The notes under the pieces were generated by a model, which was given only the letters and a program-made list of their open reading frames with translations, was not told the origin of the DNA and did no database searches. A DNA stretch of 64,000 nucleotides, taken from positions 1-64,000 of IMG/VR virus record IMGVR_UViG_3300033571_022960; one strand, given 5' to 3'. Positions 1 to 64,000 of the stretch are shown here, one piece after another. This DNA is from a virus. How positions within the stretch are numbered: the first letter of the stretch is position 1; each line of letters opens with the position of its first letter. A program made the translations under genes and the position numbers.

Positions 1-132
1 TATTAACTGTAAGTGTTGATAAGGAAAAAGAAGAAACCATAATTAATGTAATTAAAAAAGAATTAATTGAACAATAATACTTTTAAGTGGGTTTCTAATA
101 GTAGGTGTGGGTTTTAACGAAAATTTGATAAA

Positions 133-348
133 ATGGAAGAAGATAAAAATTTAGAACAGAATTTGGATAAGAGTAATGAAAAATTACATATATCTGATGT
201 TAGTTTATTTGATAGATTAAAAGAGGTGATTAATGAGTATTGTTCACTAAATGACGCAACTTCAGTGGAGGTTGAGTTAAATTATCATATAAAAATTTAT
301 GAAGAACGTATTAAAAATGGAAAAAACGTTATTATAAATTATCACTAA
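133..348 (+). CDS. Hypothetical protein; leader ends in KLHISDVS (see findings)
   Basis: 71 aa ORF with A-rich start context. Confidence 0.6.
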   Translation: MEEDKNLEQNLDKSNEKLHISDVSLFDRLKEVINEYCSLNDATSVEVELNYHIKIYEERIKNGKNVIINYH

Positions 349-431
349 ACTTATTCTTGGACAGATAAAAAAGGGAATTAATGTGAGTTAGTTTAATCAG
401 ATAACGAACAAAAATTTTAAATGAAAAATAA

Positions 432-776
432 ATGAAAAATTTAAAAACTAAAGAAGAATTAGAAGAACAATACTACTTAGTCTATGGTGGAAAAAATATT
501 AAAACTCCACCATTTAATGTAGGTGATATTATTAAACAAAAATACAGTTTAGATGATAATGATAATATAATTGAAGGCAAATCCAAATTTGAATTTGTTG
601 GTATGAAAGGTGATATGATGTTATTAAAGACTCTAAATATATCTGCTGCATACTCAGAGGATATTATAAATAAAATGGTTCTTAAACAAGTGAAGAATGC
701 TGGATATAAGCCAGAAATTGGACAAACACTACAACTACATTATATGTATGCTGATAGATATGAAATAATAAATTAA
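432..776 (+). CDS. Hypothetical protein
   Basis: 114 aa ORF in a tightly packed same-strand run. Confidence 0.7.
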   Translation: MKNLKTKEELEEQYYLVYGGKNIKTPPFNVGDIIKQKYSLDDNDNIIEGKSKFEFVGMKGDMMLLKTLNISAAYSEDIINKMVLKQVKNAGYKPEIGQTLQLHYMYADRYEIIN

Positions 777-817
777 TATTTTTTAATTGAAATGTTGATT
801 AGAATTTTAGATAAATC

Positions 818-1123
818 ATGGACAGAGAAAAGGCACAACAGATTTTAAAGTTTTATGGTAGTCCTAATTTTAAAATTGGGAATACTAACGTAGTTCTTTC
901 AAGACAAACAGAAAAAGATTTAAGTGAAATAGAATCTAAAACTAATGATGAACTAATAGAACATTGGAAAAGTTTAGTTTGGATGAATGAAATTTATGGT
1001 CAAGTTTCATTAAATGAAATGCAAAGAATATCGTTAATAGAATTAGAAATGGATGACAGAAAAATTTCATCCGAACCTTTAAAAACTTGGTATGAAAGTG
1101 AATTTGATAAATTTGACAAGTAG
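818..1123 (+). CDS. Hypothetical protein
   Basis: 101 aa ORF, TAG stop. Confidence 0.7.
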   Translation: MDREKAQQILKFYGSPNFKIGNTNVVLSRQTEKDLSEIESKTNDELIEHWKSLVWMNEIYGQVSLNEMQRISLIELEMDDRKISSEPLKTWYESEFDKFDK

Positions 1124-1130
1124 GTTTTAT

Positions 1131-1436
1131 ATGAGAAAATTAATTTTAGAAATTGATATAAGTGATGATGCATTTGAATTACTTAAAGATAATAGGAACA
1201 AATATTTAGAATACAGAGATTCAGAATATGAAACTTTAGAGGATTTTAAAAAATCTGATTTATTCACTGCATTAGGTAAAACAGAAGAATGGTTCTTATC
1301 AAGAAATTCTAATGGAACTTTGTATTTAATTAAAGAATTGGAAAAGTATGATTTAGTTGATACGTGTCTTAATTCTTGGCACTCAACTTTTTATGTTACT
1401 GAATTAGGTAAAAAATTTATTGAGCAAAATGAATGA
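1131..1436 (+). CDS. Hypothetical protein
   Basis: ATG at 1131 preferred over 1092 because it avoids overlap with the upstream gene. Confidence 0.65.
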   Translation: MRKLILEIDISDDAFELLKDNRNKYLEYRDSEYETLEDFKKSDLFTALGKTEEWFLSRNSNGTLYLIKELEKYDLVDTCLNSWHSTFYVTELGKKFIEQNE

Positions 1437-1671
1437 AACTGAATTTAAAGTATTGATGTATTGTGGAATTTATGTAGATATAAATTTACTTGAAAAAGGT
1501 ATTTATTATACTGAAAAACCATATCTTTTTTCAAAAAATGATACCATTGAAAATATTATAAAACACAATAAAACTTTTTTTAAGGATAAAAAAGGGAATT
1601 CTTTTTTAAAAGATGAATATTTTGAAAATATAAGTAAATGTGAGTTAGTTCCTATAAAAATTCAATTTTAA
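1429..1671 (+). CDS. Hypothetical protein
   Basis: ATG at 1429 overlaps the upstream stop; its own stop abuts the next ATG. Confidence 0.6.
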   Translation: MNETEFKVLMYCGIYVDINLLEKGIYYTEKPYLFSKNDTIENIIKHNKTFFKDKKGNSFLKDEYFENISKCELVPIKIQF

Positions 1672-2426
1672 TGTTCTGGCAAATAGAAGAAGTAAAAGAG
1701 GTTAAAAAAGAATTACCAATTACCACATTAAAAAGTGATGATTTTTGGTATTATTCTCCAAGTACAGGACTGTACATTGGTTCAAATATGGATATTATAA
1801 TATATAAAGATTTAAGTAATGGTACTTATTTTTCAAGTGTAACTGATATTGAAGTTAAAGGAAATTTTATTTTTTGGGATAAAAAAATACAGAATGGTAA
1901 ACAAAAATGTAGAATATCAATTCTTGATTTAGAAGAAATTGATATTAAAAAATTACCTTTTGTTCCACCAACAAATATTAAATCAAATAAAGAAGAAGGT
2001 TGGTATTATAATACATTTTATTTTAATGATAATAAAAAAGATGGTTTTTATTATATTTATTTTAAAATTATTAATAATGAATTAGTTGCAGTTTATAGTC
2101 AAAAAGGTGAAAGATTCATTGATAAAACTAAATATTTAGAAACATTTAAAAAAACTAAAAAGTATAAAGTTGATTCAAATAATACGATTAATTTCTTAGA
2201 AAAAAAATTAACTGAATATTTAAAAATAAAAGAAGATGGTTGGTATAAAAATGGAATATTTTATTTTAAAAGTTTGAATAATGAATTAGTTGCAGTTTAT
2301 TCTGAAAGAATAAATTCTTTTATAGATATAACAAATTACCAAGATATATTTAAAAAATTAGATAATGATGATAAAATTAATTCACCTAATTTAATTAATT
2401 TTTTACAAAAAAAATTAACCGTTTAA
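1671..2426 (+). CDS. Hypothetical protein with MFWQIEE leader and internal duplication
   Basis: 251 aa; NNELVAVYS...INFLxKKLT occurs twice. Confidence 0.75.
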   Translation: MFWQIEEVKEVKKELPITTLKSDDFWYYSPSTGLYIGSNMDIIIYKDLSNGTYFSSVTDIEVKGNFIFWDKKIQNGKQKCRISILDLEEIDIKKLPFVPPTNIKSNKEEGWYYNTFYFNDNKKDGFYYIYFKIINNELVAVYSQKGERFIDKTKYLETFKKTKKYKVDSNNTINFLEKKLTEYLKIKEDGWYKNGIFYFKSLNNELVAVYSERINSFIDITNYQDIFKKLDNDDKINSPNLINFLQKKLTV

Positions 2427-4234
2427 TTCTTCACTCTAATTGAAATATCAGTTAGGAATTTTATCTCATACAAAGAATTTGGTTCACCAAATAAAGTAAA
2501 TTCACTTACATCAATTTCTTTAGTTACATTATCTTTATAAGGTTGTGATGATTCATTTAAAGAATAATTACCACCAACTTTTGCAAAAATTCTAATACCA
2601 AGAACGTTTAAAACTCCATTAATATTATTAATTTCCTCAATTAAACTACCCAAAAATATATTTTCACCCATTTCATATTTAGTTGTTGAAAAAAAACTAT
2701 TAATTCTATTAATTGCAGTTAAAATGATTTCTGATTGATTAGATTTGTCAGTATATAAATCCACTTCTACACCTATATTTAATATTTTACCATCATTAAT
2801 GAGTACATAATCATTAATCATACGATAATCTGATAAGTATTCTGATATATTTTCCTTTAAAGTATTTGTTGAAGTATTATTTAATTTACCTGCAGAATCC
2901 AAACCCAATATATAAATTAAAATTTTATTTTGAGATTCTTTAATACCAACTTTATAAGGTAAACCAAAACGTGAAGGAATTTTATAAATTTGTGTTAAAT
3001 AATCCCTAATTGTAACACAACGATTTTGTGAAGAAAAATTCCATGCAATTAATTTTCTTATTTGTTCTATTGAAGGTTCATCCACACCACCAATTGCAGG
3101 TATTGGATTATTAACTACTAAAGAATTTCTTACTGCATTATTTAATGTTGAATTTTGACCACTTATTAAAAAATTTACCTGACCTATTTGTGTTAATGTA
3201 TTTGGTCCTACATTGGATAAAGAACCACCACCAATTCTATATCTTATAAATAAAGTATTTCCTGCAGGTGGAATTTCACCCAATGATATGTTATTTAAAA
3301 AATCACCAATTCTTTGTTGGAAATTATTATTAATAAAATCACCTATATAATCATTACCAGTACCACTACCGAATGTTATTTTACAAAATCCTAAATCAGT
3401 ATATTCTTTTATAAATTTCTTTGTTATTCTAATATATTTTCCTGGTCTAACATTTGGTGAATCTGAAATTCTTGTTGTATCTTCAATAAAAACTTTATCT
3501 TCTGCAAGTGTATCAACTTCCCACCATCTATTATTTTGATTTAAAAAATCATCTATTGTTGGGTTTGTTGTAATGTTTGTTCCTTGTATATTAATTATTT
3601 GTTCTATTGATAATACATTTTGTTCAGGTAAAACTACTTCTAAAAAAGGGATGACATCATTATCTCTTATAATTCTCCTAAAAATTCTTGTTGTTCCTGC
3701 AACTACCAATTCCCTTTTTGTTATATTATATGATACAATTTGACCTGATGAATTAATATTTGGTAAAATTGTTCTATTTGGAACTCCACCAGTTGTAAAA
3801 GGTGATTTAAAATCTATATCATCAAGTAATTCAAAAGTTTGTCCACCACCTTGAACTTGAGAACCTTGTCTTATTGTTGGACAATATGAAACATCAAATG
3901 TATCTGCAAGTGTTGGTACTGTAACTGTAAAATCCACAAGTGTTATTGCAGGTCTTTTACCAGGTACTTTTAATCCATACGTTCTTGCCAAAGAAAGTAA
4001 GGATTTTCTTTGTTGAGCATAGTCTAATTGAGTTTCATTAAATACCCTATCTGTATGAAAAGATAGAATATCTACTGAACCTGCCATTAAATCAAGAAAT
4101 AATGAACCAATTGATGCATCAGAAAAATCTTGTAATATATCTGGGTAATATCTTTGTATAAAAGTAATTAATTCCCCTTTTACACCAAGAAAATCACGAG
4201 AAGTATAGTTTATTTGTTTGTTTATGTTTGACAT
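2423..4234 (-). CDS. Baseplate wedge protein (T4 gp6-like)
   Basis: N-terminal INYTSRDF...QDFSDASIGSLFLDLMA...LSFHTD...AQQRKSLLSLARTYG and NPIPAIGGVDEPSIEQIR...QNRCVTIRDY are typical of gp6/baseplate J. Confidence 0.85.
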   Translation of the reverse strand: MSNINKQINYTSRDFLGVKGELITFIQRYYPDILQDFSDASIGSLFLDLMAGSVDILSFHTDRVFNETQLDYAQQRKSLLSLARTYGLKVPGKRPAITLVDFTVTVPTLADTFDVSYCPTIRQGSQVQGGGQTFELLDDIDFKSPFTTGGVPNRTILPNINSSGQIVSYNITKRELVVAGTTRIFRRIIRDNDVIPFLEVVLPEQNVLSIEQIINIQGTNITTNPTIDDFLNQNNRWWEVDTLAEDKVFIEDTTRISDSPNVRPGKYIRITKKFIKEYTDLGFCKITFGSGTGNDYIGDFINNNFQQRIGDFLNNISLGEIPPAGNTLFIRYRIGGGSLSNVGPNTLTQIGQVNFLISGQNSTLNNAVRNSLVVNNPIPAIGGVDEPSIEQIRKLIAWNFSSQNRCVTIRDYLTQIYKIPSRFGLPYKVGIKESQNKILIYILGLDSAGKLNNTSTNTLKENISEYLSDYRMINDYVLINDGKILNIGVEVDLYTDKSNQSEIILTAINRINSFFSTTKYEMGENIFLGSLIEEINNINGVLNVLGIRIFAKVGGNYSLNESSQPYKDNVTKEIDVSEFTLFGEPNSLYEIKFLTDISIRVKN

Positions 4235-4235
4235 C

Positions 4236-4688
4236 TTATTTATAATTATTTAAAATTGATTTTATAAAATTAAAAAAACTTTTAAATCCAAACCAGGGTA
4301 ACGTTTTTCCATCATTCCATCGGATGGTGTTAACAGATGGTTCTTTTGTTCTAATTGTAAAAAAATCTTTAGGAAAAGTACGTATTTTTAAAATATCATG
4401 AATGTTATTATTATTATTATCTATTTGATATATTTGGTATATACTATCTTCATTTTCTTCCATAAATAACTTATAGTTATTATTAATATATTCTTTTAAT
4501 TTCATCATTAATTTTTTTAATTGTTCTTCATTTAACATTTCCATTCTAAAATCACCGATTTCTTCGATTGGTTTTTTTAATAATTCATTAATATATTCCT
4601 CCCTTTGTTTTTCCTGCTCACTTGCACGAGATTTTAAATTCAAACCCTCAATTAATTTTAATTGTTTTTCAGTAATTATATATTTCAT
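4236..4688 (-). CDS. LKSRA-tag family protein, single module (putative head-packaged protein)
   Basis: MKYIITEKQLKLIE|GLNLKSRASEQEKQREEYI. Confidence 0.8.
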   Translation of the reverse strand: MKYIITEKQLKLIEGLNLKSRASEQEKQREEYINELLKKPIEEIGDFRMEMLNEEQLKKLMMKLKEYINNNYKLFMEENEDSIYQIYQIDNNNNNIHDILKIRTFPKDFFTIRTKEPSVNTIRWNDGKTLPWFGFKSFFNFIKSILNNYK

Positions 4689-4693
4689 ATATC

Positions 4694-4718
4694 ATAAATA
4701 TTCCACCAATATATTTAT
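4694..4718. promoter_or_regulatory. Divergent ATATTTAT motifs (putative late promoters)
   Basis: Minus-strand copy at 4694-4701 before 4688; plus-strand copy at 4711-4718 before 4734. Confidence 0.55.
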
Positions 4719-4733
4719 ATATAAAATTAATTA

Positions 4734-5606
4734 ATGGCAACTGGAAATTACGGTATAAAGAAATTATCTGATGTAACACCAGATGATATGCAAATATTTT
4801 ATTCTTTTTCCCCAAATAGGGAAACACAATCAACAACATACGAAGAATTAAATGCAAATCAAATAATAACAGAATCAACGGATATTAATGGAAATTTTTT
4901 TCAAGGTTTATATAATTTACAATTACCAACATCAACATTTAATCAAAGAGGAATTTATACATTAGTTATAAAACCAAGAGAATATACAATTAATATAACA
5001 GATTGTGGTGTATTATCTGCAATACCTGATGTTAAAGGTATTGTTTTAGACAGTGCAGTATTACCACAAAATTTAGGAATAAATAATTCATTAGTTGGTT
5101 TTAGAATAGAATATTTTGATTCTTTGGGGAATAAAACAAGAAATCTTTTTAGGATTATAACTTCATCAAATAGATGCGAACCAGTAAATCAGAATCTAAC
5201 TAATACCATCCAAAAGGCAATAAGATATAGATTAACTGATTCAGGTAGTTTAATATTTTGTACTGTTACCCCATCATCTTCATCACAAGTAAAACCAAAT
5301 ATTTTACCTTTTATTGGTGAACCTGGTCAACAAATTGTTATTTCAAATACTTTTTTTGACCCAGTTGTTATGGAAATTGAATTGGTTGAGCATGATTTTA
5401 ATACACTTGCAAATGGTTTATTTGGAAATCAAATTAAGGATATTAGAAATGGTATTTATACAATTTATGATGAAAATAACAATATTTATAAACAATATAG
5501 TTTATATGTTGTACAATCACAAACTGATGAACCATTATATGAAGTAAGGGAAGAAAAAGATGTAATTGATACAACACAAGATTTTAATACAATTACGAAT
5601 GTCTAA
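4734..5606 (+). CDS. Probable virion structural protein, function unknown
   Basis: 290 aa, beta-rich composition, follows ATATTTAT, lies between baseplate and portal genes. Confidence 0.65.
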   Translation: MATGNYGIKKLSDVTPDDMQIFYSFSPNRETQSTTYEELNANQIITESTDINGNFFQGLYNLQLPTSTFNQRGIYTLVIKPREYTINITDCGVLSAIPDVKGIVLDSAVLPQNLGINNSLVGFRIEYFDSLGNKTRNLFRIITSSNRCEPVNQNLTNTIQKAIRYRLTDSGSLIFCTVTPSSSSQVKPNILPFIGEPGQQIVISNTFFDPVVMEIELVEHDFNTLANGLFGNQIKDIRNGIYTIYDENNNIYKQYSLYVVQSQTDEPLYEVREEKDVIDTTQDFNTITNV

Positions 5607-8600
5607 TAAAATAAATCAAATATTAGGGAAATATGGAATTACTTTATCTTTGAAAGAAATTTTACAAAGATGGAATGAATCACATAGAGGTTATCATAAT
5701 ATTGAACATTTAAAGGATTTATTAAGACAAATTGGTAAAATCAATTCAAAAGAAAAGGAATTATTGGTTTTAATTTCACTTTTCCATGATATTATATATG
5801 AACCAAAAAATTCTGATAATGAAGAACAAAGTGCAAAATTTTTAATTAATAATGTTAAAGAAGTAACAGAAGATATTAAAAAAGTTTATCAATCAATAAT
5901 AGATACAAAAACACATAAATCATCAAACGAATTATCAGAAATATTTAACAAAATGGATATGAATATTGTAACAAGAAATTTTGATGAATTATTAAAGTGG
6001 GAACAAGGAATACGAAAAGAATATTCAGTTTTTTCTGATGAAGATTATAAAAAAGGAAGAATTAAATTTTTAACATCATTATTAAATGATTATCCTGAAA
6101 ATAAGGAAAATTTGATGAAATTAATTGATTATGTTGGTGGTTTAAATGAAGGATTGAGTGATAAGATTAAATCTCGTGCAAAACAACAAGAGATTCAATT
6201 AAAACAATATATTGATAATATTGACATAAATTCATATTTTGAAGATTCTCCGACAATAAAAGAAGAAAATTACAATAAATTAAAGAAGTTAATTAATAAC
6301 TTCCCAAACGAAGATTTGATATATAAAATTTTAAAAGATACGGATAAAAAATATAGAAAACAAATTAATTATTTATTTGAAGAATTTGCATATATAATTG
6401 GTGCAGAAAAAATTCAAGAATTTATTATTTACTTTATAAATGAAATGAAAGATGATTTGAATAATTATTCAATTGATAAAATAACAAGTAGAAGTATATG
6501 GTCAGATTTGGATAATAAATTAATTTTGAATAAATTAAAAAAATATAAAGATTCAAAATTAGTTGATGAAATTTATAATAAAAATTTTAGATATTACAAG
6601 AAATTTAAAACTATTAATGAAAATTTAAATCTTAAATCTCGTGCAAGTGAACAAGAAAAACAAATGAAACAATATGTTGATAATATTGATTTAAAAAATC
6701 TTTTAGAAAATGATTTGGATTCAGTTAAATTAAGGGAATTATTAGATAAATTCCCAAATCAGTATATGGTTGATAAAATTATAAATGATTTACCAAATGA
6801 ATTAAATAGGGTATTAAATTATGTAATTGGAAGAATTTATAATTATTCTGATGGTGAAAATACTTTATTAAAATTAATTAATAAATTAGGGGATAAATTG
6901 AATAAATATGGGGTTGGGACTTTAATAGATTTAACTTATTCACATTCACCCATTGAATTTTTTCCACAGTTAAACAAAGAAAAAATATATAATGAAATAA
7001 AAAAATATAAAGGAGAAGAATTTTTTAATGATATTTTTGAAAATAATTATTATGTTAGAAAAGAAGAATTGGACAAATGGATAAAAAAACAAAATGAAAA
7101 AAAAATTAAAGAATCATTAAATCTAAAATCTCGTGCAAGTGAGCAGGAAAAACAAAGGGAAGAATATATAAAAAACATTTTAAACAAACCTATTGAAGAT
7201 ATAACATATACTGATTTAAAATTATTAGATGATGAAAATATAGTTTCTTTATTTTACAAAATAAAAGAAAAATATGGTAATGAATTTGATGTTTTTTTGT
7301 TAAAATCTCAAATATATTGGAAAAAAAGTTATATTAAAATTTACAATAAAGAAAATGAAATATTAAATCTAACAATTTCACCTTTTAATTTATTATTTAA
7401 AGGAAATCCTATAAATACGATTGGTCATGGTTTAAAACTTATAAAAGGTAATTCTTTAAATGAAAGTTCAGAATCTAGAGAAGAACAATTTAAAATATTT
7501 GCAAAGAAAGTTGCAAAAAAAATGGGAATTCCTGAACCTCAATATCTTGATAGTGGTTTTTTCGGTTCTGCGTTTATAATAGATAATGATAGAATATTAA
7601 AAATAACAACTGATAAAAGTGAGGCATTAAATGCAAATAAAATAAAAAATAAAACCACACATTTTATTGCAAAAGTATTTGATGTTAGGGGATTTAAATT
7701 TAATGATAAAGAATATTTTTTTATTATATTGGAAAAAGTTAAAACAGATTTTGAATTTTTATATGGGATAATTGAAAATTTAATTTCTTGGTTTGATGAA
7801 AATTATGATGAAGATTTTGTTACATACATAAGTGAAGGTGAATTTAAAGATTTAAAACAACTGGAAAATAAATTATATAATGATAATAAACAACTATATA
7901 ATTTCTTCACAAATTTTGTTGAATTAAAAAAAGAATTAATGAAGTATAATATAACTTCCGCAGATTTTATAAATGCATCAAATTTGGGTTTCAGAGGTAA
8001 AAGAGTTGTTGCGTTTGATTTAGGAATTTCTGATGATAATGGTGATATTGAAAATGTTGATTTATTTGAGAATTTAAATTTAAAAAGTCGTGCAAGTGAA
8101 CAAGAAAAACAAAGAAAGAAATATATTAATAATATATTAAATAACAAAAATTTGGAAGATTTAACTTCTATTGATATAAGTAATTTAAAAAATTTATTAT
8201 CAATGGATGAATTTAATGATTTAATTGTTGGTTATTTAAAAACAACGATTGATAAACATTTTTTTGGTAAAGAAGATTATGAAAGTAAAATATCTACTGA
8301 TGCATTTGGATTTGATAATTTAAAAATGAAATTTAAATCAAGAAATAATCTATCTAATAAAATTAATATATCCATTGGTTTTGATAATATTAAAAATAAA
8401 CTTTATGTTCATAAATTTGATGGTATTGGTATAGATAATGGTAGGTACTTTAATAAATTAAAAGAATTAATTGATTATGTTATTAATGACCATAGAAAAC
8501 CTGTATATGAATCTTTAAATCTTGTTTCTCGTGCAAATCAACAAGAAGAACAAAGAAATGATTATATAAGAAAAGAAGGTATAAATGATTATACAATTAC

Positions 8601-9798
8601 TTTTTTATATGGTAAAAATCATAATGACTTGCCAAAAGATATACAACTAATGATTTTTTCTTTTTATGAAAATTTAATGGAAAACTTAATGAGAAGTGAT
8701 GATAATCATTGGCAAAGAAGGGTACTTAAAAATGAAATTAGTAGGGATATTTTTAAACTATTACCAGATGAATTTAAATCTGATATTATTGATTTAAGAA
8801 TTGATACTGATATGGGTTTAGATAAAAATCATTTTGATAGTGCATCTAATGAACAAAGGGATAAATATTTAAACAAGGCAAAAGAATATAGGCAAATCTA
8901 TACTTGGGAACAAAAATATTTAGATAGTCTTAATGAAAGTTTAAATTTAAAATCTCGTGCAAATCAACAAGAAAAACAAAGGGATGAATATGTTAAAAAT
9001 ATATTAAAAAAAGATTTATTTGATTTAAAACCAAATGATTTAGATTTTTTAAATAATAGAAAATATCGTACATTATTTAATAATAAAGTTAAAGAATATT
9101 TTTATAATATAGGTTTTTTATTTGATGATATTGATTTAACCGAAGATGGTAATTTTCCTGGTTTAATTTTAAAAAATGGTAATGAAAAATATAATAATAA
9201 TTTAATGTTTTTCCTTGTTAATAATGGTACTATAAAAGTTTATAAGAGTGATAACATATTAAAGTTTTATGATGGTAAATATTTTATAAGATATGTAACT
9301 AATATGTTAAAAAATTTAGATGAATCTTTAAACCTAAAATCTCGTGCAAATCAACAAGAAAAACAAAAACAAGAATATATAAATCAGATTTTAAATGGTA
9401 ATTCATTAGAAGAATTAACTCCAGAACAAAGAATAAAACTATTACAAATTGATTGGACTGTATTAAAACCTTTATTTGTTAAAATTAAGGAAATTTATGG
9501 GGAAAGAAATAAGGTTTATGGTTCAGTAGATACTGTTTTTGATAATAAAATATATTGTCATATTGGTCAAAATGTTAGTATTAAATTATCACCCACTAAT
9601 GGTTTATTTACTGTTAGTTGGGGATTGAAAAAATCTGATTTTAAATCATTTAAAGGAGTTTTAAAAAAGTTAGAAGAAATAAAGTCGGAATATCCTTTTT
9701 TAATTGAGAATTTTAATTTAAAATCTAGAGCAAAAGACCAAGAAAAACAGGCAATACAATATTACACTAATAAAATTAAAGGGGGGGGGGGTAATTGA
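5599..9798 (+). CDS. Modular polyprotein: HD hydrolase, LKSRA-tagged modules and a protein-kinase-like module
   Basis: ATG at 5599 overlaps the upstream stop; HD motifs YHNIEH/FHDIIY/EEQSA; eight xxE|xLxLKSRA-type tags plus one partial; kinase motifs LDSGFFG, LKIT, DFINASN, FDLG. Confidence 0.85.
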   Translation: MSNKINQILGKYGITLSLKEILQRWNESHRGYHNIEHLKDLLRQIGKINSKEKELLVLISLFHDIIYEPKNSDNEEQSAKFLINNVKEVTEDIKKVYQSIIDTKTHKSSNELSEIFNKMDMNIVTRNFDELLKWEQGIRKEYSVFSDEDYKKGRIKFLTSLLNDYPENKENLMKLIDYVGGLNEGLSDKIKSRAKQQEIQLKQYIDNIDINSYFEDSPTIKEENYNKLKKLINNFPNEDLIYKILKDTDKKYRKQINYLFEEFAYIIGAEKIQEFIIYFINEMKDDLNNYSIDKITSRSIWSDLDNKLILNKLKKYKDSKLVDEIYNKNFRYYKKFKTINENLNLKSRASEQEKQMKQYVDNIDLKNLLENDLDSVKLRELLDKFPNQYMVDKIINDLPNELNRVLNYVIGRIYNYSDGENTLLKLINKLGDKLNKYGVGTLIDLTYSHSPIEFFPQLNKEKIYNEIKKYKGEEFFNDIFENNYYVRKEELDKWIKKQNEKKIKESLNLKSRASEQEKQREEYIKNILNKPIEDITYTDLKLLDDENIVSLFYKIKEKYGNEFDVFLLKSQIYWKKSYIKIYNKENEILNLTISPFNLLFKGNPINTIGHGLKLIKGNSLNESSESREEQFKIFAKKVAKKMGIPEPQYLDSGFFGSAFIIDNDRILKITTDKSEALNANKIKNKTTHFIAKVFDVRGFKFNDKEYFFIILEKVKTDFEFLYGIIENLISWFDENYDEDFVTYISEGEFKDLKQLENKLYNDNKQLYNFFTNFVELKKELMKYNITSADFINASNLGFRGKRVVAFDLGISDDNGDIENVDLFENLNLKSRASEQEKQRKKYINNILNNKNLEDLTSIDISNLKNLLSMDEFNDLIVGYLKTTIDKHFFGKEDYESKISTDAFGFDNLKMKFKSRNNLSNKINISIGFDNIKNKLYVHKFDGIGIDNGRYFNKLKELIDYVINDHRKPVYESLNLVSRANQQEEQRNDYIRKEGINDYTITFLYGKNHNDLPKDIQLMIFSFYENLMENLMRSDDNHWQRRVLKNEISRDIFKLLPDEFKSDIIDLRIDTDMGLDKNHFDSASNEQRDKYLNKAKEYRQIYTWEQKYLDSLNESLNLKSRANQQEKQRDEYVKNILKKDLFDLKPNDLDFLNNRKYRTLFNNKVKEYFYNIGFLFDDIDLTEDGNFPGLILKNGNEKYNNNLMFFLVNNGTIKVYKSDNILKFYDGKYFIRYVTNMLKNLDESLNLKSRANQQEKQKQEYINQILNGNSLEELTPEQRIKLLQIDWTVLKPLFVKIKEIYGERNKVYGSVDTVFDNKIYCHIGQNVSIKLSPTNGLFTVSWGLKKSDFKSFKGVLKKLEEIKSEYPFLIENFNLKSRAKDQEKQAIQYYTNKIKGGGGN
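6148..9750 (+). repeat. Dispersed ~45 bp coding repeats (core TCTCGTGCA) separated by unrelated sequence
   Basis: Cores at 6172, 6637, 7129, 8086, 8527, 8953, 9340, 9724; further copies at 4623(-), 16249, 17237, 17612. Confidence 0.9.
9781..9791 (+). repeat. G11 homopolymer tract
   Basis: Eleven consecutive G in an extremely AT-rich background, five nt before the ORF stop. Confidence 0.95.
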
Positions 9799-10006
9799 TT
9801 ATAACATTTCAAACATATTACCTTATGAAATAAAAATACTAAATATTGAAAATATAATTGAAAAAATTAATTCTTTATCAGTAAAAGAATTTGATTTTGC
9901 ACCAGATTATTTAAAAATAAAATATATTAAAAAACGACTTAATCTTGGTTATGATTTACATAATAATGAAGAGAAGTATTATGAGGAAAATATTCATCTG
10001 TTTTAA
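9791..10006 (+). other. Out-of-frame continuation of the last polyprotein module
   Basis: 71 open codons VIDYNISNILPYEIK...ENIHLF* with no ATG start, joined in frame if the tract has 10 G. Confidence 0.65.
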
Positions 10007-10032
10007 TACTTTAATTTTATTTTAATTACATT

Positions 10033-10040
10033 ATATTTAT
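10033..10040 (+). promoter_or_regulatory. ATATTTAT motif before portal
   Basis: 17 nt upstream of the ATG. Confidence 0.5.
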
Positions 10041-10057
10041 TATAATAATGCAAATTT

Positions 10058-11890
10058 ATGTCCAATAATAATCAAAAATTAACTACATATCAAAAATTAA
10101 CCAGACTTTTCAATAGTGGTATGCCAGTTCGTTCTACTTTTGAGATTCCTCAACAAGAACTAATTACTGCGAAATCAAGGGAAGAATTAGAATTTTTAAA
10201 ATTACAATCACAACAAAATAAATATGTAAGAGACCAATGGCAAAAAGTAGAAAATGATATGTACCAAAAGTCATTTAACTACCAAATGTCAAGGGTTGCA
10301 GTTTACTCTGATGCAGAAAATATGGAGGCATTTCCTGAGATTAGTAGTGCATTAAGCCTCTATTCTGCTGAGGCTACCACAACTGGAGAAGATGGTAAAG
10401 TAATGCAGATTTATTCGGATTCTGAAAGAATAAAATCTATATTGGAGGATTTATTCTTTAATAGATTGGATTTGAATTCAAACTTATATTCTTGGGCAAG
10501 GAATTTAATAAAACTAGGAGATAATTTTTTGTATCTCAAAATTGGTGGTGAAAAAATTGGTATTGTTGGTACATTACAATTACCGAATATTGAAATAGAA
10601 AGAGAAGAAGGTGATACTTACAGCGTAGTAAGTGAAGAAAAAAAACATACTAAATTCTTATGGAGAGGAAGAAATAGGGAATTTAATACATGGGAAATTG
10701 CACATTTTAGATTATTGGGTAAAGATTCTTTTTTACCTTATGGAACTTCACTTCTTAGTGACGCAAGACGTTATTGGAGGTTATTATTAATGTCAGAAGA
10801 TGCAATGTGTACATACCGTGTGTCAAGAGCATCAGAAAGAAGAGTATTTAAGATAAATGTGGGTAATATGAATGATGAAGATGTTGAGGCGTACATCAAT
10901 AAAATTGCAAATAAATTTAAACGTCAACCAATAGTTGACCCAAGAACTGGACAAGTGGATGTTAGATTTCACAATATGGATGTAACTTCTGATTTCTTTA
11001 TTCCTGTTAGGAATGATAATGCTGGAACTGTAATAGATACTTTACCAGGGGCTAATAATCTAGACTCAATTGCTGATATAGAGTATCTACAAAATAAACT
11101 TCTTTCATCAATGCAAATTCCAAAAGAATTTATCGGTTTTGATTCATCCACTGGTGAAGGAAAGAATTTATCAATGATGGATATTCGTTTTGCAAGAAAT
11201 GTAAATAGAATACAACAAGCATTAATACAAGAATTAAATAAAATTGCAATTATACATCTTTATCTTTTAGGATTTGAGGATGAATTATCAAATTTCTCAC
11301 TAAGACTTAATAACCCATCAACCCAAGCAGAACTTCTTAAATTAGAATTATATCGTGAAAGATTTGCTTTATATAGGGATGCAACTGCAAAAATGGATAA
11401 TGGATTTGCAATGACATCAATGACATGGGCAAAAAAGAATATTCTTGGTATGAGTGATGATGAAATCAAATTAGACTTACAACGTCAAAAAATTGAGGCA
11501 GTTGCCGCACAAGAATTAAATAATATTACAGGTCTTAAAACAGGTATTTTTGATGATATTGATAGACTTTATAAATCAGTATCAGGAGTACAAAATCCAC
11601 AACCAGTTGAAGGTAATTCAGGTAGTGGAGGTGGATTTGGTGGAGGAGGTGGTTTTACATCATCAACAGATTTAGGTGGTGAAACTGAAACCCCATTTGG
11701 TGAAGAAACGCAACCAACAGAAGAAGGTGGATTAGATTTGGGTGGTGAACAACCTACAACAGAACCTCAAGGTGAAACACAAGAACAACCAGAGGGTGAA
11801 ACATTTCCTGAATCTGTAAAGAAAAGAAATAATTTAATTACAGAAGATATTAATCAAATGATTGAACAAATTAATAAATTCATAAAGTAA
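10058..11890 (+). CDS. Portal protein (T4 gp20-like)
   Basis: RRYWRLLLMSEDAMCTYRVSRASERRVFKINVGNM, DFFIPVR, TVIDTLPGA, DIEYLQNKL. Confidence 0.93.
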   Translation: MSNNNQKLTTYQKLTRLFNSGMPVRSTFEIPQQELITAKSREELEFLKLQSQQNKYVRDQWQKVENDMYQKSFNYQMSRVAVYSDAENMEAFPEISSALSLYSAEATTTGEDGKVMQIYSDSERIKSILEDLFFNRLDLNSNLYSWARNLIKLGDNFLYLKIGGEKIGIVGTLQLPNIEIEREEGDTYSVVSEEKKHTKFLWRGRNREFNTWEIAHFRLLGKDSFLPYGTSLLSDARRYWRLLLMSEDAMCTYRVSRASERRVFKINVGNMNDEDVEAYINKIANKFKRQPIVDPRTGQVDVRFHNMDVTSDFFIPVRNDNAGTVIDTLPGANNLDSIADIEYLQNKLLSSMQIPKEFIGFDSSTGEGKNLSMMDIRFARNVNRIQQALIQELNKIAIIHLYLLGFEDELSNFSLRLNNPSTQAELLKLELYRERFALYRDATAKMDNGFAMTSMTWAKKNILGMSDDEIKLDLQRQKIEAVAAQELNNITGLKTGIFDDIDRLYKSVSGVQNPQPVEGNSGSGGGFGGGGGFTSSTDLGGETETPFGEETQPTEEGGLDLGGEQPTTEPQGETQEQPEGETFPESVKKRNNLITEDINQMIEQINKFIK

Positions 11891-11893
11891 TGC

Positions 11894-11901
11894 ATATTTA
11901 T
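11894..11901 (+). promoter_or_regulatory. ATATTTAT motif
   Basis: 20 nt upstream of 11922. Confidence 0.45.
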
Positions 11902-11921
11902 TTAGTAAACTTCTTTTAAAA

Positions 11922-12644
11922 ATGAAATTTAGTGTAATCAAATCAAACATCAATGAAACTTTAGTTAATTATTTTACTAATAAAAAAGATAATTATAGAA
12001 GTTTTAGTGTGGAATTTTTTAAATTATTAAGGGAAAATAAAGATATAAAAAAATTATTTAAATTCTATGATGATATTAATTCTTTAGAATTTAAAAATGA
12101 TTCAGTTGCACTTCATTTTATAAACGAAAATAAAAAAGGTTTAAATTATAAATCAAAACAAACTTTAGTAAATTTATTTAAAAAATGGAATATTCATCTA
12201 AATGAAAATATTAGTGTTAATGTTGTAGATTCAAATATTGATTTACTTTTTGAAAGTGAAGATGAACAATATTTTTATTCTAAAGATTTTTTGGTTGAAC
12301 ATCTTAAAAAACATAAATCAAAACAAGATGAAATAATAAATGAAAATTTGAATATACCACCTTCTGTTATGATTAATTTAATATCTGAAAAATTCAATCA
12401 GAAATATTCTGATAAATTAAATGAAACTGAAAAAGAAATTTTAAAATCAACCATTGAAGGTGAAACTAAGAAAATATTTGAAAGTTTAAAGGATAAGACC
12501 TTAAAATTGATTGATAATAAAAAATCAGATTTTGATAATGAAATGATAAGTGAGGTTGAAAATAAATTAAAAGGAATGGTTTATAATGAATCAACTTACA
12601 TTAAAGATATTTCTAAAATAACTGAATTGTTAAATTCTATTTAA
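11922..12644 (+). CDS. Hypothetical head-region protein downstream of portal
   Basis: 240 aa, helical, several LNE/INE sites. Confidence 0.7.
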   Translation: MKFSVIKSNINETLVNYFTNKKDNYRSFSVEFFKLLRENKDIKKLFKFYDDINSLEFKNDSVALHFINENKKGLNYKSKQTLVNLFKKWNIHLNENISVNVVDSNIDLLFESEDEQYFYSKDFLVEHLKKHKSKQDEIINENLNIPPSVMINLISEKFNQKYSDKLNETEKEILKSTIEGETKKIFESLKDKTLKLIDNKKSDFDNEMISEVENKLKGMVYNESTYIKDISKITELLNSI

Positions 12645-12882
12645 TCTTTTTTAGGTTGTGTTTTTCTAAAAATTCTTTGGGTTCTGAAATTTCCATTATT
12701 GTTAATTCCCTTTTAGACAAAAGTTCATTTGCCTTATCTTCTGTTACTGCCATTGAGCAAAAATAATGTGTTACAGGTAATTCACCATTTGGTGAACATT
12801 CTATTTTTAGAATGTTATTGTTATTCATTTTTTCTCTTACTTGTGAAACTTTAGATTCTTCACATAAAATACAGATTCTCAT
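12637..12882 (-). CDS. Hypothetical protein
   Basis: 81 aa, follows the tail-fibre gene on the same strand. Confidence 0.65.
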   Translation of the reverse strand: MRICILCEESKVSQVREKMNNNNILKIECSPNGELPVTHYFCSMAVTEDKANELLSKRELTIMEISEPKEFLEKHNLKKIK

Positions 12883-12898
12883 ATTATTTTTATTTTTT

Positions 12899-15442
12899 TT
12901 AATCTATTGGTTGTGTAATATATTCACTTATATAGAAATTACCATTTACAATCGCAATTAATCTATTAGTACCATTAAAATCTTTCTGAATAGTTTTATT
13001 ATAACTATCATATACCATTGGTATTGCGTTAAGAGAATCTACTGTTAAAATTAGATTTTCTGTACCACCAAATTCTGATGAATTAATAGTTATAGTATCA
13101 CCAACCTGATATAATTTCCCTGAATTTACAATATCAACACCACTAACAACACCACCTATTACTGTTATTGTAAATAATCCATTAACACCATTTCCAGAAG
13201 TTGTACCTCCCACACTTGAGTAAACCCCATCAACCCCATTAATAGAAGTAAATGATATTGTACCTATATTACCTAAATATTCAGTAAAATCAATACTATT
13301 TAAAGGTGTAATAACATTATTAAATTGGAAATAATCACCTATTGTATTAGAAGTAAAATTATCACTTATTTTATTATCGTAAAAATATTCCCCTATTGTA
13401 TTATTTGTAAAATTATTGCCAATTACATTTCCTCTGTATTGTCCCCCACCAAACCCAAAATCATCATCAATGATATTAGAATCAAAGTTCTCACCAATTT
13501 GGTTATTTTGAAAATACATACCAGTTTGGTTATTTTGGAAAAAATTACCGATTTGATTATAACCAAATTCATGACCGACATTATTACCTGAAAAATTATG
13601 ACCAATTTTATTATAAAGAATATCACCAAAGAAATTATTATCTATAACCACATTACCGAAAATATTATTACCACAATAACCACTCAATTCATTTCCAGAA
13701 AAACCATAACCAACTTTATTAAATTCAAAATTTTCACCACCATTTATTATATTGCCCTTAAAATCATTAAAAATTTCATTACTTATTAAATCATTATTTA
13801 TTGTGTTATTATTAAAATCATTACCTATAACATTTTCACTTACTTCTGAATTAATAATATTATTGTTAAAATTAACACTTATTTTATTTCTATAAAAATT
13901 ACTTGTTGGTTCAGTTAATGTACCATGATTATTATTTGAATAAAAATCATCAATCAAATTTTCAAAAAAGTTACAATAAATATCATTATCAGTAAAATTG
14001 TTTCCAATTAAATTTTTATAAAAATTTCCATTTATAATATTAAAATTCATACCACTTTCAATATTGTTTTCATAAAAGTGACTAATAATTTTATTATCAT
14101 TAAAATCATTACCTATTTTATTCTTATGAAAATCATCACCTGATAATACATTACTTCTAAAATTATTACCTATATTATTATCATAAAAACTATTTTGAAC
14201 AATATAATTGTTTATAAAATTATCACCAATTATATTATCTTGAAAATTTGCAGTAATTTTATTTCCATAAAAATAATTTCCAATAACATTATCATCAAAA
14301 TCATCATCTGTTATGTTATCATGAAAATAATTACCTATTTTATTGTTAGAACAATCATCAAAAAAAGTATTATTAAAACAAGAATCACCAAACGTATTAC
14401 TTACAAATCTATTATGAAAAACATTATTTGCCAAAATAAAATCATTTAAATTAGTTTCATATAAATTACCATAGTTACCTATGTAATTATTATAATTTTC
14501 ATTACCTTCAAAAGTATAATACTCTTCGTATTCAGAAACATCATCAACATTATTTTGGTGATAACTACTATATTCATCCCAATCTGAAAAATACATTCTT
14601 GTTCCTGCAACTAAAGAAGTGTTTGTTAAACCTGTAATTACCATTTCAGTATCATTTACTATATTTATTATTTCATAAACAAGATAGTTATTATCAAATC
14701 CAACCTTAGTACCCACATCAATACTAGTAAAATTAGTATCTGTACCTAAAACACTCATTTCTGTATCTGAAATAGTTGATACCTCAACAGTTCCCTGAAA
14801 AGGACTTGTTAAATTTATTTCATAATATCTGTATCTTTTAAATAATATAGTTCTATGGTCATAATCTGTTCTATTATTAAATTCATCAATTCTTTCTGTA
14901 ATTCTACCCTTTGCAGGTGAATTTGTTTTTTCAGTTAAATTAAAAAATATATCGTATTTTAATTTATCTTTTGGATAATTAGGTTGAAATGCATCTGGAG
15001 ATAAAGTTGAATTTGAAGTTGCAAAAACTATAATTGGGTCTATTTCTGCAGTTTTATAATTACCTGTTGTTATTGGTTGACGATTATAATCATAATCAGG
15101 TTGGTCATAACAAGTTTGAAAATCTGTTATTATATAATAAGAACCTTGATTTAAAGTTTCACCAGTCACCATATCATAAAGTTCAGAATATGTTGTTGAA
15201 ATAAAAGACCCACCACCTGTTGTTATTCCTGTTATTATTATGTTTTCATTATTACCTAATAAAGTTAAAGTGTTATTGTTAAAAGTACCACCTGTAATAA
15301 TTGATGGTGAAATAACTTCACCATTATTGGAAGTTTTTATTTTTACGTAATTATCATTAATGTCTAAAAAGAAATTTAAACTACCATTCTGGGGTGATGG
15401 TACTTCTGATGGTATTTGTGGTTCAAATTGTATGTATTGCAT
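12899..15442 (-). CDS. Tail fibre/spike-like protein with Asn-rich beta-helix repeats
   Basis: Dozens of NxIGNxFxxN-type units over about 450 aa; Gly/Thr-rich C-terminal domain. Confidence 0.7.
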   Translation of the reverse strand: MQYIQFEPQIPSEVPSPQNGSLNFFLDINDNYVKIKTSNNGEVISPSIITGGTFNNNTLTLLGNNENIIITGITTGGGSFISTTYSELYDMVTGETLNQGSYYIITDFQTCYDQPDYDYNRQPITTGNYKTAEIDPIIVFATSNSTLSPDAFQPNYPKDKLKYDIFFNLTEKTNSPAKGRITERIDEFNNRTDYDHRTILFKRYRYYEINLTSPFQGTVEVSTISDTEMSVLGTDTNFTSIDVGTKVGFDNNYLVYEIINIVNDTEMVITGLTNTSLVAGTRMYFSDWDEYSSYHQNNVDDVSEYEEYYTFEGNENYNNYIGNYGNLYETNLNDFILANNVFHNRFVSNTFGDSCFNNTFFDDCSNNKIGNYFHDNITDDDFDDNVIGNYFYGNKITANFQDNIIGDNFINNYIVQNSFYDNNIGNNFRSNVLSGDDFHKNKIGNDFNDNKIISHFYENNIESGMNFNIINGNFYKNLIGNNFTDNDIYCNFFENLIDDFYSNNNHGTLTEPTSNFYRNKISVNFNNNIINSEVSENVIGNDFNNNTINNDLISNEIFNDFKGNIINGGENFEFNKVGYGFSGNELSGYCGNNIFGNVVIDNNFFGDILYNKIGHNFSGNNVGHEFGYNQIGNFFQNNQTGMYFQNNQIGENFDSNIIDDDFGFGGGQYRGNVIGNNFTNNTIGEYFYDNKISDNFTSNTIGDYFQFNNVITPLNSIDFTEYLGNIGTISFTSINGVDGVYSSVGGTTSGNGVNGLFTITVIGGVVSGVDIVNSGKLYQVGDTITINSSEFGGTENLILTVDSLNAIPMVYDSYNKTIQKDFNGTNRLIAIVNGNFYISEYITQPID

Positions 15443-15447
15443 ATTTT

Positions 15448-16161
15448 TTAATTTATTATTCCTGTTCCAGTTATTGTTGAATTACCTGATAAAATTATTG
15501 CATTACCAACGGTTATTTCTCCATTATTTATGATATTACTATCAATTAACAATAAATATCCATCAATAAATATTCTTGCTCTTTTAATAAATTCTACTGT
15601 ACCAATTGTAATTTGTGTATTGGAAGATTCTAAAGTTAATGTACTTCCTGATAATACCATATTACCTTTAATTGATAAGGTTTCATCACTACCTAAAACT
15701 TCTTCTTTATTTTCTAACCAATGTTTTGTATAAAGATTATTATCACAATAAATTAAACATCCATCACTTTCTACTAAAGTGTTATTTTCCTCGATTTCTG
15801 ATTTTGTAAAAGAAGGTAAAATATTAATATATAATTTTTCTCTTACTGGTGCAATTATATAAGAACAATCATCTAAAAAGTCAATTCTAAATTGTCCTTC
15901 AAATTGTCCTGATTCTAATGTATCATTTATTGACCATTTATATTGTATATAATATTCTTTTGTTTCTACATTCTGAACTTCAACAATTTCACATTCTTTA
16001 TTAATGATTTTAAATGTTCCATTTTGGGTATTTTTCATTGAAAATGTTGCAGTTGCATTTTCAAGTAAATCATGGAATTTTTTATAATCTAATCTACCAT
16101 CCATATAAAGTTTCATTTTAAGGTTTGGTAGAACAGAGTTTTGTTTTATGTAGAAATTCAT
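15448..16161 (-). CDS. BppU N-terminal-like baseplate/fibre adaptor
   Basis: FYIKQNSVLPNLKMKL...ATATFSMKN...IQYKWSINDT...GQFEGQFRIDF. Confidence 0.6.
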   Translation of the reverse strand: MNFYIKQNSVLPNLKMKLYMDGRLDYKKFHDLLENATATFSMKNTQNGTFKIINKECEIVEVQNVETKEYYIQYKWSINDTLESGQFEGQFRIDFLDDCSYIIAPVREKLYINILPSFTKSEIEENNTLVESDGCLIYCDNNLYTKHWLENKEEVLGSDETLSIKGNMVLSGSTLTLESSNTQITIGTVEFIKRARIFIDGYLLLIDSNIINNGEITVGNAIILSGNSTITGTGIIN

Positions 16162-16173
16162 TTAAAAGTTTAA

Positions 16174-16189
16174 TAATAAATATTTATTA
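16174..16189. promoter_or_regulatory. Perfect palindrome TAATAAATATTTATTA carrying ATATTTAT on both strands
   Basis: Fills the 30 bp gap between divergent genes 16161(-) and 16192(+). Confidence 0.6.
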
Positions 16190-16191
16190 TT

Positions 16192-16746
16192 ATGAAATAT
16201 TTAATTACGGAAAAACAATTAAGATTAATTGAGGATTTGGAGTTAAAATCTCGTGCAAATGACCAGGAAAGAAAAAGGGAAGAATATGTTAATCAGATTT
16301 TAAAAAATAAAAATTTTAAAGATTTAAATTCTACTGGTAAAAGACTTGTAATTAATTTAAAACCAGAAATTTTAGACAAAATTGTTACTGAAATTTTTAA
16401 TTGATTAAAAATTATTTACCCATCAAAAAAGGTAGAAATAGATAAAAATGATGATGATTATAATCTTATCACAAAAACTATACAAATATCATATAAATCA
16501 AGAGAAAAAGAAAGGTTTAATAGAATTAAAGGACAATTAAAATTATTAAACTCCAAAATCACAACAAAAGAATTGTATAAACAAATGCCTGAATATGAAA
16601 TAAGTATTAAAATTTATTTTGGGGTTGATATTACTATCATTTATAAGACTTCTAAATTTGTTTTTAATAATACTAAAGAATCTACCTACGATAATTTTTT
16701 TGAAGATTTAAATAACATTATTAAAGACCCATTTACAACTTGGTAA
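16192..16746 (+). pseudogene. LKSRA-tag family gene interrupted by an in-frame TGA
   Basis: TGA at 16402-16404, then the same frame stays open for 113 codons to TAA at 16744-16746. Confidence 0.75.
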
Positions 16747-16948
16747 TCAAAAATTTAATCCCTGATATGTTTATGTCAATAATATCTGGGTTCATTGTGA
16801 AATTTCCCCTATATTTGGTCATTAACTCAAAATTAAGGGAATTAAATTCATCTTTGGATAGTTGATACCTAATTTCCATTTTATTTGAAATAAACCCCTT
16901 TTCCGAAAGAATTAAAGATAATTTTAATATGTATTCCAAATTAACCAT
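16733..16948 (-). CDS. Hypothetical protein
   Basis: 71 aa, overlaps the upstream stop. Confidence 0.6.
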   Translation of the reverse strand: MVNLEYILKLSLILSEKGFISNKMEIRYQLSKDEFNSLNFELMTKYRGNFTMNPDIIDINISGIKFLITKL

Positions 16949-17132
16949 TAAAAATTCGTTTTAATTTATCCCAAAAACCCAATTTTTTTATTTCTTTTGG
17001 TTTTGAATAATATTGTTTCATTTCAGAACCAATCTCAAATTTAATATCTTTTATGAATTTATTTTTTTCAGAATTTGTAATATGAGATTCTTCTTGATTA
17101 ATTTTATCCCAATCACGATAAATATGTTTCAT
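16941..17132 (-). CDS. Hypothetical protein
   Basis: 63 aa. Confidence 0.6.
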   Translation of the reverse strand: MKHIYRDWDKINQEESHITNSEKNKFIKDIKFEIGSEMKQYYSKPKEIKKLGFWDKLKRIFNG

Positions 17133-17162
17133 GAAAATAAATATAATAAATTATTTGCAAAA

Positions 17163-17174
17163 ATAAATATTTAT
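17163..17174. promoter_or_regulatory. Palindrome ATAAATATTTAT between divergent genes
   Basis: Between 17132(-) and 17180(+). Confidence 0.55.
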
Positions 17175-17179
17175 CTTAT

Positions 17180-18073
17180 ATGAAATATATAATTACGGAA
17201 AAACAATTAAGATTAATTGAGGATTTGGAGTTAAAAAGTCGTGCTGGAGACCAGGAAAAACAAAGGGAAGAATATATAAATGAATTGTTAAATAAAAAAG
17301 TTGATAATAAAAATTTACTTACACTATATAATATTTTAAAATTAAAGGGTTTAAAGGTAGGATTAACAAATATTCATACAAATGATGAAATAAGGTTAGA
17401 AAAAAATAAAAATGATACAATTTTTATAAGGAATAATGTTACTTTTGGTTATGATGAAAAAATAAGTTTATCACATTTTAGTAATGGTAATATTAAAAGA
17501 TATTATGATATTTATTATTCTGAAATTAAAACCTATAAAGATTTATTAGAAGAAATAGAAAAATTCTTAATTAGGGAAAATATTAAATTAAAAGAAAACC
17601 TTAATCTAAAATCTCGTGCACCACAACAAGAAAAACAAAGAGAGGAATTTGTTAATAATATACTAAAAAAAGGATTTGAAAATTTAACTGGTGGTGATTT
17701 GGAAAATATACAAAAACTTGATACAGAAAAAACCGAAGAAATATTAAAACAAATTTGTGATAATTTAAAGGAATTTGAACCTGAAATAAAGAAATATGAT
17801 TTAATTAGTTATTATTTTTGGAAAATATATTTTAATAATATTAAACCAAAAAAATATAAAGATTTTAAATCAGAAAATTTTTTACATATTACAGATAAAT
17901 CAGCAATATCTTATGATGATACTTATTTTTACTTTTTTGAATATTGGTTATCTGAAAATAATAAACGTAGAGAACAAAAAAGAGTAATAGTTGAAACAAA
18001 AATATTTGAATTCAAAACCATAAAAGAATTAATAAAATACATAAAAGAACATAATGAACCTGAAATACAATAA
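17180..18073 (+). CDS. LKSRA-tag family protein, two modules
   Basis: RLIE|DLELKSRAGDQEKQ and KLKE|NLNLKSRAPQQEKQ. Confidence 0.8.
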   Translation: MKYIITEKQLRLIEDLELKSRAGDQEKQREEYINELLNKKVDNKNLLTLYNILKLKGLKVGLTNIHTNDEIRLEKNKNDTIFIRNNVTFGYDEKISLSHFSNGNIKRYYDIYYSEIKTYKDLLEEIEKFLIRENIKLKENLNLKSRAPQQEKQREEFVNNILKKGFENLTGGDLENIQKLDTEKTEEILKQICDNLKEFEPEIKKYDLISYYFWKIYFNNIKPKKYKDFKSENFLHITDKSAISYDDTYFYFFEYWLSENNKRREQKRVIVETKIFEFKTIKELIKYIKEHNEPEIQ

Positions 18074-19382
18074 TTTTGATGCAAAATTGGATACCCTAAA
18101 CTATTGGGATTTGGAAGTTACTTCTGATGAAGATGTTCAACAAGATTCCAAATGTGAAGGTATTGTCCAAAATAATTTGGTAATATGGATGGATTTAAAT
18201 AATAGTGGAACAACCACAGATTATTTAAATTTAACATCACTTATTTGTCAATCAATTGATTCAGGTATTACAATAAACGATATTGGTTTAACAGGTGTGG
18301 ATAATGGTTTTGTTAATAATTTAAGTGGTGAAACTTTAACATTTAGTGCAGGAACACAATGTTTTACCATGAAAAATGTAACAGGTGATACTTACAATTA
18401 TTCAATAATACCAACAAAAGATTTTTCTGGAAATTATGTTAATTTGGTTGGTGGATTTTATCAAGGATTTTTTAAATTGGAAGGTTATGATTATGAATTA
18501 TTTAAACCAAGAAACAATTCAGGATGGACATCAGAGATTTGGTTATCAAATCGTAATGATGAAACCGTTTCTGCAACAACCCTAAATCAAGTATATACAG
18601 GAAATACTGGTATGTTCTTTTATTTGGGTACTCGTGCAGAAAATAAATTTTGGAATATATTTTCAGGAGAAACTGGTTATACAACAACAGAAGGTATAAA
18701 TTTATCCCCTGATGAAGAAAAAGATTATAATTTGGATATATATGATAATTGTATTGGATTTTTATTAACCCCTGATGGAAGAATTGGTTATAGAAAAATA
18801 TATTTTAAAAATGAATGTATTGATGATGTTGTGGTAACTGGGTTAACCATTGAAGAAAAATATTCAGATTTTACAATATTAAGTGGAAATTGTTTTAATT
18901 CTTGGTTGCACATTGCAATAACATTTGACCCTTATTTGGATTTGGGTGATGATTGTGATTTTAAACTTGCAAGTAAACGTAAGGGGGTTTTAACCATTTG
19001 GGTTAATGGAAAAAGGATAATGAAAAATATTTATTTTGATGAGATTGTTCTTAAATCTTTGGATGATGATAAAAATAAACAATTGGGTGTTCCTTATACA
19101 ATTTCCGTTGGTGGTGGAACACAAGGGTTAATTGAATCAAAAATCTTTGGTGGTGATGATTTAATGGATAAAGAATTGGAGATTGAAAAGAATTTTGCAG
19201 GTTCTTTTTATGGTGGATTTAGTCAGTTTAGATTTTATACAAGGAAATTATCAGGGTTGGAAATAAGAAATAATTTCCGTTTTGAACAAAATAGATACCT
19301 TTTAAAAGATACTTTTGGTGGTAGAAAGATAATAATATCAGGAATTGATATTAACTGTTTTGGTCAGAATTTTGGGTGTTAA
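18054..19382 (+). CDS. Virion protein with LamG/concanavalin-like domain
   Basis: WLHIAITF...LTIWVNG...ISVGGG...FYGGFSQFRFYTRKLSGLEIRNNF. Confidence 0.7.
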   Translation: MNLKYNNFDAKLDTLNYWDLEVTSDEDVQQDSKCEGIVQNNLVIWMDLNNSGTTTDYLNLTSLICQSIDSGITINDIGLTGVDNGFVNNLSGETLTFSAGTQCFTMKNVTGDTYNYSIIPTKDFSGNYVNLVGGFYQGFFKLEGYDYELFKPRNNSGWTSEIWLSNRNDETVSATTLNQVYTGNTGMFFYLGTRAENKFWNIFSGETGYTTTEGINLSPDEEKDYNLDIYDNCIGFLLTPDGRIGYRKIYFKNECIDDVVVTGLTIEEKYSDFTILSGNCFNSWLHIAITFDPYLDLGDDCDFKLASKRKGVLTIWVNGKRIMKNIYFDEIVLKSLDDDKNKQLGVPYTISVGGGTQGLIESKIFGGDDLMDKELEIEKNFAGSFYGGFSQFRFYTRKLSGLEIRNNFRFEQNRYLLKDTFGGRKIIISGIDINCFGQNFGC

Positions 19383-19536
19383 TTAAATCTTTAATTACAA
19401 AATTTAAATCCATTATTTTTTAAAATCTTTCTTTCTTATTGTATTTTTCTTTTTTTAAAAATTTATTTTTTTTTATTAAAGGATGGTCTAAGTACATTCT
19501 AAATCGGATAGTAAGAATTTTAATTTTTCAATGCAA

Positions 19537-19544
19537 ATATTTAT
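19537..19544 (+). promoter_or_regulatory. ATATTTAT motif
   Basis: 5 nt upstream of the KTSC start. Confidence 0.45.
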
Positions 19545-19549
19545 AGAAT

Positions 19550-19786
19550 ATGTTACTAAAAAAAAGAATTTTATCGGAAAAAATCATTTCAGAATACCAA
19601 AGTTCCAATATAATTGGTTCTGAATACTTTCCTTTAACAAAAAAACTAATTGTGGAATTTAAAGGAGGGAGAAAATATCAATATGATGATGTTCCACTTT
19701 CAATATACCTTGATTTTGAAGTTGCAACATCACAAGGTAATTATATTCAAAAACTAAAGAAATACAATCCTAAAAAAATTGTCTAA
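19550..19786 (+). CDS. KTSC domain protein
   Basis: SSNIIGSEY...LIVEFKGGRKYQYDDVP...FEVATSQGNY. Confidence 0.85.
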   Translation: MLLKKRILSEKIISEYQSSNIIGSEYFPLTKKLIVEFKGGRKYQYDDVPLSIYLDFEVATSQGNYIQKLKKYNPKKIV

Positions 19787-20036
19787 CAATTTTTTGTTTT
19801 GCATTAATAATTCTATAAGGTTTTCTTGAATTAATCCCTATTAAAACTATATTTTGTTTTAAAACATCAAAATATCTATCAACATTGAAATTTTTGGTAT
19901 TTTCGTAAATGTTGTAAATTTTATATTCTTTAAATGTTCTATTAAGAGTAGTATCAACACCAACATATATGGTGAAAATATTAAAAAAACCTTCTTTTGA
20001 TTTGCAAATATTTTTAAAAGTTTTCTCTAAAGTCAT
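19770..20036 (-). CDS. Hypothetical protein, MTLEKT-leader family
   Basis: MTLEKTFKNICKSKEGFFN. Confidence 0.65.
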   Translation of the reverse strand: MTLEKTFKNICKSKEGFFNIFTIYVGVDTTLNRTFKEYKIYNIYENTKNFNVDRYFDVLKQNIVLIGINSRKPYRIINAKQKIVRQFF

Positions 20037-20534
20037 CTAAACGATTTTTACTTGATTAAAACTCAAATCAACTGGAGTACTTCTACCAAATATTTTAACA
20101 TCAACAACCATTCTTTCTTTATCATTATTTAAAGATTGAATTTTACCTTTAAAAGTTGTAAAGGGTCCATCACAAATTTCAACATCAAGACCAACAACAA
20201 AATCAAATAGTTTTTCATCTGAATCATATTCTTCAATATACATTTTAACTTCATTATCTCGCAAAGGTGTTGGTAATATATTTAATACATTTTTAATTCC
20301 TTTAAGATTTTGTTTAACCTCACCCATCATACCATCACCAATCTTAATTAATAAGTAACCTGGAATGGTAGGTTTTTCTTTTTGAATTCTTTTGTTGTTT
20401 TTATCAACACTAAAATATTTTTCTATGGGAAGAAAAATATCATCCATTTTAATTAATTCTTTATCTTTTCTTAATTTTTCAAAAGTACTTTTTTCTGTAT
20501 TAGAAACTACTTTTAATGTGTACCACTTACTCAT
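20037..20534 (-). CDS. nusG: Transcription elongation factor NusG
   Basis: NGN domain KWYTLKV...PGYLLI; KOW domain VEICDGPFTTFKGKI...VDVKIFGRSTPVDLSFNQV; ATG at 20534. Confidence 0.92.
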   Translation of the reverse strand: MSKWYTLKVVSNTEKSTFEKLRKDKELIKMDDIFLPIEKYFSVDKNNKRIQKEKPTIPGYLLIKIGDGMMGEVKQNLKGIKNVLNILPTPLRDNEVKMYIEEYDSDEKLFDFVVGLDVEICDGPFTTFKGKIQSLNNDKERMVVDVKIFGRSTPVDLSFNQVKIV

Positions 20535-20562
20535 TTTTTTATTTTTATTAAAATATAATAAT

Positions 20563-20829
20563 TTATTCTGTAAAGTAAATTTTACCAATATAACCCAAAA
20601 AAAGATTACCGTATTTTAAACCTTTTTTAAAATATAATTCATTAGTTATATTATTTGAACATATTTGTTCTTTATCATAAATGATAAATTTAGTAAAATA
20701 TTTATAAGATTTATCATTAAAATGTATTCCTTTTCTTAAAACTTCTGAATAAACAGTTTTACCTAAAGGTATATTAAAAAACCTTGTTTTTGAATTTCTA
20801 ATATTATTAATGGTTTTATTTAAGTCCAT
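20563..20829 (-). CDS. Hypothetical protein, MTLEKT-like leader
   Basis: MDLNKTINNIRNSKTRFFN. Confidence 0.6.
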   Translation of the reverse strand: MDLNKTINNIRNSKTRFFNIPLGKTVYSEVLRKGIHFNDKSYKYFTKFIIYDKEQICSNNITNELYFKKGLKYGNLFLGYIGKIYFTE

Positions 20830-20974
20830 TATAAATTACTCTTAATAATATAAAAATTAAACTGAAATAACCAAAAATTAAAAAAATTGGTAAATTTTCA
20901 TATTTTTCGTTAAAAAGATATAAAGATAAAAGGTAACTCACAAAACCTATACCAAAATAAATTAAGTAAAACAT
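20816..20974 (-). CDS. Small two-TM membrane protein (not in the ORF track)
   Basis: 52 aa MFYLIYFGIGFVSYLLSLYLF...IFLIFGYFSLIFILLRVIY; stop overlaps the next start. Confidence 0.5.
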   Translation of the reverse strand: MFYLIYFGIGFVSYLLSLYLFNEKYENLPIFLIFGYFSLIFILLRVIYNGLK

Positions 20975-21054
20975 AAAATAAATCTAAATAAAATTTCTGA
21001 ATTAATCAAATTTCACTTTAAATTTTTTTCTTTTTAATTATATTATTTTACATT

Positions 21055-21771
21055 ATGGTTAGATTTGAACAAGAAAGGCATAAATATTTTCATACAGTTA
21101 CAGGTGAGGAATATAAATCAGTAACAACAATATTGGGTTTATATGAACCCCATTTTGATTCAGAAAATATTGCAAAGGCAGTTGCAAGAAAGGAAGGTAG
21201 AACAAAAGAAGATGTTCTTGCAGAATGGAAACATATAAATCATGTCGCAAATGATAAAGGAACTTATATTCATAATTTAATTGAAAACTATTTAAGAAGT
21301 AATCGTTTATATATACCAAAAACACCAAAAGAAAGATTAGTATTGCAGGGATTTCAAAGAACTGAAAATCTCATAGAATATGGTGAGGAATATTATCCTG
21401 AAATGATTCTTTGGAATGAAGAATTTAAGGTTGCTGGAATGAGTGACTTAATTGTAAAAATTGATGATGAATATTTCGATTGCATAGATTGGAAAACGAA
21501 TCGTAAGTTTAATTTTTATTCTCCATATAAAAATCATCTTATTGAACCACTATCACATTTGCAAGATTGTCAATATACAATTTATTCTTTACAATTATCA
21601 ATCTACGCTTATCTTTATGAAAAGATTTCAGGATTAAAATGCAGAAGATTAATGATAAATTATCTTGAGGATTCAGAAAATTTTATTTTTAAAATAATTC
21701 CAGTTTTTTATCTAAAAAACGATGTAGAAATATTATTAAATCATTATAAAGAAAATTATTTAAACCAATAA
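21055..21771 (+). CDS. PD-(D/E)XK exonuclease (Cas4/RecB-like)
   Basis: YKSVTTIL, GTYIH, AGMSDL, IDWKTN, YSLQLSIY. Confidence 0.85.
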   Translation: MVRFEQERHKYFHTVTGEEYKSVTTILGLYEPHFDSENIAKAVARKEGRTKEDVLAEWKHINHVANDKGTYIHNLIENYLRSNRLYIPKTPKERLVLQGFQRTENLIEYGEEYYPEMILWNEEFKVAGMSDLIVKIDDEYFDCIDWKTNRKFNFYSPYKNHLIEPLSHLQDCQYTIYSLQLSIYAYLYEKISGLKCRRLMINYLEDSENFIFKIIPVFYLKNDVEILLNHYKENYLNQ

Positions 21772-21775
21772 AATT

Positions 21776-22117
21776 ATGACATTAGAAAAAACATTCATTA
21801 ATTTAAAAAAAAGAAGGGGATATGGTTCATTAAATGAATCACCATTCCACAATCAACATTATTTAATTAATATTATTGAAACTTATCGAATGGTTAAAAA
21901 CCAAAAGGTTAATTACGGTCATACAAATACATATAATGGTACTACTGGCTTTGTTTATACACCATACATTCCAACATATATCACAGTCATGACCAACTTA
22001 ACAAGTTCTTCTGATTGGACAATATCATCAAGATATTCTAATCAAGTAAATAATTCTTATTACGGTACTGTTACCATAACATCAACATCATCAAATATCA
22101 CTTCATTAAATGATTAA
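21776..22117 (+). CDS. Hypothetical protein, MTLEKT-leader family
   Basis: MTLEKTFINLKK; contains the FVYTPYIP motif. Confidence 0.6.
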   Translation: MTLEKTFINLKKRRGYGSLNESPFHNQHYLINIIETYRMVKNQKVNYGHTNTYNGTTGFVYTPYIPTYITVMTNLTSSSDWTISSRYSNQVNNSYYGTVTITSTSSNITSLND

Positions 22118-22895
22118 AAAAGTAATTCATTGTGGTGATATTCATATAAGAAATACACCCGAAAGAAATGATGAATATATTTCTGCATTTAATAAATTCT
22201 TTAATTATTGTAAAATCAATAAACCTGATAGAATTGTTATTTGTGGGGATTTGGTTCATAACAAAATAACAATATCACCTGAATCAGTTAGATTATTAAC
22301 CTACTTTTTAAGGGGTTGTGGTGATATTTGCAAAACAATTATTATACCAGGTAATCATGACTTCTTGGTTAATAACCATGATAGGATTGATGCAATAACA
22401 CCAATTGTTGAAGCAATACAACATCAAAATGTTCATTATTATCGTGATATGGGTGAATATGAGGATGAAAATGTTAATTGGATTGTTTATTCTCAATATC
22501 AAGGAAATAAAAGACCTGAATTTAATAAAGAAGAAAATAAAACTTATATTGGATTGTTTCATGGTGTTATCAAGGGAGCAAAAACTGATATTGGTTATGA
22601 TTTTGATAATGGTCATGGAATGGAAGATTTTACAGGACTTGATATGGTAATGTGTGCAGATATTCATAAACATCAAAATGTTGGTGATGAAAACCTACCA
22701 ATAGTTTTTTCTTCTTCAATGATTCAACAAGATTTTGGTGAAACCCCTAATAATCATGGATTTGTTGAATGGGATATTTTAACAAAAGAATATAAATTAA
22801 TCGAAATTGAAAATGAATGGGGATATTATACGTTTCAACCTACGGAGGAAGAATTAAAAGTAATTTTAGAAAAAGAAGAAATTAATCAAGAATGA
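22110..22895 (+). CDS. sbcD: SbcD/Mre11/T4 gp47-like nuclease subunit
   Basis: GDIH, GDLVH, PGNHD, FHG, ADIH metallophosphoesterase motifs. Confidence 0.88.
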   Translation: MIKKVIHCGDIHIRNTPERNDEYISAFNKFFNYCKINKPDRIVICGDLVHNKITISPESVRLLTYFLRGCGDICKTIIIPGNHDFLVNNHDRIDAITPIVEAIQHQNVHYYRDMGEYEDENVNWIVYSQYQGNKRPEFNKEENKTYIGLFHGVIKGAKTDIGYDFDNGHGMEDFTGLDMVMCADIHKHQNVGDENLPIVFSSSMIQQDFGETPNNHGFVEWDILTKEYKLIEIENEWGYYTFQPTEEELKVILEKEEINQE

Positions 22896-23062
22896 AAATA
22901 AAACATAATAAACAAACTGATACCATTTATATCAAATTTAACGGTAATAATGTTAACGAAAGTGAAACCATTAAAGAAGGTTTTATAATTGATTATGATG
23001 AAAATGGTAAAATAGTTGGTATTGAAATAATAAATGTATCTGAAAAAATTGTTATAGAATAA
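22892..23062 (+). CDS. DUF2283-like protein (not in the ORF track)
   Basis: 56 aa MKIKHNKQTDTIYIKF...ESETIKEGFIIDYDENGKIVGIEIINVS; ATGA overlap upstream and TAATG overlap downstream. Confidence 0.8.
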   Translation: MKIKHNKQTDTIYIKFNGNNVNESETIKEGFIIDYDENGKIVGIEIINVSEKIVIE

Positions 23063-23970
23063 TGTTAAATAAAGGAATATTTAAACCAATATTATCTGCA
23101 AAGGATTTTATTGAAGAAAAAATAAAATTTCCAGTTTATTGCACACCAAAATTAGATGGTATAAGAAGTTTTAAATTACCTGATAATGAAAAAATTTTAA
23201 GTCGTTCATTAAAACCTATACCAAACAAATATATCCAAAGTTTATCACACTTATTCCCAAATACAGTTGATGGTGAATTTATTTTAAAAAATGAAAATAA
23301 CATATTACCATTTAATGAAACAACATCATTTGTAATGAGTTTTGATGAACAACCATCAAAAGAAAAACAATTATATTTTGTTATTTTTGATTATGATATA
23401 TTATCAAATAAAAATTATCTTGATAGGATTGAATCATTAAAAGAGTTATTTTATAAAAATAATCTCATAGATTATAATTTTGATATCCTAATTCCAAAGG
23501 AAATAAATAATTTAAAAGAACTTTATTCTTTTGAAGAAAAATGTTTAGAAGAAAATTATGAAGGTGTAATATTGCGAAGTAATGGTAAATATAAATTTGG
23601 TAGGTCAACTGTTAATGATGGTTTAATGATAAAACTTAAACGTTGGTATGATGATGAAGGTATAATTGTTGATATGATAGAAAAATATAACAATACAAGT
23701 TCATTAATTAATGAATTAGGATATAAAGATAAAAATCATAAAAAAGAAAGTCTTACACCTGCAAATACTTTGGGTTCTTTAGTTTTGAAATATAAAGATT
23801 ACACATTTGAAGTTGGTTCTGGTTTTACAGATGAAGAAAGGGATGAATTTTGGTTTAATAAAGACAAATATTTTGGAAAAAAAATTAAATTTAAATATAT
23901 TCCATACGGAATGGTTGAAAAACCAAGAAACCCAATTTATTTGGGAATAAGAAATGAATTAGATTTATAA
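23062..23970 (+). CDS. lig: ATP-dependent DNA ligase
   Basis: KLDG motif I, EGVILR, MIKLK, OB-fold VGSGFTDEER...PRNPIY. Confidence 0.92.
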   Translation: MLNKGIFKPILSAKDFIEEKIKFPVYCTPKLDGIRSFKLPDNEKILSRSLKPIPNKYIQSLSHLFPNTVDGEFILKNENNILPFNETTSFVMSFDEQPSKEKQLYFVIFDYDILSNKNYLDRIESLKELFYKNNLIDYNFDILIPKEINNLKELYSFEEKCLEENYEGVILRSNGKYKFGRSTVNDGLMIKLKRWYDDEGIIVDMIEKYNNTSSLINELGYKDKNHKKESLTPANTLGSLVLKYKDYTFEVGSGFTDEERDEFWFNKDKYFGKKIKFKYIPYGMVEKPRNPIYLGIRNELDL

Positions 23971-23981
23971 AAAAATAGTTT

Positions 23982-26297
23982 ATGATAACAGAAAAAACGA
24001 AAATTAGGGTTATTTGGGAAGATTCACCAGAGAATTACACAAAAGAAGGTGAATCAAAAATAAAAAATTATTATAAGGAACAATATCCAACAAAGAATAT
24101 TCAAGTTGTTTTTAAACCAAAAGGAATAAAACAAAAAGATAAAGAAATTAATTTGGATATTTCTCAATCAATTGTTGATACCAATTATCAAAGACAACTT
24201 TTTAAACAATGGATGGAAGTTAATAAATCTGAAATTGATTATGACTTAATTTTAAGATTAGATGAAAAGGTAAATGCGAAACTACAATCAGAGGTAGAAC
24301 TTCCTGAACAATTTAAAAAATGGAAAATTAAAAAAGTTGAGTTTGATAATTTTTTATCTTATGGTGATGGGAATATTTTGGATTATACAAATTTAAGGGG
24401 TGGTGTTATTGTTTCAGGACAACCTAAAAATCAAACAGGTAAAACCACTTTATTAACTGATTTATTACTTTTCCTTTTCTTTAATCAAACTACTAAAACT
24501 GGTAAAGTATCAGAAATTTTTAACATATATAGACCAGAATGTGATATAGTTAAAGTTGTGGGTGAAATTGAAATTGATGGTCAAGATTATAAAATTGAGA
24601 GAATTCTTGAAAGAAAGAAAAAACGTAATGGTCAGGATTATAATGTAACTCAAAAATTAAATTTTTATAAATTAGGTGAGATTACCGAAAATTTGGAGGG
24701 TGAACACAGAATTCAAACTGAAAAATTAATTAAAGAAACTATTGGTAATGTTAATGATTTCATGTTAACCATTCTTGCAACATCCAATAATCTTGAATCC
24801 ATAATTGATGCAAAACAAACTGAAAAATCAACAACCCTAACAAGATTTTTGGGTTTGGATATAATGCAAATAAAAGAAGAAATTGCAAAAAAATTATATT
24901 CAGAATGGAAATTAACCAATAAATCAAGTAAAACAAATTCAGATACCTTAAAATCAAGAATTGATGAATTAAATGAATTGATTATAAAATCTAAAAATAA
25001 TATTGGTAATTTAATTGTTAATGAAACTGATTTAAAAAATAAAATAGAACTTTTAAATATTGAAAAAGAAGGATTATTAAATAAAAGACTTCCAGTGGAG
25101 GAATTTTTGGTTAAAATGAATTTGGATGAAGTTAAAAGTGATATTAAAAAAGTTGATAAATTATATTCTGATAAAGAACTGCAATTAAAAACAATAACAA
25201 CTGATTTATTGGAAGAAATATTCTTTAATGAAGAAGAATATAATGGAATTCTTAAAGAAGAAAAAGAATATATTAGAAAATCATCTGAATTATTAACTCA
25301 AAGAAACTCTATTATAAAACAAATAAAACAATTAAAAGAAGAAGGTATTTGCTCACTTTGTAAAAGACCTTTTGAACATGACCATACTGATGAAATCAAT
25401 AAATTGGAAAAGGAATATAAATTAATTAATGAACAAATTACTAATGTTTCAGAAACGGAAAATAATATAAAATTTAAAATTTCAGAATTTAATAACCTTA
25501 AATATAAAAGAGATGAAAAACAAAGAAAAGAAATATTAAGGGATAAATTTTCAGTTGAGTTGGAACAATTAAATTTAAAAAAAGATAAATTAAATTCACT
25601 TATTGAACGTTACAATAATAATGAAGAATCAATAAAAGAAAACAAAAAAATCAATCAAGAAGTTTTTGATATAAATTATAGAATTGATAGAATTAATGAT
25701 GAATTAAAAACATTAATAAAAACCATAACAAATGAGGAAAATTTCATAAAAAATTATGAAAAAGAACTTAATGAAATTAATTTAACAATAAAAGAACTTA
25801 AAAAAGAAGAAACCATCACAAAAGTTTTTAATTTATATTTGGTATTGGTTGGAAAGAATGGAATATCAAAAATTGTATTAAAAAACATAATACCGATTAT
25901 AAATACCGAAATTTATCGTTTAATTAATGATACAGTTGATTTTAATATAGAGATTGATATAAATGATAAAGATGAAGTAGAGTTCTTTATGATTGATTCT
26001 AAGGGTAAAAAACCATTATATTCTTGTTCAGGTTATGAAAGGGTGGTAGCATCAATTGCACTACGTGTGGTATTAAGTAAAATTAGTTTTTTACCAAAAC
26101 CTAACATAATTGTATTAGATGAAATAACTGGAAAAGTTGCAAATGAAAATATGGGTAATTTATTTAATATGTTAGAAAAAGTGAAACAAAATTTTGATAT
26201 TGTTTTTATGATTACTCATAATGATATTGCAAAAGAATGGGGCAATTTTATTTTAGAAATAAAAAAAGAAAACGATATTTCTTCTTTGGTTTACTAA
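23982..26297 (+). CDS. sbcC: SbcC/Rad50/T4 gp46-like ATPase with N-terminal extension
   Basis: Walker A NQTGKTT, coiled coil with CSLC hook, SGYER signature, LDE Walker B, ITH. Confidence 0.92.
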   Translation: MITEKTKIRVIWEDSPENYTKEGESKIKNYYKEQYPTKNIQVVFKPKGIKQKDKEINLDISQSIVDTNYQRQLFKQWMEVNKSEIDYDLILRLDEKVNAKLQSEVELPEQFKKWKIKKVEFDNFLSYGDGNILDYTNLRGGVIVSGQPKNQTGKTTLLTDLLLFLFFNQTTKTGKVSEIFNIYRPECDIVKVVGEIEIDGQDYKIERILERKKKRNGQDYNVTQKLNFYKLGEITENLEGEHRIQTEKLIKETIGNVNDFMLTILATSNNLESIIDAKQTEKSTTLTRFLGLDIMQIKEEIAKKLYSEWKLTNKSSKTNSDTLKSRIDELNELIIKSKNNIGNLIVNETDLKNKIELLNIEKEGLLNKRLPVEEFLVKMNLDEVKSDIKKVDKLYSDKELQLKTITTDLLEEIFFNEEEYNGILKEEKEYIRKSSELLTQRNSIIKQIKQLKEEGICSLCKRPFEHDHTDEINKLEKEYKLINEQITNVSETENNIKFKISEFNNLKYKRDEKQRKEILRDKFSVELEQLNLKKDKLNSLIERYNNNEESIKENKKINQEVFDINYRIDRINDELKTLIKTITNEENFIKNYEKELNEINLTIKELKKEETITKVFNLYLVLVGKNGISKIVLKNIIPIINTEIYRLINDTVDFNIEIDINDKDEVEFFMIDSKGKKPLYSCSGYERVVASIALRVVLSKISFLPKPNIIVLDEITGKVANENMGNLFNMLEKVKQNFDIVFMITHNDIAKEWGNFILEIKKENDISSLVY

Positions 26298-26301
26298 TAA
26301 T

Positions 26302-26553
26302 TTGATTTTTAAAGAAAAATTTATTAAATTTCTAAAAAAATCGTTTATGTATAAATTAAGATTACACAAAAAAAGTCAATTTCATACTGGTTTAACTACT
26401 GATTATTCATTTGCAGTACCTTTAAAAAATATTTACCAAACTTTAATTGAAAAAACATTTGAAAAAATTGATGTTTTTAATCAAACTGACTATGGTTGTA
26501 CTAATATAATCTTAACGATAAATAAAAATTATTTATGTCAGAATACACTATAA
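26302..26553 (+). CDS. Hypothetical protein
   Basis: 83 aa, TTG start, start uncertain. Confidence 0.45.
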   Translation: MIFKEKFIKFLKKSFMYKLRLHKKSQFHTGLTTDYSFAVPLKNIYQTLIEKTFEKIDVFNQTDYGCTNIILTINKNYLCQNTL

Positions 26554-26741
26554 TTAAAAAATATTATAATGATGTTAATAGGCGTTTTCCTTGTGAAACT
26601 AAAATTGATTTATATAAAAACTTAATAGAAAAGGATAGTGTTTATTATTTTCGTTTAATAAGGAAAAATGGTAATGTATTGAAAAATATGTCAGTATATA
26701 AAGGTAATTTTGAATTTGTATCAGAATCAATAAAGGATTAA
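26535..26741 (+). CDS. Hypothetical protein
   Basis: 68 aa. Confidence 0.55.
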   Translation: MSEYTIIKKYYNDVNRRFPCETKIDLYKNLIEKDSVYYFRLIRKNGNVLKNMSVYKGNFEFVSESIKD

Positions 26742-27751
26742 AAACCCAAATCTTTTAAAGAAATTTCATCGTATCCTTCATCACCCCTTTCATATTCATT
26801 TATTTCGTTATTAATTTTGTTGGCAATTTTTTGAAGTTTCTTCTTACCATTAATATTGTCATTTACTAAATCATTCATAAATTGATTAAATTCATTTGCT
26901 GGCATTTGAACAATTTCATGATATAATAATGGCATAATATCATAATCATTTGCATCAATTGAATCCAAGAATTTTTTCCATATTGCAGGACCCACTCTTA
27001 AATCCCAAAATTCTGATTCAAAAAAATCTGATTTAGAAACAACATATTCTCTATCTTCTTTATCTTTAGGTAAACCATGTTGACTCATTAATTCCATAAC
27101 ACCTTTAGTCATTTCGTGTAATAATACAGGTAAATTAATACCTTCTGCAATAATAACAGGTATATTACCTTTATATTTAATTTTCATAAAACCAATATGA
27201 CCAACACCTTTAACCCCTTTTAAGGTTAAATCATCATTATCCCAATAAAACATTGATGATTGACCAAGAAAATTTTTATATAAATTAGGTAAGTAAGAAT
27301 CCAAAGATTTAACTTTATCTAAATCTTTAAAAAACATTTTTTCACCAAATCTTGCACTACCTTGTGTCATAGAATTTAATATTCTTCTTTTATTTATTTC
27401 ATCAGTTAAATCTTTATTTTGTGGATGTTTTATTTTACTTACTTCTTCTTCACTTTTAAATCCACTTTTTTGGATTTGATTAGGTGGTAATATCCTTACT
27501 TGAAATTGAATATCATCACCTATCTTAAATTCATCTTTAATTAAATTTATTGCAAGACGTTCTAAATCTTTTTCATTACCTCTTTCATGTTTTGAAATAT
27601 CATTTAATAAACCCATCATATATTGTGGGTCATAATAACCAGAATCAATACTATTGTATTCATCAACAACTAAATCAGTTAATTTATTACCTAATATCTT
27701 TGCATGTTGATAATTGTTATTTTCTAAGGATTCTATATTTTTTGGGTTCAT
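26738..27751 (-). CDS. Hypothetical protein with LLHEMTKGVME motif
   Basis: 337 aa, co-oriented with 27767. Confidence 0.75.
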   Translation of the reverse strand: MNPKNIESLENNNYQHAKILGNKLTDLVVDEYNSIDSGYYDPQYMMGLLNDISKHERGNEKDLERLAINLIKDEFKIGDDIQFQVRILPPNQIQKSGFKSEEEVSKIKHPQNKDLTDEINKRRILNSMTQGSARFGEKMFFKDLDKVKSLDSYLPNLYKNFLGQSSMFYWDNDDLTLKGVKGVGHIGFMKIKYKGNIPVIIAEGINLPVLLHEMTKGVMELMSQHGLPKDKEDREYVVSKSDFFESEFWDLRVGPAIWKKFLDSIDANDYDIMPLLYHEIVQMPANEFNQFMNDLVNDNINGKKKLQKIANKINNEINEYERGDEGYDEISLKDLGF

Positions 27752-27766
27752 AATTTAATTTATTTT

Positions 27767-28996
27767 TTAGTCAGGAAAATTAAAAAATATAAGATAAACA
27801 TCATCTTCTCTAAAATTATTAGAAATCAATGCACCATCCATATCATCCCAATTTTCTCTGTCTAATCTATCATATTTAGTAATAACTAAAGGTCTTTTTT
27901 CACCATGTTTTGTTGTTATTATTGTTGTTCCATCATCAGAAATACCTGTTTTACCTTTTAACATAAAAGGAATAGGATAACTCATATACATTGAACCTTT
28001 ATCATAACCTTCATTTTCTAAATATTTTTCTGCCTTAGTTATTGCAGAAAAATCATCACCCTTAGTAAATTTTTTTGCATAAGTTATTACCTTATCCGAT
28101 ATTTTATTAATACCTTTGACATTAGGGAAAACATCACCAATTTTTTTACCTATAATAGAATTATCAGTTTCTTGTTCAGTTAAATTCTTTTTTTCACCAA
28201 CAATTTTATCAAAATTTTTACCTAAATTATGTACTTTACCATCTTTATAACAAGTATAATTTCCATCATTTCTTACTTTATAAATAAAATCACCTTTTTT
28301 ATAATATTTACAATCAGGATTGTATTTTATACCTTGTTTTTCCAATTCAGATTTAGATAATTTAATTTTATTTTCTATCAATGCCTTTGCAGGTGTTGGT
28401 TCTGAATCTGGTTCAATATGTTCAGGTTTTGTGAAAGGTCTTTTTCTTGGGTCTTGTCTTTTTGGAGAATCAGTATCAGGTTTAATTTGTGGTTTAACAT
28501 CAGGTTTCACTTCAGGTTCTGCAATTTCTGGTTGTTCATTTAAAGTGATTTTATTATCGTTAATAAAGTTATCCATTTCTTTTTTAACAATATCACCATT
28601 AGAATCCAATTTATTAAGTAAATCCAAACCTTGTTTTTTAACCCTAATATTATCAGTTTTTTTAACAATATTTGTTATTTCATCTTTATATTCATTAATA
28701 GATTTATCTTTATCCAAAGGTAATTTAGACCACATCAAATCAATATCTTCATTTAAATTAACACCTTTAACTGTTTTAGGTTCTTTATCAAAATATTTTT
28801 CACACCATATTTTCACCCCATTTTCATCTATTTCATTTCTAAAGGTTTTTCTAACAATTCTACCATCATAGTCTATATCCCAAGTTTTATATTTTTCACT
28901 TATTGTTTCAAGTAATTTTGGGTTTACACTATTTTTTTTGATTGTATGTTCAATCAATTCAATTAATTTAGATTCACTTAATTGATATTTTTTCAT
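27767..28996 (-). CDS. Putative head-packaged protein with several xxE sites
   Basis: MKKYQLSESKLIELIE leader; NLNE, TLNE, ALIE, NLTE; Pro-rich linker. Confidence 0.7.
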   Translation of the reverse strand: MKKYQLSESKLIELIEHTIKKNSVNPKLLETISEKYKTWDIDYDGRIVRKTFRNEIDENGVKIWCEKYFDKEPKTVKGVNLNEDIDLMWSKLPLDKDKSINEYKDEITNIVKKTDNIRVKKQGLDLLNKLDSNGDIVKKEMDNFINDNKITLNEQPEIAEPEVKPDVKPQIKPDTDSPKRQDPRKRPFTKPEHIEPDSEPTPAKALIENKIKLSKSELEKQGIKYNPDCKYYKKGDFIYKVRNDGNYTCYKDGKVHNLGKNFDKIVGEKKNLTEQETDNSIIGKKIGDVFPNVKGINKISDKVITYAKKFTKGDDFSAITKAEKYLENEGYDKGSMYMSYPIPFMLKGKTGISDDGTTIITTKHGEKRPLVITKYDRLDRENWDDMDGALISNNFREDDVYLIFFNFPD

Positions 28997-29004
28997 CTGT
29001 ATTT

Positions 29005-29023
29005 ATATTTATATAATAAATAT
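29005..29023. promoter_or_regulatory. Divergent ATATTTAT motifs
   Basis: Plus copy 29005-29012, minus copy 29016-29023. Confidence 0.55.
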
Positions 29024-29031
29024 CATAAAAT

Positions 29032-29415
29032 ATGAAAAAAATTAATTTAGATAAGAGTTCTATGGTTGCACTTATGCAAGAAGTTTACTTTGAATCAATT
29101 GAACAAAGAAAATTGGCAATTAATAAAATTAAAGACCAAGAAATAAAATCTCCAGAAGATGTTGCAATGGTTGGTAAATTTGTTTCAGATATGATGAAAC
29201 ATGTATCAGATTCTATTGATAAAAAAATTCAGTTATTAAAAATTCAGGCAACTTATATTGATGGTGAAAATAAGAATACCAGTTTTATAAATCCAGAAGA
29301 TGTTAAAATAACTGATGACCAAAAGAAATCAATTCTTGATGCAATAAGAAATCAAAAATTATTGGGTGAAATCAAAAAGGATGAAAATATACAAAAATAT
29401 GATATTGATATTTAA
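29032..29415 (+). CDS. Hypothetical helical protein
   Basis: 127 aa. Confidence 0.7.
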   Translation: MKKINLDKSSMVALMQEVYFESIEQRKLAINKIKDQEIKSPEDVAMVGKFVSDMMKHVSDSIDKKIQLLKIQATYIDGENKNTSFINPEDVKITDDQKKSILDAIRNQKLLGEIKKDENIQKYDIDI

Positions 29416-29437
29416 AAAATAATTTATTTTAATGAAC

Positions 29438-29471
29438 AAAAAAGGTGGTTAAAATAATAACCACCTTTTTT
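29438..29471. terminator. Bidirectional intrinsic terminator
   Basis: AAAAAAGGTGGTTA-6 nt-TAACCACCTTTTTT, a perfect 14 bp inverted repeat between convergent genes. Confidence 0.85.
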
Positions 29472-29491
29472 TATTTTAATTATAATTGTTA

Positions 29492-31936
29492 TTAAACATT
29501 TGCAAAAAATGCACCATTTTGTGTGATATTAAATGTTACATTTATTACTTCTAATGCTCTTGTAGGTCTAATGTATATTTGACCATTTAATTCATTAGTA
29601 TCTAATGCTTCAGGAGAATCATCCAATATAACTCTGAAATCTAATAAACCTCTTTGACGTTTAATATCTTCAAGAATAGGATTTACTTGAGATAAGAATT
29701 GATTTCTTACAACAATATCATTTTGTTCAAATAACAATCTTTGACCAACTGCAGAAATTAAAACCCTTGCCCTTAATAACAATCTACGAACATTAATTCT
29801 ATCTAGTGCAGATTCTCTAACTTGTAAAGTTTTTTGTCCATAAATAGTTACATTAGTGTCAGTAAATGTTGCAATTGGATTAATTCTTGCTGCATATAAC
29901 TCATCTCTTTGTGCTTGAGTTAATTTAATTCTTGCTCTAACTGCATTTGTAACACCACGATTTTTACCTGCTGGACTAAACCAGGGTGCAGAAATTTTAT
30001 CAGTTAATGCCATTGTTCTCATTACTGCAACAGTAGGTGGTAAATAAATATTTACACCATTTTCAACATCTCTCCATTGTATCCAGGGGAAATAAGTTGC
30101 AACATAAGAAGAATCCAAATCTGTATTGTTTAAAATATCTATTGCTTCTTCTATATCTGCATCTGGATTAGTCACTACACCACCATTAACATCAGGTGCA
30201 GTAACAACATATAAACAATCACCCCTACCATTACCTTGACTATCACCCTCAACCATAGAAACAGTTTCATTTACAAGTGCAGATTCATTAAAATAATCTA
30301 AACCTGGGGTTGCCAATAAATTAATAGATGTAGATTCAGGATTAGAAAATTCTAAAATACCATTTAAAAATGCATAGTAATCAGAATTACCACCGTTTTC
30401 TACATTAGATAATGTTATTTCATCAAAACCACCAAAATTAGAACCACCAACACGATAAGTATCACCTTTAGTTCTATTATTTTGATACACATCCCAACCA
30501 TCAAATCCACCTGCAACAGTTAAAGTAAATTTTCTTAAACGTTTATTGGTAAAAATATTATTTGGGTCATTTATATCAGTAACATCTTTAAGACTATAAT
30601 CAGTTGTTTGGAAAGTAACAGAAGTTTCACCATCTACTGTTGAAACTGTTGCATCAACATCCATGTGGAATGCGTCAGTTGTTACAGTCCATTCATCACC
30701 ATTACTTTGTAAACCTTTAAAATCAAAGAAATCTTGGTCTAAACCTCTTCTATCAGTTAAACCAAAATACCATTTAGATGGTTGTAAAGGTGGTGTATAT
30801 TCTGTTAAATATTTAATTTTCGGTCTTGTTAAAGAATTGTATTGTCTTTGTTTAAAACCTAAGAAACCACATGCAAATGCATCATTAGGATGTTCAGTAT
30901 TCATTTCTAATGTAATATAAGAAGATTTTTGTTGAAATTCACCATCCAATGTACCAATTCTTTTTGCAATGTAACTTGGTTGTGTTCTATTCATGGAACA
31001 TCTTCTAAATGTTTCTAATACACTTATTGAATTATCTGTGTCATTAAAATTACGTACTATGACATCAAACTCTTTTAATTCTGGGTCAATATTTTCAATA
31101 GTTATTTTTATTTCTTTATTTGCATTATCTCCATCAGAAATGGAAATAAATTTAAATAATTTAAATATTTCAGAACCACGTACTTCTGATAATATCCAGG
31201 GTGATTCTGGAGTTCTCCATTGTGTTTTATAATTACTGATAGTAGAAATAGAACTTAAAGAAGATACTGTTAAACCACTAATAAAACCAGATGCATTAAA
31301 ATAAGATAATGATTCAGGATAAATTTCTTCTACCCAAAGTGCAGTATTTTTACCTTTTGGTGTATCACCTAATACATTTACAATATATGAACTTGAATCC
31401 TTATCTAATGATACTTGATATGTTTTTTGTCCATCAACTGTATTTGCAACTAATTGAAAATCATTTAAAACATTTGTTGTTACACCACTAAATGTTGAAC
31501 CTGTTACATTTATTGTTAAACTTGTTGTATAACAAATACTAGGTGAAGTTAATCTACGACTTCTTAAAACTGCAACCACTTGATTATTATAACCAGTAAC
31601 ACCTGATACACTAATAACCCAACCATCACATGTTTCTTCATAACCTGAATAACCTAAAACCCTTACTACAAAAAGTTGATTTGATTCTGCCAAATATTCT
31701 CTGGCAATATAAGGTAATTCATATCTTGGTCTGCCATCACCATATTTTTCTGTGTTTTGACCACCAAAAAGTGTTTGAAATTGACCGTAGTTTTCAACAA
31801 ATATTGGTTCAAATGCAGGACCTTTAACAGTTTCACCTACTAAACCTAAAGTGGTTACACCAATATTTCTTGTTACAAAAGATAAGTCATTTTCTTTGAA
31901 ATAAACCCCTGGGGATACTTTAATTAAATTTGCCAT
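29492..31936 (-). CDS. Tail sheath protein (T4 gp18-like)
   Basis: SPGVYFKENDLS, VGETVKGP, LLATPG, YFPWI, PWFSPAG, RINPI, IYGQKTLQ...RINVRRLL. Confidence 0.95.
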   Translation of the reverse strand: MANLIKVSPGVYFKENDLSFVTRNIGVTTLGLVGETVKGPAFEPIFVENYGQFQTLFGGQNTEKYGDGRPRYELPYIAREYLAESNQLFVVRVLGYSGYEETCDGWVISVSGVTGYNNQVVAVLRSRRLTSPSICYTTSLTINVTGSTFSGVTTNVLNDFQLVANTVDGQKTYQVSLDKDSSSYIVNVLGDTPKGKNTALWVEEIYPESLSYFNASGFISGLTVSSLSSISTISNYKTQWRTPESPWILSEVRGSEIFKLFKFISISDGDNANKEIKITIENIDPELKEFDVIVRNFNDTDNSISVLETFRRCSMNRTQPSYIAKRIGTLDGEFQQKSSYITLEMNTEHPNDAFACGFLGFKQRQYNSLTRPKIKYLTEYTPPLQPSKWYFGLTDRRGLDQDFFDFKGLQSNGDEWTVTTDAFHMDVDATVSTVDGETSVTFQTTDYSLKDVTDINDPNNIFTNKRLRKFTLTVAGGFDGWDVYQNNRTKGDTYRVGGSNFGGFDEITLSNVENGGNSDYYAFLNGILEFSNPESTSINLLATPGLDYFNESALVNETVSMVEGDSQGNGRGDCLYVVTAPDVNGGVVTNPDADIEEAIDILNNTDLDSSYVATYFPWIQWRDVENGVNIYLPPTVAVMRTMALTDKISAPWFSPAGKNRGVTNAVRARIKLTQAQRDELYAARINPIATFTDTNVTIYGQKTLQVRESALDRINVRRLLLRARVLISAVGQRLLFEQNDIVVRNQFLSQVNPILEDIKRQRGLLDFRVILDDSPEALDTNELNGQIYIRPTRALEVINVTFNITQNGAFFANV

Positions 31937-31954
31937 ATTTTTTTTATTTATCTA

Positions 31955-31986
31955 ATAAATATCTTAAATTTATGCAAAATATTTAT
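31955..31986. promoter_or_regulatory. Divergent ATATTTAT motifs
   Basis: Minus copy 31955-31962 before the sheath gene; plus copy 31979-31986 before 32001. Confidence 0.55.
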
Positions 31987-32000
31987 ATAATAAAAAAAAT

Positions 32001-32597
32001 ATGAAATTTATTGTAAACAAAAATGAAATTACAGGAAATACCATTAATTTTAAATTCCCACTAAAAAGAAAAACAAATAATTTAGGACTTTACTCAACAA
32101 TTGAAGGAACTATTGTTTTTACAGAATTAATAAAAATAAGTGAATATTTTAAAAATGAATGGTTAATTAATGACACCACAAAAGATGTAACAGGAACAAC
32201 TGTAAATAAATTATCAGATGTTAAAGGATATGATATTAATAACCCTTATAAAATAGGTATAATTGGAGATAAAGAAATTGTATCCATTAATAATGGTATT
32301 GTGAAATATAAATTTATTGCAGATGATTCAAATCAATCAATTATATATGAAACTGATTTAAACACTTTGTTTACCGAATTTATGTTTAAAACTTATGGAT
32401 TAAGTGTTAGTTTTAATAATCCACCGCAGTTAACAACTGGTAATAGTTTATTAAGTGGTATTGTAATGGAGGATAAAAATATTGGTTTTGTTGAAAAACC
32501 TTTAATAAAGGGTAATGTTAATATAGAAAGGGGTAAAACAAAACCTTATGAAAAACATTTTGATATGCGTAAAATAAGTAAAATAAGTGATTTTTAG
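32001..32597 (+). CDS. Probable virion protein, function unknown
   Basis: 198 aa, follows ATATTTAT. Confidence 0.65.
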   Translation: MKFIVNKNEITGNTINFKFPLKRKTNNLGLYSTIEGTIVFTELIKISEYFKNEWLINDTTKDVTGTTVNKLSDVKGYDINNPYKIGIIGDKEIVSINNGIVKYKFIADDSNQSIIYETDLNTLFTEFMFKTYGLSVSFNNPPQLTTGNSLLSGIVMEDKNIGFVEKPLIKGNVNIERGKTKPYEKHFDMRKISKISDF

Positions 32598-33148
32598 AGT
32601 TTAAATTTAACAATTCTTTTTGGGTTATCCAAATCTTCAAAATCAAATTCAGACCAAGAAAATATTAAGTTTTCCATTTGTCTTGTTTTTATATTTATCA
32701 ATACAAATTTAATTCCTTCGGTTGTTTTTGAGAATTTGTCTATTTCGTAATTATTTTTTATAAAAGTTCTTTCTTCACGATTAAAATTTAATTTTGTAAT
32801 TAAATCAAATCCAAACAAATATCTCTTAGAACCATAAGGGTCTATAAACTCTTCATTAACAATAACAAAAAAATTAGTATATTCAGTATTTTCTCTTATT
32901 AAAACCAAATTACCAAATAAAAATACAAATTTATGTTCTGTTGGGTGTTTTAGAATAAAAAAATCATTTACACCTTCCCAATAACAATTTATTTCACCAA
33001 TTTTCTCAAAAATAAATTTTATTTTTTTGATATACCTTTCATCAAAGTAATCTTCTTTTTTCTGAACCCATCCAGAAAAATAATCAAAAGTAAATTTGTT
33101 TTTATCTTCTATTTTAACTTCTTTAATTTCTTCTATTTGCCAGAACAT
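32594..33148 (-). CDS. Hypothetical protein, MFWQIEE leader
   Basis: First 37 nt are 34/37 identical to the gene at 1671. Confidence 0.7.
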   Translation of the reverse strand: MFWQIEEIKEVKIEDKNKFTFDYFSGWVQKKEDYFDERYIKKIKFIFEKIGEINCYWEGVNDFFILKHPTEHKFVFLFGNLVLIRENTEYTNFFVIVNEEFIDPYGSKRYLFGFDLITKLNFNREERTFIKNNYEIDKFSKTTEGIKFVLINIKTRQMENLIFSWSEFDFEDLDNPKRIVKFKL

Positions 33149-33660
33149 ATATTCTCTATTTTTTTATAGACTTCTTCGGTAAAAAACGGTAAAAAGTCGA
33201 ATGTTTTATAACAAAGAAAAATTGGGAATTGTGATTTTGTTGAAAAATAAATTCCTTCTTTTGTTTTTTCAATACCAACAATATCAATACCACAACTTTT
33301 CAATAAAATGTTTAATAAATGAGATTCCATCATAAAAAAATTAGATATGATTAACATTTTTTTGGTGTGATAATATTTTGTAATATCTAAGTTATTATTA
33401 GTTATTTCAATTTTATCAAAAAAAGTATAACCTTTTTTAGATTTATGTAAAGTAATTATATCTTCTTCATCATAGTAAATAAACCTATCTTCTTTTTCTT
33501 CAAAATATGTATGAACACCAGTATAAAAATTTGATATATACGTGAATAAAATATAACCAAGATAAAGGTTATCTTCAAAATTAATTGAAGAATTAAAAGA
33601 TTTAGGTTTAGAAGGAACAGGTATTTTTTTTTCTTCTATTTTTTCTATTATCCAAAACAT
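33133..33660 (-). CDS. Hypothetical protein, MFW leader
   Basis: MFWIIEKIEEKK at 33660. Confidence 0.65.
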   Translation of the reverse strand: MFWIIEKIEEKKIPVPSKPKSFNSSINFEDNLYLGYILFTYISNFYTGVHTYFEEKEDRFIYYDEEDIITLHKSKKGYTFFDKIEITNNNLDITKYYHTKKMLIISNFFMMESHLLNILLKSCGIDIVGIEKTKEGIYFSTKSQFPIFLCYKTFDFLPFFTEEVYKKIENICSGK

Positions 33661-33746
33661 ATTTTTAAATTTAAAGAAAAAAAATGACATTTTCAACTTT
33701 ATTTTTAAAAAATATTGTTTATTATTATTAAAAAAATAAAAAACTT

Positions 33747-34151
33747 ATGAAATTTGAAGAAATCTTTAACGAAACAGACAATCTTTTTAAGGAAGTATTA
33801 GAAAAAACATCAATACCAAAATTTGTGAAATTTAAGGTTGTTGGATGTCAAGAACAAAAAGAAATTTATAAATTATCAAAAACAAATCCTTTAGTACACT
33901 ATATTACTGGAATTGATATTTTAATTACTTTAAATGAGGATATTTTTTCACAACTTAATGATTTGCAACAAAAGGTTGTATTACAAGAATGTCTTGCACA
34001 AGTATATTATGATATGGATAACGATAAATTAAAATTATTAAAACCTGATGTTAGTACTTTTTCTAGAATATTGGAACAATATGGTGTTAAAGAATACATG
34101 GAATTAAAAGAAGTTATTTCTGCTATTCAGAATCAGAAGGAGGAAAAATAG
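33747..34151 (+). CDS. Phage metallopeptidase-like fold, HExxH apparently lost
   Basis: ILITLNEDIF...QQKVVLQECLAQV...KPDVSTFSRILEQYG. Confidence 0.5.
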   Translation: MKFEEIFNETDNLFKEVLEKTSIPKFVKFKVVGCQEQKEIYKLSKTNPLVHYITGIDILITLNEDIFSQLNDLQQKVVLQECLAQVYYDMDNDKLKLLKPDVSTFSRILEQYGVKEYMELKEVISAIQNQKEEK

Positions 34152-34192
34152 TATCTTGAATAGATATGAAAAATATAGAATTTAGAGAACTG

Positions 34193-34210
34193 ATACACCT
34201 TGTTAGGTGC
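34193..34210 (+). mobile_element. Right half of an attC-like site (arm-TT-GTTAGGT)
   Basis: ATACACC-TT-GTTAGGTGC has the same arm end as the 34612 site; no left arm found. Confidence 0.6.
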
Positions 34211-34235
34211 AGTAAATTTTTAAAAGAAAAACAAA

Positions 34236-34361
34236 ATGGGCAGAAAATTAACAAGTTATAATGGTGAAGATTGTATCTATACACCAAGAGAAATGGCAAA
34301 GGCTATTGTAGAAAAGTTAAATCCACAAGGAATTATATTAGAACCTTTTAATCGGAATTAA
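34236..34361 (+). pseudogene. Truncated DNA methyltransferase fragment
   Basis: 41 aa MGRKLTSYNGEDCIYTPREMAKAIVEKLNPQGIILEPF, stopping inside the SAM-binding motif. Confidence 0.6.
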
Positions 34362-34372
34362 AATTTAATAAA

Positions 34373-34609
34373 ATGAGAAAATACAGAATTAGAGAAGAAA
34401 AGTTTGAAGATGGTAGAAGTGAATTTATACCTCAATTTGAAGAAGATGGTCAATTTCATGATTTCTTTTATTTATCAGGATTAAATAAAGATAGACCACC
34501 AATGATTTCAAGACGTTTTAAAACTTTTGAGGGTGCGAAGAGTGAAATTGACAACGATAAGTTAAAATCAATGAAACCAATTGAGGTAAAAATTCACGAT
34601 GTAGATTAA
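34373..34609 (+). CDS. Cassette-borne hypothetical protein
   Basis: 78 aa; stop lies 2 nt before the attC-like site. Confidence 0.7.
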   Translation: MRKYRIREEKFEDGRSEFIPQFEEDGQFHDFFYLSGLNKDRPPMISRRFKTFEGAKSEIDNDKLKSMKPIEVKIHDVD

Positions 34610-34611
34610 AT

Positions 34612-34712
34612 TGTGTATAACGGATGGGTGTATGAGAAGGTTTGCTTAGATGAACTTTCAAATTAACTACAACTGATGATAGCAAACTTTCTTATACACC
34701 TTGTTATACACA
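34612..34712. mobile_element. attC-like site 1
   Basis: TGTGTATAAC-GGATG-20 nt arm (34627-34646)...arm (34681-34700)-TT-GTTATACACA. Confidence 0.8.
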
Positions 34713-34773
34713 GTACGGTTTATTAAGGTAGAATGTTGATACGAAGAAAGAATAAAACTTTTTAAAAATGTGA

Positions 34774-34781
34774 ATATTTAT
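34774..34781 (+). promoter_or_regulatory. ATATTTAT motif inside cassette A
   Basis: 23 nt upstream of 34805. Confidence 0.5.
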
Positions 34782-34804
34782 ATATAAAATAAAAACATAA
34801 AACT

Positions 34805-35143
34805 ATGAGTACAGAAATAAGACAAATGATTGATAAGGTTAAAAATTTTAAACAATTTCTTAATGAACAACGTGATGTTTCATTAAGAAATGATATATGT
34901 AAAATAATTGATGAATTTACAAATAAATATGGTAAAACATTAGCGGCACATTCTCATATTAAACGTGTTGAAAATGATGCGTTAGGAATACTTGCTGAAA
35001 AAATAGATAATTTTTTGAATTACGGTGATTATAGAAAAATATGGTCAATCTTAAATGATTTCACAAAAAATGATGCACTATTTGATGATAATAATATGGG
35101 ATTAAGTGAAACTATATTAGATAAATTAAACTTGGGTAGATAA
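34805..35143 (+). CDS. Cassette A protein with head-cargo-type leader
   Basis: MSTEIRQMIDKVKNFKQFLNE|QRD..., 112 aa. Confidence 0.75.
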   Translation: MSTEIRQMIDKVKNFKQFLNEQRDVSLRNDICKIIDEFTNKYGKTLAAHSHIKRVENDALGILAEKIDNFLNYGDYRKIWSILNDFTKNDALFDDNNMGLSETILDKLNLGR

Positions 35144-35194
35144 TTTTTAAAAAGTTTTTATCACAAATGTTAAATCGAAGTACTTTGGTAGCAT

Positions 35195-35253
35195 TGTGTA
35201 TAACGGCTGCAAATAAAACATCGTTTTAATGTGTTTTATTTGTTGTTATAAGT
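35195..35253. mobile_element. attC-like site 2
   Basis: TGTGTATAAC-GGCTG-CAAATAAAACA...TGTTTTATTTG-TT-GTTATAAGT. Confidence 0.8.
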
Positions 35254-35290
35254 TGTATTATTTTTGTTTTACCTTATAAAAAATTAAATT

Positions 35291-35566
35291 ATGGAAAAAA
35301 TTGTAGAAAAAAAGAAATTATCTTGGAATATTGAACGTACAGAGCTTCAAGGATTCAATTGTAAATACAATTATAAATTTTCAACACCACAATGGTTAGA
35401 AAGTGTTGATAATCCAGAGTATTTTGGGATTTCACACAATGATATGAAAGAAAAAGTTATTGAAAATTTAGTTAGTGAATTTAGAATAGCGTTAAACAAT
35501 GTTATATTTGGAGACCCTGCTGGTAGAGAATATGTGGAACATTTAGAAAATTCAAAACAAAAATAA
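35291..35566 (+). CDS. Cassette B hypothetical protein
   Basis: 91 aa between sites 2 and 3. Confidence 0.75.
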   Translation: MEKIVEKKKLSWNIERTELQGFNCKYNYKFSTPQWLESVDNPEYFGISHNDMKEKVIENLVSEFRIALNNVIFGDPAGREYVEHLENSKQK

Positions 35567-35570
35567 TATT

Positions 35571-35667
35571 ACTTATAACGCTTGGCAATATATGTAGTTG
35601 CCTTGTAGGAATTTAAAAATTAGTATAAACCTTAATAGGCAATTACATATATTGCTTGTTAGCAAAC
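35571..35667. mobile_element. attC-like site 3
   Basis: ACTTATAAC-GCTTG-19 nt arm (35585-35603)...arm (35637-35655)-TT-GTTAGCAAAC. Confidence 0.8.
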
Positions 35668-35675
35668 GTTCCTTT

Positions 35676-35963
35676 ATGAGTGAGATTATTAAAAAGTTAG
35701 AAGAAAATCAGTTTCAAACTGTTAAAAAATCAAATGTAAAATGTCCAATATGTGATGGTGATTTATACACTGTTGATAATTGGATGATGGTAGTTATGGA
35801 TGGTAATACTGTTTATCATTGTGAAAATGTTGAAGAACATAAATTTTGGAATCATCCGTTTGAAGATAATAACATTTTACATTTGAATAAAAATGCAAGT
35901 GAAACTGATTGGACAACAGAGCAAGATTATAAGTTGGTAGATGGTTCTTGGAATGTTTGCTAA
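35676..35963 (+). CDS. Cassette C protein, Zn-ribbon-like (CPIC...C..H)
   Basis: ATG 8 nt after the GTT core; stop TAA lies inside the inverse core GTTTGCTAAC (35955-35964). Confidence 0.75.
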   Translation: MSEIIKKLEENQFQTVKKSNVKCPICDGDLYTVDNWMMVVMDGNTVYHCENVEEHKFWNHPFEDNNILHLNKNASETDWTTEQDYKLVDGSWNVC

Positions 35964-36084
35964 CTATTGTATATATCTAACTACCCATAACTAATTGATT
36001 TTCAATATGAAAGAAACTAACTATTACGAAATTTGATTTTCTAAGGAATTATTCTTATATTTAAATATCTTACTTATTATTGGA

Positions 36085-36092
36085 ATATTTAT
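36085..36092 (+). promoter_or_regulatory. ATATTTAT motif
   Basis: 18 nt upstream of 36111. Confidence 0.5.
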
Positions 36093-36110
36093 AATAAACC
36101 ATTATCCAAA

Positions 36111-36641
36111 ATGAGTAAATTATTTGAAACCTTAAAAATTAAAAAACTCATGGGAATCATACTAGAAAATGAGGAACTTGATAGATTGTTGGATAAAATA
36201 TCTGAATTAGGTATGGAATCATTATCTAATGAAGAAAAAAAATATCTTTATTCATTAAATAATCCTGATGAAGAAAAAGAAGAATTTAATTTTGAAGAAG
36301 ATAAGTATATAGAAAATCATTATAATGATACAATTTCTTTAATGAAACAACTGGGTTATAATAAAGATAATTGGAATCTTTCAATAGAAAAAGATGATAA
36401 AGGTAGGGAAATACCAATATTTTCATCAGTTACAGAAAAAATAATAATTGCACCTTATTGGAATAATAAAAAAATGATTTTAGTATCATCTTTTGATAAA
36501 AGATATTATTTTACAGAACCTATGGGTGTTAATTTGGAAACAATAGGTGATTTAAAGGGTTGGATTATAACAGAATTTTTTGATTCACTTGTTCCTGAAT
36601 TAATAGATAGATTTGAGGAAAGATTTTACGTTAGAGTTTAG
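36111..36641 (+). CDS. Hypothetical protein with head-cargo-type leader
   Basis: MSKLFETLKIKKLMGIILE|NEELDRLLDKISELGMESLS. Confidence 0.7.
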   Translation: MSKLFETLKIKKLMGIILENEELDRLLDKISELGMESLSNEEKKYLYSLNNPDEEKEEFNFEEDKYIENHYNDTISLMKQLGYNKDNWNLSIEKDDKGREIPIFSSVTEKIIIAPYWNNKKMILVSSFDKRYYFTEPMGVNLETIGDLKGWIITEFFDSLVPELIDRFEERFYVRV

Positions 36642-36644
36642 TTT

Positions 36645-37256
36645 ATGTTATCAAACGGTAAAAAAGTTTTATTAAAAATGGTTCAAGATAAGAATCTGTT
36701 AGAACAAAATTCTCAATATACAGATGAAGAAATAATGAATCTAAAATCAATATATTCTTTAGATAAAGATTTTTGCATATCAATTTTTAAAGAACTTTTT
36801 AATAATGAAACTGATAAAGAATCAATTAAACGTTTTCTTATAATTGATTTTGAAGAATCACTTAAAAATTTTATAAGTAAATTAAATAATCCTGGATATG
36901 AGGAAATATTTTTTATTTATTTGGAAGATAAAATAATTGGTTATTGCTCATTTTTTCCTTATAGATTCTCAAAAGATTGGAAATGGTCAAATGACCTTGA
37001 AATGGGTATTTTTATTAAAAATGAATATAGAGGTCAAGGAATTGGAGAAAGTGTCTTAAAACACCTTGAAAATGATTATATTAACCCTTTTTATTCTGAT
37101 TTAAATAAAAATATTAGAAGTGGGAAGAAATTAATTCTTGCACCAACATTCGATAATCCTTCGATTAAACTTTATGAACGTCTTGGATTTAAAAAAGTTG
37201 ATGATAAACAATATAATAATGATGGGTTATTTAGAATGGAAAAAATATTGGATTAA
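36645..37256 (+). CDS. GNAT family N-acetyltransferase
   Basis: IFIKNEYRGQGIG acetyl-CoA motif; NPSIKLYERLGF. Confidence 0.88.
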   Translation: MLSNGKKVLLKMVQDKNLLEQNSQYTDEEIMNLKSIYSLDKDFCISIFKELFNNETDKESIKRFLIIDFEESLKNFISKLNNPGYEEIFFIYLEDKIIGYCSFFPYRFSKDWKWSNDLEMGIFIKNEYRGQGIGESVLKHLENDYINPFYSDLNKNIRSGKKLILAPTFDNPSIKLYERLGFKKVDDKQYNNDGLFRMEKILD

Positions 37257-38356
37257 TTCCCCAACACCAATTTTACAAAGTCACCTTTGGTAATAGTTGG
37301 TTTTAAATGGTTTTCAACCATTTCTTTTATTTCCTTTTTTATTTCTTCTTTGGATTCATTTTTCCAAATTTCACCTCTTCTACACCTCACTATTGCACCA
37401 GAACGATATGCTGAGTTTTTATCATATTTTCTTTTTGCAATATTATAACACCTATCTTTTTTTCCTTCAACCAATTCTTCACCTTCCAAATTTCTTAATT
37501 CCTCAATACCCTTATCAGTCCATTCAACTTGTGTAACTGATGGTCTAAATAACCATTTCATTTTAACACCAAAATTAATAATATTATTTATTAATTTATC
37601 TTCATACCAAACAATAACATTTTTCTTACGAACCAAATTTCTTTCATATTCATCTACAATATCCATTGCAGTAGAAACATCTTCTATATCAAAAGAAAAA
37701 CTACCTTCCAACTGACCTTCTGGATTAACTGATAAATTTTCTTTTGTTAATTCAACTGGTATATCTTTTTGTAACATATCTTTAACTGCATCAACATTTT
37801 TTGTATCTTTTAAATCATCTGGTGTGACTTTTATTGATTGTTCAGTTTCTTCTATATTTTCACTCTTTTTACCCCAAGTTTCACCTTTACCTTTGGTTTT
37901 ACATGCAGAAGGTGTTGGTCTGCATGCAGGATATTTACTTCTTTTTTCACCTTCTTCTCTACCACAAGGTTTGCATTTTGTTTTTCCTTCTGAATCTTTT
38001 CTGCAAGTATTACAATCAACCCACCCTTTTGAACCATCACCACCTCTTCTTGAAAACCAACCATGTAATCCACTTTTCTTTTCTTTGGAATAATCTGTTT
38101 TTTCCTCAATTTTAGTTAATCTTGAATAATAATCTGGTAATTCATAAAGATGGTCAAGGGAAATTTCTTTTGCAATTTTTTCATCATTTGTGTGTTCCAA
38201 TTCAACCTTAATACCTTTATCCAATTGTTTTTCAATTTCTGAAACTGAAACCCCATGTTTTTTTGCAATATCCTCAATTGTTTTATTATCTGAAAGACCA
38301 CCTTTTATATTATTGGTTAATTTATCCAATTGTTCTTTTGTTAATTTGTATCTCAT
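37253..38356 (-). CDS. Multi-module putative head protein (DUF5661-like and Cys-rich modules)
   Basis: GIKVELEHT...IS LDHLYELPDYYSRL motif; CNTC..CKPC..CRP..C module; KKDRCY..SAYRSGAIVRCR module. Confidence 0.7.
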   Translation of the reverse strand: MRYKLTKEQLDKLTNNIKGGLSDNKTIEDIAKKHGVSVSEIEKQLDKGIKVELEHTNDEKIAKEISLDHLYELPDYYSRLTKIEEKTDYSKEKKSGLHGWFSRRGGDGSKGWVDCNTCRKDSEGKTKCKPCGREEGEKRSKYPACRPTPSACKTKGKGETWGKKSENIEETEQSIKVTPDDLKDTKNVDAVKDMLQKDIPVELTKENLSVNPEGQLEGSFSFDIEDVSTAMDIVDEYERNLVRKKNVIVWYEDKLINNIINFGVKMKWLFRPSVTQVEWTDKGIEELRNLEGEELVEGKKDRCYNIAKRKYDKNSAYRSGAIVRCRRGEIWKNESKEEIKKEIKEMVENHLKPTITKGDFVKLVLGN

Positions 38357-38751
38357 AATTCTATTTTGTCTGGTTTTTTAAGGATTAAATCCCTTTCATA
38401 AAGTCTATCATTCACTTGGTTTTTTGAATCCCCATATCTGAAAACCAATCTTTTATAAATAGTTTCATCTTCATTATCTTTTGACCAACCAAGTGCAATA
38501 ACACCATCAATTGCATCAAACATTCCGAATGAATCTGAATTTTGAATTAATTCCAATTCAACATGAGTTTTTAAAATCCCAACTTCATCAATATATTCCA
38601 AATCTGGTGGTTCAGGTTTACCATTTGCAGGGGATTCATCCCAAAATTCACCATCAATTTCAATTATATCAAGTCTATCTGAAAAAATAAATTCATAAAG
38701 AAATTCCCCCTTATGATTTTTTCCTACTTTATTTATGTATATTAAATTCAT
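38353..38751 (-). CDS. Hypothetical protein
   Basis: 132 aa, overlaps the neighbouring start/stop. Confidence 0.7.
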   Translation of the reverse strand: MNLIYINKVGKNHKGEFLYEFIFSDRLDIIEIDGEFWDESPANGKPEPPDLEYIDEVGILKTHVELELIQNSDSFGMFDAIDGVIALGWSKDNEDETIYKRLVFRYGDSKNQVNDRLYERDLILKKPDKIEL

Positions 38752-38766
38752 TTTAATCTATTATTT

Positions 38767-39963
38767 TTAAAAATCCACAAAAGAAGGTTCTGTTTTATTT
38801 GGTTCAATATTACATTTATTATTATAATTCTTATATTTTCTTGCCCTTTCATATTCATCCCTATCTTCTTCATCTCTAACCCATTTACTAACTGTTTCAA
38901 ATAAAAAAGTTTTTCCACCAATTTTTATTTTCGGTAATCCTTTTTTTGATTCAGTAATTTCACCCCTATCAACCATATTTGCAAGTTCATGAGATAACAA
39001 AGAAATTTCAACATCATCATCTATTCTCTTAAAATTATGTGCAGCTCTACCACTCATTCCAATATATTCATATTTAACACCCCAAATTAAATATATTTTT
39101 CCCTTAATTAATTTAATTTCATTACCTTCAACTAATTTTTCATTTAAATCTTCTGATTCACCAATAGGTTGTTGTTGCATTTGTGGTTGAGGTTCACCTT
39201 GAACTGGTGGTTGTTCTTGTGGAACTTCCTGATTTTGTTCTGGCATTTGATTAATTCTATTAACCAAACTTTCTTTTACTTGTGGATTAACATTTTCAAA
39301 ACGAATTGCAGATATAATTGAATTCATTACATATTTAACCATTTTATCATCAAAACCTTCTTGTGAATTATAAGAATCTCTTATTTTTTGACCCAATTTA
39401 CCAGTTAATCTTTGTACTTGTCTTATTACTGAATCTTCATCATCTTCAAAAGAAGGTTGTGGTTCATCCATTGGAACATCTTCCATTGATTCAGGTTGAG
39501 GTTCTTGGAATTGTTCTCCTTGAGGTTGTGGTGCAGGTGCAGAAGTAGGTTGAGGTAGAGTTTGAGGTTCAGGTTGTCTTAAAACAAATCTATCATTTTC
39601 CAAAATCACATATTCTTTTTTTGAATCCAAAGATTCTTTAAGATTATATAAAAATGTATTTAAACCTTTAAGTGCATCTGCAAAAGAATTATATTTATAT
39701 TTTTGGTTATAACGAACACCACCAATATATTGAAAATCTTCTTTTAATAATTTTTCTTTTGAATCAGAAATTTTAATAAAATAATGAGAATTTTCTTTTA
39801 CAATTGCATAATTTTTTCCATCAACACCTTCTTTTACCAAAAAATCACTATCTACTTTATCTTCTTTTGATTCATTTAAACCTTTATAGGTTAATTCAAG
39901 TATTCTTTGAAGTTTTTCTTTTCCCTCAAGTTTTTCACTTCCAACTGGTTTTTGTTTTAACAT
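38767..39963 (-). CDS. Putative head/scaffold-type protein with Pro/Gln/Glu-rich linkers
   Basis: 398 aa; GLNE, NLKE, VILE, DLNE, EITE, FLFE sites. Confidence 0.7.
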   Translation of the reverse strand: MLKQKPVGSEKLEGKEKLQRILELTYKGLNESKEDKVDSDFLVKEGVDGKNYAIVKENSHYFIKISDSKEKLLKEDFQYIGGVRYNQKYKYNSFADALKGLNTFLYNLKESLDSKKEYVILENDRFVLRQPEPQTLPQPTSAPAPQPQGEQFQEPQPESMEDVPMDEPQPSFEDDEDSVIRQVQRLTGKLGQKIRDSYNSQEGFDDKMVKYVMNSIISAIRFENVNPQVKESLVNRINQMPEQNQEVPQEQPPVQGEPQPQMQQQPIGESEDLNEKLVEGNEIKLIKGKIYLIWGVKYEYIGMSGRAAHNFKRIDDDVEISLLSHELANMVDRGEITESKKGLPKIKIGGKTFLFETVSKWVRDEEDRDEYERARKYKNYNNKCNIEPNKTEPSFVDF

Positions 39964-39978
39964 AATAAATTTTTTAAT

Positions 39979-40004
39979 ATAAATATTCTACTTTTTATAT
40001 TTAT
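39979..40004. promoter_or_regulatory. Divergent ATATTTAT motifs
   Basis: Minus copy 39979-39986, plus copy 39997-40004. Confidence 0.55.
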
Positions 40005-40016
40005 TTAAAAAAGTTT

Positions 40017-41843
40017 GTGGAAAATTTAAGAATTAGAACAGATATTGGATTAAATAATGTTTATTTAAAATTTAAATTAGAACAAAATTTTGAAAATCTT
40101 GAAATTCTTTCTTTAAAAATTGAACAAGATAGATTATACCAAAGATTTTGTTCTGATTATGGTGTTGTTTGTGGTAGGGTAATAACAAATGATGGTTTTG
40201 GTGTTGCAAATGCAAAAATATCTGTATTTATACCAATTTCAGAAGATGATGAATTAAGGGATGAAATATTTGATATATATCCTTTTAAAACACCTTTTGA
40301 TAAAAATGAAATAACAAAAACGAGATATAATTTATTACCTGAAAATAAACAAAGACCTATTCATCAACCTGTTGGTACTTTTCCTGTAATAAATAAAATA
40401 ATAACAAATGAAAATTATTTGGAAGTACATGAAAAATATTATAAATTCACTACAAGAACAAATTCTGCTGGGGATTATATGTTATTTGGTGTACCAACTG
40501 GATTACAAACTATTCACATGGATATGGATGTATCTGATATTGAATCACTTTCATTAAACCCAGAAAATTTTATTGCAAATGGTTTTCCAGAAGAATTTTT
40601 TGAATCAATTAATGGTGTAACTCAATTTAAAGTATCAACAAATTTGGATGAACTACCACAAATTATAACACAAAATATTTCAGTAAATGTACAACCATTA
40701 TGGGGTGATATAGATAATTGTGAAATTGGCATAACAAGACAAGATTTTGATATTACAAATCAATTAATAATAAATCCAATTGCAGTTATTTTTGGTAGTG
40801 CAATAAGTTCAATTTTCCCAAAAAGTCAATATACTACTGAAAGTGGTAATCAATCATTTACAAATGGTTGTAATTCTAGTTGGGCAAACTACAATGGACT
40901 TTGTGAGGGTAAATATGGTTCTTATCATATTAATAAAGGTAATGTTAGTGTTTCATGTGATGTTTATAATAGTGATAGAAATTTTTATAAGACATTTACT
41001 TTTGATGATGGTAAGATATTAATTTCATTACCAATGAATACTGAAAGATATATTACTGATGAAATAGGTAATCCTGTTTTATCACAAAATCCAAATGTGG
41101 GTATTCCTACTAAATCAAATTATTATTTTAATTTTTATGTTAATAAACTTTTTGGTGAAGAATTTAATACTGCAAGGGTTAGTAATAATTCATTAGTTAG
41201 ATGTGCAAATTACATATCATATCAACCAATTACTTTAGAATATGATATTTTTAATAAACAAATACAATTTTATACATTAGGAACTTTCTTTAAAAGAAAT
41301 CCAAATGTTGTACCACAATTAGAAACAATTAATAGTCAAATATTTTTATATTATAATCTTAATAATGCAAATATGGGAGACCCCTGGGAAGTGTTAAGTT
41401 TTTATGATAATGTACCTTTACCTTCATTTAATCAATTACCTGTTAATACTGATAATGTAGATGTTAATAGGGGTTCAGGAATAGACTACAAACAATGTTT
41501 TTTTAATAATTCTTTAAATGGTGTATTATATTTCCATACTTTTGAATTAAAAGATAATGGTGATTATTCTGTAAAAGTTGCATTAAATAAAAGTTTATTT
41601 TTAAATGGAATTCCTAATACACCAAATTATGATTTTGAATTTATTTATAATCTTAATAATTTGGATATTGTATTAACTAACAGTACAAATGATTTAAAAA
41701 ATGGTTTAACTGAAAGTTCTAAAACCAATTTTGGTGTTTTACCATCTAATAATATTTTTTCGGGTAAATATTATTATTTTGGGAAAGAAAAAAATCAAAC
41801 AGTATTACAAAAATTAAAACAACAATTCGATGGACAGATATAA
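40017..41843 (+). CDS. Probable baseplate/tail structural protein
   Basis: 608 aa, GTG start; N-terminal Ig/carboxypeptidase-regulatory-like VVCGRVI...GVANAKISVFIP...TNSAGDYMLFGVPTG. Confidence 0.65.
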   Translation: MENLRIRTDIGLNNVYLKFKLEQNFENLEILSLKIEQDRLYQRFCSDYGVVCGRVITNDGFGVANAKISVFIPISEDDELRDEIFDIYPFKTPFDKNEITKTRYNLLPENKQRPIHQPVGTFPVINKIITNENYLEVHEKYYKFTTRTNSAGDYMLFGVPTGLQTIHMDMDVSDIESLSLNPENFIANGFPEEFFESINGVTQFKVSTNLDELPQIITQNISVNVQPLWGDIDNCEIGITRQDFDITNQLIINPIAVIFGSAISSIFPKSQYTTESGNQSFTNGCNSSWANYNGLCEGKYGSYHINKGNVSVSCDVYNSDRNFYKTFTFDDGKILISLPMNTERYITDEIGNPVLSQNPNVGIPTKSNYYFNFYVNKLFGEEFNTARVSNNSLVRCANYISYQPITLEYDIFNKQIQFYTLGTFFKRNPNVVPQLETINSQIFLYYNLNNANMGDPWEVLSFYDNVPLPSFNQLPVNTDNVDVNRGSGIDYKQCFFNNSLNGVLYFHTFELKDNGDYSVKVALNKSLFLNGIPNTPNYDFEFIYNLNNLDIVLTNSTNDLKNGLTESSKTNFGVLPSNNIFSGKYYYFGKEKNQTVLQKLKQQFDGQI

Positions 41844-44361
41844 AACTCTTTTACCAAGTGATAAAAATAAAAATGCAAATAATTCTGATTTATTTGTTTC
41901 TTTTAAATTAGATAATTCTAATGTTTTGAATGGATATGATAATATTATATCAATACTTGATGTAGAAGAACAATTCAATAAAGAAAGGCAAAAATCAGAT
42001 TTATATAGAATTTCTGGTAAGATAAATTTCTTACATGCAGATGCAGACGATTTAAAAAGTTTTTCATTAACTAAACAATATGATGAAAAATTAAAACTAG
42101 ATGTTAATTCAACTAATGTTTGGGGTATTACAAATTGGAAAAGTATTCAGTATAATATAAATGATGAGTATTCTTGTCCAGTACCTAATAATAATGTAAC
42201 AATGAAATATTGGGATGTTAATCCACTAGATGGATTTTTTCCTATTATAAATTCAACCCAAATTGGATTAGATAATGGAATACAAATTTTACCAACTAAT
42301 AATCAATCTGTTGATACTTTAAGATTTAAATGGTTAGGTGATACAGGTACTTATAATATAACATTTAATTTAATAATAGAATCAAGAGGTAGAGTTACTG
42401 GGAAAGGTAAAAAAACTGGTGGTACTTTATATATTGATTTAAGAGAATACAATAGTACTTTTATTGACCAATATGAAGTTGAAATCATTGAAAGAAATCC
42501 TCAAACTTTACCTATTCAATATACTGATACATACATAGTAAATGATGATATAACATTAGAAAAAAATAAAGAATATCAATTTTTAACACAATATTATGAA
42601 GATTCTACCTATGTAAATTGTTATGGTACTGATTTTAATTTAGCGCAACAATATGACCCACTAACTGAAACATTTAGTGGTCAATCTTATCCTTCATCTG
42701 CAATTAATTGGGATAGTGGTTTAAATTTATTTGTATTAGACCAATATCAAGGTAAAGAAAGTTTTATTTCTATTTCATCTAAAAATTCTATACAAAATCC
42801 CAATATAATTAATACTAATTGGTTTGGATTTAAACCAACAAAAAATGATTTTTCTTTTTTACCACAAGATAAAAATTGGTTATTACAACTAACAATACCA
42901 AATGGTATAATTGAAAATTATCCTTTACAGGGTAATTCCATACCTATTGATAGGGGTTTTAGATATATTTTAACTGGATTTACTTATAATAATAAAAATA
43001 CTATTGCATTAAAAACTGAATTAATAAATAATATTGATGTTGGTGATTATGTTTATTGTGAACATATAGAATTCCCAAATTTAGTTGGTAGGGAAGAAAT
43101 TAATGGTATTCATAGGGTTATTTATAAAGGTAATCCAATAAACGGAGAAGATTCTGATACAATATTAGTTTTAGATTTAAATAATAGTTTAGATTTAATT
43201 CCTTTTGCAAACAAGTATGGTATTATAAAGAAAATTACCTCACCTTCTTTAAATGACCAATTAAAAACAAATTATTTAACAACAATAGAAAGATTATATT
43301 TAAACCAAAATAATAAACAATGTATTGAATTTAATCAAGAACATAATTTAATTGATGGAGATTTTATATCATTAAAAGGTTATTTATTACCAAATATATC
43401 ACCAACTTTTACAGGAATACATAGGATTAAATATATTGATGATTTTAATGTTGAACTTTATTATAATTTTCAAAATAATCAAAATAACACACTTGTATCT
43501 ATATTTCCTGAATTGAAATGGAAAAGATTGGATGGTTGTCCATCACAATACTTTATGCGTTCTTTTGAAATTATTACATCTAATTATATAGACATTACTT
43601 TACCTAAAAGGGATTATGATTTATACCAAAGTGGTTATGAGGTTGATATTTTTAATAGGGAAAAATATCTTTTTAATTTTAAAGAAATAGATATTTCAGA
43701 ACATAAAGATTATTTGGGAAGAAATATTAGTGATATTTATTTGACATTTATTAAAAGACCTGGAGAAAGTCCAAAAAATTTTACATCAACTGATGTTTTC
43801 TTTTATGATTATTCTTTAAAGTCAGGTGGTAGTGGTTTAAAACTTAAATGGGTTGATAATAATAATGAATTAGTAACAAATTATAATTCAAATTCAGAAA
43901 ATATAAATACTAACAAAATAAAAAATAAAGGTGATAAATATTTTGGTGATATAGTGGAATATTTAGTTTCAAATTTAGAAGAGAATATTATTATAGAACC
44001 AATTTTTAGATTTAATACTAAAGAAAGGGACGATAATTTAGAAACAAATGGGTTTATTTATAAACCACATCATAGAATACCAATAAGGAAATTTTCTACA
44101 TCAATAGAACAATTTGATTTTTCTGATGTTGCAGAATTCCCAAATTATGCAGAATCTTATAAAGGTAAATTTTTATGGAGGGATTTATTAGATAAAGGTT
44201 TTATTGAAGATACTGTAAATGGTGTTGATTACCCTTTTTTAAATAATAATCATTATATATTTAATGTATTTAATTTAACATTAAAACCACAAAATCCTGA
44301 ATTAATTGATGGTTTCATCATAAACGAAGATATAGTAAATAATTTTGAAAATGAGTGTTAA
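41830..44361 (+). CDS. Probable baseplate/tail structural protein
   Basis: 843 aa, beta-rich, in an operon after ATATTTAT. Confidence 0.65.
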   Translation: MDRYKTLLPSDKNKNANNSDLFVSFKLDNSNVLNGYDNIISILDVEEQFNKERQKSDLYRISGKINFLHADADDLKSFSLTKQYDEKLKLDVNSTNVWGITNWKSIQYNINDEYSCPVPNNNVTMKYWDVNPLDGFFPIINSTQIGLDNGIQILPTNNQSVDTLRFKWLGDTGTYNITFNLIIESRGRVTGKGKKTGGTLYIDLREYNSTFIDQYEVEIIERNPQTLPIQYTDTYIVNDDITLEKNKEYQFLTQYYEDSTYVNCYGTDFNLAQQYDPLTETFSGQSYPSSAINWDSGLNLFVLDQYQGKESFISISSKNSIQNPNIINTNWFGFKPTKNDFSFLPQDKNWLLQLTIPNGIIENYPLQGNSIPIDRGFRYILTGFTYNNKNTIALKTELINNIDVGDYVYCEHIEFPNLVGREEINGIHRVIYKGNPINGEDSDTILVLDLNNSLDLIPFANKYGIIKKITSPSLNDQLKTNYLTTIERLYLNQNNKQCIEFNQEHNLIDGDFISLKGYLLPNISPTFTGIHRIKYIDDFNVELYYNFQNNQNNTLVSIFPELKWKRLDGCPSQYFMRSFEIITSNYIDITLPKRDYDLYQSGYEVDIFNREKYLFNFKEIDISEHKDYLGRNISDIYLTFIKRPGESPKNFTSTDVFFYDYSLKSGGSGLKLKWVDNNNELVTNYNSNSENINTNKIKNKGDKYFGDIVEYLVSNLEENIIIEPIFRFNTKERDDNLETNGFIYKPHHRIPIRKFSTSIEQFDFSDVAEFPNYAESYKGKFLWRDLLDKGFIEDTVNGVDYPFLNNNHYIFNVFNLTLKPQNPELIDGFIINEDIVNNFENEC

Positions 44362-45097
44362 TAAATTGCAAATTCTAAGAATCACAACAGGTGAAACAAG
44401 AAACATTGTTATACCTTTAAACTTAACTTTTAAACCAATTGATAAATGGGAATTAATTGAAAATTTAATTGATAAAGAAAAAGAAAAAAAAGTTAATAAA
44501 ATTGTTGATTGGGATTTATGGGATTATTATCCTATTGATAGTAATGATAAAAAAATTAATACAATAGAATATAAATTTTATTGGAATATAAATGGAAGTT
44601 TATCAAATAATTATTCAGATTTCTTAATTAAACAATTTGGAGGAACTTTGGGATTATCTTTAAATAAAATTAAAGAAAAGAATTACTATAAAAGAAGTTT
44701 TATTAGATTAAATTATTATGATTCACCTGATGTTAATAATCAAAAATTATTATTAACAGAAGATTTAAAATTAAGTGATACATTACCAAATACAACCAAT
44801 GAAACAAGATTTATATATCAAGTAAATGAGAATAAAGTGGGTTATTTTATTTCATGGTTAAAAAATGATAACATAACAAATGGTGAAATTTACATGAAAC
44901 CAATTTTCTTCAATGCAAAAAATGGCAGAAGTTTTGAATTAATTAAATATCAAGGAAACATTATTGATATTAACACTTTAAACCAAAATTACTCTGATAT
45001 TAATTATGTTAAAATAATTTTAAATAAACAAGATTTGGTTTATAATGTGGATGGTTTTAATTATGTAATGATTTTTCAATACAACAGATTAGATTAA
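44351..45097 (+). CDS. Probable virion structural protein
   Basis: Overlaps the upstream stop; ATG at 44351. Confidence 0.6.
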   Translation: MSVNKLQILRITTGETRNIVIPLNLTFKPIDKWELIENLIDKEKEKKVNKIVDWDLWDYYPIDSNDKKINTIEYKFYWNINGSLSNNYSDFLIKQFGGTLGLSLNKIKEKNYYKRSFIRLNYYDSPDVNNQKLLLTEDLKLSDTLPNTTNETRFIYQVNENKVGYFISWLKNDNITNGEIYMKPIFFNAKNGRSFELIKYQGNIIDINTLNQNYSDINYVKIILNKQDLVYNVDGFNYVMIFQYNRLD

Positions 45098-45595
45098 ATT
45101 AAAATCTTTAATTAAATCTTTACCTTTAGGACAATTTTTAATGGCAGAAATTAATTCTTTTAACTCCACATTAAAATTATCATCTACTATTGTGTTAAAA
45201 ATTTCCATAAATTCATTATAAGTACTTTCATTTCTATAATTAAAACCACAATAATCTATTGTTGGTTTTTTAAATTCATAATTATTTAATAAAAAAACTA
45301 TATAGGTATCATTTTTTTTATATACTATTTTAGTTTCACCATCATTTTCAAATAAGTTATCCCCAACACCCCAAAACCTAATTTTTATATTATTACATCT
45401 TTGAATATATAATGAATCCCATTTTAATGAAAAATCACTAATTGTTATATTTGAATTATCTGATAATATTTCACCATCTTTTTTAAGTGAAATGAATAAG
45501 TTTTTATAGTAAGAAAAAAAATATTCTTCTATTTCTTTTTCTACTTTAGAAATTTTATTTTCTAATACTTTTAGTTTTTTAATTAATTTTTCCAT
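45089..45595 (-). CDS. Hypothetical protein
   Basis: 168 aa, divergent from the polymerase gene. Confidence 0.65.
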   Translation of the reverse strand: MEKLIKKLKVLENKISKVEKEIEEYFFSYYKNLFISLKKDGEILSDNSNITISDFSLKWDSLYIQRCNNIKIRFWGVGDNLFENDGETKIVYKKNDTYIVFLLNNYEFKKPTIDYCGFNYRNESTYNEFMEIFNTIVDDNFNVELKELISAIKNCPKGKDLIKDFNLI

Positions 45596-45679
45596 TGTGT
45601 TTAATTTTTACACAAAATTACAAAATAAGTTTTATTTTTTTCATGCAAACATTATATTTAGACAAAATTAAATTTGTTT

Positions 45680-48397
45680 ATGGTAAGTGCAGAAAAGATA
45701 AAAGAGTTTTTGGAAGGAAAAGATTCAGAAGAATTTATTGTTGGAATTGAAATATATTCATCATGGACAAAAGATGATTCAAATGACATCTATTTAATAA
45801 TTGACCATCCAGAAAAGGGAAAATACATAAAAAAAGAACAAATTACACCTTTTTGTTGGGTTAAAAATTTATCCAAAACAGGATTTTATAATAATGATAG
45901 AGAATTATTAGAAACTGCAATAAAAAAATATGGTATAGTTTCAAAAAAATTAAATATAGGAAATCAAAAAAGATTAGAAGAAGGTCATTCACATTTAGTT
46001 AAAACAACAGGAACATATAGGGATTTAATTAATTTCTTTAAAAAGGGTGGTATTAATCCTTTTAAGGATAGGGATAAAGTTTTGATGTTATCACCACAAG
46101 AACAATATTTGGTGCAAACTGGTAAACGTTTATTCAAAGGAATTGATGATTACACAAAAGTTCACAAATTAGTATTTGATATAGAAACAACTTCTTTATT
46201 ACCCAAAGATGGACACATATTTTTAATTGGTATTAAAGATAATAAAGGTTATCAAAGAATACTTTCTTCTTATGATGAAAATGGTTATAATGAAGAATTG
46301 GAAAAAGATATTATAATAAAATTTTTTGAATCCATAAATAACTTAAAACCAACAATAATAACAGGTTATAATTCGGAGAATTTTGACTTTCCATATATTT
46401 TTGGTAGGGCAGAAATATTAGGATTAAATATAACCCAAATAGTTAAAACAAGACACCCAGAAGTTAAATTAATTCGTAGAGAATCAACACTAAAATTGGG
46501 TGGTGAAATGGAAACATATACACAAAATTTAATTTGGGGTTATAATGTAATGGATACATATCATGCAGTTAGACAAGCACAGGCAATTAACTCTGATATA
46601 AAAGAAGCAAACCTAAAATACATTGCACGTGAAGCAAAAGTCATAAAACCAAATAGGGTTTATATTCCAGGTAATTTATTGGGAAAAATGTGGATAGAAA
46701 ACAAAAATTATTGGTATAATCCCGAAAATGGTAGATGGAAAGAAGAATTTGAAGAAGGATATGTTGAAAAAACTGGTCGTTGGTTAATAGAAGAATATCT
46801 TATTGCCGATTTGGAGGAAACCGAAAAAGTTGATAATATATATAGACAATCCACTTTCTTAATAGGTAAAACTATTCCTACAACTTTTATTAGAGTTGCA
46901 ACTATGGGAACTGCAGCAATGTGGAATGCAATTATGCAAGCATATTCTTATGAATCAGAATTGGCGATACCAAAAAAAGTGGAAACAAGACAAATAGTTG
47001 GTGGTTTAAGTAGATTATTCAGAACTGGTTATAATAAAAATGTAATTAAAATTGATTATAGTGGACTATATCCATCTATTGAAATAACACATGATGTATT
47101 TCCTGATTGTGATATTAATGGTGTTTTAAAAGGTTTGTTAAGTTATTTTTATAATGAAAGAAATATATACAAATCTTTAATGAAAAAGGCAAAGAAAGAA
47201 GGTGATGAAGAAATGGAACAATTCTATGATAGAAAACAATTACCAATTAAAATATTAAATAATACACTTTTCGGTTCATTATCTGCACCAAATGTATTTT
47301 ATTGGGGTGATATGGATATGGGTGAAATGATTACTTGTACTGGTCGTCAATATTTGAGATTAGTTATAAAATTTTTTGAAACAAGAGGTTATAAATCAAT
47401 AGTTTGCGACACAGATGGACTAGATGTGGCAGTTCCAGAAAATATTAATGAAAGAATTTATATTGGAAAAGGTTTACATCACATGGTTGAAAAAGGAAGG
47501 GAATATAAAGGTTATGATGCAGATATTGCAGAATTCAACGAAAGATTTATGTATGGTGTAATGGGATTAAGTTTGGATGGGGTTTATTCATCATCAGTTA
47601 ACTTTGCAAGAAAAAATTATGCAGATAAAAAAATTGATGGAAAAGTAAAACTGGTTGGAAATACAATTAAATCAAAAACAATTCCAAAGTATATTGAAAA
47701 ATTCTTGGATAAAGGAATAGATTTATTATTAGATGGAAAAGGTTCAGAATTTATTGAACATTATTATCAGTTAATTGAAAAATTATATAACCAACAAATA
47801 CCTTTAATAGAAATTGCAAATAAAAGTAAGGTAAAATGTTCTTTGGATGAATATTTAAATAGAGGTTCAGATAAAAATGGTAAAGATAAGGCATCACAAG
47901 CACACATGGAGTTGGTAATAAAGGAAGGTTTACAAGTTAATTTGGGTGATGTAATTTATTATGTTAATAATGGAACAAAAAAATCTCATGGTGATTTTAG
48001 TCTTAAAACTTTAAAAGATGGTACAAAAGAAAAAGTATTTAATTGTTATTTAATTCCACAGGAAGATATTGAAAAGAAAACTGACTTAAAAGGTGAATAT
48101 AATGTTGCAAAATATATTGATATGTTAAATAAACGTATTGAACCACTTATGGTTTGTTTTAATCCTGAAATCAGAAATAAAATATTGGTTAATAATCCAG
48201 AAGAAAGAAATTATTTTACTGATGAAGAAATGAAATTGGTATCAGGTATTCCTATGGAAGAAGGAGACCAAGATAATTTAGAAAAAGAATTAATTCCAGA
48301 AGAAAGAGAATTGGAATTTTGGAAAAATATGAATATTAATCCTGAATATATGATTAAAGATAGATTTGAGGAAAAGGTAGTTGAAAATATTTATTAA
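45680..48397 (+). CDS. polB: Family B DNA polymerase
   Basis: Exo I VFDIETT, Exo II GYNSENFD, IDYSGLYPS, KILNNTLFG, CDTDG, RKNYA. Confidence 0.95.
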   Translation: MVSAEKIKEFLEGKDSEEFIVGIEIYSSWTKDDSNDIYLIIDHPEKGKYIKKEQITPFCWVKNLSKTGFYNNDRELLETAIKKYGIVSKKLNIGNQKRLEEGHSHLVKTTGTYRDLINFFKKGGINPFKDRDKVLMLSPQEQYLVQTGKRLFKGIDDYTKVHKLVFDIETTSLLPKDGHIFLIGIKDNKGYQRILSSYDENGYNEELEKDIIIKFFESINNLKPTIITGYNSENFDFPYIFGRAEILGLNITQIVKTRHPEVKLIRRESTLKLGGEMETYTQNLIWGYNVMDTYHAVRQAQAINSDIKEANLKYIAREAKVIKPNRVYIPGNLLGKMWIENKNYWYNPENGRWKEEFEEGYVEKTGRWLIEEYLIADLEETEKVDNIYRQSTFLIGKTIPTTFIRVATMGTAAMWNAIMQAYSYESELAIPKKVETRQIVGGLSRLFRTGYNKNVIKIDYSGLYPSIEITHDVFPDCDINGVLKGLLSYFYNERNIYKSLMKKAKKEGDEEMEQFYDRKQLPIKILNNTLFGSLSAPNVFYWGDMDMGEMITCTGRQYLRLVIKFFETRGYKSIVCDTDGLDVAVPENINERIYIGKGLHHMVEKGREYKGYDADIAEFNERFMYGVMGLSLDGVYSSSVNFARKNYADKKIDGKVKLVGNTIKSKTIPKYIEKFLDKGIDLLLDGKGSEFIEHYYQLIEKLYNQQIPLIEIANKSKVKCSLDEYLNRGSDKNGKDKASQAHMELVIKEGLQVNLGDVIYYVNNGTKKSHGDFSLKTLKDGTKEKVFNCYLIPQEDIEKKTDLKGEYNVAKYIDMLNKRIEPLMVCFNPEIRNKILVNNPEERNYFTDEEMKLVSGIPMEEGDQDNLEKELIPEERELEFWKNMNINPEYMIKDRFEEKVVENIY
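48387..48394 (+). promoter_or_regulatory. ATATTTAT motif embedded in the 3' end of polB
   Basis: 4 nt upstream of ATG 48399, whose product has a head-cargo-type leader. Confidence 0.45.
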
Positions 48398-48398
48398 T

Positions 48399-48920
48399 AT
48401 GAATTTTACAGAAATTTTAAAAGAATTAATTGAGGAAAACAGAATAAAATTATTATTGGAAGTTTTTAATAAAATTGGTGAATTGCCAGATAATTTAAAA
48501 CAAGAAGGAAATACATTTTATTTTACAAATGATGGTATTGATTATTATGTTGAATTTAAGGAATTTAATGAAAACTATAAATTAAGTAGAACAATTACTG
48601 ATGATAATAAAAAAATAATTGATAAAATTCCAAATGGAAAATATATTGTTGAGTTTGGAGTTGTAATTAATAATAAATTCATTTCTAATATTGATTTAAA
48701 AAATTCAAAATCAATAAGAGTATTAAATTATATAATTTCTATAATTAATTATTTTATAAAAGAGAATGATGTAAATCTAATTTCTTATTTTGCAGAATCA
48801 AAAAGATTAAATATATACTCAAACATTTTTGAAAAACTTTTTTCTAATAATTTTAATCAATTAGATAATGGTAATAATGGTATGAGTAACATAATCTATG
48901 TTAAAAGAAATTTTTTATGA
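48399..48920 (+). CDS. Hypothetical protein with head-cargo-type leader
   Basis: MNFTEILKELIEE. Confidence 0.65.
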   Translation: MNFTEILKELIEENRIKLLLEVFNKIGELPDNLKQEGNTFYFTNDGIDYYVEFKEFNENYKLSRTITDDNKKIIDKIPNGKYIVEFGVVINNKFISNIDLKNSKSIRVLNYIISIINYFIKENDVNLISYFAESKRLNIYSNIFEKLFSNNFNQLDNGNNGMSNIIYVKRNFL

Positions 48921-49318
48921 AAAGAAAAATTAAAGAAAGATTAAGGAAAAAAAAATTAATATGGGAAAATTTATGTTTATCTTATGACTATAATAAAAAA
49001 TGGATTTACTTATGGGGTGATGATAGTGGTATTGATTTAACAATTAAAGGTTATTATAAAGATGATATTCTTTGTTTAGTTAATAAACATATTTCATTTT
49101 TTCTTTATCCATTAAATTGTAAAATTCCTTTTACTTTTTTTAAAAAATTCATTCTTGAACCAACAATGGAAGGATTGGAAAGAATAAATTTTAAGGGAAA
49201 TGTTGGTTTTGAAAAAATGGAATTTGAACAACTTAATAACTATATTAGAATAATGTTAAAAAGAAATAACATCCAATTCCAGGAGAATGAAAAATATATT
49301 TATGCAGAAATAAAATAA
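48917..49318 (+). CDS. Hypothetical protein
   Basis: 133 aa, ATGA overlap. Confidence 0.6.
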   Translation: MKRKIKERLRKKKLIWENLCLSYDYNKKWIYLWGDDSGIDLTIKGYYKDDILCLVNKHISFFLYPLNCKIPFTFFKKFILEPTMEGLERINFKGNVGFEKMEFEQLNNYIRIMLKRNNIQFQENEKYIYAEIK

Positions 49319-49413
49319 TTCACAAAAATACTTTACAAAATAAAAACTTTTATTAAGTTTCATTTACATTAAAAAAACAAGTTTAAAAAACATTAAAAAT
49401 TAAAAACAAAATT

Positions 49414-50247
49414 ATGAGTAACAAAGTATTAGATGCGATTTTAAATCAGTACGAGAACGCAAAAACACCAGAAAAGAAAAACACAGTAGATTTAACAAAG
49501 TATTTTTCAGCAACATTACGTGAAGGACAAAAAACAGGTCAAAAAAGATTCAGAATTATTCCAACCAAAGATGGTTCACCTTTTCAAGAAGTTTATTTCC
49601 ATGAGATTCAAGTTAAAGGAAAATGGAGAAAATTTTATTGTTTAAATCACAATGATGGTGAAGATTGCCCTCTTTGTGAAGTTGAACAAAAATTAAGAGG
49701 TGGTGATGAATTAGATAAGAAAATTTCTAAAACATATAAACCAAGAAAATTTTATGTAGTTAAAGGTATTGACCGTGATAACGAAGGTGAAGGGGTTAAA
49801 TTCTGGAGATTTAAACATAACTATAAAGGTGAAGGTATTTTTGATAAAATTTTCCCTTTATTTACAAACTACGGAGATATTACAGATATTAAAGAAGGTA
49901 GAGATTTGATTATATCTTTAGGTCGTGATGATAAAGGTTATACTAAAGTTAATACCATTATGGTTACAGATAAATCACCTATATCTAACGCAGAAAATGC
50001 AAAGGCATGGTTAACTGACCCAATTAAATGGCAAGATGTATATTCTAAAAAACCTTATGAATATCTTGAAATAATTGCAAAAGATGAAGAACCTGTATGG
50101 AATGAAGAATTGCAGAAGTTCGTTGCAAAAGAAGAAAATTGGAAACCTGAAAATTCTAATAAACCCACAAAACAAGATTTTTCTTCTTCTGAATTAGAAT
50201 TGGGTGGTTTAGATGACTTGGATTCATTAAATGACCTCCCTTTTTAA
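49414..50247 (+). CDS. Single-stranded DNA-binding protein (T4 gp32-like)
   Basis: FRIIP...PFQEVYFH, C..H...CPLC Zn site, VKFWRF, GRDLII, acidic tail ending DLPF. Confidence 0.88.
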   Translation: MSNKVLDAILNQYENAKTPEKKNTVDLTKYFSATLREGQKTGQKRFRIIPTKDGSPFQEVYFHEIQVKGKWRKFYCLNHNDGEDCPLCEVEQKLRGGDELDKKISKTYKPRKFYVVKGIDRDNEGEGVKFWRFKHNYKGEGIFDKIFPLFTNYGDITDIKEGRDLIISLGRDDKGYTKVNTIMVTDKSPISNAENAKAWLTDPIKWQDVYSKKPYEYLEIIAKDEEPVWNEELQKFVAKEENWKPENSNKPTKQDFSSSELELGGLDDLDSLNDLPF

Positions 50248-50270
50248 TTTTAAATAAAATATAGTGGGCA

Positions 50271-50422
50271 AAAAGTAAAGGTGATAATATAAGAGAAAGA
50301 GTCTTTTTGACCTTTGAGTTCTTTTTTGATAATACATTTGATTTTGTTGGAGTTGTTGTAGTGATACATAATTCCAGAATGTAGTGAACGAAATTTTTAT
50401 TATATTATCACTTTTACCTTTT
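50271..50422 (+). ncRNA. Candidate structured intergenic RNA
   Basis: About 17 bp closing stem (50275-50291 with 50401-50417) around ~110 nt with no ORF. Confidence 0.3.
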
Positions 50423-50443
50423 TTTAAAAAATAAATAAAAAAT

Positions 50444-50617
50444 ATGAAAGATAAAATTTTAATAGGTTTACTAAGTGAACTTGTTCTTAAAAATAGAAAT
50501 GAAGAAGAACAAGATATTGAATTCTTTAGAATATGTAATGAATGGAAAGATAAAGGTTATTACGTACAATCTGGAGAAGGTACTAAAATAGATGAACTTT
50601 GGGCAGTTAAAAAATAA
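50444..50617 (+). CDS. Small hypothetical protein (not in the ORF track)
   Basis: 57 aa MKDKILIGLLSELVLK..., A-rich start context. Confidence 0.55.
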   Translation: MKDKILIGLLSELVLKNRNEEEQDIEFFRICNEWKDKGYYVQSGEGTKIDELWAVKK

Positions 50618-50678
50618 CAACGTGAGTTTAATAGACATTAAATTTAATCAAAAACAAATGATTGAAAACAATAAAATT

Positions 50679-51671
50679 ATGGCAAAAAGTAAAACATTAG
50701 ATAAAAAACAATTTGATTTTAATTCCTTAAAGGAAAAATTCTCTTCTAAGGCGAAATTTAAACCTGATAGGTATTTAAATTGTGGTGAGGCATTTTATAA
50801 ATCCTGTGGTGTTCCCGGACCTGCAGTTAATGCGATTAATATGTTCTTGGGTCACAGTAATACTTCTAAAACAACTGCGTTGGTACTTGCGGCAGTGGAT
50901 GCTCAGAAACAAGGAATGTTACCTGTATTTTTAATAACAGAAAACAAGTGGTCGTTTCCACATGCGAAGGAATTGGGTTTAGATTGCAACCAAAATGAAG
51001 ATGGGGAATGGGATGGGTTTTTCTTATTTAGAAATGACTTTGATTATATTGAGCAGATTACAGATTACATTAATAGTTTGATTGATGCTCAAGAAAAAGG
51101 GGATTTACCTTACTCTTTGGTTTTCTTTTGGGATTCAGTAGGTTCTATACCTTCTCAAATGACTTTTGAAGGGAGGGGTTCAATAATGAAAAATGCACAA
51201 GTATTGGCAGAAAAAGTTGGAATGGGAATTCACGGAAGGATTACCAAAACTAAAAGATTTGATTCACTTTATGATAATACAATGGTTATAATTAATCAAG
51301 CCTGGGTGCAGATGCCTGATAATCCATTCAGTCAAGCTACAATTAAGGCTAAAGGTGGTGAGGCATTGTGGTTAGCAAGTTCCTTAATTTTTCTATTCGG
51401 TAATCAAAAAAGTGCAGGTGTTAGTTATATAACTGCAACTAAAGGTGGAAGAACTGTATCTTATGCGACAAGAACAAAAATAACAGTTTTAAAAAATCAT
51501 ATTACAGGTTTAGGTTATAAAGATTCAAAAATATTAGCAACACCTCATGGTTTTATATTAGATAGTAAAGAAGAAGTAGAAAAATATAAAAAAGAATATT
51601 CTCAATACTGGAACGGAATTTTAGAAGGTTCAGGGGAAATAGTTTATGGTGAAGAAGAAGGTGAAGATTAA
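50679..51671 (+). CDS. recA: RecA/UvsX recombinase
   Basis: FLGHSNTSKT P-loop variant, FFWDSVGS, VIINQ, KAKGGEAL; ATG at 50679. Confidence 0.9.
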   Translation: MAKSKTLDKKQFDFNSLKEKFSSKAKFKPDRYLNCGEAFYKSCGVPGPAVNAINMFLGHSNTSKTTALVLAAVDAQKQGMLPVFLITENKWSFPHAKELGLDCNQNEDGEWDGFFLFRNDFDYIEQITDYINSLIDAQEKGDLPYSLVFFWDSVGSIPSQMTFEGRGSIMKNAQVLAEKVGMGIHGRITKTKRFDSLYDNTMVIINQAWVQMPDNPFSQATIKAKGGEALWLASSLIFLFGNQKSAGVSYITATKGGRTVSYATRTKITVLKNHITGLGYKDSKILATPHGFILDSKEEVEKYKKEYSQYWNGILEGSGEIVYGEEEGED

Positions 51672-51674
51672 TTT

Positions 51675-51779
51675 ATGTGTAAAAAAGTTTGTTCTAAATG
51701 TGGTGAAGAAAAACCTTTAGAAGAATTTAATAACAATAAAGGTAAAAAATATAATAAATCAAGTCAATGTAAAAATTAA
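51675..51779 (+). pseudogene. Remnant of an HNH/EndoVII-type homing endonuclease N-terminus
   Basis: 34 aa KVCSKCGEEKPLEEF...SSQCK then stop. Confidence 0.55.
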
Positions 51780-51797
51780 AAAAGGAAATAAAATTTT

Positions 51798-52346
51798 ATG
51801 AAAAAATATTTATATATTCAAAATAGGCAATCAGGTAAAACTACTTTAGGATTATACGAACATCTTAAAAATCCAGAAAAATCTTTATTTATTTTATTAA
51901 AAAATGAAATGTGTGATAATATTATTAGACAACATAACCTTTCTTTAATTGAAAGAAAGAATATTATATCAATTGATAGATTTCCGTATTTTATATGTGG
52001 TAAAGAATTTAATAAAATAATTATAGATGAATACTTCTTTTTTAATTTAGAACAAAGAAAAAGTTTATACTCTGTATTTCCAAATCTATCAGATAATAGT
52101 GAAATTTATTTATTCTCAACCCCAAATAAAGTTTATTCTGTTTCAGATATAGAAAGAATAAAAGAAATGAAAGAAAATAAAGAAAAACCAAATTCAGATG
52201 ATGAAGATTTGTATTATAATTTTTTAACTGATTCAGATGTTATTATATACCATAATAAATTTTACAATAAAAACATTTATAATCAATCTTTTTTATTATC
52301 CGATAATCGAATTGAAACAGAAATAAAAGGTAATTATGTAAATTAA
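51798..52346 (+). CDS. Small P-loop protein resembling a terminase ATPase fragment
   Basis: NRQSGKTT Walker A, IIIDE Walker B, FSTP. Confidence 0.55.
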   Translation: MKKYLYIQNRQSGKTTLGLYEHLKNPEKSLFILLKNEMCDNIIRQHNLSLIERKNIISIDRFPYFICGKEFNKIIIDEYFFFNLEQRKSLYSVFPNLSDNSEIYLFSTPNKVYSVSDIERIKEMKENKEKPNSDDEDLYYNFLTDSDVIIYHNKFYNKNIYNQSFLLSDNRIETEIKGNYVN

Positions 52347-52358
52347 AATAAAAAAAAT

Positions 52359-52802
52359 ATGAATAACGAAAACAATAATATAGAAATATTGCAAATACCA
52401 AATCATAACTACGAACCTCAAATGTCTAATAGATTTATAATTGAATTCCCTGAAAATTTTGAATCTTTATCATATTCTGTACATTCTTTTAATAGAGGTG
52501 GTAAATTTGGTGGTACGTGGGATTTTATGTCAATAACTTTTAACAATATAATTCACCCATCAACAACAATACTCATTAATGATTTATTAAATCAAGATAA
52601 TTTTAATTTAAAATTAAAGGTATTAGACCCAACAGGTTTAGTAGTTGAAACTTGGTTAATAAGAGTAGAATCACAAACTCTAAGTGTTAGTTATGGGACA
52701 GTTTCTTATGATGATAATGGTATAATAAAAACATGTATTAGTTTTAGACCTTCAAACATAATTTTTAATCCAAATCTAAATGAAATTAACCAAAACCCTT
52801 AA
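52359..52802 (+). CDS. Tail tube protein paralogue (T4 gp19-like)
   Basis: YEPQMSNRFIIEFP...LKLKVLDPTGLVVETW...YGTVSYDD. Confidence 0.75.
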   Translation: MNNENNNIEILQIPNHNYEPQMSNRFIIEFPENFESLSYSVHSFNRGGKFGGTWDFMSITFNNIIHPSTTILINDLLNQDNFNLKLKVLDPTGLVVETWLIRVESQTLSVSYGTVSYDDNGIIKTCISFRPSNIIFNPNLNEINQNP

Positions 52803-52910
52803 CAACATAAAACTAACAAATAAAGGAATATTTTTTAACAATGGATTGTTTATTTTAAATTATAAACTATTTAAAATACTTAAAAAAACAATACCAAAAC
52901 AATACTTACA

Positions 52911-53912
52911 ATGCTCAGAACTTTAGTAATAGATGGTAATTCTCTACTAAAAACTTCTTATCACGGAATTAAAAATCTTTATTGGAAAGATATTCATATT
53001 GGTGGAATGTGTGGATTTATGCGAATCACGCAAAAACTAATAAAAGAAAATTATATCAATCGAGTAATTATATTTTGGGATTCTCCCCAAAGTGGTAAAT
53101 TAAAATCAGATTTATATCCACTTTATAAGATAACAAGAAATAATAGATTTATTAAAAACCCAAATGAAAAAGAAGAAATTTGGTTACAAAAAGAAAGATT
53201 AAAACAATATTTTGAAGAACTTTATTGGAGACATTATGAAGATGTTTATGCAGAATCAGATGACTGTATAGGTCATTATTGTACAAACCTAAGAAGTAAT
53301 AATGAAACAATAATTATTGTATCAGGTGATAAAGATTGTTTTCAATTAATTGATGATAAAGTTTCACTTTACTTTTTACCAAAAAAACTTATAATTACCA
53401 AAAATAACTATAAACATTATTTAAATTATCATTATAAAAATTCTTTCTTGGTTAAAGTAATTGAAGGTTGTCAATCTGATTGTATATCTGGTATTCAAGG
53501 TATTGGTGAAAAAACCCTTATAGACCTATTTCCTGAACTCATTAAAGAAGAAAAATCTTTTGATTGGATAATGGAACGTTCAAAAGAATTAATCAAAGAA
53601 AAGGGGTTAAAATCACTTCAAAATATAATTGATGGTAAAACCAAAAATGATGAATTTTGTGGTGAAAAATTTTGGGAAACAAACAAAAAAATAATTAATT
53701 TGCGTAATCCTTTAATTTTGGATGAAACAAAAGAAAATGTTGAAACAATTACCAAAACACCTATTAACCCTGATGGTAGGGATATAAAGAATTTTTTAAA
53801 GTTAATTAATGAAGATGGATTTATTAATTGCATAAATCAAGAATATACAGAATTTATTAAACCCTTTTTAAATATAATAAAAAATGAACAAAATTATGGA
53901 AAACAAAATTAA
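52911..53912 (+). CDS. 5'-3' exonuclease/RNase H (T4 Rnh, PolI N-domain)
   Basis: LVIDGNSLL, ESDDCIG, SGDKD, SDCISGIQGIGEKT. Confidence 0.9.
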   Translation: MLRTLVIDGNSLLKTSYHGIKNLYWKDIHIGGMCGFMRITQKLIKENYINRVIIFWDSPQSGKLKSDLYPLYKITRNNRFIKNPNEKEEIWLQKERLKQYFEELYWRHYEDVYAESDDCIGHYCTNLRSNNETIIIVSGDKDCFQLIDDKVSLYFLPKKLIITKNNYKHYLNYHYKNSFLVKVIEGCQSDCISGIQGIGEKTLIDLFPELIKEEKSFDWIMERSKELIKEKGLKSLQNIIDGKTKNDEFCGEKFWETNKKIINLRNPLILDETKENVETITKTPINPDGRDIKNFLKLINEDGFINCINQEYTEFIKPFLNIIKNEQNYGKQN

Positions 53913-54420
53913 AAAACCAAAATTTTCTTTGGTTCTAAGAACTGGAGAAGGTATTATTATTGAAAGATTTTTCAATGTAAGAAATTTTAACCCTGAAACA
54001 ATTCATTCACTTGATTTAACTTTCACATGTGATTGGATAAAAGATTCAATTCTTTATCACTTAAAAAAAGAATCAATGAAATTTATGTGGTCAAACTATA
54101 ATGAATATGCAGAACCAAATTTAAATAATAAAGTTGAAATAAAACAAGAAAGAAAGTTTTATTTGGAATTAAAATATGGTAGAACTCTTATAAATATAAG
54201 GGAATTGGATGTAACACTTTTTCCAAAAGAAACTCTTGAAAATGTATTTCTAAAAGATGAATTCCCAAAATACATACAAGAATTAAATGATGTTCTTGCA
54301 ATTGAAAATAAACAATTAACAAGAAAATATTTAAACCAAAAATTGTATGATATTCCAAGTCATATCAAAACTGATTATAGAAAAATTAAAACAACTGTAA
54401 ATAACTTTAAAAATGAATAA
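53884..54420 (+). CDS. Hypothetical protein
   Basis: 178 aa; alternative start at 53896. Confidence 0.7.
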   Translation: MNKIMENKIKKPKFSLVLRTGEGIIIERFFNVRNFNPETIHSLDLTFTCDWIKDSILYHLKKESMKFMWSNYNEYAEPNLNNKVEIKQERKFYLELKYGRTLINIRELDVTLFPKETLENVFLKDEFPKYIQELNDVLAIENKQLTRKYLNQKLYDIPSHIKTDYRKIKTTVNNFKNE

Positions 54421-54637
54421 AGAAAAAACTATAAAATTTATTTGTTTTTTACTTTTTACACCTGTTTATTTATGGTTTATTTTTGGTTTATTCTTATATG
54501 GAATTTTACTACCAATACCACAAGTTTTAGTGGATAAATTTTTGGAAAAAAGAGGTAAAAAATATTCATTCCAAAGATTTTTTAAAAGTTATGTATCAAA
54601 TATTAGTGGATTATTTAAATCAATTTTTAGGGTATGA
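54413..54637 (+). CDS. Small membrane protein
   Basis: Hydrophobic stretch FICFLLFTPVYLWFIFGLFLYGILLPI. Confidence 0.6.
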   Translation: MNKEKTIKFICFLLFTPVYLWFIFGLFLYGILLPIPQVLVDKFLEKRGKKYSFQRFFKSYVSNISGLFKSIFRV

Positions 54638-54867
54638 TTAAAAAAGAATTAAAGAAAAAGATAGAAGAAGAAGTACTATTTAGGGAGTTAAATAGTGATG
54701 AAATCTTAATTATTGATTCATGTTCTGACATTATAAAACGTTATGTTAATGATATTAATGATTTGGAAAGAGAAATTTATGGTCTAAATGTTAGACTAAA
54801 AAATAAAAATATTGAAATAGAAAGTTTAAAACAAGAATTAAAAGATGAAAGAAATAAAAGGCAGTAA
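54634..54867 (+). CDS. Small coiled-coil protein
   Basis: 77 aa, heptad pattern. Confidence 0.6.
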   Translation: MIKKELKKKIEEEVLFRELNSDEILIIDSCSDIIKRYVNDINDLEREIYGLNVRLKNKNIEIESLKQELKDERNKRQ

Positions 54868-55441
54868 TAGTCTTTACAAAACATTGGGTGCAAGTAATCA
54901 TACAGATAAAGAAAGGGAACAAAACGATTTTTATGCAACAGACCCTAAGGCAGCAAAATTATTATTGGAAATAGAAGAATTCTCCAATAATATATGGGAG
55001 TGTAGTTGCGGAATGGGTCATTTAAGTAAGGTATTTGAAGAAAATGGTTTTAATGTTAAAAGCACTGATTTAATTGATAGGGGTTATGGTGAAACTGGAA
55101 TTGATTTTTTAAAATATGAAGGTGGTTATCATGGGGATATAATTACAAATCCACCTTATAATTTGGCAGAAGAATTTATAAGAAAAGGTTTGGAAATAAT
55201 ACCAAATGGAAATAAAGTTGCAATGTTCTTAAAAGTTCAATTTTTGGAAGGAAAAGGAAGGAAAAAACTTTTTCAAGAATTTCCACCAAAAACAGTTCAT
55301 GTTTCAAGTTCAAGAATATTATGTGCAAAAAACGCAGAATTTGAAAAAATGATTGCAGGTGGTGGTAGTGCAGTTGCGTATGCATGGTATGTATGGGAAA
55401 AAGGTTATAATGGTGTAACACAATTAAAATGGTTCAACTAA
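54845..55441 (+). CDS. DNA N6-adenine methyltransferase
   Basis: DFYATDP, IWECSCGMG (SAM), IITNPPY (catalytic). Confidence 0.85.
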   Translation: MKEIKGSNSLYKTLGASNHTDKEREQNDFYATDPKAAKLLLEIEEFSNNIWECSCGMGHLSKVFEENGFNVKSTDLIDRGYGETGIDFLKYEGGYHGDIITNPPYNLAEEFIRKGLEIIPNGNKVAMFLKVQFLEGKGRKKLFQEFPPKTVHVSSSRILCAKNAEFEKMIAGGGSAVAYAWYVWEKGYNGVTQLKWFN

Positions 55442-55668
55442 TGGATTATATAATAAAATATTGGGAAACAGAAGAAATGAGAGATATGGGTATATCAGAA
55501 ATTTTTTCTATTGAGAAAGATTTAAATGAAACGATTAATAAAGTTAATAAACTTTTTAATGATGAAAATTTTAGTTGTATTGAGATAGAAAATGAAAATG
55601 GTGATACTTTATATCACTTATCAAATGACAATATAAAAGGGGAATTTTATGAAATACATGGGAAGTAA
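55441..55668 (+). CDS. Hypothetical protein
   Basis: ATG shares a base with the upstream stop. Confidence 0.6.
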   Translation: MDYIIKYWETEEMRDMGISEIFSIEKDLNETINKVNKLFNDENFSCIEIENENGDTLYHLSNDNIKGEFYEIHGK

Positions 55669-56359
55669 ATTAAGGTTTGCAAAAGATTTGTTACCTATAA
55701 TTTTAAAAAATAGAAAAGAAAATCAATATTATGTAGAACCTTTTGTTGGTGGTTGTAATATGATTGATAAAGTTTATGGAAAACGTATTGGTTGCGATAA
55801 TAATAAATATTTAATTGCACTTTGGAAAGGTTTACAACAAGAAAGAGAATTAATACTGGATATTCCAAAAGAACTTTATGATAAGGCAAGAAATCAATAT
55901 AATGAAAGGGAAAATCATGGATTTGATGATTTTACAATAGGATGGATTGGTTTTATGGGTTCTTTTAATGGTAGATTCTATGGTGGTGGTTATTCTGGTA
56001 AACATGGTGGTAGAGATTATCCACAAGAACAAATCAAAAATACTTTAAAACAAAAAGATAAAATAAAGGATATTGATTTTTATTGTTGTGAATATTATGA
56101 ATTACAAATACCTGAAAATAGTATTATATATTGTGATATTCCATATCAAGGAACAAAAGAATATGACAATAAAAATAAATTTAATCATGATAAATTTTGG
56201 GATTGGTGTAGGGAAGTTTCACTTTATAATGAAGTTTTTGTTTCTGAATATAATGCACCAAATGATTTTGAATGTATATGGGAAAAACAAGTAAATGTAT
56301 CAATTAGACCTAATAAAACATTAAATCAAACAGAAAAACTTTTTAAACTAAAAAAATAA
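55649..56359 (+). CDS. dam: Dam-family (D12) DNA adenine methyltransferase
   Basis: KYMGSK, YVEPFVGG, IIYCDIPY. Confidence 0.85.
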   Translation: MKYMGSKLRFAKDLLPIILKNRKENQYYVEPFVGGCNMIDKVYGKRIGCDNNKYLIALWKGLQQERELILDIPKELYDKARNQYNERENHGFDDFTIGWIGFMGSFNGRFYGGGYSGKHGGRDYPQEQIKNTLKQKDKIKDIDFYCCEYYELQIPENSIIYCDIPYQGTKEYDNKNKFNHDKFWDWCREVSLYNEVFVSEYNAPNDFECIWEKQVNVSIRPNKTLNQTEKLFKLKK

Positions 56360-56365
56360 TATAAA

Positions 56366-57751
56366 ATGAAAGAAAATAAAGATTTGGGTTATCTTGGAAC
56401 AAACTTCCAAATAAGATTAATTAATCAAATATTAAGGGATAAGAATTTTGGTGAATCAATAATAACTTATTTACAACCAGGTTATTTTGATAATCAATAT
56501 TTTAGACTTATAATTGCAAACATAAAGAATTACTTTCAAAAGTATGGTGCAACACCTGGACTGAATACTTGTGAAGAATTTATTAGGGCAAATGTTTCTG
56601 ATGATGGTACGATAAAATATGTAGATGATATTTTCAGAGAAATTAAAAATCAAAATGATGAAGATTTTCAATGGATTCAACAACAATCAATAAAATTTTG
56701 TCGTCAACAAGAAATTAAAAAGGCAATAACTGAAATCAGTTCAGTTATTAAAGGTGGTGATGAAAGTAAATATGATAAAATTGAAGATATTTTTAAGAAG
56801 GCATTAGACGTTGGTTCTGATAAAGAAGAGGGTATTGAGGTATTTCATTCTTATGATGAAGTATTGAGAGATGATTATAGAGAACCAATTCCTACTGGAA
56901 TAAGTGGACTTGATGATAATATGGGTGGTGGTCTTGGTAGAGGAGAATTGGGTTTATTTATTGCTAGTCTCGGAACAGGAAAAAGTTCTTACTTAACAAA
57001 AGTTGCAAATACTGCATATAATGAAGGTAAAAATGTTGTACAAATTATATTTGAGGATAATCCAAAGGCAATACAAAGAAAACATTATGCATGTTGGACT
57101 GGAATTGAATTAAACGAATTGGGTAGGAATAAGGAAAAGGTAATTGAAAAATTAATGGAATTCAAAGATAAGAAAAATAAACTTATAATTAAGAAATTTC
57201 CTTCTTATGGTGTATCAACTAGTACAATTAAAAAATACTTAAAAAATTTAGTTAAAAAAGGTATTAAACCTGATATGGTCATCATTGATTATGTTGAATG
57301 TTTAGTGGGTGAAAATCAAGGTGGTGAGGAATGGCAAGGTGAGGGTAGAATAATGAGACAAATTGAATCTATGTCTAATGAAATGAATTTTGCATGTTGG
57401 GTTGCATCTCAAGGTGGTAGAAGTTCAATTTCTTCTGATGTTGTCACAGTTGATAAAATGAGTGGTAATATTAAAAAGGCACAAATTGGTCACTTTATTG
57501 TGTCAGTTGCAAAATCCTTAAAACAAAAAGAATTAGGTTTGGGTACTATGGCAATTCTTAAATCTCGTTTTGGTCGTGATGGTTTAATTTTTAAAGATTG
57601 TGTTTTCGATAATGGTAGAATGATTATTGATACAACTGATTGTGTTTCCTTTATGGAATTTGAGGAAGAAGAAAAAGAAAACCTTAATGAAATAAGAGTA
57701 AACCGAGCAAAACAAATTTTGCAACAGAAAAAACAATTAGAAACAGTTTAA
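56366..57751 (+). CDS. dnaB: Replicative helicase (DnaB/T4 gp41-like)
   Basis: GLGRGELGLFIASLGTGKS, VIIDY, ASQGGR, ILKSRFG. Confidence 0.92.
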   Translation: MKENKDLGYLGTNFQIRLINQILRDKNFGESIITYLQPGYFDNQYFRLIIANIKNYFQKYGATPGLNTCEEFIRANVSDDGTIKYVDDIFREIKNQNDEDFQWIQQQSIKFCRQQEIKKAITEISSVIKGGDESKYDKIEDIFKKALDVGSDKEEGIEVFHSYDEVLRDDYREPIPTGISGLDDNMGGGLGRGELGLFIASLGTGKSSYLTKVANTAYNEGKNVVQIIFEDNPKAIQRKHYACWTGIELNELGRNKEKVIEKLMEFKDKKNKLIIKKFPSYGVSTSTIKKYLKNLVKKGIKPDMVIIDYVECLVGENQGGEEWQGEGRIMRQIESMSNEMNFACWVASQGGRSSISSDVVTVDKMSGNIKKAQIGHFIVSVAKSLKQKELGLGTMAILKSRFGRDGLIFKDCVFDNGRMIIDTTDCVSFMEFEEEEKENLNEIRVNRAKQILQQKKQLETV

Positions 57752-57781
57752 TTTTCTTAAAAATCAACTATATTTTTGATT

Positions 57782-58027
57782 ATGACATTAGAAAAAACAT
57801 TAGAAAATATAAAAAAAACAAATAAAGGACACTTTAATACTGAAATTAAATTAGTTCAGGGTTCAGATTCAAAATACCATTTTTATAATACTGATATTGA
57901 ATATCAAGAGTTATTTATTAATGATGTTTATAAGAATTATTTAAATTGTATTTTAAACTATAACTCTTTAGAAAGAAAATATTATCTTACCAAAGATAAT
58001 GGTATTTTACTTTTCAGACCATTTTAA
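57782..58027 (+). CDS. Hypothetical protein, MTLEKT-leader family
   Basis: MTLEKTLENIKKTNKGHFN. Confidence 0.6.
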   Translation: MTLEKTLENIKKTNKGHFNTEIKLVQGSDSKYHFYNTDIEYQELFINDVYKNYLNCILNYNSLERKYYLTKDNGILLFRPF

Positions 58028-58028
58028 T

Positions 58029-58259
58029 ATGATTAAAGGAAATGTAATAAAAGAAAATGATAAACTTCTTATTGAATATAAGAAAGATTTATTTGATGGA
58101 ATATTTTTTTATTATGATTATTATACAAAAAAAATTGAAATTAAAGAAAATAATATTGATTTAAAAGAAGGGGATAAGGTTTTATTTGAAATTGAAACCA
58201 TTTCTGATGGAACTTTCCTTATAGATAAGGATATTGCAAAAATAATTACTAAAATTTAA
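58029..58259 (+). CDS. Hypothetical protein
   Basis: ATG at 58029 follows the upstream stop. Confidence 0.55.
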   Translation: MIKGNVIKENDKLLIEYKKDLFDGIFFYYDYYTKKIEIKENNIDLKEGDKVLFEIETISDGTFLIDKDIAKIITKI

Positions 58260-58264
58260 AAATT

Positions 58265-58984
58265 ATGAATTTTAAAGAATACTTAGAACAAAGTGAAAAA
58301 ACAATTTCAAATCAATTTAACATTGATACTGAAAGAGAACAAAAAGTTTTACATGCAATAATTGGTATGTTAACAGAAGTTGAAGAAATAATGGATTCAA
58401 AAGATATTGTTAACTTAAAAGAAGAAATATCAGATATTTTTTGGTATTCTGCAATTATATATAGGGAATATGAAATTGATTTTACTTATGAGTATGTTAA
58501 AACAGAAAAAAATATTATAGAGTTCTTAAAAAGAAATATTACACTTCTTGATATGTTTAAGAAAAAAATATTTTATAATAAAGAAATTGATTCAGTAAAA
58601 TTTGTTTCTTTATTCAAAGAAACAATGAATTATATAATTTCTTTATGTGCAGATAATAACTTTGATATAGAAGAAATTTTTGAATTAAATATTCAAAAAT
58701 TAAAGAAAAGATATGGAAATAAATTCAGTTCAGAAAGTGCAATAAATAGGGATTTAGAAGGTGAAAGAAAAGTCATGGAAGAAAATGAAATTATATTACA
58801 AGTTATAGAATTAACTGAATATGGTGTATCAGTATTTAACGAAATTGATAAATTTGAATTATGGATGAAAAAACCTAACAAAGAGTTAAATAATGATATA
58901 CCTGAAAATTATTTAAATTCAATAGAAGGAATTGAAAAAATAAAAAATTTATTAAACAAAATAGAACACGGAATTTTTATTTAA
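58265..58984 (+). CDS. mazG: MazG-like NTP pyrophosphatase fused to an Xre/MbcA/ParS C-terminal (DUF2384-like) domain
   Basis: GMLTEVEE...EEISDIFWY...NIQKLKKRY; C-terminal GVSVFNEIDKFELWMKKPNKELNNDIP...GIEKIKNLLNKIEHGIF. Confidence 0.8.
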   Translation: MNFKEYLEQSEKTISNQFNIDTEREQKVLHAIIGMLTEVEEIMDSKDIVNLKEEISDIFWYSAIIYREYEIDFTYEYVKTEKNIIEFLKRNITLLDMFKKKIFYNKEIDSVKFVSLFKETMNYIISLCADNNFDIEEIFELNIQKLKKRYGNKFSSESAINRDLEGERKVMEENEIILQVIELTEYGVSVFNEIDKFELWMKKPNKELNNDIPENYLNSIEGIEKIKNLLNKIEHGIFI

Positions 58985-59000
58985 AAAAAAAACATAAATC

Positions 59001-59432
59001 ATGAAAAATATTTTAATAGTATTAATGTTATTACCAATTACTTTATTTTCACAAATAAAGGTTACAACAACAAATTATACAACAGTTCATTTAAGAATTG
59101 ATAAGAAAAACAATATATTAAATTTTAATGTTGAGGGAATTTATGATGATAATAATATCCTAAAAAAAGAAAAACCAAAAACTTTAAGATTAATTTTTGA
59201 TAATAATATGTTTATTGAAACCGAATTAATTGATGATAATTTCTCTTATTCAGAAGAAACTTTTGAGTATAATGCAAATTTCCAAATCAATAACAATGAT
59301 AAAAATTTATTGGAAACATTTTTATTAAAAAAATGGACTTTAAGTTTCAAATATTTTCAGGTCACAGAAAACATAAAAACAAAAAATTCAAAAAAATTCT
59401 ATTATTATATAAATTCAAAATGTAATGAATAA
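59001..59432 (+). CDS. Exported protein with Sec signal peptide
   Basis: MKNILIVLMLLPITLFS|Q. Confidence 0.7.
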   Translation: MKNILIVLMLLPITLFSQIKVTTTNYTTVHLRIDKKNNILNFNVEGIYDDNNILKKEKPKTLRLIFDNNMFIETELIDDNFSYSEETFEYNANFQINNNDKNLLETFLLKKWTLSFKYFQVTENIKTKNSKKFYYYINSKCNE

Positions 59433-60240
59433 AATACAAAAACCAATTTCATTCTTCGGAGGTAAAACCGAAATGGCATATAAAATAATTGAACATTTTC
59501 CAAATTTCAAAGAAAATAATATAACAACCTATGTTGAACCTTTTGGTGGTTCTTATGGTGTGGGTTTAAAATTAAAAGAAATACCAGAAGTTGAGATATA
59601 TAATGATTTATGGTCAAATGTATATTCTTTATATAAAGTTTTGGGTGATAAAGAAATGTTTAATGAGTTTAAAGATAAATGTGATTTAACTCATTTTTCA
59701 GAAGAACTTTGGAAAGAATATAAACAACTTTTAAAAAGGGAAGATTTAACTATTGTTGAACGTGCATTTTATTATTTCTATGTTAATAGAACAAGTAGAA
59801 ATGGTGTCGGAGGGTTTACTACCAATTTAGTTGTACGTAGAAAAATGGGTAAATCCATATCAGATATGTTATCATCTATTGATGGTATGTATGATTTACA
59901 CCAAAGATTATCCAAAATTACCTTTTTAAATAGGGATGCAAAGGATGTTATTAAAAAATTTGATTTACCTTTTGTTTTTCAATATCATGACCCACCATAT
60001 CATCATTCAACAAGAACAAGTGCAAGATATTCTGTTGATATGGACAATGAACAACAAAAAGAATATTTAAATTTACTTTTATCTTTAGAAAACACAAAAG
60101 TTTTGGTTTCAGATTATGCATGTGATGAATATAAAATTTTGGAAGAAAATGGTTGGGAACGTATAGATTTTGAGGTAAAAACTGTAAGTGGAACAAATGA
60201 AAGAAAAATAAAAATTGAGAGTTTATGGAAGAATTATTAA
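59425..60240 (+). CDS. dam: Dam-family (D12) DNA adenine methyltransferase
   Basis: PISFFGGK, YVEPFGGS, IYNDL, YHDPPY. Confidence 0.88.
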   Translation: MNKIQKPISFFGGKTEMAYKIIEHFPNFKENNITTYVEPFGGSYGVGLKLKEIPEVEIYNDLWSNVYSLYKVLGDKEMFNEFKDKCDLTHFSEELWKEYKQLLKREDLTIVERAFYYFYVNRTSRNGVGGFTTNLVVRRKMGKSISDMLSSIDGMYDLHQRLSKITFLNRDAKDVIKKFDLPFVFQYHDPPYHHSTRTSARYSVDMDNEQQKEYLNLLLSLENTKVLVSDYACDEYKILEENGWERIDFEVKTVSGTNERKIKIESLWKNY

Positions 60241-60260
60241 TTTCTAAATTGAAAAAATAG

Positions 60261-60268
60261 ATATTTAT
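60261..60268 (+). promoter_or_regulatory. ATATTTAT motif
   Basis: 4 nt upstream of 60273. Confidence 0.45.
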
Positions 60269-60272
60269 TAAC

Positions 60273-60824
60273 ATGAATTTATCGGAAATTTTTAAAGAAA
60301 TTATAAATGAATCAAGATTAGATTATTCCTTAAAATTACTTAATTCTATTGATGAAATAGAAGGAATTAAAAAAATTGAAATAAAATTTTTCGATAATGG
60401 TGCATGTGGAATTTTTAAATTTAATGAACCTAATATAGATAAAACAATAGGTTATTATGAAATAATTGTTTCTCCAGGAAGTGTTATAGGTGAAGATATT
60501 GATATATCATTTAATTATGAATTCAAAACACCAAAAAGTAATAAACTAACTACATATACAGGGGAAATTTTAAGTAAAATATCTAAAAAACCAGGTTTTA
60601 AAGTATTATCTTGGTTTACCTTTGCACAAGGTCAAATTGCTCTTTTTAAATACTCTGATGGTAATGTTTACCAAATAATTGTTAGACCTTCTGATATGAT
60701 TGGAAGGGATTATCCTTTAGGACAATTTAAGGACTTATTCGGTAATGTCCTTAAAAAAAAAGGAAAATATGTTGATGGTGTCAGATTAAAAGATATTGAT
60801 ATATCTGACATAACCAATTTTTAA
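60273..60824 (+). CDS. Hypothetical protein with head-cargo-type leader
   Basis: MNLSEIFKEIINE|SRL. Confidence 0.7.
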   Translation: MNLSEIFKEIINESRLDYSLKLLNSIDEIEGIKKIEIKFFDNGACGIFKFNEPNIDKTIGYYEIIVSPGSVIGEDIDISFNYEFKTPKSNKLTTYTGEILSKISKKPGFKVLSWFTFAQGQIALFKYSDGNVYQIIVRPSDMIGRDYPLGQFKDLFGNVLKKKGKYVDGVRLKDIDISDITNF

Positions 60825-60891
60825 ATTAGTTCAGAAATGAACATTATTTTTTTTCGATTTATAAAATCGAGGTAGATAAACTTATCTAAAA

Positions 60892-61176
60892 ATGAAAGAA
60901 ACTATTGAAAAACTAAATAACGAAGGAAAACCTTTTATGGTTAAATTTACTGCAAATTGGTGTGGTGGATGTAAACAAATTCAACCTACACTTGACATTT
61001 TAAAAAATGATATTAATATTGTTGAATTCGATGTTGATAGTGATATTGATTATCCTAAATCTTTAGGAATTAGGTCAATACCAACTTTAATAATTTTTAA
61101 GGAAGGTATAGAAAAAGAAAGATTAATTGGTATTGTTAGTAAAGAACAAATTTTAGAAACATTTAATAAAAATTAA
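60892..61176 (+). CDS. trxA: Thioredoxin
   Basis: FTANWCGGCK, IRSIPTLIIFKEG. Confidence 0.9.
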   Translation: MKETIEKLNNEGKPFMVKFTANWCGGCKQIQPTLDILKNDINIVEFDVDSDIDYPKSLGIRSIPTLIIFKEGIEKERLIGIVSKEQILETFNKN

Positions 61177-61180
61177 AAAT

Positions 61181-62128
61181 ATGGAAAAAATTTTACAAGA
61201 AAATCCTAATCGTTTTGTTATGTTCCCAATTGAACATCAAGATTTATGGAAATTTTATAAAAATCATAAAGATGCCTTTTGGACTGCAGAAGAAGTAGAT
61301 TTATCAGAAGATATTAGAGATTGGGAGGAAATGAATGAAAATGAAAAGTTTTTCATTAAAAATATACTGGCATTTTTTGCGGCAAGTGATGGTATTGTTA
61401 ATGAGAATATTGCGATTAATTTTATTAATGAAGTTCAATATCCTGAAGCAAAATCATTTTATGGTTTTCAGGTTATGATGGAAAATATTCATTCTGAAAT
61501 GTATTCTCTTTTAATAGATACATATATAAAAAACCCTAAAGAAAAGTTAGAAACTTTAAGGGCATTAGAAAATTTACCACCAGTTAAGAAAAAGGCAGAA
61601 TGGGCATTAAATTGGGTTAAACACCCATCATTTGTTCATCGTTTAATTGCATTTATTGCTGTTGAGGGTATCTTCTTTTCTGGAAGTTTCTGTTCTATAT
61701 TTTGGTTAAAATCCAAAGGTAAAATGAAAGGATTGTGTGATGCTAATGCATTGATAATGAAAGATGAACATTTACATTGTGATTTTGCAATACATTTATT
61801 TAATAATCATATAGATGATAAAATATCAGAAAAAGAAATAAAAGAAATTTTATTATCTGCCCTTGAAATTGAGAAGGAGTTTATTACTGAATCATTACCA
61901 GTTTCTTTAATAGGTATGAATCAAAATCTAATGAAACAATATTTGGAATTTATAGTTGATGGTTTATTTATAAAATTAGGTTTATCTAAAGAATTTAATG
62001 TGGAACAACCATTTAAATTTATGGAACAAATTGCAATAGAAACAAAAGGTAATTTTTTTGAGGGTAGAACAGTAGAATATCAAAAAGCAAAACTAAACGA
62101 ACAAATTAAGTTCATTGATGAATTTTAA
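61181..62128 (+). CDS. nrdB: Ribonucleotide reductase class Ia beta subunit
   Basis: FWTAEEVDL, FFAASDGIV, ENIHSEMY, VEGIFFSGSF, DEHLH, KGNFFE. Confidence 0.96.
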   Translation: MEKILQENPNRFVMFPIEHQDLWKFYKNHKDAFWTAEEVDLSEDIRDWEEMNENEKFFIKNILAFFAASDGIVNENIAINFINEVQYPEAKSFYGFQVMMENIHSEMYSLLIDTYIKNPKEKLETLRALENLPPVKKKAEWALNWVKHPSFVHRLIAFIAVEGIFFSGSFCSIFWLKSKGKMKGLCDANALIMKDEHLHCDFAIHLFNNHIDDKISEKEIKEILLSALEIEKEFITESLPVSLIGMNQNLMKQYLEFIVDGLFIKLGLSKEFNVEQPFKFMEQIAIETKGNFFEGRTVEYQKAKLNEQIKFIDEF

Positions 62129-62140
62129 AAAAAAAATAAT

Positions 62141-64000
62141 ATGTTAACAATAATAAAAAGAAATGGTGAAAAAACATCATTCCATCCTAATAAAATTTAT
62201 AATAGAATAAAAAAATCATCAAAAGGTTTAAATATTAATCATGATGAAATTTTTATTAAAGTTATTACTTCTGTACCAACAGAAGGTGAAGTTACAACTA
62301 AAGAATTGGATAATTTAATATCCCAAATTTCAGCATCTTATACATCTTCTCACTATGATTATAGTAAATTTGCTGCAACAATTGCAATATCTTCTTTTCA
62401 TAAAGAAACAAGTAATTCTTTTTATGAAACTATGAAAAAATTAAATAGTGAGGGTGTTGTTAATAGTAAATTAATAGAAATAATAGAAACTTATGGTATT
62501 GAAAAAATTGATTCTTTAATAAATCATGATATGGATTATGATTTTGATTATTTTGGTTGGATTTCACTAAAAGAGATGTATTTACTAAAAACCTCTAAAG
62601 GTATTACAATTGAAAGACCACAATATATGTATATGAGAGTTGCTCTTTGGGTAACTAATTCATTAGAAGAGGCAATAGATTATTATTTTTCTTTATCAAA
62701 TAAATTAGTTTCTAAGGCAACACCTATAATGATTAATGCTGGAACAAAAATTCCACAATTAGCATCATGTGTATTAAAATATAATGAAGGTGATTCAAGG
62801 GAAGATTTACTTGCAACTTTAAAAGATATATCAGTATATTCAGCAGATGCAGCAGGTATAGGTTTATGTATGTCAAACATAAGAAGTAAAGAAAGTAAAA
62901 TTTCTACTTCTGGTGGTAATGCTGGAGGTTTATTGAAATATCTTAAAATAGTCAATGAAAGTCTTAGGTTTTTTAATCAACAAGGTCGTAGACCAGGAAG
63001 TGCTGCCATATATATTGAACCTTGGCATAAAGATATTTTTGATTTATTGGATATAAAGAAAAATACAGGAGCAGAAGAATTAAGGGCAAGAGATTTATTT
63101 ACTGCAATTTGGGTTCCAGATAATTTTCTAAGGGCAGTAGAAGAAGATGGTGATTGGTATTTATTTTGTCCTAATGATATTATTAAAAGTGGTTTAAAAC
63201 CATTACAAACAATTTATGGTGAAGAATATGAGGAAGAATATAACAAGGCAGTAAAATTAGGAATAGGTAAAAAGGTTAAAGCACAAGATATTTGGTTTAA
63301 AATTGTAGAATCACAAATAGAAACTGGTGTTCCTTATTTATTATCAAAAGATAATGTTAATAAAAAATCTAACCATAAAAATATTGGAACTATTAAACAA
63401 TCTAATCTTTGTGGAGAAATCGTACAACACACAGACGAATCATCAACTGCAATCTGCACTCTATCATCTTTAGTTTTAAAGAATTTTGTTAAAAACAAAA
63501 AATTTGATTTTAATCTATTATTATCTGAAACAAGAAAAATAGTTAGAAGTTTAAATAAAGTTATAGATATTAATTCTTATTCTACCGAAAAAGGTAAAAA
63601 AGGTGGTTTAGAACAAAGAGCAATAGGAATAGGTGTTCAAGGTCTTGCTGATACTTTCTTTTTGATGGATTATATTTTTGATTCGGAAGAGTCGAAAATA
63701 TTAAATAAAGAAATATTTGAAACAATTTATTATGCATCTATATTAGAATCAATGAATTTATGTAAAGAAGGTAATTATAAACCATATAAATTTTTTAAGG
63801 GTTCACCATTTAGTGAAGGAATTTTCCAATTCGATATGTGGGGATTGAAAAAAGAAGATTTATCTGGTATGTATGATTGGGATTCTTTAAAAGAACAAGT
63901 TAAAAAATATGGTGTATGTAATAGTTTACTAACTGCAATAATGCCTGTAGCAAGTTCTGCGAAGGTAACTGGAAGTTATGAAATGGTTGAACCTGCACAT
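62141..64000 (+). CDS. nrdA: Ribonucleotide reductase class Ia alpha subunit (runs off the window end; not in the ORF track)
   Basis: ATP cone IIKRNGE, ATPIMINAG, LASCVL, QQGRRPGSAAIYIEPWH, SNLCGE, MPVASS; 620 open codons. Confidence 0.96.
   Translation, partial: MLTIIKRNGEKTSFHPNKIYNRIKKSSKGLNINHDEIFIKVITSVPTEGEVTTKELDNLISQISASYTSSHYDYSKFAATIAISSFHKETSNSFYETMKKLNSEGVVNSKLIEIIETYGIEKIDSLINHDMDYDFDYFGWISLKEMYLLKTSKGITIERPQYMYMRVALWVTNSLEEAIDYYFSLSNKLVSKATPIMINAGTKIPQLASCVLKYNEGDSREDLLATLKDISVYSADAAGIGLCMSNIRSKESKISTSGGNAGGLLKYLKIVNESLRFFNQQGRRPGSAAIYIEPWHKDIFDLLDIKKNTGAEELRARDLFTAIWVPDNFLRAVEEDGDWYLFCPNDIIKSGLKPLQTIYGEEYEEEYNKAVKLGIGKKVKAQDIWFKIVESQIETGVPYLLSKDNVNKKSNHKNIGTIKQSNLCGEIVQHTDESSTAICTLSSLVLKNFVKNKKFDFNLLLSETRKIVRSLNKVIDINSYSTEKGKKGGLEQRAIGIGVQGLADTFFLMDYIFDSEESKILNKEIFETIYYASILESMNLCKEGNYKPYKFFKGSPFSEGIFQFDMWGLKKEDLSGMYDWDSLKEQVKKYGVCNSLLTAIMPVASSAKVTGSYEMVEPAH

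Follow-up and report, generated by a model that had tools for sequence, protein, structure and literature searches.

Why should a single long open reading frame next to a phage portal gene carry the same short peptide again and again, each time directly behind a glutamate? The ORF in question (P0001; 5599..9798, + strand) lies in a 64,000-nt window, the whole stretch of DNA that was analysed, and is open from the ATG at 5599 to the stop at 9796-9798, encoding 1399 aa in ten modules. A preliminary description had proposed that its product is cut after nine glutamates into separate proteins with a common N-terminal peptide. Translation of the ORF placed the nine Glu codons exactly where they had been described (aa 184, 341, 505, 622, 824, 971, 1113, 1242 and 1370), and a profile HMM of the tag recognized the peptide behind eight of them. 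The junction consensus of these eight copies is (L/I/V)-x-E/x-L-N-L-K-S-R-A-x-x-Q-E-K-Q (the slash marks the proposed cut), with 48-60 bits and an E value of 1e-14 to 1e-17 per copy; the tag after aa 184 contains a 2-residue insertion (GLSDKIKSRA), and in the tag after aa 971 a V replaces the K. The one exception is the site ending at 7464 (SLNE/SSESREEQ), which has L-N-E only, without the tag. Since this LNE joint is kept in the orthologue P0006 (LNE/SNSRQEK), 7464 is plausibly a joint of another kind.

The junctions are highly constrained at two positions. In the 133-kb contig, 16 tag copies are distributed over six ORFs, eight of them outside P0001 in five ORFs, and a search of 1.84 billion representative proteins gave 16 true matches to the tag family; these few relatives contain about 59 distinct tag copies. 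Another match of the profile search, P0013 (4303 aa), was a false positive without a KSRA-type motif. All 15 internal junctions of the contig read (L/I/V)-x-E, which bears out the earlier claim that the junctions of P0001 obey the L/I-x-E rule. Moreover, P3 is Leu, Ile or Val in 55 of the 55 junctions collected, and never Ser, Ala or Gly, with a pattern that demanded Glu at P1 and left P3 free; the background probability of such a P3 residue, given the Glu, is 0.26. P2 and P4 vary among the junctions, and P1' is nearly always Asn, Gly, Ser or Asp, residues that typically cap or break a helix. From these P1' residues and the MSA-based model (see below), we tentatively read the tag helix as capped just after the junction Glu.

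Synonymous codons differ at the invariant tag residues (Glu, GAA/GAG; Leu, TTA/CTT/CTA/TTG/CTG; Ser, TCT/AGT; Arg, CGT/AGA), indicating selection on the peptide and ruling out a DNA-level repeat. Reading of the sequences also led us to reject a self-cleaving element or intein: Ser follows the Glu no more often than G, N or D does, which leaves no constant nucleophile. Beyond the tag, we found no consistent (L/I)-x-E that would mark a second conserved cut. The motif itself occurs at 80 sites in the 3052 aa of the tagged proteins, or 2.6 per 100 aa versus 1.9 expected. As (L/I)-x-E is not depleted within the modules, the depletion argument for cleavage fails, and the low information content of the motif counts against the cleavage reading.

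The modules, all on the + strand, differ in what they carry behind the joints. Module 1 (5599..6150, ending GLNE) is an HD-type phosphohydrolase (phrog_19425, E 1.7e-19, aa 21-163), and the huge phage LR745206 encodes a stand-alone HD homologue of 186 aa whose C-terminus comes to lie within a few residues of the corresponding joint. Module 2 (6151..6621, 157 aa, ending TINE) starts with the divergent tag GLSDKIKSRAKQQEIQ and has a body without family match; module 3 (6622..7113, 164 aa, ending KIKE), its paralogue, starts with the tag NLNLKSRASEQEKQ, both tags being recognized by the HMM. Four modules consist of the tag and a small alpha/beta module that we designate type 1: module 4 (7114..7464, 117 aa, ending SLNE), which aligns with the type-1 family; module 6 (8071..8511, 147 aa, ending PVYE), with an orthologous module in P0006; module 8 (8938..9324, 129 aa, ending NLDE), found by the tag HMM, whose homologues occupy different positions in P0007 and P0015; and module 9 (9325..9708, 128 aa, ending FLIE), found by both the tag HMM and the type-1 alignment. 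Module 7 (8512..8937, 142 aa, ending SLNE) joins the tag variant SLNLVSRANQQEEQ to another body and also has an orthologous module in P0006. Module 5 (7465..8070, 202 aa, ending DLFE) has no tag and is kept in P0006. Its neighbours in the ESM Atlas are viral proteins that stand alone and are 200-240 aa long. In one nearby cluster 11% of the members carry a T7-kinase Pfam, so that module 5 is possibly kinase-like; no significant match was obtained against Pfam or PDB sequences.

The modules had been called largely dissimilar. At the level of BLAST between tag-stripped modules this is correct, as only modules 2 and 3 (E 1.7e-6) and, weakly, modules 4 and 9 (E 0.008) match each other, but modules 4, 6, 8 and 9 can be aligned as members of a single small alpha/beta type whose ends are conserved. 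Searches of P0001 and its relatives against Pfam and PHROGs left most modules without a family match and revealed no peptidase or MuF domain. Among 50,697 phage records, megablast found no match to the ORF, and tblastn matched stand-alone HD homologues only.

Module 10 (9709..9798, +) carries a tag of a second type (NFNLKSRAKDQEKQAIQYY..., recognized by the tag HMM), a subtype shared with P0008, P0016 and P0005, and then ends in GGGG and a stop. A G11 run (9781..9791, +) truncates the module, whose body goes on in the +1 frame for 71 codons (9791..10006, +); a tract of G10 or G13 would bring module 10 back into frame. This continuation is 47% identical over 64 aa to the type-2 module body of P0008 (E 2e-10). 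The G11 tract is the sole G run of at least 8 bases in the contig, which has one C8 run besides. P0019, a protein from another assembly, also ends in GGGG before its stop, which fits G12.

The locus had been described as a single gene beside the portal, and in this respect the description has to be revised: at least six tagged genes occur genome-wide, scattered over the contig and not grouped in a head cluster, and tagged polyproteins also occur on two related contigs that lack the portal and protease families. Both of these contigs are fragments, so this absence says little. Within the window, the tag HMM identified a stand-alone protein of 150 aa (4236..4688, - strand) composed of the 14-aa leader MKYIITEKQLKLIE, the tag and one module, whose gene overlaps the start of the baseplate-wedge gene (phrog_219, 2423-4234); a stand-alone protein of 70 aa (16192..16404, +) with leader, tag and a short body; and a two-module protein of 297 aa (17180..18073, +) in which leader, tag and module are followed by KLKE/NLNLKSRA and another module. 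The leader of the stand-alone members, MKY(I/L)ITEKQLxLIE, has 14 residues and directly precedes the tag. Three proteins begin directly M-(P/G)-x0-1-LxLKSRA, a translation start that mimics the predicted cut product.

Comparison with relatives supports the view that the modules are autonomous units with the junction as their exact boundary, as had been proposed. P0001 and its orthologue P0006 differ by whole modules swapped at the joints, P0018 comprises the leader, the tag and a module matching the third part of the genome ORF 107861-109165, and the HD homologue of module 1 ends close to the joint. One set of module families appears at differing positions in different polyproteins, and modules of relatives are swapped, dropped or separately encoded exactly at the joints. 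Among the relatives, one has a NUDIX domain and an endolysin-like C-terminus, and there is a weak RNA 2'-phosphotransferase/ART-like match (E 0.0019); such cargo domains would fit injected effectors. No further loci were found in viral contigs searched with P0006 and P0009, or in metagenome contigs searched with the tag alignment and P0006. The tag family is tiny in the databases and hence easily overlooked, and we found no published description of such a tag-jointed architecture.

Is a suitable protease at hand? A candidate for the enzyme that the proposal presupposed is encoded on the same contig, a T4 gp21-type prohead protease of 233 aa at genome positions 102527-103228 (- strand), which scores above the cut-off for PF03420 (75 bits, E 3e-22). 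The T4-type portal follows the polyprotein gene (10058..11890, +; PF07230, E 4.6e-72; phrog_213), and the portal, capsid and protease genes all have T4-family matches; the source phage is a distant T4-like phage and probably a jumbo phage. T4 gp21 cleaves by the rule L/I-x-E (PMC9026906). The N-terminal 60 residues of the capsid protein contain three such sites (IKE20/A, LKE44/N and INE60/A), of which E44 falls, by alignment offset, at the T4 gp23 cut position.

The tagged genes also share an upstream element with virion genes. The promoter-like motif ATATTTAT lies at 4711..4718 (+), ahead of ORF 4734-5606, which runs 8 nt into the start of the polyprotein gene, and the corresponding motifs of the other tagged genes in the window are located at 4694-4701 (for 4236-4688), 16180-16187 (for 16192-16404) and 17167-17174 (for 17180-18073). 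It occurs 12-38 nt upstream of 29 of the 197 genes, including those for the portal, the protease, the tail sheath, a scaffold-like protein and four tagged proteins; the remaining two tagged genes stand behind an ORF that bears it. As points against the reading preferred below, the motif is AT-rich, and its designation as late is based on four identified virion genes.

To what extent the conserved peptide is a tag, and not part of a fold, can be judged from structure prediction. For the second module of the 17180-18073 product, AF2 gave a model (pLDDT 76.5) of the one module type that could be predicted reliably. Here QEKQREEYINxIL, the second half of the peptide, forms the well-predicted N-terminal helix of the module, and the MSA-based model has a break at residues 10-11, directly past Glu8-Asn9. 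According to this model, the universal tag would extend over no more than about the first 14-16 residues, and the following helix (REEYINxIL; AIEYYTKKI in type 2) would belong to the module's own fold. The opposing possibility, a tag that forms an integral helix within one repeated fold, is thus borne out in part, for the second half of the peptide in this module type, and the first ~14-16 residues behave as a universal tag. A single-sequence fold of modules 8-10 (pLDDT 57) instead runs one helix through each of two junctions, giving helices of 34-40 residues. Foldseek searches of the module model against PDB and BFVD returned nothing at E <= 0.001. With VIA-align, PsiB scored highest (Z 7.6), and the T4 MotA C-terminal domain, a toxin immunity protein and AcrIIA11 reached Z 5-6, all in alignments beginning at residue 33 or later, past the tag helix; as these scores are all within the noise range stated for the tool, we claim no fold family.

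Taken with moderate confidence, the reading that we prefer is that the tagged genes encode capsid-cargo polyproteins cut by the prohead protease, which would amount to the T4 internal-protein system in polyprotein form with the N-terminal tag kept. The tagged proteins would be synthesized late and enter the prohead core, where the gp21-type protease would cut after the invariant Glu and free each module as its own protein with the N-terminus x-LNLKSRA; that the predicted products share one common N-terminal peptide, as first described, is supported. Staying inside the head alongside the DNA, the released pieces would pass into the next host cell, like T4 IPI-III and Alt. The leader MKY(I/L)ITEKQLxLIE may have a role like the T4 capsid-targeting propeptide, with removal at LIE/, and the first ~14-16 tag residues may serve both in prime-side recognition and as an element that binds the core or a partner and is kept after the cut. 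The lack of an N-terminal leader in P0001 counts against the proposed entry into the prohead core. More tentatively, x-LNLKSRAxxQEKQ might be a universal address label, by which a labelled set in fixed ratio is organised in the head or ordered in its exit through the tail; we regard this extension as possible rather than probable. Encapsulin cargo-loading peptides follow a logic comparable to this proposed label-based, plug-in loading of a capsid with module exchange at the labels.

The alternative that survives best, though we consider it rather unlikely, is an uncleaved polyvalent multi-domain protein in which the conserved peptide is a connector helix that permits domain shuffling without misfolding. 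Polyvalent proteins with 2-15 domains are well documented in phages, and occur in conjugative elements too (Iyer et al. 2017, PMC5512222). They resemble the present proteins in carrying many unrelated effector-type domains per polypeptide with heavy shuffling, and delivery together with the DNA has been proposed for them. P0001, with the HD hydrolase and at least eight other modules, has the two or more unrelated effector-type domains by which that class is recognized. The frequent LxE sites, the integral helix in the second half of the tag and the two junctions lying inside long helices in the low-confidence single-sequence model also speak for this alternative. However, a connector would leave the invariant Glu and the hydrophobic P3 amid varying neighbours unaccounted for, and it fits poorly with P1' being mostly N, G, S or D, with genes that begin exactly at the post-Glu residue and with single-module proteins whose conserved 14-aa leader places LIE just before the tag. 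In addition, release of polyvalent domains, where it occurs, is ascribed to embedded peptidases (MPTase and others), and the available part of that account mentions no conserved tag at every joint (PMC5512222), whereas here a tag is present and the uniform joint motif fits a separate prohead protease.

That the chains are processed without being head cargo seems improbable to us. Another phage or host protease might act, or another bond be cut (e.g., after K-S-R), and the products might work inside infected cells or elsewhere in the virion, for example in the baseplate. The invariant S-R-A, 6-8 residues past the Glu and thus further than most proteases read, would suit this possibility, as would the overlap of gene 4236-4688 with the baseplate-wedge gene and the scatter of the tagged genes outside any head cluster. 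On the other hand, the sole conserved acidic/hydrophobic pattern fits the gp21 rule and has its like in the capsid protein, and late-made HD, NUDIX and kinase-like enzymes would, by analogy with T4 Alt (PMC9026906), make most sense as cargo for the next cell. Equally doubtful is a structural protein of the head interior, its tandem paralogous domains forming a scaffold- or inner-body-like mass that is cut and then largely discarded or kept as structure with no effector role: at least half of the modules share one small alpha/beta type whose end helices are conserved, and paralogous inner-body and ejection proteins processed by a protease are found in giant phages (PMC9026906, PMC10052503), but the same chains contain HD, NUDIX and endolysin-like enzyme modules, and module turnover between relatives is unusually fast for structural parts.

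The preferred reading, a capsid-cargo polyprotein, has one of its closest parallels in T4 IPI, IPII, IPIII and Alt, which are processed by gp21 and carry a capsid-targeting sequence (CTS), the T4-type head and the gp21-family protease being common to both systems (PMC9026906, PMC3012670). In both, a short conserved peptide ending in, or lying next to, L/I-x-E is common to diverse cargo, and cargo content varies between relatives. They differ in that up to ten predicted cargo units stand in one chain here. The CTS is an N-terminal propeptide of ~10 residues that is removed on maturation. The stand-alone members have a short N-terminal leader ending in LIE, P0001 has none, and the tag lies beyond the predicted cut and would stay on the product. 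Neither leader nor tag is known to be related in sequence to the T4 CTS. Giant phages such as phiKZ, 201phi2-1 and SPN3US, large like the present phage, contain many paralogous head-internal proteins cut after Glu, sometimes at several sites, by a gp21-related protease (PMC9026906, PMC10052503). However, there the cuts take propeptides off single proteins at S/A-x-E-type motifs, whereas here P3 is L/I/V and the portal, capsid and protease genes are of T4 families. These sources (PMC9026906, PMC10052503) report neither a single chain that yields several mature proteins nor a shared tag that is kept.

Should the joints prove to be cut within the prohead, one gene would supply many ready-made enzymes and small binding proteins for packing in fixed proportion and as exchangeable cassettes, and the T4 internal-protein idea would be widened from single proteins to polyproteins. 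The cut site and tag would then constitute a short portable peptide that could be tried for loading foreign proteins into capsids, and dozens of uncharacterized small modules would become candidates for roles in host takeover or anti-defence.

The ORF at 5599-9798(+), a polyprotein of ten modules joined by junctions of the form [L/I/V]-x-E/x-L-N-L-K-S-R-A-x-x-Q-E-K-Q (the part after Glu is called the tag), is open over 1399 aa, and all nine Glu codons named in the preliminary description lie in it at the positions assigned to them. Eight are followed by a tag copy scoring 48-60 bits with the tag profile, and the ninth site (7464, SLNE/SSES) lacks the tag, yet is kept in the orthologue of the polyprotein. 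The series of candidate cut sites and tags is confirmed and extends beyond this one gene: 16 tag copies are spread across six ORFs of the contig, at 4236-4688(-), 5599-9798(+), 16192-16404(+), 17180-18073(+), genome 69664-71739(+), which lies outside the window, and genome 107861-109165(+). [L/I/V]-x-E precedes all 15 internal copies (15/15), and the sixteenth is the extreme N-terminus of a protein (MP-LNLKSRA). The C-terminal ~80 residues of the tagged 691-aa protein of genome 69664-71739(+) form a small basic domain that contains Cys and His and matches phrog_7595 (E 1.4e-13), a family of unknown function.

Over all collected proteins there are ~59 distinct tags, three of them at protein N-termini. 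P1 is Glu and P3, two residues before, is L/I/V in 55/55 junctions collected with a pattern that demanded Glu at P1 and left P3 free; by chance L/I/V would stand at P3 with a background probability of 0.26. P2 and P4 vary freely, and P1', read from the junction lists, in which the tag also takes the form DLELKSRA, is almost always N, G, S or D, residues that typically cap or break helices. Different copies use different synonymous codons for the tag's invariant residues, so conservation is at the level of the peptide and not of a DNA repeat.

From the single sequence, modules 8-10 could be modeled only poorly (pLDDT 57), with long helices crossing two junctions. With an alignment of 16 rows, all of one module type, we modeled the second module of 17180-18073 at pLDDT 76.5 and pTM 0.72; the model opens with a short upstream helix, followed by a break at residues 10-11 directly after Glu8-Asn9 and by the tag helix (residues 12-31), after which come more helices, about six strands that form a sheet, and a helix at the C-terminus. 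Fold searches with this model gave no significant match. Since pLDDT is 49 before the predicted cut, 74 across NLKSRAPQQE and >90 from KQREEF on, the model predicts a less fixed universal part of the tag and assigns the tag's second half to the module. In agreement with this, the second half has two forms, REEYINxIL and AIEYYTKKI, each of which goes with a particular type of body behind it. The objection raised in the preliminary description, that the tag might be an integral helix of one repeated fold, would thus apply, for the one module type modeled, to the second half and not to the universal first part.

The modules act as separate, independent units. In a huge phage, an HD protein of 186 aa that stands alone terminates no more than a few residues from the first joint, and the database protein P0018 consists of a leader, a tag and one module, which a three-module protein encoded by this contig has in third place. 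The orthologue, P0006, shares with the polyprotein the HD module (71% identity), a module that may be a kinase, and modules 6 and 7, and has other modules between these and at the end; every difference falls at the joints. BLAST clustering placed 64 modules in 27 groups, whose members occupy differing positions in different proteins, and module content varies among relatives. Among the cargo identified in relatives are NUDIX joined to an endolysin-like C-terminus and, as a weak match, an RNA 2'-phosphotransferase-like domain. In a related phage, the tagged polyprotein L007:8593-10635 (IMGVR_UViG_3300033571_019537) combines small tagged modules with a NUDIX hydrolase and, at its C-terminus, an endolysin-like domain.

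The tagged family is very rare, with 17 matches of the tag profile, one a false positive, among 1.84 billion representative proteins and 11 matches in a word-indexed search of 5.8 billion. Related polyproteins are P0002 (912 aa, 5 tags), P0006 (1109 aa), P0009 (797 aa), P0015 (967 aa) and an ORF on the IMG/VR contig L005 (1200 aa); two IMG/VR contigs of one metagenome hold eight tagged ORFs. Both of these contigs are fragments in which the portal and protease families were not found, so they say little on whether tagged genes and protease occur together.

The polyprotein frame stops after a G11 run (9781-9791), the sole G run of at least 8 bases in the contig, which also has one C8 run. The +1 frame behind it (to 10006) supplies 71 codons, the missing body of module 10, and this continuation is 47% identical (E 2e-10) to the type-2 module body of P0008, another tagged protein. 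The protein version of a second assembly is one residue shorter, as expected from G12, so the tract length differs between assemblies; the difference may reflect sequencing error, population variation or programmed frameshifting.

The contig (133,435 bp, IMG/VR viral, 24.9% G+C; the window is its first 64 kb) is 41% complete by CheckV, and the phage may therefore be a jumbo phage. Its portal (10058-11890; PF07230, E 4.6e-72), baseplate wedge (2423-4234), tail sheath (29492-31936) and, outside the window, major capsid protein (genome 80519-82240(-); PF07068) and gp21-type prohead protease (genome 102527-103228; PF03420, E 3e-22) mark it, by predicted gene content, as a distant T4-like myovirus. 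In an isolate-phage collection, the closest matches of the portal are Microcystis and Flavobacterium phages (~36% identity). Directly 3' of the portal, a 240-aa ORF (11922-12644(+)) without a family match has 12 [LI]-x-E sites; its position, compared with the T4 gene order 20-67-68-21-22, makes it a candidate for a protein of the prohead core or scaffold.

T4 gp21 cleaves after Glu in L/I-x-E, and IP propeptides direct proteins to the core (PMC9026906). The capsid protein of our phage has three [LI]xE sites within its first 60 residues, and LKE44/N corresponds to the T4 cut position by the alignment offset to mature T4 gp23. Upstream of the capsid gene, genome 82260-83576(-) encodes a very acidic, scaffold-like 438-aa protein with 13 [LI]xE sites. 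A weak point for cleavage is that [LI]xE sites are common and that the modules show no depletion of them.

The motif ATATTTAT lies 12-38 nt upstream of 29/197 predicted genes, including the portal, protease, tail sheath, the scaffold-like gene before capsid and four tagged genes (in the window at 4694-4701(-), 4711-4718, 10033-10040, 11894-11901, 16180-16187 and 17167-17174, with more elsewhere in the genome). Both the polyprotein ORF and the one at 107861 overlap the end of a preceding ORF that has it. It is a candidate late-promoter element, whose lateness we infer. It also precedes the genes of a 237-aa protein (15448-16161(-)) and a 906-aa protein (genome 103580-106300(+)), whose N-terminal ~30 residues are nearly identical (MNFYI.. 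NS.LP.LKMKL..DGR.DYK.FH).

A conserved 14-residue leader, MKY(I/L)ITEKQLxLIE, starts three small ORFs and, in variant form, a fourth; it is separate from the tag and itself closes with L-I-E. Three more ORFs outside the window, genome 72618-72866(+), 111218-111589(-) and 107888(+), have leader-like starts (MAKYKITERQLNFVRE, MVRYILTEKQLDLLFE and MKFLITERQLKLFE) and no clear or canonical tag, so leader and tag are separable. The polyprotein itself has no leader, a weak point of the cargo reading. Outside the window (genome 73433-79484 and 111634-113731), many small ORFs start MNLQKT(I/L)xNL(K/Q)KS...FFN and vary in the rest of the protein; they form a second set of paralogues whose N-terminus is constant, with no relation to the LKSRA tag.

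The original interpretation, a single gene supplying the head with tagged proteins freed by the prohead protease, is supported in part: the independent modules and the gp21-type protease on the contig favor it, and the spread of the tag over six ORFs does not fit a single gene. Cleavage and packaging of the tagged proteins are putative. Full-text literature searches found no description of one-chain, many-product cargo with a retained common peptide; the closest known system is that of the T4 internal proteins and CTS, and in architecture the nearest concept is that of the polyvalent proteins (Iyer et al.). In the mechanism proposed here from sequence, a separate prohead protease would cut one chain into many mature products, each keeping a common N-terminal peptide. 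The many products of one chain and the retained peptide would distinguish this phage from the T4 system, and release by a separate prohead protease with retention of that peptide would distinguish it from the polyvalent proteins.

Follow-up and report, generated by a model that had tools for sequence, protein, structure and literature searches.

A probable phage-borne, integron-like gene cassette array without its own recombinase gene in a large T4-like phage

Introduction

Integrons are regarded as bacterial and, recently, archaeal devices, and recombination at their hairpin sites is held to depend on a protein domain specific to IntI. The locus described here raises the question of whether large phages carry a device of this kind themselves. 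It lies in a stretch of 64,000 nt (positions 1 to 64,000 of IMG/VR record IMGVR_UViG_3300033571_022960; hereafter the window) from a large T4-like phage, the record of which measures 133,435 bp and is 41% complete. The original prediction, made from the sequence of the window, was of an integron-like array of small single-ORF cassettes that had been integrated as circles at G|TT by an integrase encoded elsewhere in the genome or in the host. The analysis presented below leads us to regard the region 34152–36035 as, in all likelihood, part of an integron-like platform for gene capture borne by the phage, its cassette array still present and its own recombinase gene lost.

Organization of the cassette array

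The array was found to consist of one truncated (S0) and three intact hairpin sites (S1, S2 and S3), all four located within 1.5 kb and bounding three whole single-ORF cassettes, A, B and C (Table 1). Each unit is composed of a spacer, a hairpin, a 5' core GTTA(T/G)x, a single small ORF and a 3' core x'(A/C)TAAC. All coordinates of the original prediction were reproduced, and the pattern goes far past what chance would give; S0, the attI-like site, the nine-codon recombinase stump and a second array in the same record had been overlooked.

Table 1. Features of the cassette array (positions in the window)
Feature	Position	Strand	Remarks
S0 site remnant	34190–34214	+	3' hairpin half GATACACC, TT and GTTAGGTGCAG core left; truncated left edge of array
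DNA methyltransferase cassette, 41-codon fragment	34236–34361	+	Deletion-fused to next cassette
78-aa ORF, cassette with deleted 5' end	34373–34609	+	3' core ATTGTGTATAAC at 34610–34621
Cassette A, 583 nt	34622–35204	+	Spacer and hairpin S1 34622–34702; ORF 34805–35143 (112 aa)
Cassette A cores	5' core 34703–34714; 3' core 35193–35204	+	S1 arms 34627–34646/34681–34700
Cassette B, 375 nt	35205–35579	+	Hairpin S2 35205–35244, 46-nt class, loop TCGTTTTAATG; ORF 35291–35566 (91 aa)
Cassette B cores	5' core 35245–35270; 3' core 35554–35579	+	Inverted repeat 26 nt, 92%
Cassette C, 385 nt	35580–35964	+	Hairpin S3 35580–35657; ORF 35676–35963 (95 aa, Cys/His-rich)
Cassette C cores	5' core 35658–35670; 3' core 35952–35964	+	3' core holds stop codon; S3 arms 35585–35603/35637–35655
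attI-like docking site	35962–36006	+	AAC, TATTG, then TATATATCTAACTACCCATAAC...
Tyrosine recombinase gene stump	36007–36035	+	9 codons MKETNYYEI, then stop; similarity to intact gene ends after 36035

At the left edge, S0 begins 40 nt past the stop codon of a metallopeptidase gene; it lacks the 5' arm and shares 80% identity over 25 nt with the 3' half of S1. The 41-codon fragment that follows gave a weak match to the DNA methyltransferase family phrog_799 (E 0.005, profile positions 210–241 of 458). For the cassette of the 78-aa ORF, similarity to its homolog in locus L018, which has its own hairpin and an GTTATACACAG core, begins only at 34347, so the hairpin and 5' core of the window copy are absent. 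With Pfam and PHROGs no confident function could be assigned to cassettes A, B and C, the PHROG matches of the cassette C ORF being weak only. The hairpin, core, 5' UTR and first 21 codons of cassette A are kept together in at least 10 other arrays, and both ends of cassette B are about 95% identical to those of one cassette in locus L064.

Geometry and folding of the hairpin sites

The sites have a common geometry: (A/C)TAAC is followed by a 3-nt bulge with closing G:T pairs, by a stem-loop showing covariation and finally by TTGTTA. The three predicted palindromes were confirmed, with arms of 20 nt at 90% in S1 (both mismatches being G:T), 11/11 in S2 (35210–35220/35232–35242) and 19 nt at 95% in S3. 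A scan of the full 133,435 bp for AAC-N5-stem...stem-TT-GTT, which the original prediction had proposed, returned four matches, namely these three sites, which lie within 1 kb, and a 98% copy of the first in the second array. The same scan in related phages gave 68 matches, against 6 in a reversed-sequence control. When folded as ssDNA and compared with shuffled sequences, the three sites had z values of -7.8, -4.0 and -4.0.

Support for folding also came from covariation. In the 46-nt hairpin class, 100% of the cells were paired, 9 of the 11 stem pairs were changed on both sides, and none of 500 shuffles was as good. The cores contained 83 G:T pairs against 5 A:C pairs, and the stems 270 against 14. 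Since the stems covary and nearly all of the non-Watson–Crick pairs are G:T on the + strand, the pairing record shows the folding strand to be the + strand, which is the sense strand for the ORFs and the recombinase. This strand is also that of the mRNA, and G:U-compatible pairing could in part reflect a function in RNA.

Of the features of attC, the sites show the hairpin with an unpaired spacer, the invariant AAC/GTT and the asymmetry between strands. The consensus cores, N-N-T-(A/C)-T-AAC and GTT-A-(T/G)-(A/G), fit RYYYAAC/GTTRRRY in part, and the window sites belong to a phage family of sites rather than to the canonical attC family. The spacing is non-canonical, as originally described.

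Complementary cassette ends

Complementary ends were found in each of the three whole cassettes. In cassette A, GTTATACACA (34703–34712) is the exact complement of TGTGTATAAC (35195–35204); in cassette B the complementarity extends over 26 nt, as opposed to the 21 nt first reported; and in cassette C, GTTAGCAAACGTT pairs with AATGTTTGCTAAC at 12 of 13 positions, the exception being a G:T, with the stop codon TAA (35961–35963) lying within the core as predicted. The two cores of a unit pair with each other and not with those of their array neighbors, so that, as in integron hybrid sites, the 5' core of a cassette complements its own 3' core. In 45% of 117 non-redundant pairs of neighboring sites in related phages, the two ends of a cassette were paired at 12 or more of 14 positions; the two ends of a single site reached this level in 1.8% of cases and random pairs in 2.4%. 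The reading of these units as integron-like cassettes separated by hybrid sites thus holds both for the window and, at 45% vs. about 2%, for the family.

Such complementarity is, as far as sequence can tell, the trace expected of a unit that was once circular and had one continuous hairpin. Insertion of hairpins into a palindromic target (ATAAC|GTTAT) was also considered and was ruled out, the cores of a single site being no more complementary than random pairs.

Recombinase and docking site

The same sites form arrays in dozens of low-GC phage contigs of IMG/VR. In these relatives, the arrays immediately precede, and run in the same direction as, a gene for a 267-aa Xer/IntI-like tyrosine recombinase, with only an attI-like site in between. 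Across 80 recombinase loci, the recombinase strand had 195 sites, the opposite strand 7 and the control 6; nearly all of the 195 precede the recombinase, in arrays comprising as many as 11 sites. Cultured carriers of the intact system are Polaribacter phage Freya and Cellulophaga phage Ingeline.

The recombinase family matches PF00589 (E 1e-37), its best NCBIfam models being XerA and "integron integrase" (184–190 bits) and its closest solved structure XerA of P. abyssi (4a8e), and the catalytic R, K, HxxR, H and Y are discernible in the alignment. On TIGR02249 the family scored 151–170 bits in two stretches, against a cut-off of 265. Residues 17–182 align to 14–183 of VchIntIA (2a3v) and residues 211–266 to 260–315, and the phage enzyme therefore lacks about 48 residues of the VchIntIA 184–259 region, where the integron-specific insertion is located. 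It is accordingly not an IntI-type enzyme with the integron-specific additional domain.

A conserved xTAAC-TAnnn-TATAT was identified 30–90 nt upstream of the recombinase start at approximately 60 loci, and the attI-like site of the window fits this consensus. As with attI in integrons, the docking site adjoins the recombinase gene, and in near-identical platforms, Freya isolates included, different cassettes abut it at AAC. The 76 nt from 35960 to 36035 are 100% identical to locus L080, where a full-length recombinase gene directly follows, and the stump could be aligned with both the L080 recombinase and the second array. The latter is located at the other end of the record (genome 131.9–133.4 kb) and likewise ends in an attI-like site and a recombinase stump. 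On the evidence of these alignments, a recombinase gene formerly ended the window array and has since been deleted to nine codons.

No PF00589 match was found anywhere in the 133-kb record, which is 41% complete, nor in the relative G003 (243 kb, rated 100% complete), in which the sites are present. The original prediction that there is no recombinase in the window therefore stands, and an enzyme would indeed have to come from outside it; the idea of an integrase simply encoded elsewhere needs amending in that its gene once ended this very array.

Position of the junctions

To locate the joints, pairs of loci were compared in which the attI-like site and recombinase start are 96–100% identical and the adjacent cassettes are different. 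In 12 of 12 such pairs, L080 and the window among them, identity breaks 4–6 nt left of the end of AAC. Isolates of Polaribacter phage Freya differ by a 4.9-kb cassette block with AAC at both bounds, the differences between Freya_1, Freya_6 and Freya_10 falling exactly at AAC. When sites having the same hairpin were paired, the downstream flank alone was common 17 times and the upstream flank alone once, which suggests that a hairpin tends to travel with its downstream ORF. These three results rule out the predicted crossover at G|TT, which is 3' of the hairpin, and place the joint 5' of it, within (T)AAC.

The idea that each hairpin is strictly linked to one flank was likewise rejected, as neither flank was common in 1095 of the 1126 same-hairpin pairs, and loci L036 and L037 diverge within the 5' core and UTR. 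When related arrays are compared, some breakpoints lie within cores or the 5' UTR, off AAC, and homologous recombination therefore clearly contributes. Hairpin modules and attI-like sites are common to phages at 90–100% identity.

No close relative of this phage was found. The window region had no DNA match in the phage reference collection, and the two flanking genes (metallopeptidase and a DUF6576 ORF) led to no relative in IMG/VR. In metagenome contigs, the metallopeptidase likewise led to none, and the exact 26-nt attI pattern had no match.

Cassette cargo

The 126 non-redundant cassette ORFs have a median length of about 89 aa, and over 90% are without a Pfam family, the remainder including DNA methylases, GNATs, RNA ligases and YopX. 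Such cargo resembles that of integrons, which is also mostly made up of small ORFs of unknown function. All of the cassette ORFs have the orientation of the recombinase gene, towards which they are read. In this they differ from the promoterless integron cassettes, which are directed away from intI and expressed from Pc, and no Pc-type promoter at attI can drive cassettes that point towards the recombinase. A number of the small cassette proteins share a 21-residue leader ending in (L/I/V)-N-E.

Comparison with known systems and alternative explanations

The closest likeness is to sedentary chromosomal integrons. Both combine a tyrosine recombinase gene with a neighboring docking site, next to which comes an array of cassettes in one common orientation, most with a single ORF. 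The sites in both are imperfect hairpins with AAC/GTT cores, an unpaired spacer or bulge and variable loops, and they are hybrids, the two ends of a cassette being complementary. In both, one specific strand is folded, the crossover is in AAC of the 5' arm of that strand, and the folded strand also encodes the recombinase, whose transcription leads away from the array. The phage system differs in its enzyme, which is closest to XerA/XerC/XerD, in its cassette ORFs, which are on the folded strand, in its spacer, which is a 3-nt bulge closed by G:T pairs, in its partly matching cores and in its hosts, which are phages, including T4-like jumbo phages of the lytic type.

Of the other explanations, the one that survives best, although we consider it improbable, is that the hairpins serve in regulation, as RNA or DNA elements such as terminators, processing sites or promoter-stem-loops, that they are shuffled only by general homologous recombination, and that the neighboring recombinase is an unrelated lysogeny integrase. 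PeSLs, which combine sigma-70 promoter and terminator motifs, are exchanged in this way, and their shuffling and mini-circles have been documented in T4-type phages (PMC2839356, PMC4122927). The present phage is T4-like, and the two systems have in common their occurrence in T4-like myoviruses, small non-essential ORFs, hyperplastic regions and conserved stem-loop modules that promote gene shuffling. Such an explanation would also suit the folding of the sense strand, the occurrence of one hairpin module with many unrelated flanks, the breakpoints that lie off the core and the existence of arrays without a recombinase. Homologous recombination does not, however, predict unit ends that are complementary while site ends are not, nor joints within 4–6 nt of AAC in all 12 platform pairs, nor the strand bias of 195 to 7 upstream of one recombinase family in otherwise unrelated phages. 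Nor does the region 33900–36300 have the expected content: it contains no terminator-like T-runs or sites, its promoter-like matches (16 vs. 19.3 expected) are not above chance, and no sigma-70-like early promoter fused to a terminator stem-loop was found between its small ORFs. There was no match to an Rfam family, with only sub-threshold look-alikes of miRNA precursors, i.e., generic long hairpins. PeSLs, for their part, are without a dedicated recombinase, a docking site or unit-end complementarity.

It is less probable still, and in our view very unlikely, that the array is a host-derived fragment of an ordinary bacterial integron (CALIN) with attC sites served by host IntI. A CALIN is defined by two or more attC-type sites within a few kb that have no integrase close by, and the window array does fit this definition; the AAC and GTT core triplets are common to attC. 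CALINs have been reported in virulent phages, likewise as attC-like arrays with no recombinase beside them, and were treated as phage-carried components of bacterial integrons and tested with IntI1 (Qi et al., 2023; PMC9892861). That study includes IntegronFinder/HattCI "attC" calls in Bacteroidota phages such as Polaribacter phage P12002L and one phage "attC" recombined by IntI1 in E. coli; the P12002L CALIN has sites of the present geometry beside its methyltransferase genes. The window array differs in having its own attI-like site and recombinase stump, and at approximately 60 loci the arrays lie beside a phage-encoded Xer-like enzyme, not IntI, that is short of the residues noted above. 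The only partial fit of the cores, the ORFs on the folded strand and the near-identical modules held in common by phages argue against a bacterial origin too. Neither an Xer-type enzyme encoded by phages (the term "Xer" has 0 occurrences) nor an attI-like platform is mentioned by Qi et al. (2023), and no published description of a phage-encoded platform was found, their study being the nearest in print.

Finally, a miniature transposon (MITE- or IS-like, the cores being its terminal inverted repeats) inserting beside hairpins can practically be dismissed, for although inverted repeats of 12–26 nt ending GTTA...TAAC flank every unit, beyond 5 nt they differ between units and covary within a unit with G:T pairs, a pattern that points to base pairing and not to recognition by a transposase, there was no sign of target-site duplications, a transposase is absent, the associated enzyme being a tyrosine recombinase, and the units occur only in co-oriented arrays.

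Proposed mechanism

Under the preferred explanation of an integron-like platform, the recombinase would bind the folded + strand and recognize the core helix, the 3-nt bulge closed by two G:T pairs and the stem base with its invariant TA. Cleavage would take place in AAC of the 5' arm, and one strand would be exchanged with the attI-like site or with another hairpin site, such that new cassettes would enter beside the recombinase gene. Replication would then resolve the product, as in integrons and in the integration of CTX phage. Viewed from the folded strand, this is the canonical integron topology, except that the ORFs point towards the recombinase gene.

In IMEX, such as CTX phage, host XerCD integrates the whole phage genome at the chromosomal dif site; the Xer-family enzyme acts on a one-strand hairpin, one strand is exchanged and replication resolves the product. 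An enzyme of the Xer family and a folded single strand are likewise proposed for the phage platform, the difference being that the enzyme would belong to the phage and its substrates would be single-gene cassettes moving within phage genomes.

For the two arrays of the present phage, cassettes would move only with a recombinase supplied in trans, possibly one encoded in the 59% of the genome that is unsequenced or one brought in by a co-infecting phage. The cassettes are also shuffled by the ordinary homologous recombination of phages, through hairpin modules that they share.

Biological significance

Taken together, the system is most probably the equivalent in phages of the bacterial integron, relying on a simpler Xer-type enzyme and having the opposite gene orientation. 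A broader picture can be put forward tentatively, in which large phages of the lytic type, probably infecting Bacteroidota, own a minimal integron, the folded sense strand being recombined by a Xer-like enzyme that lacks the IntI insertion. The cassettes might then form an exchangeable anti-defense arsenal of DNA methylases and leader proteins, the leader targeting the latter to the capsid for injection with the DNA, while arrays that have lost the recombinase, such as the two of the present phage, would trade cassettes in trans during co-infection and the pool would be a common good of the phage community.

As phages Freya and Ingeline are cultured and carry the intact system, direct testing is feasible. 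If such a platform is indeed phage-encoded and widespread, hairpin-cassette capture would have evolved, or persisted, without the IntI-specific domain, and the "hyperplastic" regions of large phages, with their many ORFans, would be given a concrete mechanism. The platform would also define a pool of small, rapidly exchanged phage genes in which anti-defense functions could naturally be sought.

The cassette array and its genome

The record to which the window belongs as its first 64 kb comprises 133,435 bp with 24% G+C and a CheckV completeness of 41%. Because its genes include those for a T4-type prohead protease (Peptidase_S77, genome 102635–103111), a T4-type portal, a family-B DNA polymerase and a tail sheath, it represents part of the genome of a large T4-like myovirus.

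Single ORFs on the + strand (112, 91, and 95 aa) alternate in the window with three imperfect hairpins, and all coordinates of the original prediction proved correct when the window was re-checked. The cores, i.e., the short hairpin flanks on the AAC or GTT side, that bracket ORFs A, B, and C are complementary at 10/10, 24/26, and 12/13 positions, respectively. A scan of the full record for the geometry AAC-N5-stem...stem-TT-GTT matched only the three window sites and one copy of site 1, with relaxed spacers gaining a single extra true site, in a second array. As single-stranded DNA the window sites fold far above shuffled sequences, the + strand reaching -22 vs. -17 kcal/mol for the - strand at site 1 and -10.5 vs. 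-8.3 kcal/mol at site 2.

Features of the two arrays (window coordinates, or genome coordinates where marked)
Feature	Coordinates	Strand	Remark
Hairpin 3' half with GTTAGGTGCAG core	34190-34214		Downstream of metallopeptidase gene
Hairpin 1 arms	34627-46/34681-700
Hairpin 2 arms	35210-20/35232-42
Hairpin 3 arms	35585-603/35637-55
Second array	genome 131890-133435 (L001, the record's end, 11890-13436)	minus	Reaches contig end
Site-1 copy in second array	genome 133017-133103	minus	98% identical

The half-hairpin is followed by a methyltransferase-like fragment (41 codons; weak phrog_799 match, E 0.005) which is joined to a 78-aa cassette through a deletion, and then by A, B, C, an attI-like site and the stump of a recombinase gene. 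The platform in the window is decayed at both ends. A GNAT acetyltransferase ORF is located at 36645–37256, 600 nt past this stump. The same architecture is found at the far end of the record when read on the minus strand: the site-1 copy, a 143-aa ORF, a 47-nt hairpin, a 93-aa ORF with ends complementary across ~22 nt, the same attI-like site as in the window and a stump of ~13 codons with a frameshift. The 47-nt hairpin has the same loop as window site 2 (TCGTTTTAATG) on a different stem, and the end of the second array has an 80-nt sequence in common with window 35958–36035.

A family of hairpin sites

IMG/VR was searched by the 5' core motif and then by a structure scan with reversed sequences as control. 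This identified 68 sites compared to 6 in the control, grouped as co-oriented arrays of 3–7 across many phage contigs of 24–33% G+C. When the 46-nt class was aligned, 154/154 cells were paired and 9/11 stem pairs had changed on both sides, a covariation equalled by 0/500 shuffles. The loop of this class is invariant (TCGTTTTAATG), and hairpins of all loci fall into discrete length classes of ~46, 77, 86, and 123 nt. The consensus of 208 non-redundant sites reads A-T-T-R-N-N-T-(A/C)-T-AAC, G-K-Y-Y-G, stem, TT, then GTT-A-(T/G), with an invariant TA at stem positions 5–6; the first and last G of the spacer pair with the two T's, leaving a 3-nt bulge. Among non-Watson-Crick pairs, G:T greatly exceeds A:C in both stems (270 vs. 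14) and cores (83 vs. 5), which identifies the + strand as the strand under selection to fold. The hairpins contained no terminator-like motifs, no promoter-like motifs above chance and no Rfam family that would explain them. One long hairpin of locus L041 (downstream of position 2400) carries two GGTTCGA(T/C)TCC stretches resembling a tRNA T-arm.

The key point of the original prediction, that the two ends of each cassette are complementary to one another, is true of the family as a whole, since the core after one site and the core before the next were paired at no fewer than 12 of 14 positions (>=12/14) in 45% of 117 non-redundant neighbouring pairs, compared to 1.8% between the two cores of one site and 2.4% in random pairs.

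Recombinase and attI-like site

Two of the five large array-bearing records (2/5) encode a tyrosine recombinase of 267–268 aa, and in locus L004 its gene starts 58 nt past the last cassette. A search with this protein retrieved 80 IMG/VR loci. Of their sites, 195 lie on the recombinase strand, nearly all of them upstream of the gene with up to 11 per array, and 7 on the other strand (6 in the control). The recombinase most resembles archaeal XerA (4a8e, E 2.5e-38), scores 184–190 bits, under the cut-off, with NCBIfam XerA/'integron integrase', and aligns with VchIntIA in two blocks with ~48 residues of 184–259 skipped. A conserved xTAAC-TAnnn-TATAT site occurs between the last cassette and its start codon.

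Window 35960–36035 is 100% identical to positions 7960–8035 of the phage locus L080, where the attI-like site precedes a full-length recombinase gene (start MKETNYYEIC); the window copy ends after nine codons, and no PF00589 match was found anywhere in the 133,435-bp record. As L080 and this genome have no synteny outside the attI-like site and recombinase start, their identity suggests that the platform's end was itself recently transferred between the two phages. A 243-kb record rated 100% complete (G003) possesses hairpin sites, and a cassette with a 5' core, UTR and leader similar to those of cassette A, but no PF00589 recombinase, so arrays without a recombinase may be common.

Integron-like sites have previously been sought in phage using IntegronFinder/HattCI on 10,705 genomes, with 17 CALINs reported, one of them in Polaribacter phage P12002L, of which IntI1 recombined one site (Qi et al., 2023; PMC9892861). 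Five sites of the present geometry surround the DNA methyltransferase genes of P12002L (L120 32224–32924 and 38036–39244, minus), with the cores flanking gp54 mutually complementary, and these appear to be that CALIN. A phage-encoded Xer-type recombinase or attI platform is not described in that study (PMC9892861), and no description of such a recombinase with an attI platform was found in a full-text literature search.

A probable mobile unit

Twelve locus pairs combine 96–100% identity in the attI-like site and recombinase start with unrelated adjacent cassettes, and in 12/12, L080/window included, identity breaks 4–6 nt left of the AAC end. Directly upstream of the recombinase gene, cassettes differ among three Polaribacter phage Freya isolates that came from a single host; the paper that first described these phages (PMC8776804) notes just an integrase and that they may be temperate. 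A 4.9-kb block of ~12 small ORFs is present in Freya_10 and absent from Freya_1. Common sequence restarts precisely at AAC|ACCCC on the right side of this block, and on its left side the joint reads ...TTTACAAC|, with a hairpin next. Site pairs with the same hairpin had the downstream flank alone in common in 17 cases and the upstream flank alone in 1. Together, these breaks, joints and flank linkage point to a mobile unit of spacer-hairpin-core-ORF-core, with the cut predicted in AAC on the 5' arm of the folded strand. IntI cuts the folded bottom strand of attC at the equivalent position. Viewed from the folded strand, the order of array, attI and a recombinase transcribed away matches an integron, and the sole difference is that the cassette ORFs are inverted.

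The majority of same-hairpin site pairs have neither flank in common, and some differences between related arrays fall within cores or UTR. The ends of cassette B (35200–35296, 35543–35579) are ~95% identical to L064 7649–7746 and 7891–7927, with no BLAST match between the interiors (247 nt vs. 145 nt in L064), reflecting either an ORF swapped within constant cassette ends or very fast divergence. These observations indicate that general homologous recombination acts in addition to any site-specific exchange, as described for the PeSL modules of T4-type phages (PMC2839356, PMC4122927).

Cargo and leader peptide

The relatives contain 126 non-redundant cassette ORFs with a median of ~89 aa, of which >90% have no Pfam family; those that can be annotated include two DNA methylases, GNATs, RNA ligases, YopX and a phosphatase. 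The 65 nt preceding the 3' core of cassette A (35140–35204) have the pattern ...AAATCGAAG.AC....GTAGCATTGTGTATAAC and recur with 77–92% identity at the 3' end of unrelated cassettes in L049/L051, L027, L004, L077, L026, and L062.

Hairpin 1 belongs to a conserved block that runs on through the 5' core and the UTR to codon 21 of ORF A, and its 21 codons (34805–34867) encode the leader MSTEIRQMIDKVKNFKQFLNE. In 14 other loci, 17 or more cassette ORFs with unrelated bodies start with leaders of this type, which always end in (L/I/V)-N-E. In T4, the prohead protease cuts after L/I-x-E, and the internal proteins bear capsid-targeting leaders of this kind. Judged from its sequence, the leader end of ORF A resembles such a capsid-targeting sequence or prohead-protease site.
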